Shown one piece after another: positions 1-64,000 of a stretch of DNA of 64,000 nt. The translations under genes and the position numbers were made by a program. Location: positions 256,001 to 320,000 of the forward strand of contig CAWAMW010000016.1 in NCBI GenBank assembly GCA_963783305.1, read 5' to 3'. Below the pieces are notes generated by a model. It worked only from the letters and a program-made list of their open reading frames with translations, made no database searches and was not told the DNA's origin. Source of the stretch: an uncultured Gemmatimonadales bacterium (GTDB taxonomy: Bacteria; Gemmatimonadota; Gemmatimonadetes; Longimicrobiales; RSA9). Numbering within the stretch: the first letter of the stretch is position 1; the number at the start of each line of letters is the position of its first letter.

Positions 1-302
1 AGGATGACGAAGAGGCCGTTCATGTTCACGTCCCACGCCTTCTGCGGCACTCCCTCGGCCGTGGCGGAGAGGATCGCCGCCAGGTGGTAGACGGTGTCGA
101 TCCCCTCGTCGGTGATGACCGTCTCCACCGCGCCCTCGTCGGTGCAGTCGAGCTCGCGGAACCGGGCGCCGTTCGGGAGCGGGTCCGCCGGCTCCTTGAT
201 GTCCGTCGCCACCACTTCCGCCCCTTCGTATCGTTCCAGAAGGGCAGGGACCAGCTCCGTGCCGATCTGACCCGACGCTCCCGTGACCAGGATCCGCTTC
301 AT
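1..302 (-). CDS. NAD-dependent epimerase/dehydratase family protein, L-threonine 3-dehydrogenase-like (3' end outside window)
   Basis: Manual translation from ATG at 302: MKRILVTGASGQIGTELV...VYHLAAILSATAEGVPQKAWDVNMNG; Rossmann GxxGxxG and HLAAILSA motifs. Confidence 0.85.
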   Translation of the reverse strand, partial: MKRILVTGASGQIGTELVPALLERYEGAEVVATDIKEPADPLPNGARFRELDCTDEGAVETVITDEGIDTVYHLAAILSATAEGVPQKAWDVNMNGLFVI

Positions 303-458
303 GTCGCGCCTCGAATGCTACGCTTCCGCGCCATCGTCCCGACCGAAGGATGGCGTTCGTGAGCTGTCGGCCGGCGGCTGATCGTACGTCGAGTGCGGCA
401 CCACGGGCAAGGCAGTGCGGCGCCTCGGCGCGGCACGCCCGAGAGTGGGGGCTTCGGC

Positions 459-1595
459 TCAGTTCAACAGGATCTCCACCACCCGTCGCGCGATCCCCGC
501 GTGCCCCACCCCACCCGTGTTGCCCAGAACCGAAACGGCAATGCCGTCATCGGGCAGGAGGATGAGCATCGCCGTGGCCCCCGTGGACCCGCCGCTGTGC
601 GCGACCGCTCGCCGCCCCTCGATCTCCCCCACCGTCCACCCCAGCCCGTACGAGACCTCTCCCTCCGGGGTCTGGCGACGCCACATCTCCGCCCGCGCGG
701 CGTCGCTCAGCACCGCGCCATCCGCCACGCCCAGCGCGAAGTTCACCAGGTCCGCGGCCGTGGCCACCAGGCCGCCGCCCGCCCACTTGTTCGACAGGTC
801 CACCGCCGGCGCATTCAGCCAGCTACCGCTCCGTCCCCGGGAGTAGAACCGGGCGTGCCCGGCCAGCACAGAGTCCGCCCACTCCGGCCGGAGCCGGAGC
901 AGGCCCAGCGGACGCGTCACCTCGTCCCGCAGGATCTCCACCCACGTCCGCGCCCCGTCGGCCGCCTCCGTCACCGCGCTCACCACCGTCCAGCCGTACG
1001 TCGAATAGCTGTAATCGGTGCCCGGCTCGAACAGCAGCGAGTCCGCCCAGAACACCGCCAGCGGCGCCCTCACGTCCTCGTAGCGCTCCGCGCTCAGGAA
1101 CTCAGCGCCCCGGTAGTGTCGCACGCCGGCCGTATGGCTCATGAGCTGGCGGGTGGTGATGCGCGCGTTGTCCACGGGGTACTCCGGCAGGTACGACGAG
1201 ATCGGCGCGTCCAGATCCAGCGCCCCCCGGTCCCACAGCGCCATGGCCGCCACCGCGGCGATCGGCTTCGAGATGGAGCCGACGCGGCTCAGCATCCCGC
1301 CATCGGCCTCTACCCGGTTCTGCAGGTCGGCGTAGCCGAACCCGCCGGTCCACGCCAGCCGACCGTCGACGGCGATGGCGGCGCTGAGGCCCGCGACCCC
1401 CGACGTGTCCTGGTGGACCCGGAGCGCTTCGACCGCGCGGGCGAGCCGATCCCCCACCGGCTCGCCGACGGGGGCGCCCAGCTGAGCCGCCGCGGGTGCC
1501 GCCGTGAGCGCCAGCGTGAGAAGGATGGCGGCGGCACGAGCCAGGAGGGCGGCGGGTCGGACGCGGGAGTGCGCGGCGCAGGCCATGGTCGTCAC
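459..1595 (-). CDS. Secreted serine hydrolase, beta-lactamase/AmpC-like family
   Basis: Signal peptide ending APAAAQ; SxxK (SISK), LMSHTAG, YSYST and HSG motifs. Confidence 0.9.
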   Translation of the reverse strand: MTTMACAAHSRVRPAALLARAAAILLTLALTAAPAAAQLGAPVGEPVGDRLARAVEALRVHQDTSGVAGLSAAIAVDGRLAWTGGFGYADLQNRVEADGGMLSRVGSISKPIAAVAAMALWDRGALDLDAPISSYLPEYPVDNARITTRQLMSHTAGVRHYRGAEFLSAERYEDVRAPLAVFWADSLLFEPGTDYSYSTYGWTVVSAVTEAADGARTWVEILRDEVTRPLGLLRLRPEWADSVLAGHARFYSRGRSGSWLNAPAVDLSNKWAGGGLVATAADLVNFALGVADGAVLSDAARAEMWRRQTPEGEVSYGLGWTVGEIEGRRAVAHSGGSTGATAMLILLPDDGIAVSVLGNTGGVGHAGIARRVVEILLN

Positions 1596-2785
1596 AGCTC
1601 CCGCAGGCGTCTACCCGCCTCTTCCAGCGTCTGGATCTTCTTGCAGAAAGCGAAGCGGATGAGGTCGCGGCCGGCGGCGGGGTCGTGGAAGAAGCTGGAG
1701 CCGGGCACGGCCGCGACGCCGATCCCCGCGGCCATGCGTCGGGCGAAGGTGTCGGAGTCGGCGTCGCTGAGGCCGGAGAACCCGGCGAGGATGTAGTAGG
1801 CGCCCTCGGGTGCGGAGCAGTCGAAGCCGGCGGTCACGAGGGCGTGGTGGAGCACGTCGCGTCGCTCTCGATAGTCCTGGGCGAGCCCGCTGTAGTAGCC
1901 GTCCTCCAGCGTCTCGAGTCCCGCGGCCACGGCGTCCTGGAGCGGTGCCGGCGCGCCCACGGTGAGGAAGTCGTGGACCTTCCGGATCGCGTCGGTGAGG
2001 TCCGGCGGCGCCACGATCCAGCCCACGCGCCAGCCGGTCACGCTGAACGTCTTCGATGCCCCGCTGATGGTGACCGTCCGCTCCCGCATCCCGTCCAGCG
2101 TGGCCAGCGGGATGTGGTCTCCGTCATAACGGATGTGCTCGTAGATCTCGTCGGTGAAGGCGATGGCGTCGTGACGACGGCACAGCTCCGCCACCGCCTC
2201 CAGCTCCACACGCGTGAACACGTGGCCGGTGGGGTTGTTCGGCGTGTTCAGAACGATGGCGCGGGTCCGATCGCTGAACGCAGCCCGGAGCCGGTCCAGG
2301 TCGAGAGCGAACGAGAGCCCGCCACCGTGCGCGCCGCCGTCGTGGCTGCGCTCCATGGGCACCCAGACCGGGGTGGCGCCGCACAGGATCGCGTCCGGGC
2401 CGTAGTTCTCGTAGAACGGCTCGATGAGCACCACCTCGTCGCCCGGGTCCACCACCGCCAGGAGCGCCGCGGCCATGGCCTCCGTGGCGCCACATGTCAC
2501 GGTGAGCTCCCGGTCCGGATCCAGCGACCAGTCATACCAGCGACCATACACCTCGTGCAGCGCCCGACGCACCCGCGGCGACCCCCAGGTCACCGCGTAC
2601 TGGTTCAGATCACGCCGGATCGCCTCGCACGCGGCCGCCTTGAGCGCCTCCGGCGCAGGAAAGTCGGGGAACCCCTGCGCCAGGTTCAGCGCCTCATGCA
2701 TGTCGGCGACGCGCGTCATCTCGCGGATCACCGATTCGGTGAAGCCGTGCGTCCGGCGGGCGGTGCGGAGGGGTAGGCTCATCAT
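1592..2785 (-). CDS. PLP-dependent class I/II aminotransferase (methionine/kynurenine aminotransferase-like)
   Basis: NLAQGFPDF, NTPNNPTG, DEIYEH, SKTFSVTGWRVG; start moved to MMSLPLR. Confidence 0.92.
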   Translation of the reverse strand: MMSLPLRTARRTHGFTESVIREMTRVADMHEALNLAQGFPDFPAPEALKAAACEAIRRDLNQYAVTWGSPRVRRALHEVYGRWYDWSLDPDRELTVTCGATEAMAAALLAVVDPGDEVVLIEPFYENYGPDAILCGATPVWVPMERSHDGGAHGGGLSFALDLDRLRAAFSDRTRAIVLNTPNNPTGHVFTRVELEAVAELCRRHDAIAFTDEIYEHIRYDGDHIPLATLDGMRERTVTISGASKTFSVTGWRVGWIVAPPDLTDAIRKVHDFLTVGAPAPLQDAVAAGLETLEDGYYSGLAQDYRERRDVLHHALVTAGFDCSAPEGAYYILAGFSGLSDADSDTFARRMAAGIGVAAVPGSSFFHDPAAGRDLIRFAFCKKIQTLEEAGRRLREL

Positions 2786-3306
2786 GCTCCGGCTGGGCTT
2801 CGGCCGCGTACGGCCAGGGGCGGAGGCCAGATGGGAGCGTAGATAACACCGTCGCGCCAGGCAAGTCTGGACCACCTTCTCAGCCGCGCCTGCTGGATCG
2901 TTCCCGCAAGGGACGACGGTCTCGTGGCCGCCGCCTGTCCCGACCTGCAGCCGCTACGCCCCTCCACCCTGTTCATGACTCGCCGCCGAGATGCCGTCCG
3001 GCCGCACCCTCCTCTTCATCGAGCGCCCCCGCACCGCCCGCCCCGAGGAAGGCGATGACACGCCGCCACGCCGCTACTGGATCCCCTTCTGGAAATACGC
3101 GTTCGGCGCGGAGATCGATGTTCGATGCGATGCTCGAGGCGCTGATCGAGGCGATTCAGTGAGGGGCTCGATGCGATGACCGAGGATCGAGGATCGATGC
3201 GAAGCTCGATGATCGCTCGCCCCGAGTTTGCATCCAGTAGAGAAATGCCGGAGAATACGCTCCTGGTACACCGAGGGCGTACGCGATTTCATTCGAGGGA
3301 CATGTC

Positions 3307-6009
<2,703 letters not shown>

Positions 6010-6023
6010 CCTTACCGCGAACA

Positions 6024-6264
6024 CGGACGGTGCACCGGACGCCGGTTTTCCTCCAGGGAAAGCCGGCGTCCGGCGCTTTCCGGGGGCGGAATCGCTGATT
6101 CACGGGGGCTAGATGGGCCAGCTGCATGGCCGAGCGAGTCAAAACCGGCGATTGGTGCACCGTCCGCAGAGCGGGACTGGTCAAATCTGCCGGTCAACCC
6201 CGATTCATTGGGACGCGGGCCTTGCCAAACGAGCCAAAACCGGCGAATGGTGCACCGTCCGCAG
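6024..6264. repeat. Three copies of motif AAAACCGGCG-N3-GGTGCACCGTCCG (one inverted, two direct)
   Basis: Inverted copy 6024-6049; 35-bp direct copies 6135-6169 and 6230-6264 differ at 2 positions. Confidence 0.85.
6035..6080 (+). terminator. GC-rich hairpin after acnA, possible intrinsic terminator
   Basis: ccggacgccggttttcc pairs with ggaaagccggcgtccgg, followed by cgcttttcc. Confidence 0.55.
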
Positions 6265-6291
6265 GCGAGCGCGAACTCCCCCTGTGACGCC

Positions 6292-7359
6292 ATGTACGCC
6301 ACCTGCATCTTCTGCAGCACCCGTCTCGGCACCAACGAAGTCATCGAGGAGTTTCCCGTGGGGCGGCGCCTGGCGTTCGATCCGCGCAAGGGCCGGCTCT
6401 GGGCGCTCTGCCCGCGCTGCCGGCAGTGGAACCTCTCGCCGATCGAGGAGCGTTGGGAGGCGCTGGAATCGCTGGAGCGGCTCTACCGCGACACCGCCAC
6501 CCGCTACAGCACGGGTGAGGTCGGCCTCGCCCGCCACGCGGAGGGCCTCGAGGTGGTTCGCATCGGTCGACCCGAGCTCCCCGAGTATGCCTCCTGGCGC
6601 TACGGCGCCGAGCTTTCCCGTCGTCGGCGGCGGGCGGTGCTGATCGGCGCGGGCGCGGTCGCGGTGGGCGGGCTGGCCCTCGGTGGAATAGGGACCGGAA
6701 TCATCGCGGGCGGCGCGGTGTCCCTGCTGAACGTGGCCAGCGGTGGCGCGAACCTCTACCGGAACGTCCTTCGAAACGCGGCCACCCTGGAGCTGCCGGA
6801 GGGGGGCCGAGCGGTGCTGAAGCAGCGGCACGCCGAGCGGGCGGCCATCGCGAGAGAAGGGGACGCGTGGGCGCTCTCCTTTCCGTACCTGATCCCTGCC
6901 GCCGGCCTCAGTATCCATGCGGTCCGGTGGGCTGCCGGTGCGCTCAACGTGAAGAACGACCCCGTCGCCACCCTGACCGGCGATGAGGCCGTTCGGGCCG
7001 CCGGGCGTATCCTGCCGGCGCTGAACCGCGCGGGGGCCTCCAGTCGCGCGATCGACCAGGCGGCTCGGTTCGTACAGGAGAACCCGTCCGCCTACGACGC
7101 CTTCCTCCGGGCGGTGGGCACGGTGCCATCCGCCTGGCGAGCCCTCCACTCCCCGTTGACGTCGCCGCAGAACGCCCTGTACCGCCTCCCCGGACCCGTC
7201 CGACTCGGTCTCGAGATGGCCGCCCACGAAGACGCGGAACGCCGGGCGCTGGAAGGCGAGCTCGCCCGGCTCCAGGCCGAGTGGCGGGAGGCCGAGGAGA
7301 TCGCCGCAATCGCCGACGACCTGCTCCTGCCCGACCGCGCCCGCCGCTTCTTCCGCTAG
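6292..7359 (+). CDS. Hypothetical protein with N-terminal CxxC...CxxC zinc-ribbon and a glycine-rich hydrophobic segment
   Basis: MYATCIFC...LCPRCRQW; GAGAVAVGGLALGGIGTGIIAGG; coiled-coil-like C-terminus; host-like codon bias. Confidence 0.8.
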   Translation: MYATCIFCSTRLGTNEVIEEFPVGRRLAFDPRKGRLWALCPRCRQWNLSPIEERWEALESLERLYRDTATRYSTGEVGLARHAEGLEVVRIGRPELPEYASWRYGAELSRRRRRAVLIGAGAVAVGGLALGGIGTGIIAGGAVSLLNVASGGANLYRNVLRNAATLELPEGGRAVLKQRHAERAAIAREGDAWALSFPYLIPAAGLSIHAVRWAAGALNVKNDPVATLTGDEAVRAAGRILPALNRAGASSRAIDQAARFVQENPSAYDAFLRAVGTVPSAWRALHSPLTSPQNALYRLPGPVRLGLEMAAHEDAERRALEGELARLQAEWREAEEIAAIADDLLLPDRARRFFR

Positions 7360-7430
7360 GGCCTTTCCCTCCGGTCCTCGCCCGTTAACTTCCCGCTCGA
7401 CACGAGCCACGGGGCGGGAGAGCGAGCACC

Positions 7431-7790
7431 ATGAGGCAGAACGTACGACCCGAGCGGGTGGAGCCCACCGAGAACGGCAGGCGCCTGCGCATCGTCTGGC
7501 GGGACGGCCACGTGACGGAGCTGCGGCCGCGGGCCATACGGCTGGCGTGCCCATGCGCGGGGTGCGTGGACGAGTTCACGGGGAAGCCGATCCTGAACCC
7601 GGCGGCGGTCCCGTCGGACATCAACCCGGTGTCCATCGACTACGTGGGCCGCTACGCCCTCAAGTTCGTCTGGCCCGATGGCCACGACACCGGCATGTAC
7701 CCCTGGGACCTGCTGCGCTCCCTCTGCGAATGCGACGAGTGCGCCGTGGACATCCCCGACCACCCCCGGCCTCGCGGTGGGGAGGAATAG
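7431..7790 (+). CDS. DUF971 / gamma-butyrobetaine hydroxylase N-terminal-like protein
   Basis: CPCAGC, VGRYAL and W.DGHDTGMY motifs; GGGAG RBS. Confidence 0.88.
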   Translation: MRQNVRPERVEPTENGRRLRIVWRDGHVTELRPRAIRLACPCAGCVDEFTGKPILNPAAVPSDINPVSIDYVGRYALKFVWPDGHDTGMYPWDLLRSLCECDECAVDIPDHPRPRGGEE

Positions 7791-7794
7791 AACC

Positions 7795-8466
7795 ATGGGC
7801 GTGAGATCGATGATCCGCGGGCTCTTCACGGCGGGGCAGGGCGTGATCGCTGGAGTGGACGAGGCCGCCCTGGCGGAAGAGGACGCCGGTCGGGATCCCC
7901 TGGTCCTCTTCGACCGCTGGTTCTCCGAGGCCCGCGACGCGGGCATCTACCTGTACGAGGCCATGACCGTCGCGACCGCCACCGCCGATGGCCTCCCGTC
8001 GGCCCGCCAGGTCCTCCTCAAGGACCACGGCCCCGATGGCTTCGTCTTCTACACGAATTACGACAGCCGGAAGGCCGCCGAGCTCGAGGCGAACCCGCGC
8101 GCCGCGCTCCTCCTGCACTGGCCCACCCTCCACCGCCAGGTCCGGGTCGAGGGTCGCGTGGAGCGGACCACGACCGCGGAGTCCGAGGCCTACCACCGGA
8201 GCCGACCCCGCGGCAGCCGGATCGCCGCCTGGGCCTCCCGGCAGAGCGCCGAGATCGACAGCCGCGCCGCCCTCGAGGCGCGCTTCCGCGAGTGCGACGC
8301 CGAGCACCCCGGCGAGGACGTCCCGCTGCCACCCTTCTGGGGCGGCTATCGCGTGATCCCCGAGCACATCGAGTTCTGGCAGGGCCGCGCCAATCGGATG
8401 CACGACCGGATCGTCTACCGCCGCGAGGGGGAAGGGAAGTGGGAAGTCGTCCGCCTCTCCCCCTGA
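7795..8466 (+). CDS. pdxH: Pyridoxine/pyridoxamine 5'-phosphate oxidase
   Basis: PSARQVLLK, FYTNYDSRK, RQVRVEG, WGGYRV, EFWQGRANRMHDR. Confidence 0.95.
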   Translation: MGVRSMIRGLFTAGQGVIAGVDEAALAEEDAGRDPLVLFDRWFSEARDAGIYLYEAMTVATATADGLPSARQVLLKDHGPDGFVFYTNYDSRKAAELEANPRAALLLHWPTLHRQVRVEGRVERTTTAESEAYHRSRPRGSRIAAWASRQSAEIDSRAALEARFRECDAEHPGEDVPLPPFWGGYRVIPEHIEFWQGRANRMHDRIVYRREGEGKWEVVRLSP

Positions 8467-8489
8467 CGATCACCCCCCACGCGAGGCGA

Positions 8490-8630
8490 AGCCGAGCAGT
8501 AGAGAGCGAGCGCCAGCGAGCGGTCGATAGCGGTCGCGAAGCGCCGCGCTCGATAGCTGGCGCGGAGCGCCGCGTTCGATAGCTGGCGCGGAGCGCCGCG
8601 CTCGATAGGGAGCGACGCGACCGTTCGCTC
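8490..8630. repeat. 26-bp tandem repeat (TCGATAGCTGGCGCGGAGCGCCGCG[C/T]) between convergent genes
   Basis: TCGATAG recurs at 8524, 8550, 8576 and 8602. Confidence 0.9.
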
Positions 8631-9717
8631 ACCACCACCCCGCCGCCTCCACCGCCCACTCCCGCTCCACCCCGCCATCGCGGACGCCATAGACCCGCGG
8701 CTGCAGGTTCACCGACACGCACACGTGGTTCGGTATGATGCGCACCCGGTCGCCCACCGCCGGACGCCAGTCGCTGCGGCCCAGGTCCAGCACCCCGTGC
8801 TCCTCCGACATCCGCGTCACCACCACCTCGGGGTGGTCCAGGAGCTGTCCGAAGCCCCCGTGCCCTTCCGCGCGGAACGGGTCGCTGGACAGCGCCTTCG
8901 ACCCCGCGTCCACCACCGCCTGCCCCGCCACCGCCGTGCTCACCACCGTCGCCAGCACCGTATAGGCGCAGTCGTCCCAGTCGCACGCACCGAGGGCCGC
9001 GGTCGTGCGGTCGTTGAAGACGTAGGTCCCGGGCCGGATCTCCGTCTGGTGCGGGACCTCGTGCGATCGGAAGGCCGTGGGGGTCGAGCCCCCGCTCACG
9101 ATCTCCGGCGCCAGCCCGTCGTCACCCAGCCGCTGGACCGTCTCCGCGAGCGTGCCCGCCAGGGCCGCGAGCTTCTCGTCCTGCTCCTCCACGCGCTCGC
9201 GGATGTGGCCGGGATAGAACATGAGGCCGCGGTACACGGCGCCGTCCCCGCACGCCCGGGCGATCTCCGCCGCCTCGGCCGGGTCGTGTACGCCGCACCG
9301 GCGCATCCCGACGTCGAGTTCCACAAGCACTCCCACGGAATGGCCCAGGCCCGACGCGGCGAGCGCCGCCTGCAGCGACCGCACGGCGGTCACCGAGTCC
9401 AGGGCGATCAGCGTCGGCCGTTCCCCCGCCAGCCGCGCTACCGCCCCGGCCCGCGCTCCCAGCGCCGGGTACGCCACGAGCACCTCCGGCGCCGCGGGTC
9501 CGACTCGCTCCGCCTCGATCGGCGTGGCGACCGTCACCCCGGCCGCCCCGAGCCTCACCTGTGACTCCGCAAGCCAGCGCGACTTGTGAGTCTTGATGTG
9601 CGGCCGAAGCCGCAGCCCATGCGCGTCCACATACCGCTGCATGTGCTCCAGGTTCGACTCCAGCCGGTCCAGGTCCACCAGCGCCGCCGGCGTTCGGATC
9701 TCTTCGTAATGGCTCAT
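8629..9717 (-). CDS. D-threonine aldolase / D-serine dehydratase (DSD1) family PLP enzyme, alanine racemase fold
   Basis: RPHIKTHK, SGGSTPT, EIRPGTYVFND, DAGSKALS, SEEHG, IPNHVC. Confidence 0.92.
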   Translation of the reverse strand: MSHYEEIRTPAALVDLDRLESNLEHMQRYVDAHGLRLRPHIKTHKSRWLAESQVRLGAAGVTVATPIEAERVGPAAPEVLVAYPALGARAGAVARLAGERPTLIALDSVTAVRSLQAALAASGLGHSVGVLVELDVGMRRCGVHDPAEAAEIARACGDGAVYRGLMFYPGHIRERVEEQDEKLAALAGTLAETVQRLGDDGLAPEIVSGGSTPTAFRSHEVPHQTEIRPGTYVFNDRTTAALGACDWDDCAYTVLATVVSTAVAGQAVVDAGSKALSSDPFRAEGHGGFGQLLDHPEVVVTRMSEEHGVLDLGRSDWRPAVGDRVRIIPNHVCVSVNLQPRVYGVRDGGVEREWAVEAAGWW

Positions 9718-9817
9718 TGCCCCAACCTCAGGGCGCCGGCCCTGTCCGGCAATCCCTGACCGGCACGCGCCGTGCAAGCCGACCCCGTCCGTGGACGCGT
9801 CACCATAGGAGCAGGGG

Positions 9818-10210
9818 ATGAAGAACAGGCAGTCGGCATGCACAGAGCGCTATCGGCAGGAGGGGCTGCGTGAGCTCGCAGCCGAGCTGAGGGAGTTCAG
9901 CTACGACGGACTGGTCCTCCTCGAGGAGGATCTCAGCGCGGAACGGGTGACCCGGGGTAGCTGGGCGGGGTGCGTACTTTCCTACAAGCGCGGCGCCGCT
10001 GGCTCCACCCGCCGCGACCGGCTCGGGCGCGCCCGCAACGCGCTCACCGTCCTCTGGGACAGCGGCTGGTTCAGCGAGGAGGAAATCCTCGCCGCGGTCA
10101 CGCGGGAACTGGTGCGGAGGGGCGTCCAGCACCCCCGCGACGACGTCGCGGACCCGAGCGAGCCAAAGACGAGGCCGGACGTTGTCGCGGCCGCGAGCGC
10201 GCCGAGCTGA
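9818..10210 (+). CDS. Hypothetical protein
   Basis: GGAG/GGGG before ATG, host-like codon bias, 130 aa. Confidence 0.65.
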   Translation: MKNRQSACTERYRQEGLRELAAELREFSYDGLVLLEEDLSAERVTRGSWAGCVLSYKRGAAGSTRRDRLGRARNALTVLWDSGWFSEEEILAAVTRELVRRGVQHPRDDVADPSEPKTRPDVVAAASAPS

Positions 10211-10237
10211 CCCCCGGCCGCGTCGCCTTCGGCCGCT

Positions 10238-10627
10238 TCATTCGCTCCGGAACGCCTCCCGCTGCTCCGGAAGGATCGGCTGACGGCCGGCGAACCCCGC
10301 GTCCACCTGGTGCCACCATCCGATCTCCGGCTCGCCGTACTTCCAGCACAGGAGCACGGCGCGGCCGGCGTAGCGGCTGTGCCAGTCCACCAGGCCCTCG
10401 CCAAATCCCTTGAACTGGCACCCGAGCTCGTGCAGCTCCGACACCAGCTCCTCGATCGCCTCCGCCCGCTGCCGGACCTCGGCGCCGTCCCGGTCCCCGG
10501 CGGCCATGAGCGGCTCCAGCTCCCGGTACTGCTCCAGGATGTCCTCTACGATCCGCCGCACCAGGGGGAGCGTTCGGTTGGCCTCGTCGTAGGAGAATAA
10601 ACGGGGGTCTGGATGGGTTCCGCGCAT
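10238..10627 (-). CDS. DUF2203 family protein
   Basis: F..EAN..LP, GLVD, LCWKYGE, WH....GFAGR.P motifs. Confidence 0.88.
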   Translation of the reverse strand: MRGTHPDPRLFSYDEANRTLPLVRRIVEDILEQYRELEPLMAAGDRDGAEVRQRAEAIEELVSELHELGCQFKGFGEGLVDWHSRYAGRAVLLCWKYGEPEIGWWHQVDAGFAGRQPILPEQREAFRSE

Positions 10628-10777
10628 GGGGTAGGATACCCTGATCGCCCATGGCGGTCGAGGGGCCGGCCGCGGGATGAAGGATGCTTCACCCGCCCTT
10701 CACGACCTCCTCACGACACCCCCGCTAGTGTGGAGTCTTGCGGGGGGTGCGCCGGCGGACACGCGGAGCGGGGGAGT

Positions 10778-11197
10778 ATGCGCAGGTCGACCGTGGTGAT
10801 CGTGCTCGCCTTGATCGGCGCCGTCCTGATCGGCGTCCGGCGCGCCCGGCATGAGCACGAGGGCCGGCGGATGGATGCGGTGGAGACCAGTCGCATCCGG
10901 GACTGGGCGCGCAGCGAGGGTGGCGCGGGTATCAGTGTCCTGCCGAAACGCGTGCCGGCCGCCGACTCGCGGGAGCTGCGAAAGATCGAAGACCTCCCCG
11001 GCTTCCACGAGTATGCCATGCGCTGCTCCTCCTGCCACGTCCTCCCGGACCCGGCCGCGTACCCCGCCGACCGCTGGCCAGGGAAGGTCCACGAGATGCG
11101 CGAGCACATCCAGAGATCCGGGATGCTGCCGCCGCCCGAGTCCGAGCTGGAGCAGGCGCGGCGGTTCCTCCGCGCGGCGGCCGACTCGCTCCGGTAG
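10778..11197 (+). CDS. Membrane-anchored monoheme c-type cytochrome
   Basis: N-terminal hydrophobic anchor; CxxCH (CSSCH); distal W..KV..M. Confidence 0.75.
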   Translation: MRRSTVVIVLALIGAVLIGVRRARHEHEGRRMDAVETSRIRDWARSEGGAGISVLPKRVPAADSRELRKIEDLPGFHEYAMRCSSCHVLPDPAAYPADRWPGKVHEMREHIQRSGMLPPPESELEQARRFLRAAADSLR

Positions 11198-11402
11198 GTC
11201 AACGGCACTCGATCCACGCCGGACGGTCCTCGTGTGGCACGAGCGCGCAGCGTCACGTAGTATGACCTTCGGGCGTGCGCAGCAGGGATGCGCCGTGTGT
11301 GGTGCCGGCCTCGCTCCCGATCCGGCAGCTACACGATACGGCAGCACTTCGCAGCCGCCCACGCCAGCCCACAATCTCCCTCGCACATCGGCTCCATCCA
11401 CG

Positions 11403-12089
11403 ATGCCCAGCGACAGCGTCTCGACGGCCTACGAAGAGATCCGGACCCGTATCGTCGACGGCCGCCTGCCCCCCGGCGTCCGCCTGGTCGAGCGCGAGAT
11501 CGCCGAGCACCTCGACGTAAGCCGCTCACCGGTCCGCACCGCTCTCCACCGTCTCGAGCAGGAAGGCTTCGTCCTGGCCGCCGGCTGCGGCGTCCGCTCG
11601 CGCCTCATCGTCAGTCCGCTCACCATGGAGGACGCCCGGGAGCTGTACCAGATCGTGGGCTTCCTCGATGGCGTCGCCGCCGCCCGCGCCGCCAACCTCG
11701 AGGCCAACCCCCGCGCTGAGATCGTCGACGAGCTCAAGAGCATCAACACCGAGCTCCGCGCCGCCGCCGTCGACGCCACCTTCCGCCCGGATCGCGTGTA
11801 CGAGCTGCACACCGCCTTCCACTACACCTACATGTCCACTCTCGATACCCCCCGCATGAAGGCGCTCTACGAGGCCAATCGCCCCCAGACCCAGCGCTAC
11901 CGCCACGTCTACAGCAGCGTCCACATGGGCCAGCTGGAGCACTCCATCGACGAGCACGAGACCATCATCTGCGCCATCGAGCAGGGCCACGAGACCCGCG
12001 CCCGGCGCGAAGCCCAGCGCAACTGGGCACGCGCCGCCGAGCGCATCGCCGAGATCATTCAGGTCGCGGGCGAACGCGGCACGTGGTAG
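11403..12089 (+). CDS. GntR family transcriptional regulator (FCD domain)
   Basis: IVDGRLPPGVRLVE..IAEHLDVSRSPVRTAL wHTH; C-terminal FH and EH motifs. Confidence 0.92.
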   Translation: MPSDSVSTAYEEIRTRIVDGRLPPGVRLVEREIAEHLDVSRSPVRTALHRLEQEGFVLAAGCGVRSRLIVSPLTMEDARELYQIVGFLDGVAAARAANLEANPRAEIVDELKSINTELRAAAVDATFRPDRVYELHTAFHYTYMSTLDTPRMKALYEANRPQTQRYRHVYSSVHMGQLEHSIDEHETIICAIEQGHETRARREAQRNWARAAERIAEIIQVAGERGTW

Positions 12090-12097
12090 CGCCCCGT

Positions 12098-12150
12098 TTG
12101 ACAGCCCCGTGTGCCCGGGCGTATCCTGTCTGGTATACCAAACTGTATAC
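12098..12150 (+). promoter_or_regulatory. Sigma70-type promoter with adjacent GntR/FadR-type operator
   Basis: TTGACA (12098)-N18-TATCCT (12122); perfect palindrome TGGTATACCA at 12131-12140 and a second GTATAC at 12145-12150. Confidence 0.7.
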
Positions 12151-12344
12151 CCAGAACACCCACGTCACCCTGCCCACTCGTTGTTCGCAGGTGTCTCCGC
12201 TCATGAAGCATGAGACCAGATCCTGACCGCCCACGGGCGGTCCATCAGGTCGCAGCGGCAGACCACGTGACGCCGGTCCCCGCGGCGGGGCAGCGGCCGC
12301 GGCCATGCTCTCCAAACACCCTTTCCACTCGGAGGTCCAAACAG

Positions 12345-15272
12345 ATGTTCCACTTTTCATTCGAATCACTGCGATCCCGCATCGCGCCGGCCGGATCGCC
12401 GGCCCGCTGGGCGTGTGCGGCCGTCGCCGCGCTGGCGGTTGCCGGTGCCGCGCCCGTGACCGCACAGGAAACGGGCAGCGTCCAGGGCCAGGTCGTCAAC
12501 GGCCGCACGGCGCAGCCACTGCCGAGCGCCCAGGTGTCGGTGGTAGGCAGCGGGATCGGCACGATCACGAATAACCGCGGCCGCTTCGTGCTGAACGGCG
12601 TGCCGGCGGGCGAGCAGGAGCTGCAGGTGACGCTGATCGGCTACGGCGTCGAGTCGAAGACGGTGGTCGTGCCGGCCAACGCGGCGGCGACGGTGGACCT
12701 GCAGCTGTTCGAGCAGGCCATCGAGATGGACGCGCTGGTGGTCACGGGCACGGCGGGTACGGCGCGTCGTCGCGAGATCGGCAACTCGATCGGGCAGATC
12801 GGCGGTCAGGAGATCGAGAACGCGCCGGTCCAGAACGTCGCGGAGGTGCTGCAGGGTCGCGCCACGGGCGTTTCGGTCCTGGGCAACTCCGGGCAGGTAG
12901 GCACGGGAAACACGATCCGGCTGCGGGGCAACAAGTCGATCAGCGGATCGAACTCGCCTTTGATCTACGTGGACGGCGTGCGGCTGACCTCCCGCGATTA
13001 CGGCTACAGCGCCGAGATCGCGCAGTCGGCCTCGCCGCTGGGCGACCTGAACCCCAACGACATCGCGCGGATCGAGATCGTGAAGGGCGCCGCGGCGACC
13101 ACGCTGTACGGCACGGAGGCCGCGGGCGGCGTGATCCAGATCTTCACCAAGTCGGGCGGAACGGGAGACCCGGTCTGGCAGGTGTCCATCGACCAGGGCC
13201 TGAACGTCATGGGCCACGTCGGTCCGGACTCCGACGCGAGCGGGATGAACCTGAACGACTGCACGCTGCAGGAGCCGGCGGACCCCACCTGCCCGGAGAG
13301 CGGCAGCTGGATCCGGGACGGCTACGTGCAGCGCTACAACCTCTCCGTCCGGGGCGGCAACGAGGACATGACGTACTTCCTTTCCGCCAACGTGGATGAC
13401 GAGGAGGGGGTCCTGCCGGAGCAGAGCGCCAACGACTGGGCCGTGCGCGGCAACTTCACCTTCTTCCCGCGCAAGGACCTGAGGATCCAGTTCAACAACC
13501 AGTACACGCGGCGGGACATCGAATGGCTGCCGGACGGCAGCAACGCGGAGGGCTTCATCACGAACGTGTTCCGCGGTGACCGCGGCAGCACGCCCGACAA
13601 CCGCGATGCCGAAGCGCTCCTGCTGGACCTCGGCACCGCCACCCACCGCTTCATCACGGGCGCGGGGATCAACTGGAACCCGATGGCGGACATGAGCCAC
13701 CGGCTCAACCTGGGCGTGGACTACTCCAACTCCGAGTTCACCGAGTACCGGCCCTGGCTCTTCTACTATCAGACGCAGGGGAACCGCCGCAACACGCAGC
13801 GGACGAACCGGGTCATCACGCTCGATTACGCCGGCTCCTGGCAGGCCGATCTGCCGGCGGCGCTGACCTCCAGCCTCTCGTGGGGCGGCCAGACCTACGA
13901 TGACGACTTCGTGATGCTCAGCGGGTTCGGCGAAGGGTTCGCCGGTCCGGGCGACAAGGTGGTGGACTCGGGCGCGCTCACGGAGAGCAGCGAGGAGCGG
14001 ATCCACACCACCAGCGGCGGCTTCTTCCTGCAGGAGATGCTTGGCTGGCAGGACCGGCTGTTCCTCACATTGGGCGGTCGTTGGGACGGCTTCAGCACCT
14101 TCGGCGATGACTTCGGGATGGCGTTCTACCCCAAGGTCTCCGCCTCCTACATGCTCTCCGAGCACGCCTTCGTGCCGGAATGGTGGGATGCGCTCAAGCT
14201 GCGCGCCGCCTACGGTGAAAGCGGCCGCGCGCCGGGGCCGTTCGACGCCCTGCGCACCTGGTCGTCGGTCTCCGGTGACGAGGGGCTGCCGGCGGTCACG
14301 CCGCGCTCCGTCGGCGCGGCGGACCTGGGTCCCGAGAGGAGCCGAGAGTGGGAAATGGGCTTCGAGTCGGGCATGTGGGACGGGCGCGTTACGGCCGACT
14401 TCACCTACTACGATCAGACGACCTACGACGCGTTGATCCCGGTGCAGGCCGTGCCGTCCACGGGGCTCGGGGTGTTCACGCAGCTCCGCAACGTGGGCGA
14501 GATCGCGACGAACGGCACCGAGCTCTCGCTGCAGTTCAACCCGATCCGCAACGAGACGGTGAGCTGGGACTTCGGCATCCGGCACACGACGACGAACAGC
14601 GAGGTCCTGTCGCTCACGGATGGGCTCAGCGCGATCTACATCGGCTGGCGCAACGAGGCGCGGCCGGGTCGGGCGCTGCCGAGCTACTACCATGATGTGG
14701 TCCTGAATCCCAACGAGGTCGGCGTGGAGCCGATCATCGAGAGCGACCAGTACATCGGGCCGTCCTACCCGGACGTGACGTGGGGCTTCAACACGTCGGT
14801 GGCCCTCTGGCAGAGCCTGACCATGGACGTGCTCGGCGAGTACCAGGGCGGGCACTACCTGCAGAACGGTACCGGCTACCAGCAGATGCGCCGTGGCCAG
14901 TGGGTGCCGTGTCAGGGCATCCAGGAGCAGTACGCCGCCAACCCGGCGTCCAACAAGTTCGAGGGGCTCCGGGCGGGCAATGTGGCCAAGTGCATTTCCA
15001 GCTACTCCGGGTACGGGATCTGGACCATGCCCGCCGACTTCTTCAAGCTGCGCTCGGCGTCCATTTCCTACCAGCTCCCGGGCAGCTGGCTGGGCGAGCG
15101 GTTCGGCTCGGCGACCATCTCGCTGCAGGGCCGCAACCTGCTGACCGTGACCGACTACGACGGGCTCGACCCGGAGGCGGCGCAGGACGGCAGCTCGGCG
15201 CTGTACCGGATGGAGTACTACAACATCCCGCCCTACCGTTCCTACGTCCTGAACATGCGCGTGTCCTTCTAG
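12345..15272 (+). CDS. SusC/RagA family TonB-dependent outer membrane receptor
   Basis: GGAGG RBS; signal peptide; carboxypeptidase-regulatory-like N-domain; plug motif DLNPNDIARIEIVKGAAATTLYGTEAAGGVIQIFTK; terminal F. Confidence 0.93.
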   Translation: MFHFSFESLRSRIAPAGSPARWACAAVAALAVAGAAPVTAQETGSVQGQVVNGRTAQPLPSAQVSVVGSGIGTITNNRGRFVLNGVPAGEQELQVTLIGYGVESKTVVVPANAAATVDLQLFEQAIEMDALVVTGTAGTARRREIGNSIGQIGGQEIENAPVQNVAEVLQGRATGVSVLGNSGQVGTGNTIRLRGNKSISGSNSPLIYVDGVRLTSRDYGYSAEIAQSASPLGDLNPNDIARIEIVKGAAATTLYGTEAAGGVIQIFTKSGGTGDPVWQVSIDQGLNVMGHVGPDSDASGMNLNDCTLQEPADPTCPESGSWIRDGYVQRYNLSVRGGNEDMTYFLSANVDDEEGVLPEQSANDWAVRGNFTFFPRKDLRIQFNNQYTRRDIEWLPDGSNAEGFITNVFRGDRGSTPDNRDAEALLLDLGTATHRFITGAGINWNPMADMSHRLNLGVDYSNSEFTEYRPWLFYYQTQGNRRNTQRTNRVITLDYAGSWQADLPAALTSSLSWGGQTYDDDFVMLSGFGEGFAGPGDKVVDSGALTESSEERIHTTSGGFFLQEMLGWQDRLFLTLGGRWDGFSTFGDDFGMAFYPKVSASYMLSEHAFVPEWWDALKLRAAYGESGRAPGPFDALRTWSSVSGDEGLPAVTPRSVGAADLGPERSREWEMGFESGMWDGRVTADFTYYDQTTYDALIPVQAVPSTGLGVFTQLRNVGEIATNGTELSLQFNPIRNETVSWDFGIRHTTTNSEVLSLTDGLSAIYIGWRNEARPGRALPSYYHDVVLNPNEVGVEPIIESDQYIGPSYPDVTWGFNTSVALWQSLTMDVLGEYQGGHYLQNGTGYQQMRRGQWVPCQGIQEQYAANPASNKFEGLRAGNVAKCISSYSGYGIWTMPADFFKLRSASISYQLPGSWLGERFGSATISLQGRNLLTVTDYDGLDPEAAQDGSSALYRMEYYNIPPYRSYVLNMRVSF

Positions 15273-15293
15273 GCGCTGAAGAGAGAGAGACTG

Positions 15294-16547
15294 ATGAAAT
15301 ACCGATTCGACGCGATCCGACGGCTCACCCTGCTCGCCTGCACGGGACTCGTGCTGGCAGGGACGACCGCCTGCTCCGATGAGCTGTTCTCTGTGACCAA
15401 CCCGGGGCGTATCCTGGACGAGGACCTGAACGACCCCCTCGTCGCCTCCGCCCTCGTGGTGGGCATGTCCCGCGACTTCTCCATCGTCCACGACAACAAC
15501 GTGGTGGACGTGGCGATGCTCTCCGACGAGATGGCCGGCACCGGCAACTACGAGGAGACCCGACTCGAGGGGCAGGGGATCACGCGCCCCGAGGACTTCA
15601 ACTACAACTACGAGGCGAGCCATCGATCCCGCTGGGTGGCCGAGACGGGCATTGAGCGGCTGCTGAACATCGAGGGCGCCGACTATGACGGCACTTCGCT
15701 CCTCGCCCGGGCCAACCTGTTCGCCGGGATGAGCAACCGCATGCTCGGTGAGCTGTTCTGCGTGGTCACCTACGACGGCTCGGCGCCACTGCCGAAGAGC
15801 GCGGCGTTCGAGCGCGCCCTGCCGTACTACCAGGAAGCGCTGGACCAGGCCACGCGGGCGGGCGACCAGACGCTGATTCACGCGGCCCAGGGCGGGCTCG
15901 CGCAGACGTACCTGGACCTCGGTCGGTATTCCGAGGCCGCAAATTACGCCGCGATGGTGCCCACGGACTTCGAGTACGTGGCGTACTACTCGACCAACAG
16001 CTCCGATGAAGAGAGCCAGGTCTGGGACTACACGCACGGGCGCAACGAGATGTCGGCGTACAACACCTTCGCGGTGGTTGCGCAGGACCCGCGCGCACCA
16101 TACACGGACTGTACGGAGGGCGGGTGCAAGGCGGCAGAGAGCGCCGATGGCAGCTCACCGCACTACCGCCAGGAGAAGTACGAGAGTGCGGGGTCGGACA
16201 TCCCCGTGGTGAAGGGCACGGAGATGCGGTTGATCGAGGCCGAGGCCGCGCTGGAGTCCGGTGATGCCGGCGCTGTCGACGCCGCGGTGGGGCTCATCAA
16301 CCAGGTGCGCGCGGAGTGGGGCCTGGAGCCGGCAAGCGCCGCCACGGCCGACGAGGCCATGCAGCTGCTCAAGGATGAGCGCTTCCTGACGCTGTGGCTG
16401 GAAGGTCGACGCCTGTACGATCTCCACCGCTGGGACGACGATTTCCTCCGCGGCGGGACCATCTTCTACGAGGGCGAGGCGCAGCGCGCCAGCTGCTTCC
16501 CACTCTCGGAGACCGAGCTGGACACCAACCCGAACGCCGGCGGGTGA
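15294..16547 (+). CDS. SusD/RagB family lipoprotein
   Basis: Lipobox TTAC; EMRLIEAEA, INQVR, ER..TLWLEGRRLYDLHRW, P....E.DTNPN. Confidence 0.92.
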   Translation: MKYRFDAIRRLTLLACTGLVLAGTTACSDELFSVTNPGRILDEDLNDPLVASALVVGMSRDFSIVHDNNVVDVAMLSDEMAGTGNYEETRLEGQGITRPEDFNYNYEASHRSRWVAETGIERLLNIEGADYDGTSLLARANLFAGMSNRMLGELFCVVTYDGSAPLPKSAAFERALPYYQEALDQATRAGDQTLIHAAQGGLAQTYLDLGRYSEAANYAAMVPTDFEYVAYYSTNSSDEESQVWDYTHGRNEMSAYNTFAVVAQDPRAPYTDCTEGGCKAAESADGSSPHYRQEKYESAGSDIPVVKGTEMRLIEAEAALESGDAGAVDAAVGLINQVRAEWGLEPASAATADEAMQLLKDERFLTLWLEGRRLYDLHRWDDDFLRGGTIFYEGEAQRASCFPLSETELDTNPNAGG

Positions 16548-16556
16548 CGAAGCGGA

Positions 16557-16589
16557 GCGGGCACGGCGCCGTTGCGGCGCTGTGCCCGC
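16557..16589 (+). other. Intergenic stem-loop after susD-like gene (no U-tract)
   Basis: gcgggcacggcgccg-ttg-cggcgctgtgcccgc. Confidence 0.6.
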
Positions 16590-16639
16590 GTCCCCCGTTC
16601 ACTCCGTCTCCGCCGTTCAAACAGAAGGGATCCGTGCGC

Positions 16640-18274
16640 ATGTCGCTTCCATCGTGGGCGCGAGCGCCTTTGCTGGCACTCGTTCCGCTTTTCCTGTCGG
16701 CCGCGGCCGGCGTCCCTCCGCTGAGCGCGCAGCAGCAGGTCTATGACCTCGTCCTGCGCGGCGGTCGAGTCCTGGACGGCACCGGCAACCCCTGGTACCG
16801 CGCCGACGTCGCCATCATCGGCGATCGCGTGGCCGCCGTGGGCGACCTGTCGGACGCACGAGCCCACCGCGAGATCGACGCGACCGGGCTCTACGTCGCC
16901 CCCGGCTTCATCGACGTCCACTCCCACGCCGGCAGCGGGCTCGATAATCCGGAGCTCGGGGGAGCGAGGCCGTTGCTCGCCCAGGGCGTAACCACGGTCT
17001 TCATCAACCCGGACGGCGGGGGGGCGGTGGACATGGCCGAGCAGCGCCGCGAGCTGCTGGAGAACCACCCGGCGATCAACGTCGCGCAGATGGTGCCCCA
17101 CGGTTCCGTGCGACGCGCGGTCATCGGCATGGCCGACCGTGCGCCGACGCCGGCGGAGATGGACCGCATGCGGGCGCTCGTCCGCGCCGGCATGGAAGAG
17201 GGCGCCTTCGGCCTCAGCTCGGGACCCTGGTACGCCCCCGGCAGCTACTCCACGACCGAGGAGCTGGTCGAGCTGGCCAAGGTCGCCGCCGAATACGGCG
17301 GCGCGTACAGCAGCCACATCCGCGATGAGGCGGACTTCAACATCGGGCTGGTCGCCGCGGTCGACGAGGTGATCCAGATCGCTCGCGAGGCCCGGCTCCC
17401 CGCCGTGGCCACCCACCTGAAAGCCCTCGGCCCCCGGGTCTGGGGCTACTCCGGCGCGCTGGTCCACCGGATCGATCGCGCGCGGGAGGAAGGGCTCCAG
17501 GTGTACGCCGACCAGTACCCCTACATTGCCTCCGGCACCAGCCTGAGTGGCGCGCTGGTACCGCGCTGGGCGCTGGCCAATGGCGATTCCGCGCTCCAGC
17601 GACGGATCGGGGAACCGTCCGAGCGCGCGCGGCTGCGCGCCGGGATCGTCGAGAACCTGGACCGCCGCGGCGGCGCGGCGCGCCTCCAGTTCCGCCGCTT
17701 CCGCCCGGACCCATCCATCGAGGGGCGCACGATCCAGTGGTACGCCGATCGCGAGGGATTGGACGCGCCCGATGCGGTGATCGAGCTGCTCACGCGGGGC
17801 GGCGCCTCCGTCGTCTCCTTCAACATGGCCGATTCCGACGTGGAGACGCTGATGCGGCAGCCGTGGATGATGACCTCCTCCGATGGCGAGCTGGTGCCCA
17901 TGGGTGAGGGCGTGCCGCACCCGCGGTCGTACGGCTCCCATCCCCGCAAGATCCGGCTGTACGTGGGTGAGAAGGGAGTGGTCGATCTGGCGGCGGCCGT
18001 CCGCAGCATGACGTCACTCCCCGCCCAGGTCTTCCAGGTGCGGGATCGCGGCATGATCCGCCCCGGCGCCTACGCCGACCTGGCCGTGTTCGATCTCGAA
18101 AGGGTGAACGACCCGGCCACGTTCCAGGAGCCGCACCAGCTGGCCGAGGGCATGGTCTACGTGCTGGTCAATGGCCGGATGACCATCGATGAGGAACGGT
18201 TCACGGACGAGCGACCGGGCCGGGTTCTGGATCGTCACGAGCGACCCGTACACGGGTCGGGGGAACAGGAATGA
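16640..18274 (+). CDS. Exported N-acyl-D-amino-acid deacylase (D-aminoacylase) family amidohydrolase
   Basis: Signal peptide; APGFIDVHSH, SHIRDE, DQYPY, SSDG, HPRSYG, RGMIRPGAYADL. Confidence 0.9.
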   Translation: MSLPSWARAPLLALVPLFLSAAAGVPPLSAQQQVYDLVLRGGRVLDGTGNPWYRADVAIIGDRVAAVGDLSDARAHREIDATGLYVAPGFIDVHSHAGSGLDNPELGGARPLLAQGVTTVFINPDGGGAVDMAEQRRELLENHPAINVAQMVPHGSVRRAVIGMADRAPTPAEMDRMRALVRAGMEEGAFGLSSGPWYAPGSYSTTEELVELAKVAAEYGGAYSSHIRDEADFNIGLVAAVDEVIQIAREARLPAVATHLKALGPRVWGYSGALVHRIDRAREEGLQVYADQYPYIASGTSLSGALVPRWALANGDSALQRRIGEPSERARLRAGIVENLDRRGGAARLQFRRFRPDPSIEGRTIQWYADREGLDAPDAVIELLTRGGASVVSFNMADSDVETLMRQPWMMTSSDGELVPMGEGVPHPRSYGSHPRKIRLYVGEKGVVDLAAAVRSMTSLPAQVFQVRDRGMIRPGAYADLAVFDLERVNDPATFQEPHQLAEGMVYVLVNGRMTIDEERFTDERPGRVLDRHERPVHGSGEQE

Positions 18275-20091
18275 TCAGAAGCCGGAAGCCGAGAATGATT
18301 CGGAAGTCGAGGCCTGGTCTGCTGGGGCTGGCGCTGTTGGCGGGATGTGCGCCCGCGCCGGCCGTCGCGCCGGTTCCGGCCTCTACCGCAGCGCGGGTGG
18401 AGGTGGAGCCTTTGCGCGGGAAGCGCGCCGTGGCCGAGCACGGGATGGTTGCGGCCGCGCACCCGCTCGCCAGCGAGGCGGGGCTGGAGATGCTGCTCGC
18501 CGGCGGGAACGCCATCGACGCCGCGGTGGCCGCGGCCTTCGCTGTGGGTGTGGTGGAGCCGATGATGAGCGGTCTCGGCGGGGGTGGCTCCATGCTTCTC
18601 TGGCGCCAGGAGGCCGCCCGGGCCGACTTCGTGGACTTCTACGCCAGCGCGCCCGCGTCGCCGGACTACGCGCTGCGCGAGCACGAGGGGAGCTGGTCCG
18701 ATGCCCTCGGAGTGGCCGTGCCGGGGATGGTCGCCGGACTGCTGGAGGCGCACGAGCGACACGGCGATCTCACGCGCCAGCAGGTGCTCGCGCCCGCCAT
18801 CCGGCTGGCCGAGCAGGGGTTCCCGGTGGGAGCGCTCCTCGCCCGCACCATCGCCGATGACTCGGCCAAGCTGAACGCCACCCCGGCCGCCCGCCTGTTC
18901 TGGCCCGACGGCCGACCGCTCCGCGCCGGCGAGTGGCTGCGTCAGCCGGAGCTCGCAGCGACCCTGCGCGAGGTCGCCGAGAGCGGTCCCGGCGGCTTCT
19001 ACCGCGGCCCGGTGGCCCGCGAGGTGGTGCGCATCCTCAACGCCGGCGGCAACCCCATGACGCTGGAGGACCTGGACGCCGTCCGGGCGCGCTGGAAGCG
19101 CCCCGTCTGCGGACTCTACCGCGGCCGGGTCGTTCTGAGCGCGCCGCCGCCGCAGAGCGGGATCCAGATCGTGGAGACGCTGAACCTGCTGGAGCCGTAT
19201 GACCTCGTCGAGATGGGCGCGCCCACCACGTCGCTGCCGACCTTCACGCTCCTGACCGCCGCGCTCCGTGCTTCCACCGCCGACCGCAACACCTACGTGG
19301 GGGATCCGGCGGCCGGACGCGTCCCCATCACGGCGCTGGCCTCCCAGTCGTTTGCCGCCGCCCGCGGTGTGCAGCCGGGCCAGCGGCCGGAGCCGAGGGT
19401 CGCGCCCGCAGACGCGGACTCGCTGCCGCGAGCCGACCTCGAGGACGGCTGCTCCACGTTCGACGCGTTCCGAACGGAGCACACCGCCGGTGCCACCGCG
19501 CGCGCTGTTCATCCGGACCCGGAGGAGAGCACGGGCGGCGAGACCACGCACCTCTCGGTGGTCGATGTGGAGGGCAACGCGGTGTCGATCACCGTGACCC
19601 AGGGCTCCTACTTCGGAACGGGCGCCTACGCGGCCGGGACCTTCTTCAACAGCGCCATGTTCCTCTTCTCCGACGACCCCGACCACCCCAACGCGCTGGG
19701 TCCGAACCGCGTCCCCCGGTCCACCACCACGCCCACCATGCTCCTGCGCGACGGGCGTGTGCAGATGGTGGTAGGCTCGCCCGGCGGCGGGCGGATCCCA
19801 CCCGCGGTAGTGCAGAGCATCCTCTACACGGTCGACTACGGCCTGGACCCGCTGGCGGCGCTCAGCATGCCGCGCATCAACCCCTACTTCACGTCGCCTA
19901 CCGTGCAGTTCGAGCAGGGCGTGGATGACGGCGTCCTCGCCGGCGCCGCCCGGCTCGGCTATGAGCTGGAGGCCTTCCCGCCGCTCTCGCTGCGGTTCGG
20001 AGGTGTGCACCTGATCCAGCGCCGGGACACCGGCGAGTGGGTGGGCGCCGCCGATCCGCGCCGGGACGGCGAGGTGCGGGGGTACGAGTGA
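18271..20091 (+). CDS. ggt: Gamma-glutamyltransferase family lipoprotein
   Basis: Lipobox LLAGC; GGNAIDAAVA, SGLGGGG, VAVPG, nucleophile ETTH, GSPGG, GAADPRRDG. Confidence 0.92.
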   Translation: MIRSRKPRMIRKSRPGLLGLALLAGCAPAPAVAPVPASTAARVEVEPLRGKRAVAEHGMVAAAHPLASEAGLEMLLAGGNAIDAAVAAAFAVGVVEPMMSGLGGGGSMLLWRQEAARADFVDFYASAPASPDYALREHEGSWSDALGVAVPGMVAGLLEAHERHGDLTRQQVLAPAIRLAEQGFPVGALLARTIADDSAKLNATPAARLFWPDGRPLRAGEWLRQPELAATLREVAESGPGGFYRGPVAREVVRILNAGGNPMTLEDLDAVRARWKRPVCGLYRGRVVLSAPPPQSGIQIVETLNLLEPYDLVEMGAPTTSLPTFTLLTAALRASTADRNTYVGDPAAGRVPITALASQSFAAARGVQPGQRPEPRVAPADADSLPRADLEDGCSTFDAFRTEHTAGATARAVHPDPEESTGGETTHLSVVDVEGNAVSITVTQGSYFGTGAYAAGTFFNSAMFLFSDDPDHPNALGPNRVPRSTTTPTMLLRDGRVQMVVGSPGGGRIPPAVVQSILYTVDYGLDPLAALSMPRINPYFTSPTVQFEQGVDDGVLAGAARLGYELEAFPPLSLRFGGVHLIQRRDTGEWVGAADPRRDGEVRGYE

Positions 20092-21614
20092 GCGCGGACG
20101 AGGGCCCCGGGTCGGAGCCAACCACCACATCGGCGCTCCGACGCGGGACCACGGCCGCGGCCCTCCTGCTTGTGCTCGCGGCCGTCGTCGTCTTCGGGCC
20201 GGGCGAGCTCCCGCCGGAGGGGGGTCACATGGGCATGTGGAGCCTCCTGCCGGCGCTGACCACGCTGCTGCTCGTTTTCGTCACGCGCGAGGTGATCAGC
20301 TCGCTCTTCGCCGGCGTGGTCATGGGCGGGCTGGTCGCGGGTCAATGGAACCTGATCGACGCCTTCCTCATCCCGGCCATCGGCAGCGAGAGCTACGCGA
20401 CCATCCTGCTGGTGTACCTGTGGGCGCTGGGCGGGCTGATCGGGCTGTGGACCCGTACCGGCGGCGCCAGGAGCTTCGCCGTGGCCGCCGGGCGCGGCAT
20501 CGTGCGCGGACCACGCTCGGCTCGGTTCTTCGCCTGGCTCATGGGCATGGTGTTCCACCAGGGTGGGACCATCAGCACCATCCTGGCCGGCACCACCGTG
20601 CGGCCGGTGACGGACGCGCAGCGCGTCTCGCACGAGGAGCTCACCTACCTCGTGGACTCGACCGCCTCACCCGCCGCCACCGTGCTGCCCTTCAACGCCT
20701 GGCCGCTCTATATCGCCGGTCTGGTCGTCGGGACGACACCGTTCTTCGCCACCGAAGCCGACGCGGTGAGCTTCTTCTTCCGGTCCATCCCGCTCAACTT
20801 CTACGGCCTCTTCGCCGTGGGCACGACACTGCTGTTCGCCCTGGGATGGCTGCCCTGGACGGGGGGCAAAATGGCGCGCGCGATCCGACGCGCGCGTGAG
20901 ACGGGGCAGCTGAACGCACCGGGGGCGCGGCCGATCGCGGCCGATGAGCTCACCGAGCTCCGGATCCCCGAGGGCTACCGCGGCGGCACCGCCGACTTCC
21001 TCGCCCCCATGCTCGTCCTGCTCGGCGTGGCGATCATCCCCTATTTCGTGATCGGCGAAGTGTGGATCGCCGAGGCGTTCGGGCTGGCGGTGCTCACCGC
21101 ATTCGCGCTAGCGCTGGGGAAGGGCATGCGGCTGCGGGAGGCCATCGACGGATTCATCGACGGCTGCAAGGGCGTGACGGTGGGCGCCATCCTGCTCGGC
21201 CTCGCGGTTACGCTCGGGGCCGTGAGCAAGGAGCTCGGCACCGCCGCCTACATCGTCGAGACCACCACCGGCAGCATCCCGCCCGTCCTGCTCCCGGCGC
21301 TCCTCATGGCCATCTGCATGGCGGTGGCCTTCTCCATCGGCAGCTCCTGGGGGACCTACGCGGTGGTGTTCCCCATCGCCATGCCGCTCGCCTACGCGCT
21401 CACACCGGAGCCGTTCTACGTCTCCGTCTGCTTCGGCGCGGTTCTGGGCGGAGCCGTCTTCGGCGACCAGTGCTCGCCCATCAGCGACACCACCATCCTC
21501 TCCTCCCTCGCCTGCGGCGGCGACCTCATGGACCACGTGACTACGCAGATCCCCCTGGCGCTGCTCGCCGCCTCACTGGCCGCCGCGGCCAGCACGGTGA
21601 TGGTCGCGTTCTGA
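20088..21614 (+). CDS. NhaC-family (Na+/H+ antiporter / amino acid) transporter
   Basis: GTG overlaps ggt stop; many TM helices; DSTASP, GSSWGT, GAVFGDQCSPISDTTILSS, DHVTTQIP. Confidence 0.9.
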   Translation: MSADEGPGSEPTTTSALRRGTTAAALLLVLAAVVVFGPGELPPEGGHMGMWSLLPALTTLLLVFVTREVISSLFAGVVMGGLVAGQWNLIDAFLIPAIGSESYATILLVYLWALGGLIGLWTRTGGARSFAVAAGRGIVRGPRSARFFAWLMGMVFHQGGTISTILAGTTVRPVTDAQRVSHEELTYLVDSTASPAATVLPFNAWPLYIAGLVVGTTPFFATEADAVSFFFRSIPLNFYGLFAVGTTLLFALGWLPWTGGKMARAIRRARETGQLNAPGARPIAADELTELRIPEGYRGGTADFLAPMLVLLGVAIIPYFVIGEVWIAEAFGLAVLTAFALALGKGMRLREAIDGFIDGCKGVTVGAILLGLAVTLGAVSKELGTAAYIVETTTGSIPPVLLPALLMAICMAVAFSIGSSWGTYAVVFPIAMPLAYALTPEPFYVSVCFGAVLGGAVFGDQCSPISDTTILSSLACGGDLMDHVTTQIPLALLAASLAAAASTVMVAF

Positions 21615-21634
21615 CTCCCACCGGGGCACACCGG

Positions 21635-22402
21635 TCAACGCAAAGCCTCGGTCATCGGGATCTCCACCTGGCCTTCGTCGGGAACGGGTATCTCTACGAG
21701 TGGCGCGGCATCGACCCGAAGCTGGACCCGCCGTACGCTGACCGGAAGTCCCAGTTGGTAGACGGTGCCGGCCGGGGCGTCCTGGATCTGAAAGCCGCCG
21801 GGCAGTAGCAGCACTTCTCCTCCGGGAGCCGGCACTTCCAGCACCGCGGCATCGCCGCCCGCCCGGCGGAGCAGCAGCACGGCGCCGTCGGCTGGGCGGA
21901 CCATGTGCACGGTGATCGCGGGTCCGCGAGCCGGTACACGCAGCGTGGTTCCGCCGATGGAGGCCGGGACGGGTGCAGGGTCGCCGAACCACGCTGCGGC
22001 CGCTTCCACCCTGTCTGTCACCCATGCGCGTACGGGCGGGGCAAAGAGGCCGCCGGCGAGGAGCAGCGCGAGGACGGCCGCAGCCCGAAGCCATTTGTCC
22101 GCGGGGGCGTTCGATTTCGCTGACGCCGCTCGGCCAACGTCGATCGGCTCGATCTCTGACACGGCGCCGTCATCGACGTACGGCGCCGGTGGGACCGCAT
22201 CACCGCTGCTCCTGAGCAGCGCCGTCACCCGCTCCGATCGGCGGGTGAGCCCGCGCAGGCGCGCGCGACACGTGTCGCAGCCGTCGACATGGCTCCGCAG
22301 GCGGGTGGCCTCCGCAGAGAGCAACTCGTCGTCGAGCAGGCGGATCAGGTCTCCGTCGTCGGGATGGACGTCGGGATAGTTGCGCTCTGCCTTCGTGCTC
22401 AT
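21635..22402 (-). CDS. Zinc-binding anti-sigma factor (zf-HC2)
   Basis: HxxxCxxC (HVDGCDTC) followed by one TM helix; overlaps sigma factor stop. Confidence 0.85.
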   Translation of the reverse strand: MSTKAERNYPDVHPDDGDLIRLLDDELLSAEATRLRSHVDGCDTCRARLRGLTRRSERVTALLRSSGDAVPPAPYVDDGAVSEIEPIDVGRAASAKSNAPADKWLRAAAVLALLLAGGLFAPPVRAWVTDRVEAAAAWFGDPAPVPASIGGTTLRVPARGPAITVHMVRPADGAVLLLRRAGGDAAVLEVPAPGGEVLLLPGGFQIQDAPAGTVYQLGLPVSVRRVQLRVDAAPLVEIPVPDEGQVEIPMTEALR

Positions 22403-22893
22403 GACTCCTCGTCGCGCTCGAGTGCGGTCGTCAGTTTGTCCAGGGCCCGGGCGATCATGGTGCCGACAGAGCCGGTCGTGGTCCCGATGGCCTCCGCGAT
22501 CTCCCGGTGCCGGAAGCCCTCGTGCCGCATGAGCAGAACGGTGCGGTCGCGTTCCGAGAGCGTGGTCAGCGCCGGCCGGATCCGGGCCATGGCTTCGTGC
22601 ATCTCCAGTTGACGGTCCGGCGGCCGCGGCGGGTCGCCCACCGTGGCGTGGGGCGGTGCGCCAGAAACCAGCCGGGTGCGACGCATCCGGCGGCGACCTT
22701 CCTCGTGGACGAGGTTGGTGCCGACGCGGAAGATCCAGGCCTTTGGCTGCGCCGGCGGCGGCCGTTCGGCCACCAGCTTGGCGAAGGCGTCCTGGGCCGC
22801 GTCCGCCGCCAGCTCCGGTTCCCCCGTGAGATGCACCAGGTACCGGTAGAGGGCGGAGTGATGGTCGCGGAACGTCGTTTCGACATCGGGCAT
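22399..22893 (-). CDS. ECF sigma-70 family RNA polymerase sigma factor
   Basis: DAAQDAF, AWIFRV, LSERDR, EIAEAIG....SVGT...RA. Confidence 0.92.
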   Translation of the reverse strand: MPDVETTFRDHHSALYRYLVHLTGEPELAADAAQDAFAKLVAERPPPAQPKAWIFRVGTNLVHEEGRRRMRRTRLVSGAPPHATVGDPPRPPDRQLEMHEAMARIRPALTTLSERDRTVLLMRHEGFRHREIAEAIGTTTGSVGTMIARALDKLTTALERDEES

Positions 22894-22897
22894 TGCG

Positions 22898-25395
22898 TCA
22901 GAAGGTGAGGCGCAGGCCCAGGTTCCCCCCGATCCCACCAGCGCTGAATCGATCCGTCACACCGCCCGGGATCGGGCAGGAGGCTTCCGCCGCGACGCGG
23001 ACGCCGCAAGGGTCGAAGGTACCGATATAGTGGCCGGCATTGGGGCGGTTGAGGACGTTTCGGAGCTGGATATACACGCCGAACCCCCAGCTGTCGAAGG
23101 ATCGGGTCCAGTCGCCGAGCAGGTCCAGACGCTTATACGGTTCGCTCCGAAGCCCGTTGGGATCGTCCAGCAGCCACTGTCGGCCTCCGTCGGCCGATTC
23201 CGTCAGTGTTGTCCGCGTATACGGGATCCCCGACGCGCGGGCGAAGGCTGCGCCCAGGCGGAATCCGCGTCCCAGCCGGAGCAGTGTTGTGGCATCCAGC
23301 GCGTGGGGTCGATCCGTGGCGGCGGGGAATTCCAGACCGTCCACCGCCGTTGTCGCGCGGAGTAGCTGTATGCCAGCGAGAGGGTGGCGCGCCCCGACAC
23401 GCGGCGCACGGAGCCCTCCACACCGTGTGCGCGGCGCTTTCCCACCTCGAAGGACGGGCTCGCGTGCGACAATCCAGGCGTCGGGTCCGGCAGCACCAGG
23501 CCAGCGGAGCGGCGGACCCAGCCGTTCAGGCTGGCCAGCGAGCTCCCACCGACCCACGCTTCCGCTCCTGCCGCCGCCACATCCGATCGTATGGCGGGAA
23601 CGGAGTCGCTGGCGATGAGCCACATGCTGTGCGGGTGCCGGATGTTCGAGACTCCGGTGGGGGCGAGCGTCTGCGCATACTGGTAGGACCGACCGAGGCC
23701 GGCGAACAGGCTCGCGTGGTCGGTGAGGGCGAAGCGCGCCATGAGGTCCGGCGCGATCCGGACCGGATCGTTCCCGACCGAGGCGATCTCCAGCCGCGTC
23801 CCCGCCTCGAGCTCCAGGCGCGCGGTGGGATGCCATCGACGCTGCGACCACAAGCCCACACGGGTACGGGCGTCGCTGGACACCAGCCGGTCCGGCTCGT
23901 CCACGTAGAAGGGGGACCGGGGCTCCGGCTTGGCGCCGTCATACTCGGCTGACTCACGGACGACCTCATAGCCCGCCCCCCACGTGCGCCCACCGTCGCG
24001 TGGCTCCACCTCACCCCGCACTACCCAGTGCGTCAGCGCGACGCTGGACGCCGGGACCAAAACGGCAATGGGGTTTGCAGCGTTCGTTGGACTCCCGGTG
24101 ACTCTCGGGGTGAATTGCCCCGCCTCCACTGCAAATCGGCTGAAGCCAGCGGTGTGGGCGGACGTGAGTCCTCCTGGCAGCAGCGCATGCAGTGTCGCTC
24201 TGGCGACCGTGGTTCCGCGGTCCCCGCCCGACCAGCGCGCGAAGGCCGGGAAGTCCGTCTCTGGATTTCGGCCGATCTCGTTGTAGCCGTTCGACTGCCA
24301 GAGCCCGCTCACCGCGACTCTACGGCCGTTGCCCATGTGGAGATCCACCCGCCCCGTAAGGTCCCAGAACTGGTTCGCCTGGACCGCCTGGAAACTGTTG
24401 TCGCGCAAAAGGTCGATATAGCTTCGGCGCCCCGCCAGAAGCCAGGACACGTCGCCGCCGGAGGAGCGGCCGTCGACGGATCCCCGCAGGCTGCTCAGTG
24501 AGACGTCGGCCGCCCCCCGGATGTGGCCCTCGGCGTCGCCCGCGCCGGGGCGCGTCGGCAGGTCCAGCACCGCGGCGCTGGCACCAGCCAGCGATGCGGG
24601 GCGTACGCCGGGATGGAAGAAGGCCATCCCGATCCCCTCCGGGCTGACGGCGGTGAGGTCCCCCGCGCCGTGCAGCGGCTCATACAGGGGAAGGCCGTCG
24701 AAGAGCACCACGGTCTCCGCGCGGCCCGCACCCCTCGTCCACAGCTCGGTGCTGACCTCGTCCCAGGTAGTGACGCCCGGGAGTCGACGGAGCGCCCGGA
24801 AGATGTCATCCTCCCCGAGCGTCACCGCCTCCACCAGCTCGTCGTGCGTCAGGGCACGGACGTCGGTGGCGAGGTGACGCTGCTGACGGAGCCGTATCGC
24901 CGGGCGGCGATCCAGTGCGACGGCCGCTCTCTCATCGAGCCGCGCGTGCATCAGGTCCCGTGACTCCTCCGTGACGGCCACGGGCTCGAGTCGCACCGGG
25001 TCGACCGTCAGGCCGAAAGAGACGCGCGCGGCCCCCGGACCCCGCAGTTCGACCCGGACCGTGGCCGGCCTATAGCCGAGGTACTGGACTCGCAACGTGT
25101 ATTCTCCGGGCGCCAGGCCATCGAACCGGTAGGCCCCCGCTGGTCCCGTCTCCGATACCTTGTTCGCCGTGGCGAACACGCCAAGGTGGTCCCCTCCAGC
25201 CGGGAACACGGCTTCCGTCCCGGGGATCAACGCGACCGCCGCTCCCGCAATGGGCGCCAGGGTCTCGGCGTCCACCACCGTCCCGGAGATCACGACGGCC
25301 GCCACCTGCGGAGAGTCCTGCGCCCGCACTTCTCGCGTATTCATGGAACCCGACGCCAGGCAGACCAGTACTCCGATCCAAACACGCATGCCCAT
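22898..25395 (-). pseudogene. TonB-dependent receptor with carboxypeptidase-regulatory N-domain; single frameshift near 23359 (pseudogene or sequencing error)
   Basis: ORF 23203-25395 reads as a TBDR up to LSLAYSYS; ORF 22898-23851 continues RATTAVDGLEF...YKRLDL...NVLNRPN...LGLRLTF. Confidence 0.8.
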
Positions 25396-25601
25396 CGCTC
25401 CCGTGTGTGTCCCCTGTCACTTTACCATGTAGATGTCCGGAGCGCCGAAATTCTGACGCGTCGCTGATGTTCGACTTCCGGGCATCGTTGATTCGCCAGC
25501 GTGTACCGCCTAGCTTGTGAGTCGTGGCTTCCGCGGAGCACCCCCCAACAACTCGGCGAGGCCGTACCCCCCCTCCCGACCACCCGATCCGAGAGTGCGC
25601 C

Positions 25602-26033
25602 ATGCCCAGCTACCCGCAGCCCAACGTCCATTTCCAGGTGCAGTGGGGCGGAACCCGGATCGGCTTTGCCGAGGTGACCGGCCTCACCATCGACGTGGAG
25701 GTCATCGAGTACCGTGAGGGGTCCGACAAGGAGTACACACCCCGGAAGCTGCCTGGTCGGACCACCTACGACGACGTGACCCTGAAGCGCGGCATCATGG
25801 CCGGCGACGGCGAGTTCTTCGAGTGGATCAGCACCGCAATTGCTCACCAGGTGGAGCGCCGGGACGTCGTGGTCAGTCTGCTGGACGCGGAGCACAACCC
25901 CATGATGACGTGGAAGCTGAGGAACGCCTTCCCGTCGAAGCTGGAGGGGCCGGGTCTCAACGCGGCGGGGGGTGCGGTCGCCATCGAGACGCTCGTGCTG
26001 ACCCACGAAGGGCTGTCCGTCGAGACGTCGTGA
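25602..26033 (+). CDS. Phage tail tube protein (T4 gp19-like / Afp1-5 type)
   Basis: F.EVTGL, IEYREG, KLPGR..YDDVTLKRG, FFEW, W...NAFPSK, VAIETL.L.HEG. Confidence 0.92.
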   Translation: MPSYPQPNVHFQVQWGGTRIGFAEVTGLTIDVEVIEYREGSDKEYTPRKLPGRTTYDDVTLKRGIMAGDGEFFEWISTAIAHQVERRDVVVSLLDAEHNPMMTWKLRNAFPSKLEGPGLNAAGGAVAIETLVLTHEGLSVETS

Positions 26034-26506
26034 CGCCGCCCCGTAAGCCACCGAACCGCACGCCGAAAGCATCACCGGAGAGGTCGGCGGATCGGCAGCG
26101 GAGCTCGAACCGGCGCCCGGACGTGGTGGTCGACTTCGAGCTCCGGGAGGGCTGCTTCTTCGTCTCCGTCCGGAACATCGGCCGGGCCCCCGCCCGCTCG
26201 GTCCGGGTCGAGTTCGCGCCTCCATTCACCGGTCTCGGAGGCGAAAAGGAGGTCACGAAGCTGCCGCTGTTCCACGACCTCACCTACCTGGCCCCGGGCC
26301 GGCGAATCGAGACGTTCGTCGACACCAGCGTTTCCTACTTCCTGCGCGAGCAGCCGACGCGCATGAAGGTGATCGTCCACTACCGCGACCGTCAGGGCCA
26401 CGAGTACATGGACCGGTTCGAGCACAACCTCGAAATCTACCGCGACCTCGGCTACATCAGTCGATCACCCGGAGATCAGGCGCTCGATCGGTCCACCGGC
26501 GCGTGA
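26030..26506 (+). CDS. Hypothetical protein, Ig-like beta sandwich predicted
   Basis: GTGA overlap with tail tube stop; RPDVVVDF...VRNIG..PA.SVRV...LAPG pattern. Confidence 0.7.
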   Translation: MTPPRKPPNRTPKASPERSADRQRSSNRRPDVVVDFELREGCFFVSVRNIGRAPARSVRVEFAPPFTGLGGEKEVTKLPLFHDLTYLAPGRRIETFVDTSVSYFLREQPTRMKVIVHYRDRQGHEYMDRFEHNLEIYRDLGYISRSPGDQALDRSTGA

Positions 26507-26723
26507 GCCCGAGCTCATCGCTCGCTGGGGACCGGGCCGCACAGCCCGACCTGGACCGTTTCGGATCGCACGGCGTCAGCGAGCGGTTCGCTCCCCAGCA
26601 CTCCCCCTCCACGGACTCCCAGATCGCTCCAGCCGCGGCACGCGGTCACCCCCCGCACGTTGGAGACGGGGCGGCGCCGTTGTCGGGAGCGCGAATCCCC
26701 GTTACCATCGATATTCGTTCGTC

Positions 26724-26796
26724 GGGGCTGTAGCTCAGCTGGGAGAGCACCTGCTTTGCAAGCAGGGGGTCACCGGTTCGATCCCGGTCAGCTCCA
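26724..26796 (+). tRNA. tRNA-Ala (anticodon TGC), CCA not encoded
   Basis: GGGGCTG/CAGCTCC acceptor stem with G3:U70; CCTGC-TT-TGC-AA-GCAGG anticodon arm; GGTTCGATCCC T-arm. Confidence 0.97.
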
Positions 26797-26803
26797 CTTA
26801 TGG

Positions 26804-26844
26804 GAACCCGTTGCGCCGCAAGGCGTGACGGGTTCTTGTCATTT
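26804..26844 (+). terminator. Probable intrinsic terminator after tRNA-Ala
   Basis: gaacccgttgcgcc-gcaa-ggcgtgacgggttc hairpin followed by ttgtcattt. Confidence 0.7.
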
Positions 26845-27015
26845 CGATCCCGCTCGCTGCCGCCGCGGTTCAACGAGAGGGGCTTTGGGTCCCCGCTGAC
26901 ATCAAGGAACAAGCAGGCGGTCGCGCTGACGTGCGCGTCCATGGCGAACTTCAGGTCCATCCACCTGTCTGGCCGCCATCTGGCGGTCGTCCGGCGCAAC
27001 GCCTTCGGTCGACCG

Positions 27016-27339
27016 TCACGCCCGCCATTCCGGTGTCGACCGCGAGTCCATGAGCACCTCGTACGCTTCGTGGCGGACCTCCGTCCGGGCCATGATCTCG
27101 CCCGGCTCGCGGCCGTGGGAGATCGCGTGCTGCGGGCTCTTCATATACCGCCCGAACGCTTCCCGGCTCTCCCAGGCGGTGAGGAATGTGTGGGTCGCCT
27201 CACCGGCCTGCGGCTTCAGCAGCTGCAGGTACAGGAACCCGGGGAAATCGTCCACGAGGGAAGCGCGATTGCGGAAATACCACTCCACGTCCTCCCGGTC
27301 TGCTTCGGGGACGCTCAGGTGTGACACGAAAACGAACAT
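27016..27339 (-). CDS. Antibiotic biosynthesis monooxygenase (ABM) family protein, IsdG/MhuD-like
   Basis: F.NR..LVD.FPGF..LQLL.P, T.WESREAF..Y.KS..H..SH. Confidence 0.85.
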   Translation of the reverse strand: MFVFVSHLSVPEADREDVEWYFRNRASLVDDFPGFLYLQLLKPQAGEATHTFLTAWESREAFGRYMKSPQHAISHGREPGEIMARTEVRHEAYEVLMDSRSTPEWRA

Positions 27340-27341
27340 CG

Positions 27342-28409
27342 TCAGCTACCCAGCTCGTGGAGCTCGTTCGCGATGCGGACGGCCTCGTTCAGATCCCGTC
27401 CGAACCCGTCGGCCCCGAGCTCTCGCCACAGGTCGGGCCTCGATCGAAAGGCGCCGCCACCGACCAGGATGGTGACCTCGCTCCCGTACCGGCGGCGCGT
27501 CTCCTCCACAAGCTCGCTCACCGCCGGCAGGTTGCCGAGCACGGTGGCTGAGATGCCGATCAGGCGGGGCTCGTGGCTCTCCACGGCCTGGAGGATGTCG
27601 CGGTGGGGCAGGTGGGTGCCGAGGAACATCACGTTCCAGCCATCGGCCTCGAGCACATCTGCCACCATGTTGCCCCCGAGCTGGTGGAGCTCTCCCTTCA
27701 CTCCCGTGACCAGAGCGTTGCCCCGGATGGCCGCGGGCCTCTCCAGGTGCGAGTACAGCTGACCGATCACGTACTGGGTGATGGCGGTGGCCATGTGCTC
27801 CTCTGCCACGGTGATCTCGTTGCGCGCCCAGAGCTCGCCGATCCGGTACTGGGCGGGCTGCAGGATCTCGCCGTAGACGTCCGGGACGGACGCGCCCGCC
27901 CGCAGCGCCTCCAGCGCCACGTTGAGCGCCGCTCTGCGGTATCCCGCACGGATCGCCTGGAGGTAGAGAGAGGTCTCGGTGGCCATCCGGCCGGAACCGG
28001 CCTCCGCGGCTGGCGCCGTGCCGCTCGTATCCCGGAGCGAGGAGATCGCCGTGTCCGCGATTTTCCGCACCAGCTCGCGTGACTCCCCCTCGAGAACCGC
28101 CGCCGCCGCATCCCGCACCTGCTCCAGGTTCTCCGCAAGGAAGTCCGGGGCGATGGCGCGGGCTCTCAGGACCCCTGCCGTCCATTGCGCATAGTCCTGG
28201 AAGGCGCCCGCCTCGTTGGCCACGACCGCGCCGGCGAGAAACTCTATGTGGAAGATCGCATCTGCCTCACCGCGCGTGCGTGCCGCCTCCCCGTACCGCT
28301 CCAGCCAGTCCGGATGCCGGTCCAGAAAATCGTCGGTGACAGACCGGGCGATGTCCTGTTTCCGCGTGAGAAGCTCTTCGGCCGCCCTCCGTCGCTCGGC
28401 GCGGGTCAT
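27342..28409 (-). CDS. Cobalamin-binding domain protein with N-terminal globin/phycobiliprotein-like helical domain
   Basis: W-x9-EH (WARNEITVAEEH), ExHxxG (ELHQLG), ISAT, VGG; ~130-aa helical N-domain. Confidence 0.88.
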   Translation of the reverse strand: MTRAERRRAAEELLTRKQDIARSVTDDFLDRHPDWLERYGEAARTRGEADAIFHIEFLAGAVVANEAGAFQDYAQWTAGVLRARAIAPDFLAENLEQVRDAAAAVLEGESRELVRKIADTAISSLRDTSGTAPAAEAGSGRMATETSLYLQAIRAGYRRAALNVALEALRAGASVPDVYGEILQPAQYRIGELWARNEITVAEEHMATAITQYVIGQLYSHLERPAAIRGNALVTGVKGELHQLGGNMVADVLEADGWNVMFLGTHLPHRDILQAVESHEPRLIGISATVLGNLPAVSELVEETRRRYGSEVTILVGGGAFRSRPDLWRELGADGFGRDLNEAVRIANELHELGS

Positions 28410-29065
28410 CGCGGTTCGTCTTCGAGGCCGAGGTCCGCCATGACGGCCTCGGAGCAGGGCGGGCAGTAGCCATGGCTGAGAAAGATCTTGTTCGCCTTGA
28501 GGTACTCGACCACGCTCTGCCATTCGGCTTCGGTTGTCTTGACCTTGCCACACCGCATGCAGAGGGGAAGCACCTCCTGGATCTTCTTGAGGTGCCAGTA
28601 CGACGTTTCCAGATCATCGAGGGCCGCCTGCAGCCGTTGCCGGGTGCGCTCCAGCTCCCGCTCCCGGCGCGCCCGCTCCCGGGCCATGGTCGCGAACTCG
28701 TTGTTCAACTGCATCAGCTCCTCGACGACGCTGTGGTCGCCGCGCCCATCCGGCTCGCCCACGATCCGCCACCCGCCGCCCTCCCGGGCGACCAGGCAAT
28801 CGAGGGTGAAGGGTGCGCTGGAAGCGCCCACGAAGTTGAGCCGGACCCGATCATCGGGAACGGTGTCGTCCTGGAGCCAGCGCTCGAAGATGGCCACGTC
28901 GGAGTCCGTCAGGAGGCCGGTGACGGGCTCACCGATCACGTCCTCTCGCGGGAGGTCGGACAGTCGCGCGAACGCGGCGTTGATCGCGCGCACCCGACCT
29001 CCGGGGTCGATTGTTACGGCCGAGATGGTGTCCGAGCTTTCGAGCAAACGGTCGAGCATGTCCAT
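28406..29065 (-). CDS. PAS domain protein with coiled coil and C-terminal CxxC...HGxCxxC domain
   Basis: GRVRAINAAFARLS (PAS); LPLCMRCGKVK...SHGYCPPC; stop overlaps start of the B12 gene. Confidence 0.85.
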   Translation of the reverse strand: MDMLDRLLESSDTISAVTIDPGGRVRAINAAFARLSDLPREDVIGEPVTGLLTDSDVAIFERWLQDDTVPDDRVRLNFVGASSAPFTLDCLVAREGGGWRIVGEPDGRGDHSVVEELMQLNNEFATMARERARRERELERTRQRLQAALDDLETSYWHLKKIQEVLPLCMRCGKVKTTEAEWQSVVEYLKANKIFLSHGYCPPCSEAVMADLGLEDEPR

Positions 29066-29280
29066 TGGTGCGCCCTGGGTCACGGTCGTTCTCGTTCCAC
29101 CGGTCAGAGATCGACCGGCTCGCTGCCCTCGCGGCCGCGGCCTGCGCAGAATACCTGGATAATATAGTGCACGACAGGACGGGGGCCCGCCGTGGTGGAA
29201 CGTCTTGTGCTCCGAAAGTAGCGCTGGCACGAGACCTCCCCGACTGCGCCCCTGGCTGTATCCCTGGATCTAGTGGCTCC

Positions 29281-29465
29281 ATGATGATGGAAATCAACCC
29301 ATCAGAACTCTCCGACGCCGTCGTCCGCACCCTCCGCGAACCTCTGCTCATCCTGGATTCCGGGCTCCGGATCCGGGCCGCAAACCCCGCGTTCTGCCGC
29401 GCCTTCCAGGTCGATCTCCATGATACGGAGGGGCGGTCGCTGTTCGAGATCGGCAATGGCCAGTG
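29281..29465 (+). pseudogene. Truncated PAS-domain gene remnant
   Basis: VVRTLREPLLILDSGLRIRAANPAFCRAFQV....EGRSLFEIGNGQ resembles CheR-associated PAS domains, then similarity is lost. Confidence 0.65.
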
Positions 29466-29996
29466 CCCTGACCCGGGCCGTCGCGGAAGCGCTGTCGAAA
29501 GAGAACGGAGGAGGCGCGACGTGAGCGGCCGGACTTCCCGCCCCCCGGCACGGCGATTGCCAACAGCGGCAGTGGTCCTTACTGTCAAGGCGTCCCAGCA
29601 CCCGCGGCCTCTCGAGCTCGAGTCGCCGGATGGTGCCGGGGCGGGTGCGGAAGATACCGGCACTGGCGGTCGCCGGCGTATTCGTGCACCTTTCGGTCGA
29701 GATGGTCGTGGGGGGAGGTCCGACGGAGCCGTCGGCTCGGATCCTCGCGATCGTCCTACTTCCGGCCCGCGTCGCGGTGCCTGCCGTCGGGACCGATACC
29801 CGGACGCAGCAGGATCCCGCACACGATCCCGCGCGGGAGTTCGGAAGCCGCGGCGCCCCCTGAGCAGATGGGCGGCGGGACCTTTCCCGGGACGGTGGCT
29901 GTAAACGAAACAGCGCCCTCGCGCGTCCTCGTTGCAGACCTGCTCCGTTTATTTTCCGTTTACGCACGACACCCACACAAGGACAGAGGAAAGCAC

Positions 29997-31142
29997 GTGA
30001 TCAAGGAAGCCTCCCTGGGCGTTCTCGAGGTTCTCTCGAGCGGCTCCGGGTTCATTCGCCGCAAGGAAGACGGATACATCCCCGGCGATAACGACATCTA
30101 CGTCGGCCAGAAGCTGGTCCAGAAGTTCAACCTGCGGACCGGCGACGAGATCACAGGCGAGGTGGGCAACGCCCCCGGCCGTGGCAAGAGCGCGCCACTG
30201 ACGCGACTGGTGGGCGTGAACAGCCGCCCGCCGGAGGAGCTCGGCCACCGGCCGAACTTCCAGCGTCTGAGCGCGTTGCACCCGGACGAGCAGCTGGTCC
30301 TGGAGTGCGGTCTCGAGCGCCGCGGGAAGCCCGATTACACGAACCGCGTGATCGACCTTCTCTGTCCGTTCGGCAAGGGTCAGCGGGCGCTGATCGTGGC
30401 CCCGGCCAAGGCCGGGAAGACCATGGTGCTGCAGGCCATCGCCGAGGGGATCATCACGAACTATCCCGAGTCCGATCTCATGATCCTGCTGGTGGACGAG
30501 CGGCCGGAAGAGGTCACGGAGATGGAGAACTGCGGCTTCGGCGAGGTGATCGCCAGCAGCTTCGACCATCCCGCGGAGCGGCACGTGGCGGTGGCGGAGA
30601 TCACGCTCGAGCGCGCCCGTCGCCGCGCCGAGCTGGGTGATGACGTGGTGATCATCCTCGACTCCATCACGCGCCTTGCGCGGGCGTACAACACGGTGGA
30701 GGAGGGCAGCGGCCGCACCCTCTCCGGCGGCCTGGACGCCAACTCGCTGGAGAAGCCGAAGCGGTTCCTCGGCAGCGCCCGCAACATCTCGCGGGACGAG
30801 GGCGGTGGGTCGCTCACCATCATCGCCACGGCGCTGGTGGACACGGGCTCCCGCATGGATGACGTGATCTTCGAGGAGTTCAAGGGGACGGGCAACAGCG
30901 AGCTGCTGCTCAGCCGGGAGCTGGCGGACAAGCGGATCTGGCCGGCCATCGACCTGGTGGCGAGCGCCACCCGGAAGGAAGAGCTCCTGCTCACGAACGA
31001 CGCGCTCCGCGTATCGCACCTCCTCCGTCGACAGCTCACCGATGACGCGCCGGCCGACGCCATGGAGAAGCTCCTGGCGTTCATGAAGCGGACAGAATCG
31101 AACCGGGAGCTGATCGACCGGATCCTCAACAACCCCGGCTGA
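29997..31142 (+). CDS. rho: Transcription termination factor Rho, short form lacking the N-terminal helical domain
   Basis: GFIR...DIYV...[53 protein letters not shown] start after GAGGA. Confidence 0.93.
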
Positions 31143-31146
31143 GCCG

Positions 31147-31830
31147 GTGTCGGCGGCGTCTGGAGGGCCAGCGGCGTTCCGGCCGCTGGAGGAGTACCGG
31201 CGTCGTCCGGAGGGAGAGGTGAGGGAGCGCGCGGCGGAGTTCGCGGCCGAGCTCCGTCGCCGCCGCACCGTTCGTGACTTCGCGCCGGACCCGGTGCCGC
31301 GTGAGGTGATCGAGCGCTGCATCTGGGGGGCCGGGGCCGCGCCGAGCGGAGCGAACCAGCAGCCGTGGCACTTCGTAGCGGTCTCTGACCCGGGGGTGAA
31401 GCGGCGGATCCGGGAAGCGGCGGAAGTGGAAGAGCGGGAGTTCTACCGCGACCGGGCGCCGCGCGAGTGGCTGGAGGCGCTGTCGCACCTCGGGACGGAC
31501 GAGAACAAGCCTTTCCTGGAGCGGGCGCCGTGGCTGATTGCCATCTTCGCGCAGCGCTATGGCGTCGCGCCCTCCGGTGAGCGCACCAAGCACTACTATG
31601 TGACGGAGTCGGTGGGGATCGCCACGGGCATGCTCATCACCGCGCTCCACCACGCCGGCCTGGTCACGCTCACGCACACGCCCAGCCCCATGGAGTTCCT
31701 GGCCACTCTGCTGGGCCGCCCCGAGAACGAGCGCCCGTTCCTGCTCCTGGTGACGGGGTATCCTGCGGAAGACGCGTGCGTGCCCGAGATCGACAAGAAG
31801 TCGCTGGACGCGATCGCCACCTTCCTCTGA
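31147..31830 (+). CDS. Nitroreductase family protein, iodotyrosine deiodinase-like
   Basis: [49 protein letters not shown]. Confidence 0.88.
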
Positions 31831-32005
31831 CGCGTTGGCGCCGCCGCGGCGGCCCTGACGTGGCACTGGCGGTGGGTGGGGCCGCCGACCATGTTCGCTC
31901 CTGCGGCACGGACCTTTTCCGCGGTTTCGAAGTACCACGCCGCCAGTGCGGTCCGCGGACGGGCCTGCGGGCGTGAGTGACTCTGGTGTGAGCGAACTGA
32001 ATCGG

Positions 32006-32524
32006 ATGAAGAACAAAGCGCGTGTCTTCTGGCCGCTCCTCCTCGGGCTTGTGCTCGCCGACTGCGGCTCCAAGCGGATCGTCGAGGACACGCTCCCGCT
32101 CCACTCGCCGCGGGAGGTCGTGGGCGATGTCGTCCGGTTCACCCTCGCCTACAACCCGGGGGCCGCGTTCGGCGTCCACGTGGGGCCGTCCTCACGGATC
32201 GTGTTCACCGTCCTCACCCTGGTGGCGCTCCTGGCGCTGCTCGCGATGTACCGCTCGACCCCTTCGAGTCACCGCGTGCAGATCGCAGCGCTGGCGCTGA
32301 TCACCGGCGGCGCCCTCGGCAACCTCTTCGACCGGCTCCGCGGCTCCGCGGGGGTGGTGGACTTCATCGATGTGGGCGTGGGGGCTACCCGCTTCTGGAC
32401 GTTCAACATCGCCGACGCGGGAATAACCGTCGGCGCGATCCTGCTGGCCATCTCGCTGTGGACCGAGCCCGAGTCGGAGCCCGTCGCGAGCGCCGGAGCC
32501 CGGCACGACCCCACGCCGGACTGA
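32006..32524 (+). CDS. lspA: Lipoprotein signal peptidase II
   Basis: D..SK, NPGAAFG, GGALGNLFDR, VVDFI, FNIAD. Confidence 0.95.
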   Translation: MKNKARVFWPLLLGLVLADCGSKRIVEDTLPLHSPREVVGDVVRFTLAYNPGAAFGVHVGPSSRIVFTVLTLVALLALLAMYRSTPSSHRVQIAALALITGGALGNLFDRLRGSAGVVDFIDVGVGATRFWTFNIADAGITVGAILLAISLWTEPESEPVASAGARHDPTPD

Positions 32525-32528
32525 GCGC

Positions 32529-33320
32529 GTGTCGACAGCTCGCGGGCTACGGGCGCCCGACGTCATCGGAGCCGCGCAGAGCGGTCTCGACCGACTGGGT
32601 CGCGGTGCGCTCATGGCCGCCGCCATCGTGCGCACCCTCGCCACGCCGCGGAAGTACCTCCACGCCTCGCTCACGCAGGCGTACCACATGGGGATCCGGT
32701 CGCTGCCGCTGGTGCTCTTCATGGCCCTCATCGGGGGCGCCATCGCCTCGCAGCAGACGGGGGCACAGTTCGCCGGCGGGCTCCCCACGTGGGTGATCGG
32801 CAGCGTGGTGGCGGCGGGCGTGCTCACCGAGATCGGACCGGTGCTGACGGCCATCGTTCTCATCGGCCGGCTGGGCGCCAGCATTGCCGCCGAGCTGGGG
32901 ACCATGAAGGTGACGGAGCAGATCGACGCCCTCTACTCCATCGGTCGCGACCCGATCACGCTCCTCATCGTGCCACGGGTGGTGGGGGGCGCGCTCGTGG
33001 TCCCGCCGCTGGTGATCATGGCCGACGCCATGGGCATCTTCTCCGGCTGGCTGGTCGGGATGATGACGGTGGATGGGCTGACGACCTCGGAGTTCCTCTT
33101 CGGCGCACGCTTCTACTTCCGCCCCTGGGTGCTCTACTTCTCGCTCATCAAGGCCGCCGTGTTCGGCGTGACCATCACGTTCCTCGCCTGCTTCATAGGC
33201 CTGGAAGGGCGGGGCGGGGCCGAGGGCGTGGGCCGGACGACGACCGCCGCCGTAGTGACCACCACCGTGGTCGTCATGGTGCTCGACCTGATCCTGATCC
33301 CGCTGCTGAAGGTAGCGTGA
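32529..33320 (+). CDS. mlaE: MlaE family ABC transporter permease
   Basis: EIGPVLTA, AAELGTMKVTEQIDAL, GAEGVGRTTT. Confidence 0.93.
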   Translation: MSTARGLRAPDVIGAAQSGLDRLGRGALMAAAIVRTLATPRKYLHASLTQAYHMGIRSLPLVLFMALIGGAIASQQTGAQFAGGLPTWVIGSVVAAGVLTEIGPVLTAIVLIGRLGASIAAELGTMKVTEQIDALYSIGRDPITLLIVPRVVGGALVVPPLVIMADAMGIFSGWLVGMMTVDGLTTSEFLFGARFYFRPWVLYFSLIKAAVFGVTITFLACFIGLEGRGGAEGVGRTTTAAVVTTTVVVMVLDLILIPLLKVA

Positions 33321-34063
33321 TGATCGAGTTCAACGGGATCTGGAAATCGTTTGGCGGTGAGGCGGTCCTGTCGGGTGTGGACCTCCTGGTCCGTGAGGGC
33401 GAGACGCTGGTTCTGCTCGGACCGTCGGGCACGGGCAAGAGCGTGTTGCTGAAGCACGCCATCGGCCTGCTCCGTCCGGACCGCGGCGATGTAAAGGTCG
33501 ACGGGGTATCCATCCCGGGGGCGGGGCCCGGTCAGCTCAAGCGGGTGCGCAAGAAGGTGGGGTACGTCTTCCAGCACGCGGCGCTGTTCGATTCCATGAC
33601 GGTGCTCGAGAACATGGCGCTGGCCATCCACGACGAGGACGAAGTCCGACCGGCGAGCCACGCACGAGCTGAGGCGATGGAGCTGCTCCGGCGCGTGAAC
33701 CTGGAGCCGATCGTACTGGATCAGTTCCCGGCCGAGCTGTCCGGGGGGATGCGGAAGCGGGTGGGCGTGGCGCGAGCGATCGCCAGCCGGCCGAGGTACG
33801 TGCTGTACGACGAGCCCACCACGGGTCTGGACCCCGTGAACGCCGAGATCATTGACGATCTCATCAGCGGTCTGGCCGACGACCTGGGCGTGACGAGCAT
33901 CGTGGTTACGCACGACCTGGAATCGGCGTTCCAGGTGGGTGACAGGATCGCGCTGCTCACCGAGGGACGGCTGCGTGCCGTGGGCACCCCGCAGGAGATA
34001 CTCGAGAGTGAAGATCCCGTGGTCCGGCGGTTCATGCATCGCCGCTTCGGAACCGCGGCTTGA
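33320..34063 (+). CDS. mlaF: MlaF family ABC transporter ATP-binding protein
   Basis: GPSGTGKS, LSGGMRKR, LYDEPTTGLDP, VTHD. Confidence 0.93.
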   Translation: MIEFNGIWKSFGGEAVLSGVDLLVREGETLVLLGPSGTGKSVLLKHAIGLLRPDRGDVKVDGVSIPGAGPGQLKRVRKKVGYVFQHAALFDSMTVLENMALAIHDEDEVRPASHARAEAMELLRRVNLEPIVLDQFPAELSGGMRKRVGVARAIASRPRYVLYDEPTTGLDPVNAEIIDDLISGLADDLGVTSIVVTHDLESAFQVGDRIALLTEGRLRAVGTPQEILESEDPVVRRFMHRRFGTAA

Positions 34064-34080
34064 GACGAGGGAGATAGAGA

Positions 34081-34950
34081 ATGGAATATCAGGTCAGGAA
34101 TCTGACGGCGCTCGGCCTGCTGGTCCTGGTGGCCGGCGGGGTCTTCGTGTGGGGGTTCTTCTTCCTGCTCGGCGATCCCATCGGCGTGGGCGGCGACGAG
34201 GTCGTGATGATGATGGGGGACGGTGCCGGGCTCAGCCGCGGGAACCCGGTCCAGCTGAACGGAGTGCAGATCGGAATGGTGCGGAGCGTTCAGCTGGATC
34301 CGCCCCATGGCGTCAGCGTGCGGCTCAAGGTCGACGACGATATTCGGCTGCCCGCCGACACGCGGGCTGTCGTCCGGACGGACGTCTTCGGGACCCACAG
34401 CATTCAGCTTCAGCCAGGCAGCGCACTGGTGGCGCTGGAGGGCGGGGATACCATCCAGGGCATGACGCAGGAGCCCCTCATGAGCCTGGCCACGGAGCTC
34501 GGCGGTCAGGCGCGGGGCATCATGGCCTCCGCCGACTCGCTCCTGTCCCCGAAGGCGGTGGGCGACCTGAGAGCCACAGCCGCCGAGCTGCCCAGCGCCG
34601 CGCAGCAGCTCCGGGCTGCGTTCGCGGAGCTCTCGCTCGCCGCCGCCTCCCTCCGGCGCACCGCCGAGGAGATGGAGCGCTCCGAGGCCGGAGCGGCCAC
34701 GGGCGCAACGTTGGCTGAGGTCCGCGAGAGCGCCCGCGCGGCCCGGGAGACGCTGGTCGTGATGGAGTCCTCCATGCAGTCGCTGGCGTCCGTTCTCGGC
34801 AAGGTGGATCGTGGAGAGGGGACGCTCGGGCGACTCGTCAACGACACGTCGCTCTACGCCGACATGGGCGCCACGCTCCGCGAGATCCGCTCCCTCACGG
34901 CCGATGTGCGGGAGAATCCTCGCAAGTACGTTACGGTACGGGTCTTCTGA
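34081..34950 (+). CDS. mlaD: MlaD/MCE family protein
   Basis: TM anchor; GL..G.PV.LNGV.IG.V; GEGTLGRLVND; follows mlaEF. Confidence 0.92.
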   Translation: MEYQVRNLTALGLLVLVAGGVFVWGFFFLLGDPIGVGGDEVVMMMGDGAGLSRGNPVQLNGVQIGMVRSVQLDPPHGVSVRLKVDDDIRLPADTRAVVRTDVFGTHSIQLQPGSALVALEGGDTIQGMTQEPLMSLATELGGQARGIMASADSLLSPKAVGDLRATAAELPSAAQQLRAAFAELSLAAASLRRTAEEMERSEAGAATGATLAEVRESARAARETLVVMESSMQSLASVLGKVDRGEGTLGRLVNDTSLYADMGATLREIRSLTADVRENPRKYVTVRVF

Positions 34951-35012
34951 CGGGAACGTCCCTTGCACTCCCTGCGCCTTGGGAGCGTACAGGCGAACCG
35001 GGAAGCGGGACG

Positions 35013-35348
35013 GTGAGAATGGTTGGCGTAGAAGGAATCCGACTCATGCTGCTGGTCTTCGCGTTCGTCGGATTCGCGGGTGCGGGGGCCGCCCTCGCCG
35101 TGGCCCGCGAGCGACTCCTCACCGACGGGGATCGGGACGCCGGTCTGGTGGCCATTACCTTCATGTTCACCCTCTTCGGAGCCCTCTGCACCCTCGCCGC
35201 CAGCGGGCCGTTCGGTGTGGTCGCCTTCGGGGGCGTCGTCGTCGGGGGCAGCTACCTCCTCATGGCGCGCCGTCTCGGGCTCCTGCGAATCGAGGTTCCG
35301 CCCACCGCCACCGCCGAGCGCGAAACCACGCACCACCACGGCACGTGA
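35013..35348 (+). CDS. Small membrane protein, hypothetical (start uncertain)
   Basis: Three hydrophobic segments; fills gap in a same-strand gene run. Confidence 0.65.
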   Translation: MRMVGVEGIRLMLLVFAFVGFAGAGAALAVARERLLTDGDRDAGLVAITFMFTLFGALCTLAASGPFGVVAFGGVVVGGSYLLMARRLGLLRIEVPPTATAERETTHHHGT

Positions 35349-35385
35349 ATCTCCGGCCGCACACGCTCCCCGAGACACACGCTCC

Positions 35386-36480
35386 ATGATCCTCATCTGC
35401 CCGACGGCGTTCAAGGGAACGCTCACCGCATCCGAAGCGACGGCGGCGATGGCGACGGGCGCCCGCGCCGCGGCGCCCACCGCCAAGCTGTGGCGCCAGC
35501 CGCTGTCGGACGGGGGGAACGGCCTCCTCAACGCGCTGGAGTCCATGGGGGGAGGTCGGGGCCGAGCAGCCCGCGTCGCCGGGCCGCTTGGCACGTCCGT
35601 GACCGCCCGCTACCTCGTGCAGGACCATCAGGCGGTGGTCGAGACCGCCGAAGCGTGCGGGGTGCACCTGGTCCCTGAGCCGCTCCGGGACCCGCTCCGG
35701 GCCGACACCCGGGGGGTGGGTGAGCTCCTGCTGGCCGCGGCCGAGTTCGCGCAGGACGACAGCCGTCTCGTCGTGGGGCTTGGCGGATCCGCCACCGTGG
35801 ACGCCGGGGCCGGTATGGCCACGGCACTCGGATGGCGCCTCCTCGACGAGGCCGGGGACCCCATCCGGCGGGGCGGCGGCGGGCTGCTCCGGCTCGCGCG
35901 CCTCGAGCGGCCCGCGGCGTCCGTGGTGCTCCCGGCGCTCACGGTCCTCGCCGACGTCACCAACCCGCTGGTAGGATCCGGAGGCGCCGCGCGCGTGTAC
36001 GCGCCGCAGAAGGGTGCGCGGCCAGTGGACGTGGACCGGCTGGAGCGGGCACTCGAGAACTGGGCGCGGGTGGTCGAGAATGCGCTCGGCATCGACGTGG
36101 CGGATGTCCCGGGCGGCGGGGCGGCGGGTGGGCTCGGGGCGGCGTTCGCGGCGCTGCTCGGATCGCCGCCGCAGCCGGGCGCCGACTGGGTGCTGGACGA
36201 AGTCGGGTTCGACCGGGCTCTCGCGGACGCGGCGGTGGTGGTAACGGGCGAGGGTGCCTGGGACGCGCAGTCGTCGATGGGGAAGGCCACGGGTGAGGTG
36301 GTCCGCCGGAGCCAGCGCGCCGGTGTGCCCGTGCTGCTGGTGACCGGCCGGTCGGAGGCCGCGGCGCCGGCGGGCGTAACCGTCGTAGCCGGGTCCTCCC
36401 GGACGATGACCACTGGCGATCTCTCCCGTCTGGTCTCGGAGTCGCTCCGCGGGTTGCTGCCTCCCACTCGCCGTCCCTAG
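35386..36480 (+). CDS. Glycerate kinase (GlxK/GarK family)
   Basis: P.AFKGTL.A, SDGG.G, GLGGSAT.DAG.G, DVTNPL.G, PQKGA, GAAGG, TGEG. Confidence 0.92.
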   Translation: MILICPTAFKGTLTASEATAAMATGARAAAPTAKLWRQPLSDGGNGLLNALESMGGGRGRAARVAGPLGTSVTARYLVQDHQAVVETAEACGVHLVPEPLRDPLRADTRGVGELLLAAAEFAQDDSRLVVGLGGSATVDAGAGMATALGWRLLDEAGDPIRRGGGGLLRLARLERPAASVVLPALTVLADVTNPLVGSGGAARVYAPQKGARPVDVDRLERALENWARVVENALGIDVADVPGGGAAGGLGAAFAALLGSPPQPGADWVLDEVGFDRALADAAVVVTGEGAWDAQSSMGKATGEVVRRSQRAGVPVLLVTGRSEAAAPAGVTVVAGSSRTMTTGDLSRLVSESLRGLLPPTRRP

Positions 36481-36492
36481 TTTCACCGACCT

Positions 36493-37812
36493 ATGACCAA
36501 AAACGATCTGATGGAAAAGCTCGTCTCGCTGTGCAAGCGGCGGGGCTACGTGTTTCAGTCTTCGGAGATCTACGGCGGGACCGGCTCGGTGTGGGATTAC
36601 GGTCCGCTCGGCGTGGAGCTGAAGAACAACATCAAGTCGCTCTGGTGGCGCTCCATGGTGCATCAGCGCGACGATATCGAGGGCCTCGACGCGGCGATCC
36701 TGATGAACCCGGAAGTGTGGGTCGCCAGCGGTCACGTGGAGGGCTTCACGGATCCACTCGTGGAGTGCAGGAACTGCCACCGGCGGTTCCGCGCGGACGT
36801 GCCCGACATCCAGGACGGGCAGTGCCCGGTGTGCGGCGCCAGCGAAGGCTTCACGGAGCCCCGCAACTTCAACCTCATGTTCAAGACGTTCATGGGGCCG
36901 GTGGAGGAGGACGCGAGCGTCGTATACCTCCGGCCGGAGACCGCCCAGGGCATCTTCGTGAACTTCCAGAACGTGGTGACCACGGCCCGGCAGCGGGTGC
37001 CGTTCGGGATCGCCCAGATCGGAAAGGCGTTCAGGAACGAGATCACCCCCGGGAACTTCATCTTCCGGACGCGGGAGTTCGAGCAGATGGAGATGCAGTT
37101 CTTCGTGGAGCCCGGCACCGACGATGAGTGGTTCGATCGGTGGAAGGAGATCCGCATGGAGTGGATGAAGTCGCTCGGGATCGACCCGGCGAAGCTGCGG
37201 TTCCACGAGCACGCCCCGGACGAGCTCGCCCACTACGCCAAGAAGGCTTTCGACATCGAGTACGAGCTGCCGTTCGGCTGGCAGGAGATCGAGGGGATCC
37301 ACAACCGCACGGACTTCGACCTGAGCCGGCACCAGCAGCACTCGGGGAAGCGGATGGAGTACATCGACCCCGCCGAGCAGGGGAAGCGCTACCTCCCCTA
37401 CATCATCGAGACATCCGCGGGCGCCGACCGCACCGCTCTCGTCGTGCTCGCCGACGCATACCGCGAGGAAGAGGTGGAGGGCGAGCAGCGCGTGGTCCTG
37501 GGCCTCCACCCCCGGCTCGCGCCCATCAAGGCGGCCATCTTCCCACTCGTGAAGAAGGACGGCCTGCCGGAGATCGCGATCCGGATCCACGATGATCTGA
37601 AGGCCGCCGGTATCAACTCGTTCTATGACGAGAGCGGCTCCATCGGGAAACGTTATCGACGGCAGGACGAGGCGGGCACACCGTTCGGCATTACCGTCGA
37701 CGGCCAGACGTCGGAAGACCAGACGGTCACCGTGCGGGATCGGGATACGCTCCAGCAGGAGCGGATCGCGGCGGACCGGGTCGTCGAGTACGTTCGCGAG
37801 CGGGTTACGTAG
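36493..37812 (+). CDS. glyQS: Glycine--tRNA ligase (alpha2 type)
   Basis: [50 protein letters not shown]. Confidence 0.97.
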
Positions 37813-38014
37813 AACGCTCGCTTCGCTCGCTATCGAACGCTCGCGGCTGCGCCGCTCGCTATGGAACGCGTTGCCGCTGACGCGGCTCGCTATCGGGGGC
37901 ATGGCGCTCGGGCTTCGCCCTCGCGGCACCTCGTTATTCGCGGCACCTTTACCTTCGCGGCACCTTTAGCTTCGCGGCACCCTTACCTTCGCGACACCCT
38001 TACCTTCGCGGCAC
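37812..38014. repeat. Left flank of four-helix-bundle cassette: inverted-repeat arm plus six copies of a 17-bp tandem repeat
   Basis: 37812-37861 matches the reverse complement of 38647-38696 at 47/50; TCGCG(G/A)CAC recurs at 37921, 37938, 37955, 37972, 37989, 38006. Confidence 0.9.
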
Positions 38015-38415
38015 TTTTCCGCTTCCGGGCGGGGCGGTGTGTTTCTGCGGGCTCGGTAGCGGCGAGTGAGGCCGTGGAGCATGGCGGCGACGCGGGCGAG
38101 GTGGGTTTCGCGGGCGTTGTATTCGTCGTCGTCGATCAGGTCGAGGGCGGCCAGCGCGTCCAGGTGACTGGCGCACTCGGAGGTCGAGCCCTGGGCGTAG
38201 CGGACGTGCTGCTCGGCTTCTCCGGGCTGCTTGTCCCGGCCGGTGGCCTCCCCGATGTTCGACAGGATCGAAAGCGAGGCCCCCAGCATCTGGGCCGAGA
38301 CCTTGAACGGCAGCCGCGGCTCCCGCCCCACCACGCCGACCGTCCAGGCGAAATGCTCGACCGCCGCCTGATAAACCTCCAGCCGCTTGAAGCCGAACCG
38401 ATACCTTTTCGCCAT
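37966..38415 (-). CDS. Four-helix bundle protein (23S rRNA IVS / bAvd-like family)
   Basis: F..LEVYQ, Q..GASLSI.SNI.E, A.GS..EC; strong GGAGGGAGGA RBS. Confidence 0.9.
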   Translation of the reverse strand: MAKRYRFGFKRLEVYQAAVEHFAWTVGVVGREPRLPFKVSAQMLGASLSILSNIGEATGRDKQPGEAEQHVRYAQGSTSECASHLDALAALDLIDDDEYNARETHLARVAAMLHGLTRRYRARRNTPPRPEAEKCREGKGVAKVRVPRS

Positions 38416-38520
38416 TCCTCCCTCCGTAGCTGTGCCTCAATCCTCACCCTTCGGCCTCTCCCGTCCATGGCGGAACCGGACGCTCTGCCAATTTCAGCGG
38501 CGGCCTCGGCGAACGCCGGG

Positions 38521-38696
38521 AAGGTCGAAGGTGAAGAAGGTCGAAAGCCCGAGAAGCCCGAGAAGCCCGAGAAGCCCGCCCCGATAGCGGGCCGCGCCAG
38601 CGGCCACGCGTTCGATAGCAAGCCCGCGCAGCGGCGCCGCGTCCCCTAGCGAGCGGCGAAGCCGCGAGCGTTCGATAGCGAGCAGAGCGAGCGTTC
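38521..38696. repeat. Right flank of four-helix-bundle cassette: 9-bp tandem repeat plus inverted-repeat arm
   Basis: AAGCCCGAG x~4 at 38545-38578; 38578-38618 and 38647-38696 are reverse-complementary to the left flank. Confidence 0.9.
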
Positions 38697-38772
38697 CGCC
38701 TTGCCGCCGGCACCATACGTCCGTACCCTAGGCCCTTCCCGATCACAACCCACCTGAAACGACAACTCAAAC

Positions 38773-40230
38773 ATGTCCCGATTCTCCAGCCGCTGGGGTA
38801 TGATGCTGGCCATGCTCGGCATGGCGGTCGGCACGGGCAACATCTGGAGGTTCCCACGCATCGCGGCGTCGAACGGCGGCGGCTCCTTCCTGGTGGCGTG
38901 GGTCGTCTTCCTCCTCCTGTGGTCGATCCCGCTCATCCTGGTGGAGTTCGCCATGGGCCGGGAGACGCGCTACGGGGCCGTGGGCGCGTTCAGCCGGCTG
39001 GTGGGCCGGAAGTTCGCGTGGATGGGCGCGTGGATCGCGTGGACGGCCACGGCCATCATGTTCTACTACACCGTCGTGATGGCGTGGACGCTCCGCTACT
39101 TCTGGGGGGCGCTGAGTGGCGAGCTGAGCGGGGCGGAGCCCGGCGCGGTCTGGGAGAGCTTCGCGTGGGGGCCCCAGGTGCTCGGGTTCCACGCGGTCGC
39201 CATGGTGCTGGCGGCGTGGGTGGTGGCGCGCGGAGTCCGCGGGATCGAGCGTGCGGCGACCATCCTGATCCCCAGCCTGTTCGTGCTGATCGTGGTGCTC
39301 ACGATCCGGGCGGTGACGCTGCCGGGTGCGTCGGCGGGGCTGAACTTCCTGTTCACCCCGACGTGGGAGGGGCTGACCGACCACCGCGTGTGGCTGGCCG
39401 CCCTTACGCAGAACGCGTGGGACACGGGGGCCGGATGGGGTCTCATCCTCACCTACTCCATCTACATGCGGAAGCGCGAGGACTCCACGCTCAACGGCTT
39501 CATGCTCGGATTCGGCAACAACGCCGTGTCGCTCATGGCGGGGATCCTGGTCCTCTGCACGGTCTTCTCGGTCATGCCGGGTGCGGCGAGCGAGATCGTG
39601 GGGGCGGGGAACGAGGGGCTCACCTTCATCTGGGTGCCGCAGCTTTTCAACGCCATGCCCGGTGGGCGGTTCTTCATGACGCTCTTCTTCCTGGCGCTCA
39701 TGTTCGCGGCCTGGTCCAGCCTCATCTCCATGATCGAGCTGGCGACCCGCGTGCTGGTGGATGGCGGCATGTCGCGCGGTCGCGCCCTCATGGTGGTGGC
39801 TTCCGCCGGCTTTGTCCTCGGCGTGCCATCCGCGTTGAGCCAGGCGGTGTTCCAGAACCAGGACTGGGTGTGGGGCGTGGGGCTCATGGTCTCCGGCCTC
39901 TTCTTCGCCATCGCCGTGCTGCGGTACGGCGTGACGCGGTTCCGGGAAGAGCTGGTGAACACCCCCTATTCCGACATCCGGATTGGCGCCTGGTGGGATT
40001 GGGCCATGCGTCTGGTGGTGGTGCAGGCGGTGGTGCTCATCATCTGGTGGACCACGCAGGTCGGAACGGAGGCGCCCTGGGGCCGCTACGGGATCTGGAA
40101 CACTCTGGCGCAGTGGGCGGTGGCGCTCGGCTTCTTCCTGGCGCTGAACCGCTGGATGGTCCAGCGGACGCACCCGGAGGTGGCCCGGGAGGAAGCGCCC
40201 GAGGGGCGCATGCCTCCGTCGATCCCCTGA
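38773..40230 (+). CDS. Sodium-dependent transporter, NSS/SNF family
   Basis: GMAVGTGNIWRFP...NGGGSF, YY.V, GLTFI..P, FAAWSSLISMIE. Confidence 0.94.
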   Translation: MSRFSSRWGMMLAMLGMAVGTGNIWRFPRIAASNGGGSFLVAWVVFLLLWSIPLILVEFAMGRETRYGAVGAFSRLVGRKFAWMGAWIAWTATAIMFYYTVVMAWTLRYFWGALSGELSGAEPGAVWESFAWGPQVLGFHAVAMVLAAWVVARGVRGIERAATILIPSLFVLIVVLTIRAVTLPGASAGLNFLFTPTWEGLTDHRVWLAALTQNAWDTGAGWGLILTYSIYMRKREDSTLNGFMLGFGNNAVSLMAGILVLCTVFSVMPGAASEIVGAGNEGLTFIWVPQLFNAMPGGRFFMTLFFLALMFAAWSSLISMIELATRVLVDGGMSRGRALMVVASAGFVLGVPSALSQAVFQNQDWVWGVGLMVSGLFFAIAVLRYGVTRFREELVNTPYSDIRIGAWWDWAMRLVVVQAVVLIIWWTTQVGTEAPWGRYGIWNTLAQWAVALGFFLALNRWMVQRTHPEVAREEAPEGRMPPSIP

Positions 40231-40243
40231 GCTCCGGTCGCAC

Positions 40244-40975
40244 ATGCGGTACGCCGAGTTCCAGCGGCGGGCGTCGCTCGTATGGGAGGAGATCCCGGAC
40301 GTGTATCGGTCCGGCGTCGACGGCCTGGTCCTGGAGCGGGAGGCCCGGGCGCACCCCACGATGCCGGAGATCTACACCCTCGGGGAGTGCCTGACCGAGG
40401 CGTACCCGTCCGACTGGGCCGGCCCGGAGACCACCCGCTCCGTCCTGGTGCTCTACTACGGGTCGTTCCGGCGGCTCGCCGAGCTCGACCCGGACTTCGA
40501 CTGGCGCTACGAGATCTGGGAAACCGTCACCCACGAGCTGCGGCACCACCTGGAGTCACTGGCGGTGGAGGACACGCTCGAGGACGTCGATTACGCAGTC
40601 GACGAGAACTTCAAGCGACTCGCGGACGAGCCCTTCGACCCCTACTTCTTCCGCTCCGGTGAGACCGTCGCGCCCGGCGTCTACGAGGCGGATCGCGACA
40701 TTTTCATCGAGGTCCCGTACCGCGCCGAAACGCCTCCTGGACCGTGGGTGGAGTTCGAGTGGGATGGCGCCCGACATTCGGTGGGCGTTCCGGGCGAGCT
40801 GGGAGACGTGACCTTCCTGCAGGTCGTGGGTGGTGTGGACCTCGGCTCGAGGGAGCTCTGCCTGGTCCTCGTGCGGCACAGGGGCTGGCTGGAGCAGTTG
40901 AAGAGCGTGTTCCGCCCTCGTCCGCCCACCGTCGTGGAGGCGGGTGTGACCGCCGTGGACCGGAGAACGGACTGA
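40244..40975 (+). CDS. Zincin-like metallopeptidase family protein
   Basis: HExxH (HELRH) preceded by LYYGSF. Confidence 0.8.
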   Translation: MRYAEFQRRASLVWEEIPDVYRSGVDGLVLEREARAHPTMPEIYTLGECLTEAYPSDWAGPETTRSVLVLYYGSFRRLAELDPDFDWRYEIWETVTHELRHHLESLAVEDTLEDVDYAVDENFKRLADEPFDPYFFRSGETVAPGVYEADRDIFIEVPYRAETPPGPWVEFEWDGARHSVGVPGELGDVTFLQVVGGVDLGSRELCLVLVRHRGWLEQLKSVFRPRPPTVVEAGVTAVDRRTD

Positions 40976-40996
40976 CGACGCACGGTCGAAGAGTCC

Positions 40997-42832
40997 TCAG
41001 GCCACCCACTCCTCGCCTAGCGTGCTCGCGAGGCGGTCCACCGCCCGCACCAGATCCCGCGGACGGAACGGCTTCGGCAGGAACGAGGCGGGGCCGGGCA
41101 GCGGCCGGTCACCGCGGGCGAAACGATCCGACCCGGAGAAGAAGAGCACGGGCAGCATCGGGTCCGCCTCCCGGATCCGCTGGGCCAACTCCGTGCCGGA
41201 GCCGGAGCCGAGCGACAGGTCGGTCGCCAGCAGCGTGAACGGGGGGCCCGCGCAGTGGAAGCGCTCCAGCGCTCGCTCGACATCGGCGTACTCCTCCACC
41301 TCGTGACCGGCGCCGGTGAGAACGCGCCGCATCAGCGACCGGATCGGCTCCTGGTCCTCCACCAGCAGGATCCGCTCGCGCGTCCGCTTCCGCTCCTCAT
41401 GCGGCGTGCGCGCGGCCGGCGTATCGACCGCGGTGGCAGAGTCGGCGGCAGGGAAGTGAAGGTGGAAGGTTGTCCCCCGCCCGGGCGCCGACTCGATCCG
41501 GATCCGGCCTCCGCTCCGCTCGACGATCCCGTAGACGGTGCTCAGGCCGAGTCCCGTCCCCTCCCCCTTCGCCTTGGTGGTGAAGAACGGCTCGAAGACG
41601 CGACCCAGGGTGTCCTCGTCCATTCCTGCCCCCGTGTCCCTGATGGCCAGACTCGCCTCGCGCCTGCCATCGTCCGGATTCACCGAGGCTGCGGAGGTGA
41701 TGGTGATCGTGCCGCCGTGCGGCATGGCGTCCCGTGCGTTCACCACCAGGTTCAGCACCACCTGCTCGAGCTGACCGGCGTCCATGAGGACGGCGCCGGA
41801 TTCCGGATGAAGGTCCAGGACGAACTCGATCTCCGAGCCGATCACGCGATGGAGCATCTTTTCCAACCCCTCCACCACCGGGTTCAGCGGGATCCTTTCC
41901 GGGCGGCCCACGTCGGACGCCCTGCTGAACGCCAGGAGCTGCCGCGTGACGTGCGTGGCGAGATCGGCCGCCCGCTCGATCTCGCCCAGGTCCTCTCGGA
42001 GCGGGTCCCCCGGCGAGAGGGCCCGCGAGATCAGGTCCGCATGGCCCCGGATGGTCGTGAGCAGGTTGTTGAAATCGTGGGATACGCCGGCGGCCAGCCG
42101 GCCCATGGCGTCCATCTTCTGCGACTGCCGAAGCTGTTCCTCGAGAGCGCGCCGTTCGGTCATGTCCCGCGCCACGCCGAGAATGGCGCGCTCGCCGAAG
42201 TACAGCGTGGGGCTCAGCGTGATGTCCAGCGGAATCGGTCGACCTTCCCGTGTGCGGCCCCACCACTCGAACCGCTGCGGGTCCCCGTCGAGAGCCTGGT
42301 GCAGCCTGTGCTCGCCCGAGGCCAGGTCCACCCGGTCGGGCGCCGTGAGGTCCCCGAGCGTGCATCCCACGAGCGCGTTTCGGCTCATACCGAAGAGCCC
42401 AGCGGCCGCGGGGTTCGCCTCCATCACCTCGGCGTTGGTAGCCACGATGAACAGGGGCTCGATGCTGTTGTCGAACAGGTCGCGATAGCTCGTTTCGCTC
42501 TCCACCAGCGCCTGCTCCCGTTCCGCGACTTTTCGGCGCGCGGTGCGGAGCAGATGGCTCAGGAGCGTGATCAGGAGCGCGAAGACGAGCAGGAGCGCGG
42601 CCCGGACGCGGTCCCCGGGGTGGGCAATGGCCAGTGAGGCGTGCGGCGCGAGGATGGCATACGCCGCTCCCAGGACGGACACCAGAGACGCCGTGAATCC
42701 CGCCGGTACGCCACCGAACAGCGCGCTCCCCAGCACCACCACGAGGTAGAGGAGGAAGATGTTCTGGTGCAGAAGTGGCTGCGCGGCCGTGATGAGGCTT
42801 GCCACCACCGCCGCCGCCGCCGCGAGCAGCAC
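40997..42832 (-). CDS. Hybrid sensor histidine kinase (membrane DUF4118-like, PAS, HisKA, HATPase, receiver); start uncertain
   Basis: [38 protein letters not shown]-terminal receiver with KPF. Confidence 0.93.
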
Positions 42833-43125
42833 GGGCAGTGTCAGGCTCGCGGCGCGCGCGAGCCACGCTCCGTTATCTTCACGGACCTGAATGAGCCTGC
42901 TCCGGCTGAAGTGTTGCTGCGCGTTGGACCGTCCACAGTATCGACAGCCGGATCCGCCCCTTTAGCAGGTCACTGAAGGAGTCTGTGGCCGGAGCGACCG
43001 GTCGCCTGCGCGCCCTGTCGATTCGCGTCGCTGCGCTCCTGGTCGATCGCGGGTCCCGCAGGGATCGGCCCTCGACTCCGGCGGGAGAAATGGACGTCGG
43101 CGTGGAGTGTGCCTATTCTCACTCC

Positions 43126-43863
43126 ATGAGCAGCGAACGACAGGACCCGTACGACCTGGCTTTTGGCGCGGAGTCGATGGACGAGCGGCTCTTCCCGCCC
43201 ATCGCGGAGGAGGCGGAGGCGCGGGATCAGCCGCTGGCGGACCCGGACCGTTTCGTATTCCTGAGCAGTGTGGGGAAGCTCCTCCAGGCCATCGCCGGGA
43301 GCGAGCCGTACGAGGGCGGGAAGAGCCCGACGGAGGAGGATCGCGAAGCTGTCCGGCAGTACGGCCGGCTGTTGTTCCACGCCTTCCACTTCTGGCGTGG
43401 CGGCAAGGTTCGCCGTGAGGTGGGCGAGGACCGGCTCCGCTGGCTCCTGGACGACGTCACCACCGTGGGCGACTGGGAGCTCCGCACGCCCGCGGGCTCC
43501 GGCTACCTCCGGCTGCCCCGCAACCTGGTCTGGGCGGCCCCCGCGCCGGGGCTTCCGCCCGAGCCCGTGGACGGACTCTTCTGGATGCTCGCGCGCCCTG
43601 ATGACGGGCGGGCGGTCCGGCTCCACATCCTCCTGACCCTGGGCGTCCGTTCCGACCGCGCCGGGTTCAGCGTGATCCCGGCCACCGGCGTGCTGGATGA
43701 CGAACGCCACTGGGCCGAGGTGCAGGGGCGTGCGGACGGGACCGACTTCGAGACGAACCTTCCCGGCGGTGAGATGGACGATCTCTACTCCATCGAGACG
43801 GCGGCGGAAGCGCTGAAGCTCGCATCGCTGGCCTTCTGGGAGCTGGACCCTGCGAGTGGATAA
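43126..43863 (+). CDS. Hypothetical protein upstream of polX
   Basis: Host-like codon bias; stop overlaps polX start. Confidence 0.75.
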   Translation: MSSERQDPYDLAFGAESMDERLFPPIAEEAEARDQPLADPDRFVFLSSVGKLLQAIAGSEPYEGGKSPTEEDREAVRQYGRLLFHAFHFWRGGKVRREVGEDRLRWLLDDVTTVGDWELRTPAGSGYLRLPRNLVWAAPAPGLPPEPVDGLFWMLARPDDGRAVRLHILLTLGVRSDRAGFSVIPATGVLDDERHWAEVQGRADGTDFETNLPGGEMDDLYSIETAAEALKLASLAFWELDPASG

Positions 43864-45575
43864 GGCGGTGGCGGCCCTCGTCCTCGAGGAGATCGCCGCA
43901 CTCCTCGCCCTTCAGGACGCCGAGCCGTTCCGGGTCCGCGCCTATCGCACCGCCGCGCGCGCCGTGGATGACGCACCCGGCGACCTCGACCGGCTCCTGG
44001 CCGACAACGAGCTGGCGGAGATCCCCGGGCTGGGCCCCGGCACCATCAGCGTTATCCGGGAGCTCGTGGAGACGGGCCGGTCCGGGCTGTACGACCGGCT
44101 CCGCGCCGAGACCCCGGCGGGAATCGTCCAGCTCCGCGGCGTCTCCGGGCTCGGGCCGAAGCGCGTCCGCACGCTCCACGAGGAGCTGGGGATCGAGACG
44201 CTGGAGGAGCTCCGCGCGGCCGCGGAGAGCGGCCGGGTCGCTCGCCTGAAGGGCTTCGGCCCCGCCACGCAGCGCCGGATCCTCGATGGGATCGACTTCG
44301 TCGCCGAGAGCTCCGGACGACGCCGCCAGCCCCAGGCCCACGGGACCGCCCACCGCCTGGTCGCCCACCTCCAGACGCTCGACGTGCGCGAGGTGAAGCT
44401 GGCGGGCGAGGTCCGGCGCGGCTGCGAGACCGTCGGCTCGATCGACCTGCTGGTGGTGTCCGAGGACGCCAATGCGGTGCTCGACGCCTTCATCGGGCTG
44501 CCGCACCTCACGCTGGCGGAGCGACAGGGCGCTGACCGGGCCCGCGCGGCCATGGCGGACGGCGCCACCATCCGCATCCGCTGCGTGGCGCCCGACGAGG
44601 CGCCCGCCGCGTGGGTGGCCCAGACCGGCTCGCCCGCCCACGTCGCGCGCCTCGAGGAGCGCGCCCGGACGCTGGGGTTCCGGCTCGACGACCGCGGGCT
44701 CTGGCGCCAGGAGGGCGGCGAGCGCATCCCCATCGCGGACGAGGAGGCGCTCTACGCCGCGCTGGAGCTGGAGTGGGTGCCGCCGGAGCTGCGGGAGGGG
44801 ACCGGCGAGGTGGAGTCTGGCGGCGGACGGTCGTCTGCCCCGGCTCGTCCGCTACGAGGACCTCCGGGGCACCTTCCACTGCCACACCACCTGGTCCGAC
44901 GGGCGCGGCACCGTGGCCGAGATGGCCGAGGGCGCGCTGGCCCGCGGGTGGCGCTACCTCGGCATCGCCGACCATTCCGCCAACGCCAGCTACGCCGGAG
45001 GCCTCACGGTGGAGGAGGTGCGGCAACAGCAGCGGGAGATCGACCGCTGGAACGCAGACCGCGGCGGAGAGCTGCGCCTCTTCAAGGGCGTGGAGGCCGA
45101 CATCCTGAACGATGGATCGCTCGACTACCCCGACGACGTGCTCGACTCCTTCGACTACGTCGTCGGGTCCGTCCACTCCGCCTTCCGGATGAAGGAGGCG
45201 GAGATGACCCGGCGCATCACGCGCGCGATCGCGGACCCGCGCCTCACCATCCTCGGCCACCCCACCGGCCGGCTGCTGCTGACCCGCGAGCCGTACGCGG
45301 TGGACATGAACGCCGTGATCGACGCGGCGGCCGGAGCGGGCGCCGCCATCGAGATCAACGCCGACCCCCACCGCATGGACATGGACTGGCGCTACTGGCC
45401 CGCGGCCCGGGAGAAGGGCGTCCGCTGCGCCATCGACCCCGACGCCCACTCCGTGGCCGGCCTCGGCGCTGTCGTGTACGGCGTGTCCATGGCCCGGAAG
45501 GGCGGGCTGGAGCCCGCGGACGTCATCAACACGTGGGAGCTGGAGCGGGTGGAGTCGTACCTGGGAGAGCGATGA
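43856..45575 (+). CDS. polX: DNA polymerase X / PHP 3'-5' exonuclease; +1 frameshift at ~44816
   Basis: PFRVRAY, HhH IPGLGP and GLGPKR, TGS..H, PPELRE; second frame continues HCHTTWSDG, DHS, GVEADI, GHPTGR, EINA, DAHS. Confidence 0.9.
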
Positions 45576-46273
45576 GCGACGAGAGGCGCAGGACCCGAAG
45601 GACCGACGCCGGTCGGCGCTTCGTCGGCGAGAAGAAGGCGGAGCGGATGGAGCGGGTGGAGGAGATCATCCGTCGCCTGTGGGAAGAGTACCCCGACGCC
45701 GAGACCTCGCTCGAGTACCGGAACCCGTACGAGCTCCTCACCGCCACCATCCTCTCGGCGCAGTGCACCGACGAGCGCGTGAACATGGTCACTCCGGAGC
45801 TCTTCCGGCGCTACCCCACGCCCCGCGACCTGGCGGGCGCCCGCACGGAGGACGTGGAGGAGATCATCCGCTCCACCGGCTTCTTCCGCCAGAAGACGAA
45901 GAGCCTCCTCGGCATGGCCGAGGCGGTGAGCCAGGAGCACGCCGGGGAAGTGCCCCGGACCATGAAGGCGCTGGTGAAGCTGCCCGGCGTGGGTCGCAAG
46001 ACCGCCAACGTGGTGCTCGGCAACGCGTTCGGAAAGGACGAGGGCGTGGTGGTGGACACCCACGTGAAGCGGCTCTCCGGCCGGCTCGGGCTCACCAGCC
46101 AAACCACCCCCGAGAAGATCGAGAAGGACCTCGTGCGGCTCGTGCCGAAAGCGTCGTGGACCGACCTGCCGCACCTGTTCATCTTCCACGGCCGCGCGGT
46201 CTGCAAGGCCCCCACGCCGCTCTGCGGGGAATGCATCCTCGCCGACATCTGCCCCAGCGCCCGGATCGGTTAG
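45572..46273 (+). CDS. nth: Endonuclease III
   Basis: LSAQCTDERVN, LPGVGRKTANVV, VDTHV, C-x6-C-x2-C-x5-C cluster motif. Confidence 0.96.
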   Translation: MSDERRRTRRTDAGRRFVGEKKAERMERVEEIIRRLWEEYPDAETSLEYRNPYELLTATILSAQCTDERVNMVTPELFRRYPTPRDLAGARTEDVEEIIRSTGFFRQKTKSLLGMAEAVSQEHAGEVPRTMKALVKLPGVGRKTANVVLGNAFGKDEGVVVDTHVKRLSGRLGLTSQTTPEKIEKDLVRLVPKASWTDLPHLFIFHGRAVCKAPTPLCGECILADICPSARIG

Positions 46274-46381
46274 GCGACGGCTCTGGTCCGCCCATCAGCC
46301 TGCGGCCGGCCGGACCCTACGCACGCTCCTTGCACGTTTTCACTGCGCCCGAATCACGGAAACGATGCACGGAGGCATACC

Positions 46382-46948
46382 ATGCCCGAACACGATCTCA
46401 GCGGAAAGAAAGTCGCCATCCTCGTTGCCCACGGCTTCGAGCAGGTGGAACTCACCGAGCCGCGAAAGGCGCTCCGGGACGCCGGGGCTGAAACCCATAT
46501 CGTCTCGCCCGTGGACGGGAAGGTGAAGGGGTGGAAGCACGACCACTGGGGCGACGAGATGGACGTGGACGTGGCGCTTAGCGACGCGAGCCCCGACGAC
46601 TACGACGCCCTCATGCTCCCCGGCGGTCAGATGAACCCCGACAACCTCCGGGGCGACCCCGACGCCGTCGCGTTCGCGCGCGCCTTCTTCCAGGCCGGCA
46701 AGCCCGTGGCCGCCATCTGCCACGGCCCCTGGCTGCTGGTCGAGGCCGACGTCGTGCGAGATCGACGGATGACCTCCTACCACACCATTCAGACCGACCT
46801 CAAGAACGCCGGCGCCGACTGGGTGGACGAAGAGGTCGTCGTGGACCAGGGTCTGGTCACGAGCCGCAACCCCGACGACATTCCCGCCTTCAATCGGAAG
46901 ATGATCGAGGAGATCGCCGAGGGGAAACACGCCGGCCAGACGGTGTGA
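46382..46948 (+). CDS. pfpI: PfpI/DJ-1 family type 1 glutamine amidotransferase-like protein
   Basis: GFEQVEL, PGG, AICHGPW, VTSR.PDD. Confidence 0.93.
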   Translation: MPEHDLSGKKVAILVAHGFEQVELTEPRKALRDAGAETHIVSPVDGKVKGWKHDHWGDEMDVDVALSDASPDDYDALMLPGGQMNPDNLRGDPDAVAFARAFFQAGKPVAAICHGPWLLVEADVVRDRRMTSYHTIQTDLKNAGADWVDEEVVVDQGLVTSRNPDDIPAFNRKMIEEIAEGKHAGQTV

Positions 46949-46989
46949 AGACCGGCCGGTGAGCTGGGCAGGGTTTTTCAAAACCTTGT

Positions 46990-47091
46990 CACGAAGGACT
47001 CGAAGGGGCCGAAGGATTCGAAGAAAAGCGATAAATATTGTTTCTTCGAGATCTTCGACCTTTCGAGCTCTTCGTGTCACGCCTTTTTTTT
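46990..47091. repeat. AT-rich ~87-bp palindromic element built of CGAAG units, followed by a T-run
   Basis: cacgaaggactcgaaggggccgaaggattcgaagaaa ... tttcttcgagatcttcgacctttcgagctcttcgtg, then T8. Confidence 0.8.
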
Positions 47092-47125
47092 CCTGCCATG
47101 CCACAAACCTGAATGAGGAGCAGAA

Positions 47126-47683
47126 ATGCCGACGCGTGAAGATGCCGTTGCGCTGCTGGAGGAGTGGGTCGAGAACGAGGGCCTGCGCAAGCACATGTAC
47201 TCCGTCGAGGCCGCCGTCCGGAGCTACGCCCGGGACCAGGGCGAGGACGAGGAGCTGTGGGGGCTGGCCGGTCTCCTGCACGACCTCGACTGGGAGAAGT
47301 ACCCGGACCAGCACCCGCTCAAGGCGGTCGAAGCGCTCCGGGCTCGCGGCTACCCTGAGGAGGTCCTCCACGCCATCCTCGCCCACCGCAGCGACTTCAC
47401 CGGTGTGGAGCCCGAGACGCCGCTGGACCGGACGCTCGTGGCCTGCGACGAGATCACGGGGCTGGTCATGGCCACCGCACTCGTCCGCCCCAACGGGATC
47501 GATGACCTGAAGCCGAAGTCCGTCAAGAAGAAGATGCGCGACTCCGCTTTCGCTGCTGGCGTCGACCGCGAAAGTGTCCGGTACGGCGCCGAGCTCCTGG
47601 GCATCGATTTCAATGAGCACATCGCCAATGTCATAGCAGCCATGCGGGGGATCGGCGATGAGCTCGGGCTGAGCAGGGGGTAG
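47126..47683 (+). CDS. HD/HDIG domain metal-dependent hydrolase
   Basis: L.KH, GLLHDLD, HP, AILAH, ACDEITG, FAAGVDR. Confidence 0.92.
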   Translation: MPTREDAVALLEEWVENEGLRKHMYSVEAAVRSYARDQGEDEELWGLAGLLHDLDWEKYPDQHPLKAVEALRARGYPEEVLHAILAHRSDFTGVEPETPLDRTLVACDEITGLVMATALVRPNGIDDLKPKSVKKKMRDSAFAAGVDRESVRYGAELLGIDFNEHIANVIAAMRGIGDELGLSRG

Positions 47684-48000
47684 GATCCGGTGACGGTGCC
47701 GCGGACACCGACGAGTGCGCCGGAGTGTCCGCGACGGTGTCCGCGACACGCTCCTGTCGCGAGAACCGTCGCGGGCGGCGGACTCCGACTTTGGCTCGAA
47801 TCTCCGCGTACGCTGCCTCAAAAATGCACGCCAAGTCGAAGCGCCGAGGATCTAATGCGCACCAGTGTTGACTTGCTCGTTACTGAGAGATAGCGTCCAG
47901 TCAGGATCTGTGCGTGGCAGCTGGCATGCCCACCCCCTTGGGCACAGACCTCGAAGCGGAATCACTCCAGGTTCGTGGGTTCCTACCGCAAGGCAGAAAC

Positions 48001-48529
48001 ATGCCCACACTCCGCAAAGAATGGCTGACGCCGGGGATCGCACTGGTAGCAGTGCTACTGGTGGGCGCGCTGGCGTACCCGAACCGGCTGCTGATGGCGG
48101 ATCTGGCTGACCTGCAGTACCGGCCTGGCCCGCACCCTGGACGGTGATTCCCTCCAGATCGTGAGCGGTGTGAGATCGGACCGACAGGTCCTGGTCCTGT
48201 TTACCACCACCTGCCAGTATTGCGCGGCATCGGTGCCGACGTGGAACCAACTCGCACAACGCCTTGAACTCGACGGGACGAGTTTGGTCGGGATCTCGCT
48301 CGACTCCGTGCCCGAAACGGAATCGTACAGGCGCACGCACGGCCTACAGTACCCGGTCATTACGTTTCCCCTCGAGAGTCTTCGTCGGATGTATCGAGCC
48401 CATTCCGTCCCGATCACCATGGTAGTCGCTGGTGACGGCCGGATTATCTATTCACGAATGGGAGTGTTGAGTGACGGTCCTGCGGCGGACTCCGTAATCG
48501 CAGCGGTTCACTGGCGCCCGGCCGAGTGA
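48001..48529 (+). pseudogene. TlpA/peroxiredoxin-like thiol-disulfide oxidoreductase, split by a frameshift near 48135
   Basis: N-terminal TM ORF (MPTLRKEW...PHPGR*), then another frame TLDGDSLQI...FTTTCQYC...W..L...GISLD...VP.T.VV..DG.I. Confidence 0.75.
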
Positions 48530-48624
48530 GGCGGGATTCTGCCGGAGCAGTAGTCACGAGCTGCCATGCTCCGGTCGGGGGGACGTACTTCGGCGTCCCC
48601 GGAACACACCACGCGGAGGTTCTC

Positions 48625-48873
48625 ATGACACAATGGTTGAAGCGAGTTGCAAAGAGCGCAGCAGTTGGCGCCGCGGCGTTAGTGCTCACTTTTGGGGCCC
48701 ACACTCTCTATGCATCCAGCGCTCCGATCTCGGCCTGCTCACCACAGGATCCCGGCTATCTGGGAACGTGTCCTACATACACGCCCGAGACGTGCGAAAT
48801 GGACTGTGAATTCTATTTCCAGACCGATGGCAATCAGTGCGTCGGCGGATGCTGTATCTGCCAGACGCGATGA
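48625..48873 (+). CDS. Secreted cysteine-rich peptide (82 aa, 8 Cys), defensin-like spacing
   Basis: GGAGG RBS at 48615; ~30-aa signal peptide; stop overlaps next start (ATGA). Confidence 0.8.
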   Translation: MTQWLKRVAKSAAVGAAALVLTFGAHTLYASSAPISACSPQDPGYLGTCPTYTPETCEMDCEFYFQTDGNQCVGGCCICQTR

Positions 48874-50114
48874 CTGATCCAACCGGGATCGCACGCGGCG
48901 CGAGTCACCTGGGGTTCGCGCTCCTGTTGGCCCTGGTGGCCGCGTGCGATCCCGGCGAAGTATCTGTGGTGGATGTGGATCGTCGCACCACGCCGCCGGG
49001 CGACACGCTGTACGTCACCGTCCTCCGCCCCGACGGAACGCCTGCCGCCGATGCGGACGTGGGCTATCTCACGGGCATGGGCAGCACGAACTTCGTCTGG
49101 GGAGAGGCTCGCACCGATGCCGAGGGCCGGGTTGCCCTCACCAACCTCGCCTCTGGCGGCATGTACTGGCTCGGGGCCGAACAGGAGGACGCGGAGCTGG
49201 GCGTGTTGGGAGGGGGGGAGAAGGCTCAAGGGCCGTCCGGCGGATCCGCGGAGCTCCTGATCGAACTGTCACCGCCGCGCACGTCTGGCGTGGTGATCAG
49301 CGAGGTGTACATGGACGCCCCTAACCCGTGGGAGACGGGGGACACCTACTACTACTACAGCAAGTACATCGAGCTGGCCAACAACTCGCCCGCGCCGCTC
49401 TACCTGGATGGAATGCTGATATTTACCGCGTACGCGTGGTGGTATGATGCCGGCGTGGCCGGTCACCACCGGTGCGAGGACACGGCCACCATGCGGAACG
49501 ATTCGCTGGGCGTGTGGTCGGAGGTGATCTGGCAGATCCCGGGCTCGGGCTCGGAGCATCCGCTGGGGCCGGGCGAAGCCGCCGTTCTGGCGGTTTCGGC
49601 CGCGGACCACACCGCCATCCATCCGACGTTGCTGGACCTCTCCGGCGCAAGGTTCGAATTCGGCGTCTCCGGTGTGGCTGACAACCCGGCAGCGCCCGAC
49701 CTGATCTGGCACGGGCCCAAGCCGCCGACATCCAGTGATTTCTCTCTGATCCATATGTACTGGGGAGTGGCTTCACCCGGTGACGTAGACTCGTTCGTCA
49801 GCAGGCCTGATCCGGGCGCTACCGGCCGCGTGGACGAGTACCGGCGGATTCCAGCGGACCTGGTCGAAGATGTGTCGTTCGTCTTCTGGGATCGGACCGG
49901 GTCGTACTCGCAGGCTCCGCCGCGGCCCGCGTGCGACCACCCGGTCCACCCGACGTTCGACCGACTACCGGGGGGGTTCCTCCTCGAGAGCGAGATCGAG
50001 TTCTCCGGCCAGCGCCGGTCCGTCACGGTGAACGGTCGCTCGCTCCTGCTGGACACGAACACGAGCTGGGTCGACTTCATGAAGGCGGAGCGGACGCCGG
50101 GGTGGCTGCCGTGA
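48870..50114 (+). CDS. Lipoprotein, DUF4876-like
   Basis: Lipobox LVAAC; VISEVY...KYIELANNS..LYLDG, WQIPGSG..PL.PG, A.DH, DNP.APDL, L.DTN.S..DF. Confidence 0.8.
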   Translation: MTDPTGIARGASHLGFALLLALVAACDPGEVSVVDVDRRTTPPGDTLYVTVLRPDGTPAADADVGYLTGMGSTNFVWGEARTDAEGRVALTNLASGGMYWLGAEQEDAELGVLGGGEKAQGPSGGSAELLIELSPPRTSGVVISEVYMDAPNPWETGDTYYYYSKYIELANNSPAPLYLDGMLIFTAYAWWYDAGVAGHHRCEDTATMRNDSLGVWSEVIWQIPGSGSEHPLGPGEAAVLAVSAADHTAIHPTLLDLSGARFEFGVSGVADNPAAPDLIWHGPKPPTSSDFSLIHMYWGVASPGDVDSFVSRPDPGATGRVDEYRRIPADLVEDVSFVFWDRTGSYSQAPPRPACDHPVHPTFDRLPGGFLLESEIEFSGQRRSVTVNGRSLLLDTNTSWVDFMKAERTPGWLP

Positions 50115-52912
50115 GGCGGCGGGCGGCGGGCGTTCGAGGGCGACTCCTATTGCTGGCCCTGCTGGGCGCGCTGCCTGCCGGAGCTGCGGCCCAGTCCGTG
50201 ATCGTGGGGCACGTACTGGAGGCGCAGACGGAGGCGCCGATCGCGGGGGCGGCCGTGCAGGTCGAGGGGGTGCAGGGAGTGGTGCTGACGGACAGCGCGG
50301 GCCGGTACGTGCTGGCCCGCGTCCCGGCGGGTCCCCAGATGCTGCGGGTCGACCGGCTGGGTTATGCGACGGCGCGGGTGGCGGTGGTTGTCCCCGCCCG
50401 CGGCACGCTGCAGCAGGACGTGCGCATGGCCGAGACGGCGCTGGACATCGAGGGGATCGTGGTCACGGCCGACGTCGCGAGCCGCGCCCGGGGCGAGCTG
50501 GGCACCGCGAGCGTGGTGGGCGAGGACGCGATCCGTCAACAGACCGCGGTGAGCCTGGCGGGCGTGCTTGAGCTGGTGCCCGGGGCGCAGCTCGAGTCGC
50601 CCGGGCTCGAGTCGGTCTCGCAGGTGTCGCTCCGGGCCATTCCCACGTACGGGGCGGCGTCCACCACGAGCGGCACCAGCACCTCGGACCTGGCCAGCTT
50701 CGGGACGCTGATCGTGCTGGACGGCGTGCCGCAGACGAACAACGCGAACCTCCAGACGCTGGGATCCCGGGGCGAGCTGTCGTTCACGACCTCGGCGGGC
50801 GGCGGGATCGACCTGCGACGCATCCCCGCCGCGGCCATCGAGCGCGTCGAGGTGATCCGGGGCGTGCCCTCGGCCCGCTACGGCGACCTCACCCAGGGCG
50901 CCATCGTGGTGGACACGCGCACCGCGGCCATCCCGCCGGAGGTGATGGCCCGCTACGACGCCCGCAGCCTCGAGGTCTCGACGGTGGCGGGGCGGACGTT
51001 CGGCCGGGACGACCACGCCGGGTCGTTCACCATGGACATGGCGCGCACGCGGAGCCAGCCGGGTGTCTCCGACGATGAGACGCTCCGCGTGGCCGGCCAG
51101 CTCGCGCACCGCATCGCCGTCGGACCGTCCGGCGGCCTGGTGCTCGACACGCGGGTGGACGCGTTCCAGCTCGTGGACGACCGTCCGGAGGACCCGAACG
51201 TCCGGCCGGAGCGCTCCTCCTGGAGCCGGGACCGGGGGCTGCGCCTATCGGAACGGGCGCGACTCCGGCTGCCGTTCGACGCGCGCCTCACCTGGACGGC
51301 CTCCTACTCCCGACTCGAGCAGCGCTCGGTGGCCGCGTCGCCCCGGGTGCGCGGGCCGCAGCCGTTCACGGACCGGCTGACGCCGGGGCGGAGCGAGGGA
51401 CGGTTCGTCATCGGCCGCTACGAGTCGGAGCTCGCCATCGACGGGACGCCACATTTGCTGTTCTCGCGTCTCGAGCTCGCCGGCGAGCGGGACTGGCTGG
51501 GTCTGGCCCACGAGATCCGGATCGGGAACGAGCTGCGCCGGGAGTGGAACAGCGGGGCCGGGTACCAGTTCGACATGGAGTTCCCACCCCAGGTCACCTT
51601 CAACAGCGTTCAGGGCTACGACCGCCCCAGGTCGTACCACGATATTTCACCGCTCGTCCACACCGCGCTCTACATCGACGACCGCATGAGCCGCACGCTG
51701 CCGGGTGACGTGGTGATGAACCTGCAGGCGGGCTTCCGGGCGGACATGCTGCACGAGGGCGGCTGGTGGGCGTCGGGTGTGAGGGACGCGATCGTGCAGC
51801 CGCGCGTGAACCTGGAGCTGATCCCATGGCCGTGGCTGCGGCTCCGGGCGGGATGGGGTCGCACCGCGAAGACGCCCTCCCTCGCCCAGCTCTCTCCCTC
51901 GCCGCAGTACCACGACGTGGTGAACGTGAACTACTTCGCCAACGACCCGGCGGAGCGGCTGGCCGTGCTCACCACCAGCATCAAGGACCCCACCAACCCG
52001 GAGCTGGGTTTCTCCCGGGCGACGAAGCGGGAGGCGGGGCTCGAGCTCGCGCTGGGCGGGACGACCGTACAGATCGTGGGGTTCTCCGATCGGATCGATG
52101 GCGGCATCGGACAGCGCCAGGATCTCGACACGGTGCTGAGGGACCGATACGAGCTCACCGACAGCATCCTCGGCAACGGGATCCCCCCGACCATCATCGA
52201 GCCGCCCTACCGGACGGACACCATTCCGGTGCTCGTAGGACGCCCCGACCACATCCTGACCCTCGAGAGCCGGGGCCTGGAGCTCACGGCGCTCCTGCCG
52301 GAGTTCCGGCCGCTGCGCACCCGCCTGCAGGTGCAGGGCGCGGTGATCCGGACACGCCAGACCACCACCGGCGTCTATTATGGCCGTGGCGAGAGGTTCT
52401 CCGACTTCCAGCTGCTGGAAGGGATCCAGCGGATCCCGTACTGGGAGGGCGGCGCGGAAGAGAGCGAGCGGGCCCTCGTGACATACCGCCTCATCCACCA
52501 TCAGCCGGAGCTGGGTTTCGTGATCACCGGTGTCATCCAGCACAACATCCACGACTGGAGCGGTGCGGCCACGGCGACCGACACCCTCGCCTTCGATGGG
52601 TACGTGAACCGCCGGGGCGAGCGCGTGCCCGTGCCCCGGGAGGATCGGGCCGCGCCCGAGTATGCCGACCTCCGGGTCCCCCGGAGCGGGGTCCTCACGG
52701 AGCTCCGGGCGACGCCGGGGGACTGGATGCTGGGGCTCCAGGCCAGCAAGACGCTCCCCCTCGACGGCCGCCTCAGCTTCTGGGTCTACAACCTCTTCGA
52801 CAAACGGGGGATCTTCGGCGAGCTGGATGTGCAGCCCCGAACGTATGGCGCCATGCGGTTCGGGCTCGAGCTCAAGCTCGCCACCAGCGGGCTGACGGAG
52901 CTGCTCCAGTGA
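50111..52912 (+). CDS. TonB-dependent receptor
   Basis: GTGA overlap; signal peptide; carboxypeptidase-like N-domain; FGT.IVLDGVP..NNANLQ, GIDLR.I....IE.VEVIRGVPSARYGDLT.G plug. Confidence 0.92.
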   Translation: MRRRAAGVRGRLLLLALLGALPAGAAAQSVIVGHVLEAQTEAPIAGAAVQVEGVQGVVLTDSAGRYVLARVPAGPQMLRVDRLGYATARVAVVVPARGTLQQDVRMAETALDIEGIVVTADVASRARGELGTASVVGEDAIRQQTAVSLAGVLELVPGAQLESPGLESVSQVSLRAIPTYGAASTTSGTSTSDLASFGTLIVLDGVPQTNNANLQTLGSRGELSFTTSAGGGIDLRRIPAAAIERVEVIRGVPSARYGDLTQGAIVVDTRTAAIPPEVMARYDARSLEVSTVAGRTFGRDDHAGSFTMDMARTRSQPGVSDDETLRVAGQLAHRIAVGPSGGLVLDTRVDAFQLVDDRPEDPNVRPERSSWSRDRGLRLSERARLRLPFDARLTWTASYSRLEQRSVAASPRVRGPQPFTDRLTPGRSEGRFVIGRYESELAIDGTPHLLFSRLELAGERDWLGLAHEIRIGNELRREWNSGAGYQFDMEFPPQVTFNSVQGYDRPRSYHDISPLVHTALYIDDRMSRTLPGDVVMNLQAGFRADMLHEGGWWASGVRDAIVQPRVNLELIPWPWLRLRAGWGRTAKTPSLAQLSPSPQYHDVVNVNYFANDPAERLAVLTTSIKDPTNPELGFSRATKREAGLELALGGTTVQIVGFSDRIDGGIGQRQDLDTVLRDRYELTDSILGNGIPPTIIEPPYRTDTIPVLVGRPDHILTLESRGLELTALLPEFRPLRTRLQVQGAVIRTRQTTTGVYYGRGERFSDFQLLEGIQRIPYWEGGAEESERALVTYRLIHHQPELGFVITGVIQHNIHDWSGAATATDTLAFDGYVNRRGERVPVPREDRAAPEYADLRVPRSGVLTELRATPGDWMLGLQASKTLPLDGRLSFWVYNLFDKRGIFGELDVQPRTYGAMRFGLELKLATSGLTELLQ

Positions 52913-54579
52913 TGCCTCGGAGCCGGGTCCGGGCGCGGCGCCCCGACGCTCTGCGGAGCGTGCTGGCGGCCGGCTGCGTCGTCGGCTGGCTTCTGAGCCC
53001 TGTCGGTGAGGCGGCGGCCCAGATGGTCCCGGCTACCGGGAGCGGGCCGGGGCCCGAGTCGTGGATGACCCGGTGGAGCCCCCTGACGCCGCTGGGCGAT
53101 CTCCCCCGCGGCATGCCCGGCGCCGCTCCCGGCACGCCGGGCCTGCTGCTCACGCCGGCGCCCCGAGCCAGCCTGTTCTGGAGCCTGGGCAACCCCGCGG
53201 CCCTCGCCACGGAGCCACTGGACGGGTGGAGCACCTATCGGGTGGGGGGCAGCAAGAGCGAGGGCGAGTACCGTCGGCCGCTGGATCCCGCCCGGGAGGA
53301 CCGGCTCCGGATCTCCGCGGAGGGCTGGAGCGAGGCGGGGAGCCGCAGCGCGGCGGCGGGGCGCGTCGTCCTCGACCGCGTTACGCACGGGGCGCCCGCC
53401 CTGGCCAACGTGGCCGCGCCCTACGGCAGCAGCCCCCTCGTTGTGCTGGACACCGCCCACTCCGACCTGGGCAGCACGGCCGCGCGCCTCGAGGGTGCGC
53501 TGGCCGTGGAGCTCGGCGCCTTCGGACTCGGCGTGGCCCTCGGCTTCGACGCACTGGAGACCCGGACGGTAGCCGCTCCCGTCCCGCAGGCCATCCGCGC
53601 CGCGGTGCCCGGCGCGACGGCAGGCGCGACCTGGAAGCCCCTCGGCTCGGACCGCTTCCAGGTCGGCGTCCACGGCCGCTGGCAGCACTCCATGCAGCGC
53701 ATCAACCTCTACTCCCTGGCCGCGCCGACCCGCGTGTATCACCTGGCGGGGTACGGGGAGATCCCGCCCGTCAACGTCGTCTCCACCTTCTATCGCCGCG
53801 AGATGGAGCGGACCAGCCGGGGCGCCGGAGCCGGGCTCCAGGCCCGACTGGCGGGCGCGCGCCTCATCGCCTTCGCGGAGCTTTCCGACGCCGAGGAAGA
53901 GCAGTCCACCATCGAGGTCAACGACCCGCCGCTGGACGTGTGGGCCGCCGACCAGCTACGGTTCGGAGCGGTCATGCAGCGGCGGTTCCTGGCCGATCAG
54001 CTCCTGATCCACGCCTCCGCCACACAGGCGGAGGTGACCGGACGGGCACGGCTCCACGAGCAGGACGACCGGGTCGTCTTCACCACCGACGAGAGCGCCC
54101 TCCACCTCTCCCTCGACACCCGGTTGGACCTCGACTCCTGGAGCTTCGGCGCCCGGCTGACCGGAGCCCGGCACTCCCGGACCGCCGTCGACTCCACCGT
54201 GAGCGCCCGGTCCGAGATCCGGAGCTGGACCACCGGCGGCTCACTGGAAGGAGCGCGGCGGCTCGGCCACGGCTTCTCCGCCGCCGCCGGGGCCGCCCTG
54301 AACCTCTACCGCGCCGCGGGCGCCATCCCGAACCCCCTCCATCTCGGCGAGTCCTACAACGCCTACGTGGGTCCCGAGCTCGCCCTCTACGGAAGCGACG
54401 CAACCGCCCGCGCCGGCACGTTCACGCTGCGCTGGGACCGGCCCGCCGGCGGACCCGGCGTCTTCCTTCACGCCCGCGCCGCCTCCGCGGTACCCGGGGA
54501 CGAGGCGGGGTTGCCCCTGGCACGGCGCGACGCTCGACGATCGGGGTGGAGCATCACGTTCGGGGCGATCGTGAGGTGA
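52912..54579 (+). CDS. Outer-membrane beta-barrel protein, DUF6850-like
   Basis: Start overlaps TBDR stop; signal peptide; NPA.L, G.YRRP.D; amphipathic strands. Confidence 0.7.
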   Translation: MPRSRVRARRPDALRSVLAAGCVVGWLLSPVGEAAAQMVPATGSGPGPESWMTRWSPLTPLGDLPRGMPGAAPGTPGLLLTPAPRASLFWSLGNPAALATEPLDGWSTYRVGGSKSEGEYRRPLDPAREDRLRISAEGWSEAGSRSAAAGRVVLDRVTHGAPALANVAAPYGSSPLVVLDTAHSDLGSTAARLEGALAVELGAFGLGVALGFDALETRTVAAPVPQAIRAAVPGATAGATWKPLGSDRFQVGVHGRWQHSMQRINLYSLAAPTRVYHLAGYGEIPPVNVVSTFYRREMERTSRGAGAGLQARLAGARLIAFAELSDAEEEQSTIEVNDPPLDVWAADQLRFGAVMQRRFLADQLLIHASATQAEVTGRARLHEQDDRVVFTTDESALHLSLDTRLDLDSWSFGARLTGARHSRTAVDSTVSARSEIRSWTTGGSLEGARRLGHGFSAAAGAALNLYRAAGAIPNPLHLGESYNAYVGPELALYGSDATARAGTFTLRWDRPAGGPGVFLHARAASAVPGDEAGLPLARRDARRSGWSITFGAIVR

Positions 54580-54663
54580 GGGTACGGCTCCCCTCCAGAA
54601 ACACGACCCCACTCGAATTGCGATCACCCTTGTCGCGCCTTGTGTTCCGCACTGCGCTCGACT

Positions 54664-54834
54664 CCGAAGTCGTTTATGAAGAAGATGAAGGACGCCTCGT
54701 TCGCCGCCGGTGTGGACCGCGACGACGTCCGCCATGGCGCCGAGCTCATCGGCATCGATTTCGACGACCACGTCGCCAATGTCATTGCCGCCATGCATGA
54801 CATTGGCGATGAGCTCGGGCTGAGCCGGGGGTAG
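54664..54834 (+). repeat. Diverged duplicate of the last 56 codons of the HD gene
   Basis: PKSFMKKMKDASFAAGVDRDDVRHGAELIGIDFDDHVANVIAAMHDIGDELGLSRG* versus PKSVKKKMRDSAFAAGVDRESVRYGAELLGIDFNEHIANVIAAMRGIGDELGLSRG*; 42/56 identical by manual count. Confidence 0.93.
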
Positions 54835-54843
54835 GAGCGCCGG

Positions 54844-57042
54844 CTACTCCAGGATCTCCGAAAACCGCAGGTCCTGCGCGGCCAGGGTGAAGACCACCGC
54901 CGGGAGCTCGCCGGCCAGCTTCTGGAGCCCGGCATAATAGTCGGTGAAGTTCGCAGACCCCGACGGCTCGGCGATGCCGAGGAAGACGAGGTCCGCGTCC
55001 GCCGAGGACTCGAGGAGGATCTCCCGGAAAGGTCGGCCGCCGGAGACCAGGACCTCCGGCCGGGCGCTCATTCGCAGCTGCCCGACCGTCGCCTCCAGGT
55101 TGCGCTTCGCGGCCTCCGCCGCCTGCTCGCTCGGCACCACCAGCTTCACGTGGATCTCGGCCGTCCCCCAGTGCGAGCTGCTCCGGAGCAGGTGGGCCAG
55201 GATGATCATCAGACCACCGTTCTGCTGGAGCCCGCCCCACCAGACGTCGATCCGCTCCCGCTCCCCGAAGCCACGCTCCGGGTCTGTCCGGAGGATGAGG
55301 ATGTTGCGGCGGGCACTGTGGAAGGACTGGAGCATCTCGCAGTAGCGGGTCCGGTTCTTCTCGTCCACGCTCGCCCCCAGGACGACGGTGTTCGGCACCA
55401 GCGGACCGAGCCCGTACGTCTCCACCAGCCGTTCGGCGCCCTCGAACACGTCCCGTGCCGTGGTCAGCCGGACCATGGCCTGCACCCCTCGTCGGCCCAG
55501 GTACTCGTGGATCGTGGACTCCAGCTTCTCCTGCTGCGCCGCATCACGGGAGCCCGTCGGAAGCACACTGGATACCGTGATGAGCCCGCGGCTGTGGGTC
55601 AGCGACGTCGAGAGGTCGATCAGGTGCCACCGGCGGCTGGGCGCGCCGGAGAGCACGAGGACGTGCGGCCGCCAGTTCTTCGTGTCCTCCGCCCGGGTCA
55701 TGCGGAAGAGCCCGGCCCGGATCATGGCCATCCAGACGCCCCGGCGAACATCGCCCCACGCCGATTCGAGCTCCCGGCGCTCGAGCCATATGAAGACGGT
55801 CAGGATGATGAGCGCCGCGGCCGCCGTCGCCCACGGGTTGATCAGGAACATGACCACGAGACAGCCGAGCGCTCCCAGGAGTGAGAGCGACCAGTGGACC
55901 CTGAACCCGGGCCGGAACGAGGGGCTGTTCAGGAGCCGCTCCACACCGGCCGCCACGTTCAGCACCATGTAGGTCGTGAGGAAGAACATGGTGAGGATCG
56001 GTGCGATGACGTTCAGGTCGCCCAGCATGACAGCGGCGAGGGCCACCACCAGGGTGACCGCCGTGCCCGTCCGGGGCTCGTCCTGCGGTCCGCTCCCCGC
56101 GCCCAGGAAGCCCAGCGAGCGGGGAAGCACCCGGTCGCGGGCGAGGGCCTGGAGGACCCGGGGCGCCGCCAGGATGCTGCCCACGGCGCTGGACAGCGTC
56201 GCACCCCAGACGCCCAGGAGGATGGCGTCGCCCCAGAAGGAGATGCGGCGCATGATGAGCGGGTCCTCGATCAGCGTGATCGCGTCCGCCCGGCTCGCCA
56301 GCAGGATGGGCAGGAGCATGTAGATCACGTAGCCGACCCCGATGGCCGCCAGCGTACCCCTCGGGATCGAGCGACCCGGATCCTTCAGGTCGCCGGACAT
56401 GTTCACCCCCGCCATGATCCCCGTTACGGCGGGGAAGAACACGGCGAAGACGACCCAGAACGACTCCGAGCGCGCGGCCGACGCGCCGTACATCTCGATC
56501 TCCGTCGCCTCCAGCGGCTTGCCGAAGACCAGCGACACGAGGGAAAGGACGATGGCGGCCATGATCACGTACTGGGCCTTGATGGCCACGGCCGCCGACT
56601 TGATGGCCAGGAGCGCCACACCGACCGTTACGATCAGGGCCACCCACTGCTGATCGACGTGCGGGAACGCTCGGGTCACGCTCTCGGCGAACCCCACCGT
56701 GTACAGCGCCACGCTCAGCGCCTGCGCGAAGTAGAGCGGGATCCCCACCGCCCCGCCCGTCTCGATCCCAAGCGACCGGCTGATCATGTAGTAGGCGCCG
56801 CCGATCCGGACGCGGCGGTCCGTGGCGATCATGCTGATGCTGAGGCCGGTCAGGAAGGTGATGCCCGTGGCCAGCGTGACGATGGCCAGCGCGCCGATGA
56901 GACCCACGTTTCCCACCACCCACCCGAACCGCAGGTACATGATGACGCCCAGGATGGTGAGGATCGACGGGGTGAAGACCCCACCGAACGTCCCGAGCCC
57001 CGTCTCGCTGCTGCCGACTACCCGCTCATCAGACTTCGACAT
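54844..57042 (-). CDS. Cation-chloride cotransporter (CCC/SLC12-like) family permease
   Basis: LGTFGGVFTPSILTILGVIMYLR, GGAYYMISRSLG, FFPAVTGIMAG, KNWRPHVLV, IDVWW. Confidence 0.92.
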   Translation of the reverse strand: MSKSDERVVGSSETGLGTFGGVFTPSILTILGVIMYLRFGWVVGNVGLIGALAIVTLATGITFLTGLSISMIATDRRVRIGGAYYMISRSLGIETGGAVGIPLYFAQALSVALYTVGFAESVTRAFPHVDQQWVALIVTVGVALLAIKSAAVAIKAQYVIMAAIVLSLVSLVFGKPLEATEIEMYGASAARSESFWVVFAVFFPAVTGIMAGVNMSGDLKDPGRSIPRGTLAAIGVGYVIYMLLPILLASRADAITLIEDPLIMRRISFWGDAILLGVWGATLSSAVGSILAAPRVLQALARDRVLPRSLGFLGAGSGPQDEPRTGTAVTLVVALAAVMLGDLNVIAPILTMFFLTTYMVLNVAAGVERLLNSPSFRPGFRVHWSLSLLGALGCLVVMFLINPWATAAAALIILTVFIWLERRELESAWGDVRRGVWMAMIRAGLFRMTRAEDTKNWRPHVLVLSGAPSRRWHLIDLSTSLTHSRGLITVSSVLPTGSRDAAQQEKLESTIHEYLGRRGVQAMVRLTTARDVFEGAERLVETYGLGPLVPNTVVLGASVDEKNRTRYCEMLQSFHSARRNILILRTDPERGFGERERIDVWWGGLQQNGGLMIILAHLLRSSSHWGTAEIHVKLVVPSEQAAEAAKRNLEATVGQLRMSARPEVLVSGGRPFREILLESSADADLVFLGIAEPSGSANFTDYYAGLQKLAGELPAVVFTLAAQDLRFSEILE

Positions 57043-57325
57043 AGGCGGATGAAGGTGCGGGTGCAGTTGAGTGAGGGGAAGGGGTCGCACGCCGCTCAGG
57101 CTCGCGATCACCCTCTCCGGCGGCGCCTGCCCCGGTGCGCACGAGGCGGGCGACATGGCGGCGCCGCTCGTCGCCATCCAGAAAATGGTCGAGCGCGGCG
57201 ACGACCGAGTGCGGCTGGAGGTGGTGGGCGGGCGTCGGATCCGCTCCACCCGCCGTGACGTTGCGGTCGACGGCGTGACCTGCGCCGCCTGGGGCCGGTT
57301 CGTGTTCGAGACCGGCGACGCGATG

Positions 57326-57390
57326 CCAGAACCCGAACGCCAGGACCCGAACGCCAGGACCCGAACGCCAGGACCCGAACGCCAGGACCC
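57326..57390. repeat. 14-bp tandem repeat CCAGGACCCGAACG x4.6
   Basis: Units start at 57326, 57340, 57354, 57368, 57382. Confidence 0.92.
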
Positions 57391-57692
57391 TGACCGGGGT
57401 CCATCAGGAGCGCATTGAAGGCCGCGCCCGGCGTGGCGGCTGATCTCGCGCGGTTGAGCGTTCCAGTCTTCAGCCGCCACGCCGCTCAGCGACGTCTGCG
57501 TTGCCGGGGAGCGGGCTGCGGCTGGGGGCGTTCAGCGGCGACGGCGCTAGGCGGCGTGAACGCTGAAATCGGGCCGGGCCGTCGCCGTACAATCAGCGCC
57601 GCCACCGCCGAGCGGACCGCCACCGCCGGGCGCCGCGACCTTGTCGCGAATCCGCGGCCCGGTCAGGCGGAGGGCTCCGTACCCGCGCATCC

Positions 57693-59881
<2,189 letters not shown>

Positions 59882-59885
<4 letters not shown>

Positions 59886-61255
59886 TCGCCCTCCGCTGCC
59901 TGGTCCGCGTCACCCTCGAGCCACCCGCCGCCGCCGGTCGGCGCACGCGGCGTCCCGATCACGTCCTCCTCCGGCGCCAGCTCCGGCCCCACCGGCCCGG
60001 TGATGAGCCGGGCCCCTCGCTGCCAGGTGAGATACGACCACCCCCACTGCAGCAGCACCGCCGCGCGGTTTCGGAAGCCGGCGAGGTACATGAGGTGGAT
60101 GAACAGCCAGATGAACCAGGCGAGTACGCCGTGGATGCTGACGTTCCAGACGCGTCCCACCGCCGCACCCCGACCGATGGTCGCTAGGCTCCCGCGGTCG
60201 CTGTAGACGAACGGCTTCCGCGGCTGACCGTCCAGATCGCGCCGGATGTTCCCCGCCGCCGCCTTCCCCTGCTGGATCGCTACGGGCGCGATCCCAGGCA
60301 GTGGCTCGCCGGTCTGGTGCGAGAAGCTCGCCATGTCGCCAATCACGAAGACGTCGGGATGGCCGGGCACCGTCAGGTCCGGCTCCACCGCGACGCGGCC
60401 GATCCGGTCCCTTCGCTCCGCCACGTCCCCCCCCAGCGGCGACGCCGCCACACCGGCCGACCAGACCACGTTCCGGGTGGGGATCCGCTCCTCGCCCACA
60501 TGGACGGCCGTGGGGGCGATGTCCGTCACCAGGGAGTCGAGTCGCACTTCCACACCCAGATCTTCCAGTTTCTTCTTCGCCTTCTCCGAGAGCGAAGGAG
60601 GATAGGTGGCGAGCAGACGCGGCCCGCCCTCCAGCAGGATCACCCGCGCGCTCGCCGGGTCCACCCGCTTGAAATCGCCCCCGGTCAGCGTATGCCGCGC
60701 GACCTCTGCGAACGCCCCCGCCATCTCCACACCTGTGGGGCCACCGCCCACCACCACGAACGTGAGGAGCGCCGTCCGCCGAGTCGCGTCCGGCTCCTGC
60801 TCCGCCGCCTCGAAACCCAGCAGGAACCGCCGCCGGATCTCCACCGCGTCCTCCAGCTTCTTCAGCCCCGGGGCCGACGCGGCCCACTCATCGTGGCCGA
60901 AGTACTGGTCCACCGCACCGGTCGCCAGGATCAGGTAGTCGTACCCGATCCGGTCGCCGTTCCCCATCACGACCGCGCGCGCCTCCACCTCCACCCCCGT
61001 CACCTCACCCAGTCGCACCTGCGCGTTCCCCTGCTTCCTCAGCACATGACGGATCGGTGCGGCGATCTCCGCCGGCGAAAGCGCCGCGGTCGCCACCTGG
61101 TAGAGGAGCGGCTGGAACAGGTGATGGTTCCTGCGGTCGATCACCGTCACCCGCACGGCGACGTCCCTCAGAGCTCGGGCTGCGTAGAGGCCGCCGAACC
61201 CCGCGCCAACGATCACCACGTGCGGCTCGGCGGGGGTCCTGCTGGAGTCGGGCAT
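59882..61255 (-). CDS. ndh: Type II NADH dehydrogenase (NDH-2) family FAD oxidoreductase
   Basis: [42 protein letters not shown]. Confidence 0.93.
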
Positions 61256-61447
61256 GGGCGCGGTTCGGTTCGGGTACGGAGGACTTGCAATCCAGACGGC
61301 GATCTGGAACTGCATCCCGCACGGGCTCCGCGCCCGTGTCGGGCGGACACCCGCGGCTCGCAAACCCTGCGCCGGAGGCGCTTCGGCGCTGTCCGGCGCG
61401 GGGTATCCAGCGCGGCGGGATAGAATGGTCCAACGCGTCTCCGAGGC

Positions 61448-61692
61448 CACCGGCGTCACCGGCGTCACCGGCGCCTCCCGGGTCACCGACACCCCCGCGT
61501 TCACCGGCACCCCCGAGTTCACCGGCGCCCCCGGGTCACCGACACCCCCGGGTCACCGACACCCCCGAGTCACCGACACCCCCGCGTCCACCGGCGCCCC
61601 CGAGGTCACCGGCACCATCGAGGTCACCGGCACCCCCGAGTTCACCGGCACCATCGCGGTCACCGGCACCCCCGAGGTCACCGGCACCATCG
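61448..61692. repeat. Degenerate 9/18-bp tandem array (consensus GTCACCGGCACCCCCGAG)
   Basis: About 13 units of 18 bp built on TCACCG(G/A)C. Confidence 0.9.
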
Positions 61693-61949
61693 CGGGCGAC
61701 CGCTGAAGGATTGACCTCGGTATTCGGGGGATAGGCTCAGTGCAGGGCGAACGCCGGTGGCGAGAGTGGAATATGCCTCGGATTCCGGGGGAATACCGGA
61801 AATCGGAGTTCAGGGGGACTACGGATGTCGAAATCGCCTCGGCGACCTCGCGCGCGGCCGCTGCTCAACGCCCGTTTCGGCCGCCAAGACTGGACTGTCT
61901 CCTGCGCGACTCCCGGTGCCGAACGACGTCGCGGTCCCGTCCGCTGCGT

Positions 61950-62222
61950 TGTTGCCGCCGGCGTTGAGGCCCACTCCACCGCAGCATGGATGCCGTGTAC
62001 GACAAGGCCAAGAAGCTCCTCATGATGGAGACGGCCGCGCTCACATCCCCCGCGCATGCCCCGCTACCTCGAGCCGGTCCTGAAGCGGGGGAGGACGGCG
62101 ACATCGACCTGTGGTCCGTGATCACCCACACCGAGCCGATGGAAAAAGGGCCGGATCTCTACCACACCTCCCGGGAGAAGGAGGACGGCTGCCTCGAGGT
62201 CGTCCTGAAGCCCGGCGGCTGA
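61950..62222 (+). pseudogene. Remnant of Zn-dependent (glutathione-dependent formaldehyde/YbdR-like) dehydrogenase
   Basis: GVEAH..., DAVYDKAK.LLMMET and GDID...[25 protein letters not shown] match the family's mid and C-terminal segments with the intervening part missing. Confidence 0.65.
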
Positions 62223-62338
62223 CCTCCGCACCGGGCTTCCGGGAGTCCCTTCGGGCCGATCTGTGGGCCCCCGCCGCCCGACCTTTCACGCCCAGTGGGG
62301 GTAGGACAAGGCCGCAGAACGAGGAACGCGCGGAAGCA

Positions 62339-63037
62339 ATGGAGGATGGGATGGCCGAAGAGATGAGCGCGGGCGGCACGCAGCTGCCGGTGGTGGGGGG
62401 TGGGAAGGATGGGAGCCCCGGGTTCGTGACCACGCAGCTGGATTTCGTGGTGAACTGGGCACGGCGCAACTCGTTGTGGCCCATGCCGTTCGGGACGGCG
62501 TGCTGCGCCATCGAGATGATGGCGAGCTACGCGTCGCGCTTCAATGTGGCGCGCTTCGGGATGGAGCGCATGAGCTTCAGCCCGCGGCAGGCGGACCTGC
62601 TGATCTGCGCGGGTCGGGTGACGTACAAGATGGCGCCGGTGCTGCGGAAGATCTGGGACCAGATGCCGCAGCCGAAGTGGTCGATCAGCATGGGGGCGTG
62701 CGCGTCGAGCGGCGGTGTGTTCGACGCCTACTCCATGGTGCAGGGGATCGACACGATCATCCCGGTGGACGTGTACGTGCCGGGGTGCCCGCCGCGGCCG
62801 GAGGGTCTGATCTACGGGATCCTGATGCTGCAGGAGAAGATCAAGGGGGAGTCGCTGAGCGCGGCGATCCACGAGCAGACGCGGAGCGAGGACCCCGAGC
62901 GCTCGGGCCGGCCGAACCTGCCGGCGGACGTGATCGAGCAGATCGCGGGGCCGTTCGGCAACTCGACGAAGCAGAACAAGATGAGCGGGCTCGTCAGCAC
63001 GCGGGCCCTGTCGCGGCCCAGGGACCGGAGGCCGTAG
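62339..63037 (+). CDS. nuoB: NADH-quinone oxidoreductase subunit B, stand-alone
   Basis: [47 protein letters not shown]. Confidence 0.96.
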
Positions 63038-63075
63038 CCGAGCTCTGGCGGGTCGCTGAAGATGGCGGTGGCAGG

Positions 63076-63375
63076 GAGCGAACGGTCGCGTCGCTGCGCT
63101 CGCTGGTCGATCGCGTCGCCTGCGGCTCGCTGGTCGATCTCCGCTGCGCTCCGTTCTCTCCGGTATCCCCGCCCGACAGGCGCAACGGGAAGGGCATAGG
63201 AGCGTGCCCCTGTCCCCTCGACCCCGCGCGCAGCGCGGTCGCCTCGCGCGAAGCGCGGGCGATCGACCCCCCGCGCCAGCGGGGTCCTCGGGAAGCGAAG
63301 CGACCCACGAGGATCGACCCCCCGCGCCAGCGGGTCCCGCAGGGAGCGGAGCGACCGCAGGGAATCGACCCTCGA
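63076..63375. repeat. Palindrome-rich repeat cluster between convergent genes, including 51-bp periodic units
   Basis: CTCGCTGGTCGATC x2; TCGACCC at 63263, 63314, 63365; GATCGACCCCCCGCGCCAGCGGG x2. Confidence 0.85.
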
Positions 63376-63400
63376 CCCCCTCGACTTCTTCAGCCGCCTG

Positions 63401-64000
63401 CTAGGACCGCCCGGGCTCCCGCGGCGGGCCGGGCTCCCACAGATCCTCCCGCAGCGCAGCGGGCTCGGTCACCGGCCGACGGCACGTAAAGCGTCGACAC
63501 ACATACGCCGCGGCTCGACCGTCCACGGGAGTGCGACCCTCCAGGAGCGGGATGACCTCCTCCGCGTCCGGCCCCTGGTCGGGAGAGCGAAGCGCCACAA
63601 TGGTGTTCGGCCGATAGCGTTCCCGGACCACGTCCAGGAGCGCGCGCGTGTCGGCTTCCGCCGCGTCGCCGGCGATGGCCACCTCCTCCGGCGTGGCCAG
63701 GTGGAAATCCAACGCCGCCAGCAGGTGGCCGAAGGCGAGGGGCGCCCGCTCCAGCAGACCGCCCATGCTCCGAAGAACGCGTCCGGCCACCCGCTCGTAC
63801 CGGGGCTCGCCGGTGAAAACCGCCAGCCGAAGCAGCATGAGGGTGGTGGCGGAGTTACCGGAGGGTGTTGCGTTGTCGTCCACATCGCGGGGCCGCACGA
63901 CCAGCTCCGCGTCTCCTTCGGCGGTGTCGTAGAAGGTGCCCGCCTCCTCGTCCCAGAACCGCTCCAGGATCTCATCGCCCAGCTCACGGGCCACCTCCAC
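63401..64000 (-). CDS. Thioredoxin domain-containing protein YyaL/SSP411 family (C-terminal part)
   Basis: FWD...G.FYDT, DNATPSGNS, AYVC..FTC..P. Confidence 0.9.
   Translation of the reverse strand: MEVARELGDEILERFWDEEAGTFYDTAEGDAELVVRPRDVDDNATPSGNSATTLMLLRLAVFTGEPRYERVAGRVLRSMGGLLERAPLAFGHLLAALDFHLATPEEVAIAGDAAEADTRALLDVVRERYRPNTIVALRSPDQGPDAEEVIPLLEGRTPVDGRAAAYVCRRFTCRRPVTEPAALREDLWEPGPPREPGRS

Follow-up and report, generated by a model that had tools for sequence, protein, structure and literature searches.

A predicted defensin-fold peptide and an oxidoreductase encoded beside a TonB-dependent receptor module in Gemmatimonadota

What is a small, cysteine-rich, secreted peptide doing in front of an outer-membrane uptake machine? 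The question is raised by a locus at positions 48001-54579 of the window, as the whole stretch of 64,000 nucleotides that was analysed is called here. The host belongs to the Gemmatimonadota, so the preliminary description of this DNA was right to place it outside the Bacteroidota. According to the ORF list and the sequence, the locus holds five gene-equivalents on the + strand (Table 1). Five same-strand genes had been described earlier; the number and the strand stand, but the first gene is split over two frames. The stop/start overlaps that had been read as chaining the last four genes are all present. The peptide stop and the lipoprotein start overlap as ATGA at 48870-48873, the lipoprotein stop and the GTG start of the receptor as GTGA at 50111-50114, and the receptor stop shares one base with the ATG of the DUF6850 gene in TGATG at 52910-52914. 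Through the ATGA overlap, the translation of the peptide and of the lipoprotein is coupled.

The five genes are bracketed between two copies of a 173-nt direct repeat, which are 80% identical and are both recovered when the HD protein is used as query. No empty insertion site was found in four congeners that share the DJ-1 and HD synteny; the sequence after their HD gene is neither the island nor the permease located downstream in the window. As for expression, contigs of metatranscriptome run X9 lie at 48211-48361, 49319-49424 and 49518-49668; contigs of this kind cannot prove a transcript, and DNA carry-over is possible. In runs X12 and X5, the locus is without cover.

Table 1 Features of the locus and of its flanks, in positions of the window
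Feature	Position	Strand	Evidence
Direct repeat, left copy, 173 nt; 3' end of the intact HD-domain gene (47126-47683)	47513-47685	+	Repeat search, Pfam HD
Oxidoreductase gene, 5' part: short cytoplasmic tail and membrane anchor	48001-48147	+	ORF list, sequence
Oxidoreductase thioredoxin-fold domain (AhpC-TSA/Redoxin), active site CQYC	48095-48529	+	Pfam
Shine-Dalgarno GGAGG, 5 nt ahead of the peptide start codon	48615-48619	+	Sequence
Cys-rich peptide gene, 82 aa, eight Cys	48625-48873	+	Sequence
Predicted Sec signal peptide, 30 aa, ending LTFGAHTLYA	48625-48714	+	Alignment with relatives
Mature peptide, 52 aa, and stop codon	48715-48873	+	Alignment A3
DUF4876-like lipoprotein, 414 aa, lipobox VAAC	48870-50114	+	Pfam, phmmer, alignment A1
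TonB-dependent receptor, 933 aa, GTG start	50111-52912	+	Pfam, alignment A2
DUF6850 outer-membrane beta-barrel, 555 aa, ATG start	52912-54579	+	Pfam, AF2
Direct repeat, right copy; orphan 3' HD-gene fragment (ORF 54640-54834)	54664-54836	+	Repeat search

The three large proteins had been assigned to DUF4876, the TonB-dependent receptors and DUF6850, and a Pfam scan bears these assignments out. The lipoprotein matches DUF4876 (PF16215) with 31.1 bits against a cut-off of 27.9, its residues 234-275 being aligned with positions 2-47 of the 186 in the profile, and CarboxypepD_reg (18.5 bits) and LTD (17.3 bits) both remain below their cut-offs. The homologue in the congener G005 reaches 42.2 bits for DUF4876, and a Pedobacter DUF4876 protein (148 bits) retrieves the window lipoprotein by phmmer. 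Judged by these comparisons, the lipoprotein is a divergent member of DUF4876. In the receptor, the Plug (52.9 bits), the TonB barrel (51.3 bits) and an N-terminal CarboxypepD_reg domain (51.4 bits) were recognised, as expected of a TonB-dependent receptor. Its score with the SusC/RagA model TIGR04056 is 50.6 bits, far below the cut-off of 368.25, which places it outside the SusC family; its partner is DUF4876-like and not SusD. The last protein matches DUF6850 (PF21012) with 69.9 bits against a cut-off of 27, over positions 1-439 of 464. The AF2 model of this protein (pLDDT 85.9, pTM 0.84) shows a barrel made entirely of beta structure, in which some 20 long strands are counted. Foldseek retrieved only generic large barrels for it (TonB receptors, FadL/TodX and CymA; TM 0.27-0.41) and no specific relative, nor did this fold search reveal any resemblance to barrels that translocate lipoproteins.

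The arrangement is not a peculiarity of one contig. Related loci were collected with the receptor alignment (A2, 45-57% identity). The congener G005 shares all five genes and their order, with a lipoprotein that is 35% identical, and the five-gene order is repeated in dozens of other Gemmatimonadota loci. This recurrence indicates that the arrangement is not due to chance. Among 57 loci with a type-1 receptor and a lipoprotein, the peptide is present in 41, the thioredoxin in 40, both in 38 and DUF6850 in 56. Peptide and oxidoreductase are nearly always adjacent in these loci, and those with the peptide alone or the thioredoxin alone are explained by contig ends or by peptides escaping the filter. 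In contrast, neither a thioredoxin nor a family-type peptide was found in 35 distant loci from Bacteroidota, Chlorobi, Ignavibacteria, KSB1, Marinimicrobia and a second Gemmatimonadota type. The peptide is thus a conserved neighbour, and the earlier idea of a trio to which a secreted disulfide peptide has been joined is therefore correct. The cassette is confined to one receptor clade of Gemmatimonadota, and loci lacking it are dispersed over the receptor tree, which implies at least nine changes. In genome-wide profile searches, no class A or class B peptide (the two classes are defined below) was found in G186, G294, G438 and G152, which are complete or near-complete genomes carrying the trio, and the peptide is consequently dispensable for the core transporter. 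The same searches gave a match at E 2e-9 in the positive control G242, and G298 was searched with the class A profile alone.

Within this clade, the cassette of oxidoreductase, peptide and lipoprotein undergoes tandem duplication and evolves faster than the receptor does. Tandem thioredoxin-peptide-lipoprotein units occur in loci including L063, L077, L088, L120 and L130. In the closest pair of loci (L133 and L106), identity is 91% for the receptor, 90% for DUF6850, 69% for the thioredoxin, 66% for the lipoprotein and 50% for the peptide. The further neighbours are an ECF sigma factor (7 loci), a second ECF sigma factor (5), a zf-HC2 anti-sigma factor (4) and a 570-aa ORF (6), and no extra neighbour is generally recurrent across type-1 loci. 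Neither CobW nor another metal gene was found near type-1 loci, and the locus has no gene for a periplasmic binding protein. Moreover, a search of the upstream regions of 49 thioredoxin genes brought up no shared operator of the Fur or Zur type. That search was crude: 7- and 8-mers were counted in about 280 nt around the starts of the genes, and no AT-rich palindrome or other word occurred in more than 11 loci.

The oxidoreductase is the least tidy part of the locus. In this assembly, its anchor and its thioredoxin domain occupy different frames. The frame of the domain is open from 48095, with GTG at 48161 as the earliest start codon, and the anchor ORF terminates at a stop because of the frameshift. 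In contigs of the soil runs X2 and X6, which come from two studies, 38 extra bases are found at 48123/48124. As 38 equals 2 modulo 3, the anchor and the domain share one frame in these contigs. Contigs of X3 end at this break point, those of X1 have no coverage over 48104-48200, and the G005 homologue is intact, with the same anchor followed by the domain. The Pfam scores are 37.3 bits for AhpC-TSA (cut-off 26) and 28.8 bits for Redoxin. The nearest named families of the domain are ResA, DsbE, StoA and TlpA in NCBIfam, with 15-36 bits against cut-offs of 123-230, and the enzyme is a member of none of them; weak NCBIfam matches to TrbB and to TraF-like proteins were also obtained. The active site has the form C-x-[Y/F]-C in 41 of 51 distinct thioredoxin domains, with CPYC in 20 of them and CQYC in the window, where the C-x-P-C of TlpA, ResA and DsbE (CcmG) is absent. 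Presumably, C-x-[Y/F]-C and CPYC are in the style of DsbC, DsbG and glutaredoxin and not in that of TlpA, ResA and CcmG. One natural fusion joins anchor, thioredoxin and defensin domain in a single protein (P0075). Since DsbA-like, VKOR and DsbB homologues are encoded in the host genome, the periplasm is likely oxidising. A DsbD_TM/CcdA homologue is encoded as well.

The peptide of the window has no match in Pfam (E of 0.01 or below) or in NCBIfam. Its signal cleavage site was set from the alignment with relatives and not from a signal-peptide predictor, and an L-x-F-G ... A-x-A signal pattern is repeated across the family. The family comprises two cysteine frameworks. Class A is C..C..CxxxC..C..CCxC, which is plant-defensin-like, is found in 122 of the 124 library representatives and is carried by the window peptide (net charge -5). 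Class B is CxxC..CxxCC..C..CxC, which is chlorotoxin-like. The defining framework of cysteine-stabilised alpha-beta (CSab) proteins, C...CxxxC...C...CxC, is invariant across 34 class A and 20 class B peptides. When profiles were compared with PDB sequences, all 34 matches of class A were CSab proteins, with plant defensins at weak E-values of 3e-4 to 8e-4. Likewise, all 11 matches of class B were CSab proteins, also with weak E-values, chlorotoxin being at 0.019; xanthusin-1 (7unx) was at 0.76. The AF2 model (pLDDT 78.5) has a strand at 15-18, a helix at 24-35 and strands near 42-48, so that the helix and antiparallel sheet of CSab proteins are seen in a predicted model. With this model, 48 of 50 Foldseek matches were CSab proteins, every E-value being 1.5 or higher. 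Cys2 and Cys5 are jointly missing in 5 of 34 class A peptides, giving a six-Cys variant, as expected if these two cysteines were a disulfide pair. The peptide is predicted from sequence and model to adopt the CSab, or defensin, fold. It is considered very probable that the module is genuine and conserved and that its peptide is of the CSab type. Mature peptides of the family are anionic in 167 of 172 cases (97%), with one positive member and a median charge of -4; the net positive charge of antimicrobial defensins is lacking. Conserved positions are the cysteines and a glycine at one position, and no conserved non-Cys metal ligand was found in the peptides. Two other candidates were rejected: a RiPP precursor, as no modifying enzyme recurs near the loci, and a metallothionein, given the CSab framework and the paired loss of cysteines.

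The preferred answer to the opening question is uptake. The locus would be a Gemmatimonadota elaboration of a widespread module of TonB-dependent receptor, DUF4876 lipoprotein and DUF6850 protein, to which a cassette of a membrane-anchored thioredoxin-fold oxidoreductase and a Sec-exported, acidic eight-Cys peptide was added. The co-encoded oxidoreductase likely folds the peptide into four disulfides. Once folded, the peptide would act outside the cytoplasm, be it in the periplasm, at the cell surface or in the medium. There it may partner the lid lipoprotein, by physical contact, in capturing the substrate of the transporter, possibly a metal. The position of a peptide and its own oxidoreductase beside a TonB-dependent uptake machine makes nutrient capture likely and not killing. 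That the peptide indeed serves uptake together with the lipoprotein and the receptor is quite possible, if short of probable. The scavenging or sensing role suggested for it in the preliminary description is likewise putative.

Several observations touch on uptake and on metals. DUF4876 proteins are described in a preprint as predicted lids on the outer face of receptors (bioRxiv 10.1101/2023.03.17.533168), and for P. gingivalis and B. thetaiotaomicron it is reported that iron depletion raises the expression of loci with DUF4876 and receptor genes 20- to 200-fold (PMC10434189). The capture of iron from proteins, to which such loci had been linked earlier, was not found in the literature retrieved, which deals with the induction and the predicted lids. 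Furthermore, CobW/COG0523 GTPase genes stand beside 4 distant receptor-DUF4876-DUF6850 loci. The link to metals is thus drawn entirely from distant relatives of the trio. On the other side stand the trios lacking the cassette, the dispensable peptide, the broken oxidoreductase frame of this assembly, the weak E-values of the defensin (best 3e-4) and Foldseek matches, and the lack of metal ligands, operator and metal genes in the searches described above. A bolder form of the uptake reading, in which Gemmatimonadota use the defensin fold for feeding, is regarded as doubtful. Acidic four-disulfide CSab carriers, forming a large and fast-evolving family, would be privately folded, released and recaptured with a scarce cation by lid and receptor, and would make up a novel class, the 'defensin-type metallophore'.

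Unlikely, yet foremost among the rival explanations, is a defensin-type bacteriocin with the fast-evolving lipoprotein as immunity or export partner, the whole being a toxin-immunity cassette beside a transporter. CSab is the fold of defensins and scorpion toxins, and the known bacterial CSab peptides are reported to be antimicrobial (PMC6989792, PMC8819291, PMC11561630). The tandem, fast-diverging units of peptide and lipoprotein resemble toxin-immunity arrays, L003 has a tandem row of four peptide genes, and a strain in run X4 carries a diverged block of the same length within the coding region of the mature peptide. The charge of the family speaks against killing, as defensins are cationic. 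Moreover, the lipoprotein is homologous to DUF4876 lids that accompany receptors in phyla lacking the peptide, and no dedicated exporter (ABC or MATE) recurs near type-1 loci, where no extra neighbour occurs in more than 7.

Less probable again is a peptide kept reduced in the periplasm, where it would serve as a thiolate metal carrier or redox partner receiving what the receptor imports, its thiols being maintained by a TlpA/ResA-like reductase fed by CcdA/DsbD. The nearest named families of the thioredoxin domain are indeed reductases, all below cut-off, a DsbD_TM/CcdA homologue is available, and a periplasmic binding protein is missing from the locus. Some plant defensin-like proteins have been reported as metal binders. 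The frameworks, however, are exactly those of disulfide-stabilised CSab proteins, and Cys2 and Cys5 disappear together. An active site that is mostly C-P-Y-C, not C-x-P-C, and a periplasm that is likely oxidising count against a reduced peptide as well.

In an improbable third explanation, the outer-membrane complex would include the peptide as a stoichiometric subunit with a structural or gating task and without a ligand-binding role of its own. It might, for example, close the lateral opening that lid and receptor leave between them, or the lumen of the DUF6850 barrel. CSab toxins are pore blockers. The coupling of its translation to that of the lipoprotein and its duplication along with lipoproteins would suit a subunit, as would the opening of about 20 Å left in the DUF4876-receptor models of Bacteroides that the preprint presents (bioRxiv 10.1101/2023.03.17.533168). 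Close relatives of the receptor nevertheless function without the peptide, which also diverges much faster than receptor and barrel. Finally, a thioredoxin-peptide pair lying beside the transporter genes by mere coincidence is very improbable: the core trio does occur without the pair, but the pair adjoins the lipoprotein in 38 to 41 of the 57 loci, in varied orientations and in families at 45-57% receptor identity, the peptide stop overlaps the lipoprotein start in the window, and the class A family (124 representatives) was found in no other context among the loci examined.

Receptor-DUF4876-DUF6850 loci are among the genes most strongly induced by iron starvation in gut and oral Bacteroidota. 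A lineage that encodes its own peptide partner offers a handle on what this machine binds. So far, bacterial CSab peptides have been regarded as antimicrobials of a small number of phyla. The Gemmatimonadota add at least 170 distinct, almost uniformly anionic CSab-type members with both frameworks, syntenic with a transporter and an oxidoreductase. They extend what is known of the roles of the fold and of its distribution, and bring a new bacterial group to studies of defensin evolution. If the feeding reading is true, plant-defensin-like and chlorotoxin-like frameworks both exist as bacterial nutrient-uptake parts, which would bear on the origin of eukaryotic defensins.

Among known systems, the Bacteroidota loci BT1938/39, BT3631-33 and PG1019-22 are the closest to the core trio, with a homologous receptor (26-35% identity), lipoprotein and DUF6850 protein. 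The Bacteroidota-type lipoprotein has the architecture CarboxypepD_reg, LTD and DUF4876. In the Gemmatimonadota loci with the cassette, the lipoprotein or lipoproteins precede the receptor, whereas the receptor comes first in the Bacteroidota loci. The thioredoxin and the family-type peptide set the window apart from all 35 Bacteroidota-type distant loci, and regulation by iron has been described for the loci of Bacteroidota alone (PMC10434189).

For the peptide, the nearest bacterial counterparts are the cis-defensins, of which five classes are described (PMC11561630), and which include xanthusin-1 and the actifensins. They share the CxxxC ... CxC framework and a signal peptide followed by a domain of about 35-50 aa. 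The main text of that article reports them from Proteobacteria/Myxococcota, Acidobacteria and Actinobacteria, whereas the window belongs to the Gemmatimonadota; the terms 'TonB', 'gene cluster' and 'Gemmatimonad' are absent from that main text. No paper that connects peptides of the defensin type to TonB-dependent receptors or to Gemmatimonadetes was found in the literature search. In contrast to cis-defensins, the peptides of the window family are nearly all anionic, share an operon with a receptor and an oxidoreductase of their own, and have the class A or the chlorotoxin-like class B framework. Plant defensins (PDF1, Rs-AFP1) and chlorotoxin-type scorpion toxins were the best PDB profile matches over the whole domain. 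They have eight cysteines and four disulfides, and the eight cysteines of the window peptide would correspond to the same number. They are eukaryotic, mostly cationic and used in defence or venom, and the similarity is weak (E 3e-4 and 0.02). The fourth disulfide would also differ, as the window family has a CC before the final CxC and the plant and scorpion proteins a C-terminal cysteine.

TonB-dependent uptake assisted by hemophores or surface lipoproteins is exemplified by HasA-HasR, TbpB-TbpA with Slam, BtuG-BtuB and ferredoxin import by FusA. By analogy, the logic may be shared: a small secreted or surface protein grabs a scarce nutrient and passes it to a TonB-dependent receptor encoded by a neighbouring gene. 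The window peptide, disulfide-knotted and of about 5 kDa, has no relation in sequence or fold to those proteins. Dedicated thiol-disulfide oxidoreductases in peptide gene clusters are likewise familiar, for example BdbB for sublancin and TrbB/TraF for F pili. There too, the gene of a thioredoxin-fold enzyme adjoins that of a Cys-rich secreted product, and the enzyme of the window differs from them by its type, a membrane-anchored AhpC-TSA/Redoxin protein with mostly CPYC in its family.

The five-gene anatomy on the plus strand (48001-54579) that the preliminary description had drawn is borne out by the reading frames and the sequence, as is its chain of overlapping stop and start codons across the last four genes. 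The Pfam scan proposed for the three large proteins scored all of the expected assignments, DUF4876, TonB receptor and DUF6850. The DUF4876 match of the lipoprotein (31.1 bits) is barely above the cut-off and covers a short stretch, and the DUF6850 match of the last gene reaches 69.9 bits. The peptide has no match in the Pfam scan. None of the five products is above the NCBIfam family cut-offs, and the receptor is far under the SusC/RagA threshold. The structure predicted for the DUF6850 protein has a well-predicted N-terminal segment and then some 20 strands forming a large barrel; a structure search with it gave no specific relative.

Genes of the locus in the window
Feature	Coordinates	Strand	Remarks
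Thioredoxin-fold oxidoreductase gene	start 48001	+	Pfam AhpC-TSA/Redoxin
Peptide gene, 82-codon ORF	48625-48873	+	GGAGG ribosome-binding site ahead
Lipoprotein gene	48870-50114	+	ATGA overlap; Pfam DUF4876
TonB-dependent receptor gene	50111-52912	+	GTGA overlap; Pfam CarboxypepD_reg, Plug and barrel
DUF6850 barrel gene	52912-54579	+	TGATG overlap; Pfam

The closest related loci belong to Gemmatimonadota. Among 61 near relatives, the lipoprotein was found only in the window's genome and in one congener (G005), which has all five genes in unchanged order at another chromosomal location. In an even sample of the phylum, 28 of 401 genomes encode a lipoprotein homologue, frequently as tandem copies. 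The suggested neighbourhood survey compared 41 lipoprotein places and 80 more loci from a receptor-alignment search, annotated by phmmer with the window proteins and by rules that pick out small secreted reading frames rich in Cys. Identical loci were merged (76 unique of 86), with at least one near-duplicate pair (L059/L101) left. Excluding the window, 57 loci combine a window-type receptor (44-72% identity) with the lipoprotein, and the co-occurrence with a peptide holds in 41 of them (at least one peptide each). A thioredoxin gene is present in 40/57, thioredoxin and peptide together in 38/57, and DUF6850 in 56/57. A peptide without thioredoxin occurs in 5 loci and the reverse in 6; these are short contigs or contig ends, or hold a peptide missed by the filter (L065, L087). 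The order is receptor, DUF4876, DUF6850 in the 35 distant loci (26-35% receptor identity; phmmer, with Pfam on two loci) from Bacteroidota, Chlorobi, Ignavibacteria, KSB1, Krumholzibacteria, Marinimicrobia and a second Gemmatimonadota type. None of these 35 has a thioredoxin match, and no reading frame with the family framework was seen in them by eye.

The thioredoxin and peptide genes adjoin each other and a lipoprotein gene, in any orientation to the receptor. This unit can be present two to three times per single receptor-DUF6850 pair (e.g., L063, L077, L088, L112, L120, L130). Where the receptors of two loci are 60-98% identical (18 pairs), the median identity is 65% for the receptor, 51% for the lipoprotein, 49% for the thioredoxin, 46.5% for the peptide and 46% for DUF6850. 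The closest pair shows ~90% identity in both receptor and DUF6850, versus 66% in the lipoprotein, 69% in the thioredoxin and 50% in the peptide. In a receptor tree of 63 rows, the 11 cassette-free rows are scattered and need at least nine changes, and in four trio-carrying genomes that are complete or nearly so, profile searches found neither peptide class anywhere, while recovering the positive control at E 2e-9. Therefore, the cassette is an optional add-on, repeatedly lost or swapped, on a conserved core.

Other observations concern the cassette and its surroundings. A strain contig from run X4 has an equal-length, strongly diverged block in the mature-peptide coding region (window 48761-48838) between well-matching flanks, which hints that the peptide is hypervariable between strains. 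Four defensin-like peptide genes stand in tandem on a 2.5-kb contig (L003, G060:C579, 218-1304), where neither lipoprotein nor receptor is visible. In seven loci, an ECF sigma gene lies between divergent cassette and receptor (e.g., L115, 7375-8923); a zf-HC2 anti-sigma gene takes this position in four.

The compared loci yielded 54 distinct peptides. Searching 1.84 billion representatives with a profile brought in a further 124 matches (E <= 0.001), none of them an apparent plant defensin; 122 share the framework, as 70-93-aa precursors or, once, as a 207-aa fusion. In all members, a signal peptide whose end recurs as L-x-F-G ... A-x-A precedes a domain of 35-55 aa closing in CxC. The window peptide belongs to class A, with the framework C..C..CxxxC..C..CCxC; class B has CxxC..CxxCC..C..CxC. 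A PDB search with the class A profile gives plant defensins across the whole domain (2n2r, 3e-4; 2m8b, 4e-4; 1ayj, 8e-4), and all 34 matches up to E 10 are proteins of the cysteine-stabilised alpha-beta (CSab) fold. The class B profile finds chlorotoxin at 0.019, and its 11 matches are all CSab, including the myxobacterial defensin xanthusin-1. An AF2 model from the alignment (pLDDT 78.5) shows strands with a helix packed against them; 48 of its 50 Foldseek matches are scorpion toxins or defensins, though all stand at E 1.5 or worse for this short chain. Five class A peptides lack both Cys2 and Cys5, a joint absence that fits the pairing expected in a CSab fold. Mature peptides are net negative in 167 of 172 distinct cases (median -4, range -11 to +2), with 0.9% lysine, and have no conserved ligand residues besides Cys. 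This acidity speaks against a classical defensin role. The peptide as a bacteriocin, with the lipoprotein as immunity protein, is compatible with part of the data.

As for the oxidoreductase, Tyr or Phe precedes the second active-site Cys in 41 of 51 distinct thioredoxin domains, with CPYC in 20. DsbC, DsbG and glutaredoxin typically carry such a dipeptide, unlike the TlpA/ResA/CcmG reductases, so a disulfide-forming or disulfide-shuffling role is favoured from the active-site motif. The window's genome also encodes DsbA-like, VKOR, DsbB and CcdA/DsbD homologues, which could support either redox direction; a peptide acting as reduced-thiol carrier in the periplasm agrees with some of the observations. 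The 207-aa library protein P0075 joins an anchor and a CPYC thioredoxin domain to a defensin-like domain of class A that lacks its own signal peptide; the fusion may be genuine or an artefact of gene calling. In three peptide-adjacent thioredoxin homologues, the matched domain has no CxxC (L112, 361-1041 and 6575-7291; L129, 2311-3015).

In the window, the reading frame of the membrane anchor (48001-48147) differs from that of the thioredoxin domain (open from 48095). The G005 homologue is an intact 184-aa protein with both parts, and contigs of two soil runs from separate studies (X2, X6) carry 38 additional bases precisely at 48123/48124 that bring them into frame. Contigs of run X3 break off at this point too, and the near-identical run X1 has no contig cover over 48104-48200, so the break may be either a real deletion or an assembly error. 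A polX-like gene (~43856-45575) within 4 kb of the broken thioredoxin gene is also split at ~44.8-44.9 kb, with Pol-beta thumb and HhH (43856-44890) and PHP (44790-45575) in different frames, so assembly indels may lie behind the splits.

A 173-nt direct repeat (80% identity; 47513-47685 and 54664-54836) flanks the five genes; its left copy is the 3' end of an HD-domain gene and its right copy an orphan of that end. The G+C content is 0.64-0.65 over 46-50 kb versus ~0.70 elsewhere. The repeat, the lower G+C, the patchy distribution and the other location in G005 all point to a ~7-kb segment acquired through recombination at the HD gene. An integrase is absent, and congeners yielded no empty site.

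The conserved operon couples synthesis of the peptide to that of the predicted lid lipoprotein. The peptide would be exported by Sec, and the anchored oxidoreductase would fold it with four disulfides. The folded peptide may then partner the lipoprotein, at the cell surface or as a putative released carrier, and capture the receptor's import substrate. CobW/COG0523 GTPase genes are a mark of zinc-limitation regulons. One adjoins each of four distant loci (L142, 7291-8541; L140, 16328-17599; L146; L091), from Pedobacter and the second Gemmatimonadota type. Separately, 8-9 distant loci encode, after DUF6850, a conserved unnamed protein (~290-300 aa). According to two reports, DUF4876 lipoproteins of Bacteroides are predicted lids at the receptor's outer face (bioRxiv 10.1101/2023.03.17.533168), and DUF4876-receptor loci are among the genes most induced by iron starvation in P. 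gingivalis and B. thetaiotaomicron (PMC10434189). Neither iron induction nor a CobW neighbour was seen at window-type loci. The metal link of the distant trios and the uniformly acidic peptide surface suggest a cationic or metal substrate. Weak points of the capture reading are that the cassette is dispensable to the core trio and that the peptide conserves no ligand residues besides Cys; a structural or gating subunit is likewise compatible with part of the data.

Bacterial cis-defensins have been described in Proteobacteria/Myxococcota, Acidobacteria and Actinobacteria, in a paper whose main text does not mention "TonB" or "gene cluster" and for which the search listing gives no "Gemmatimonad" (PMC11561630). 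Literature searches gave no paper combining defensin, Gemmatimonadetes and cysteine-stabilized, and none among the papers listed links defensin-like peptides to TonB-dependent receptors. The conserved partnership is rated as unreported, and joins a transporter module and a peptide fold that are each known.
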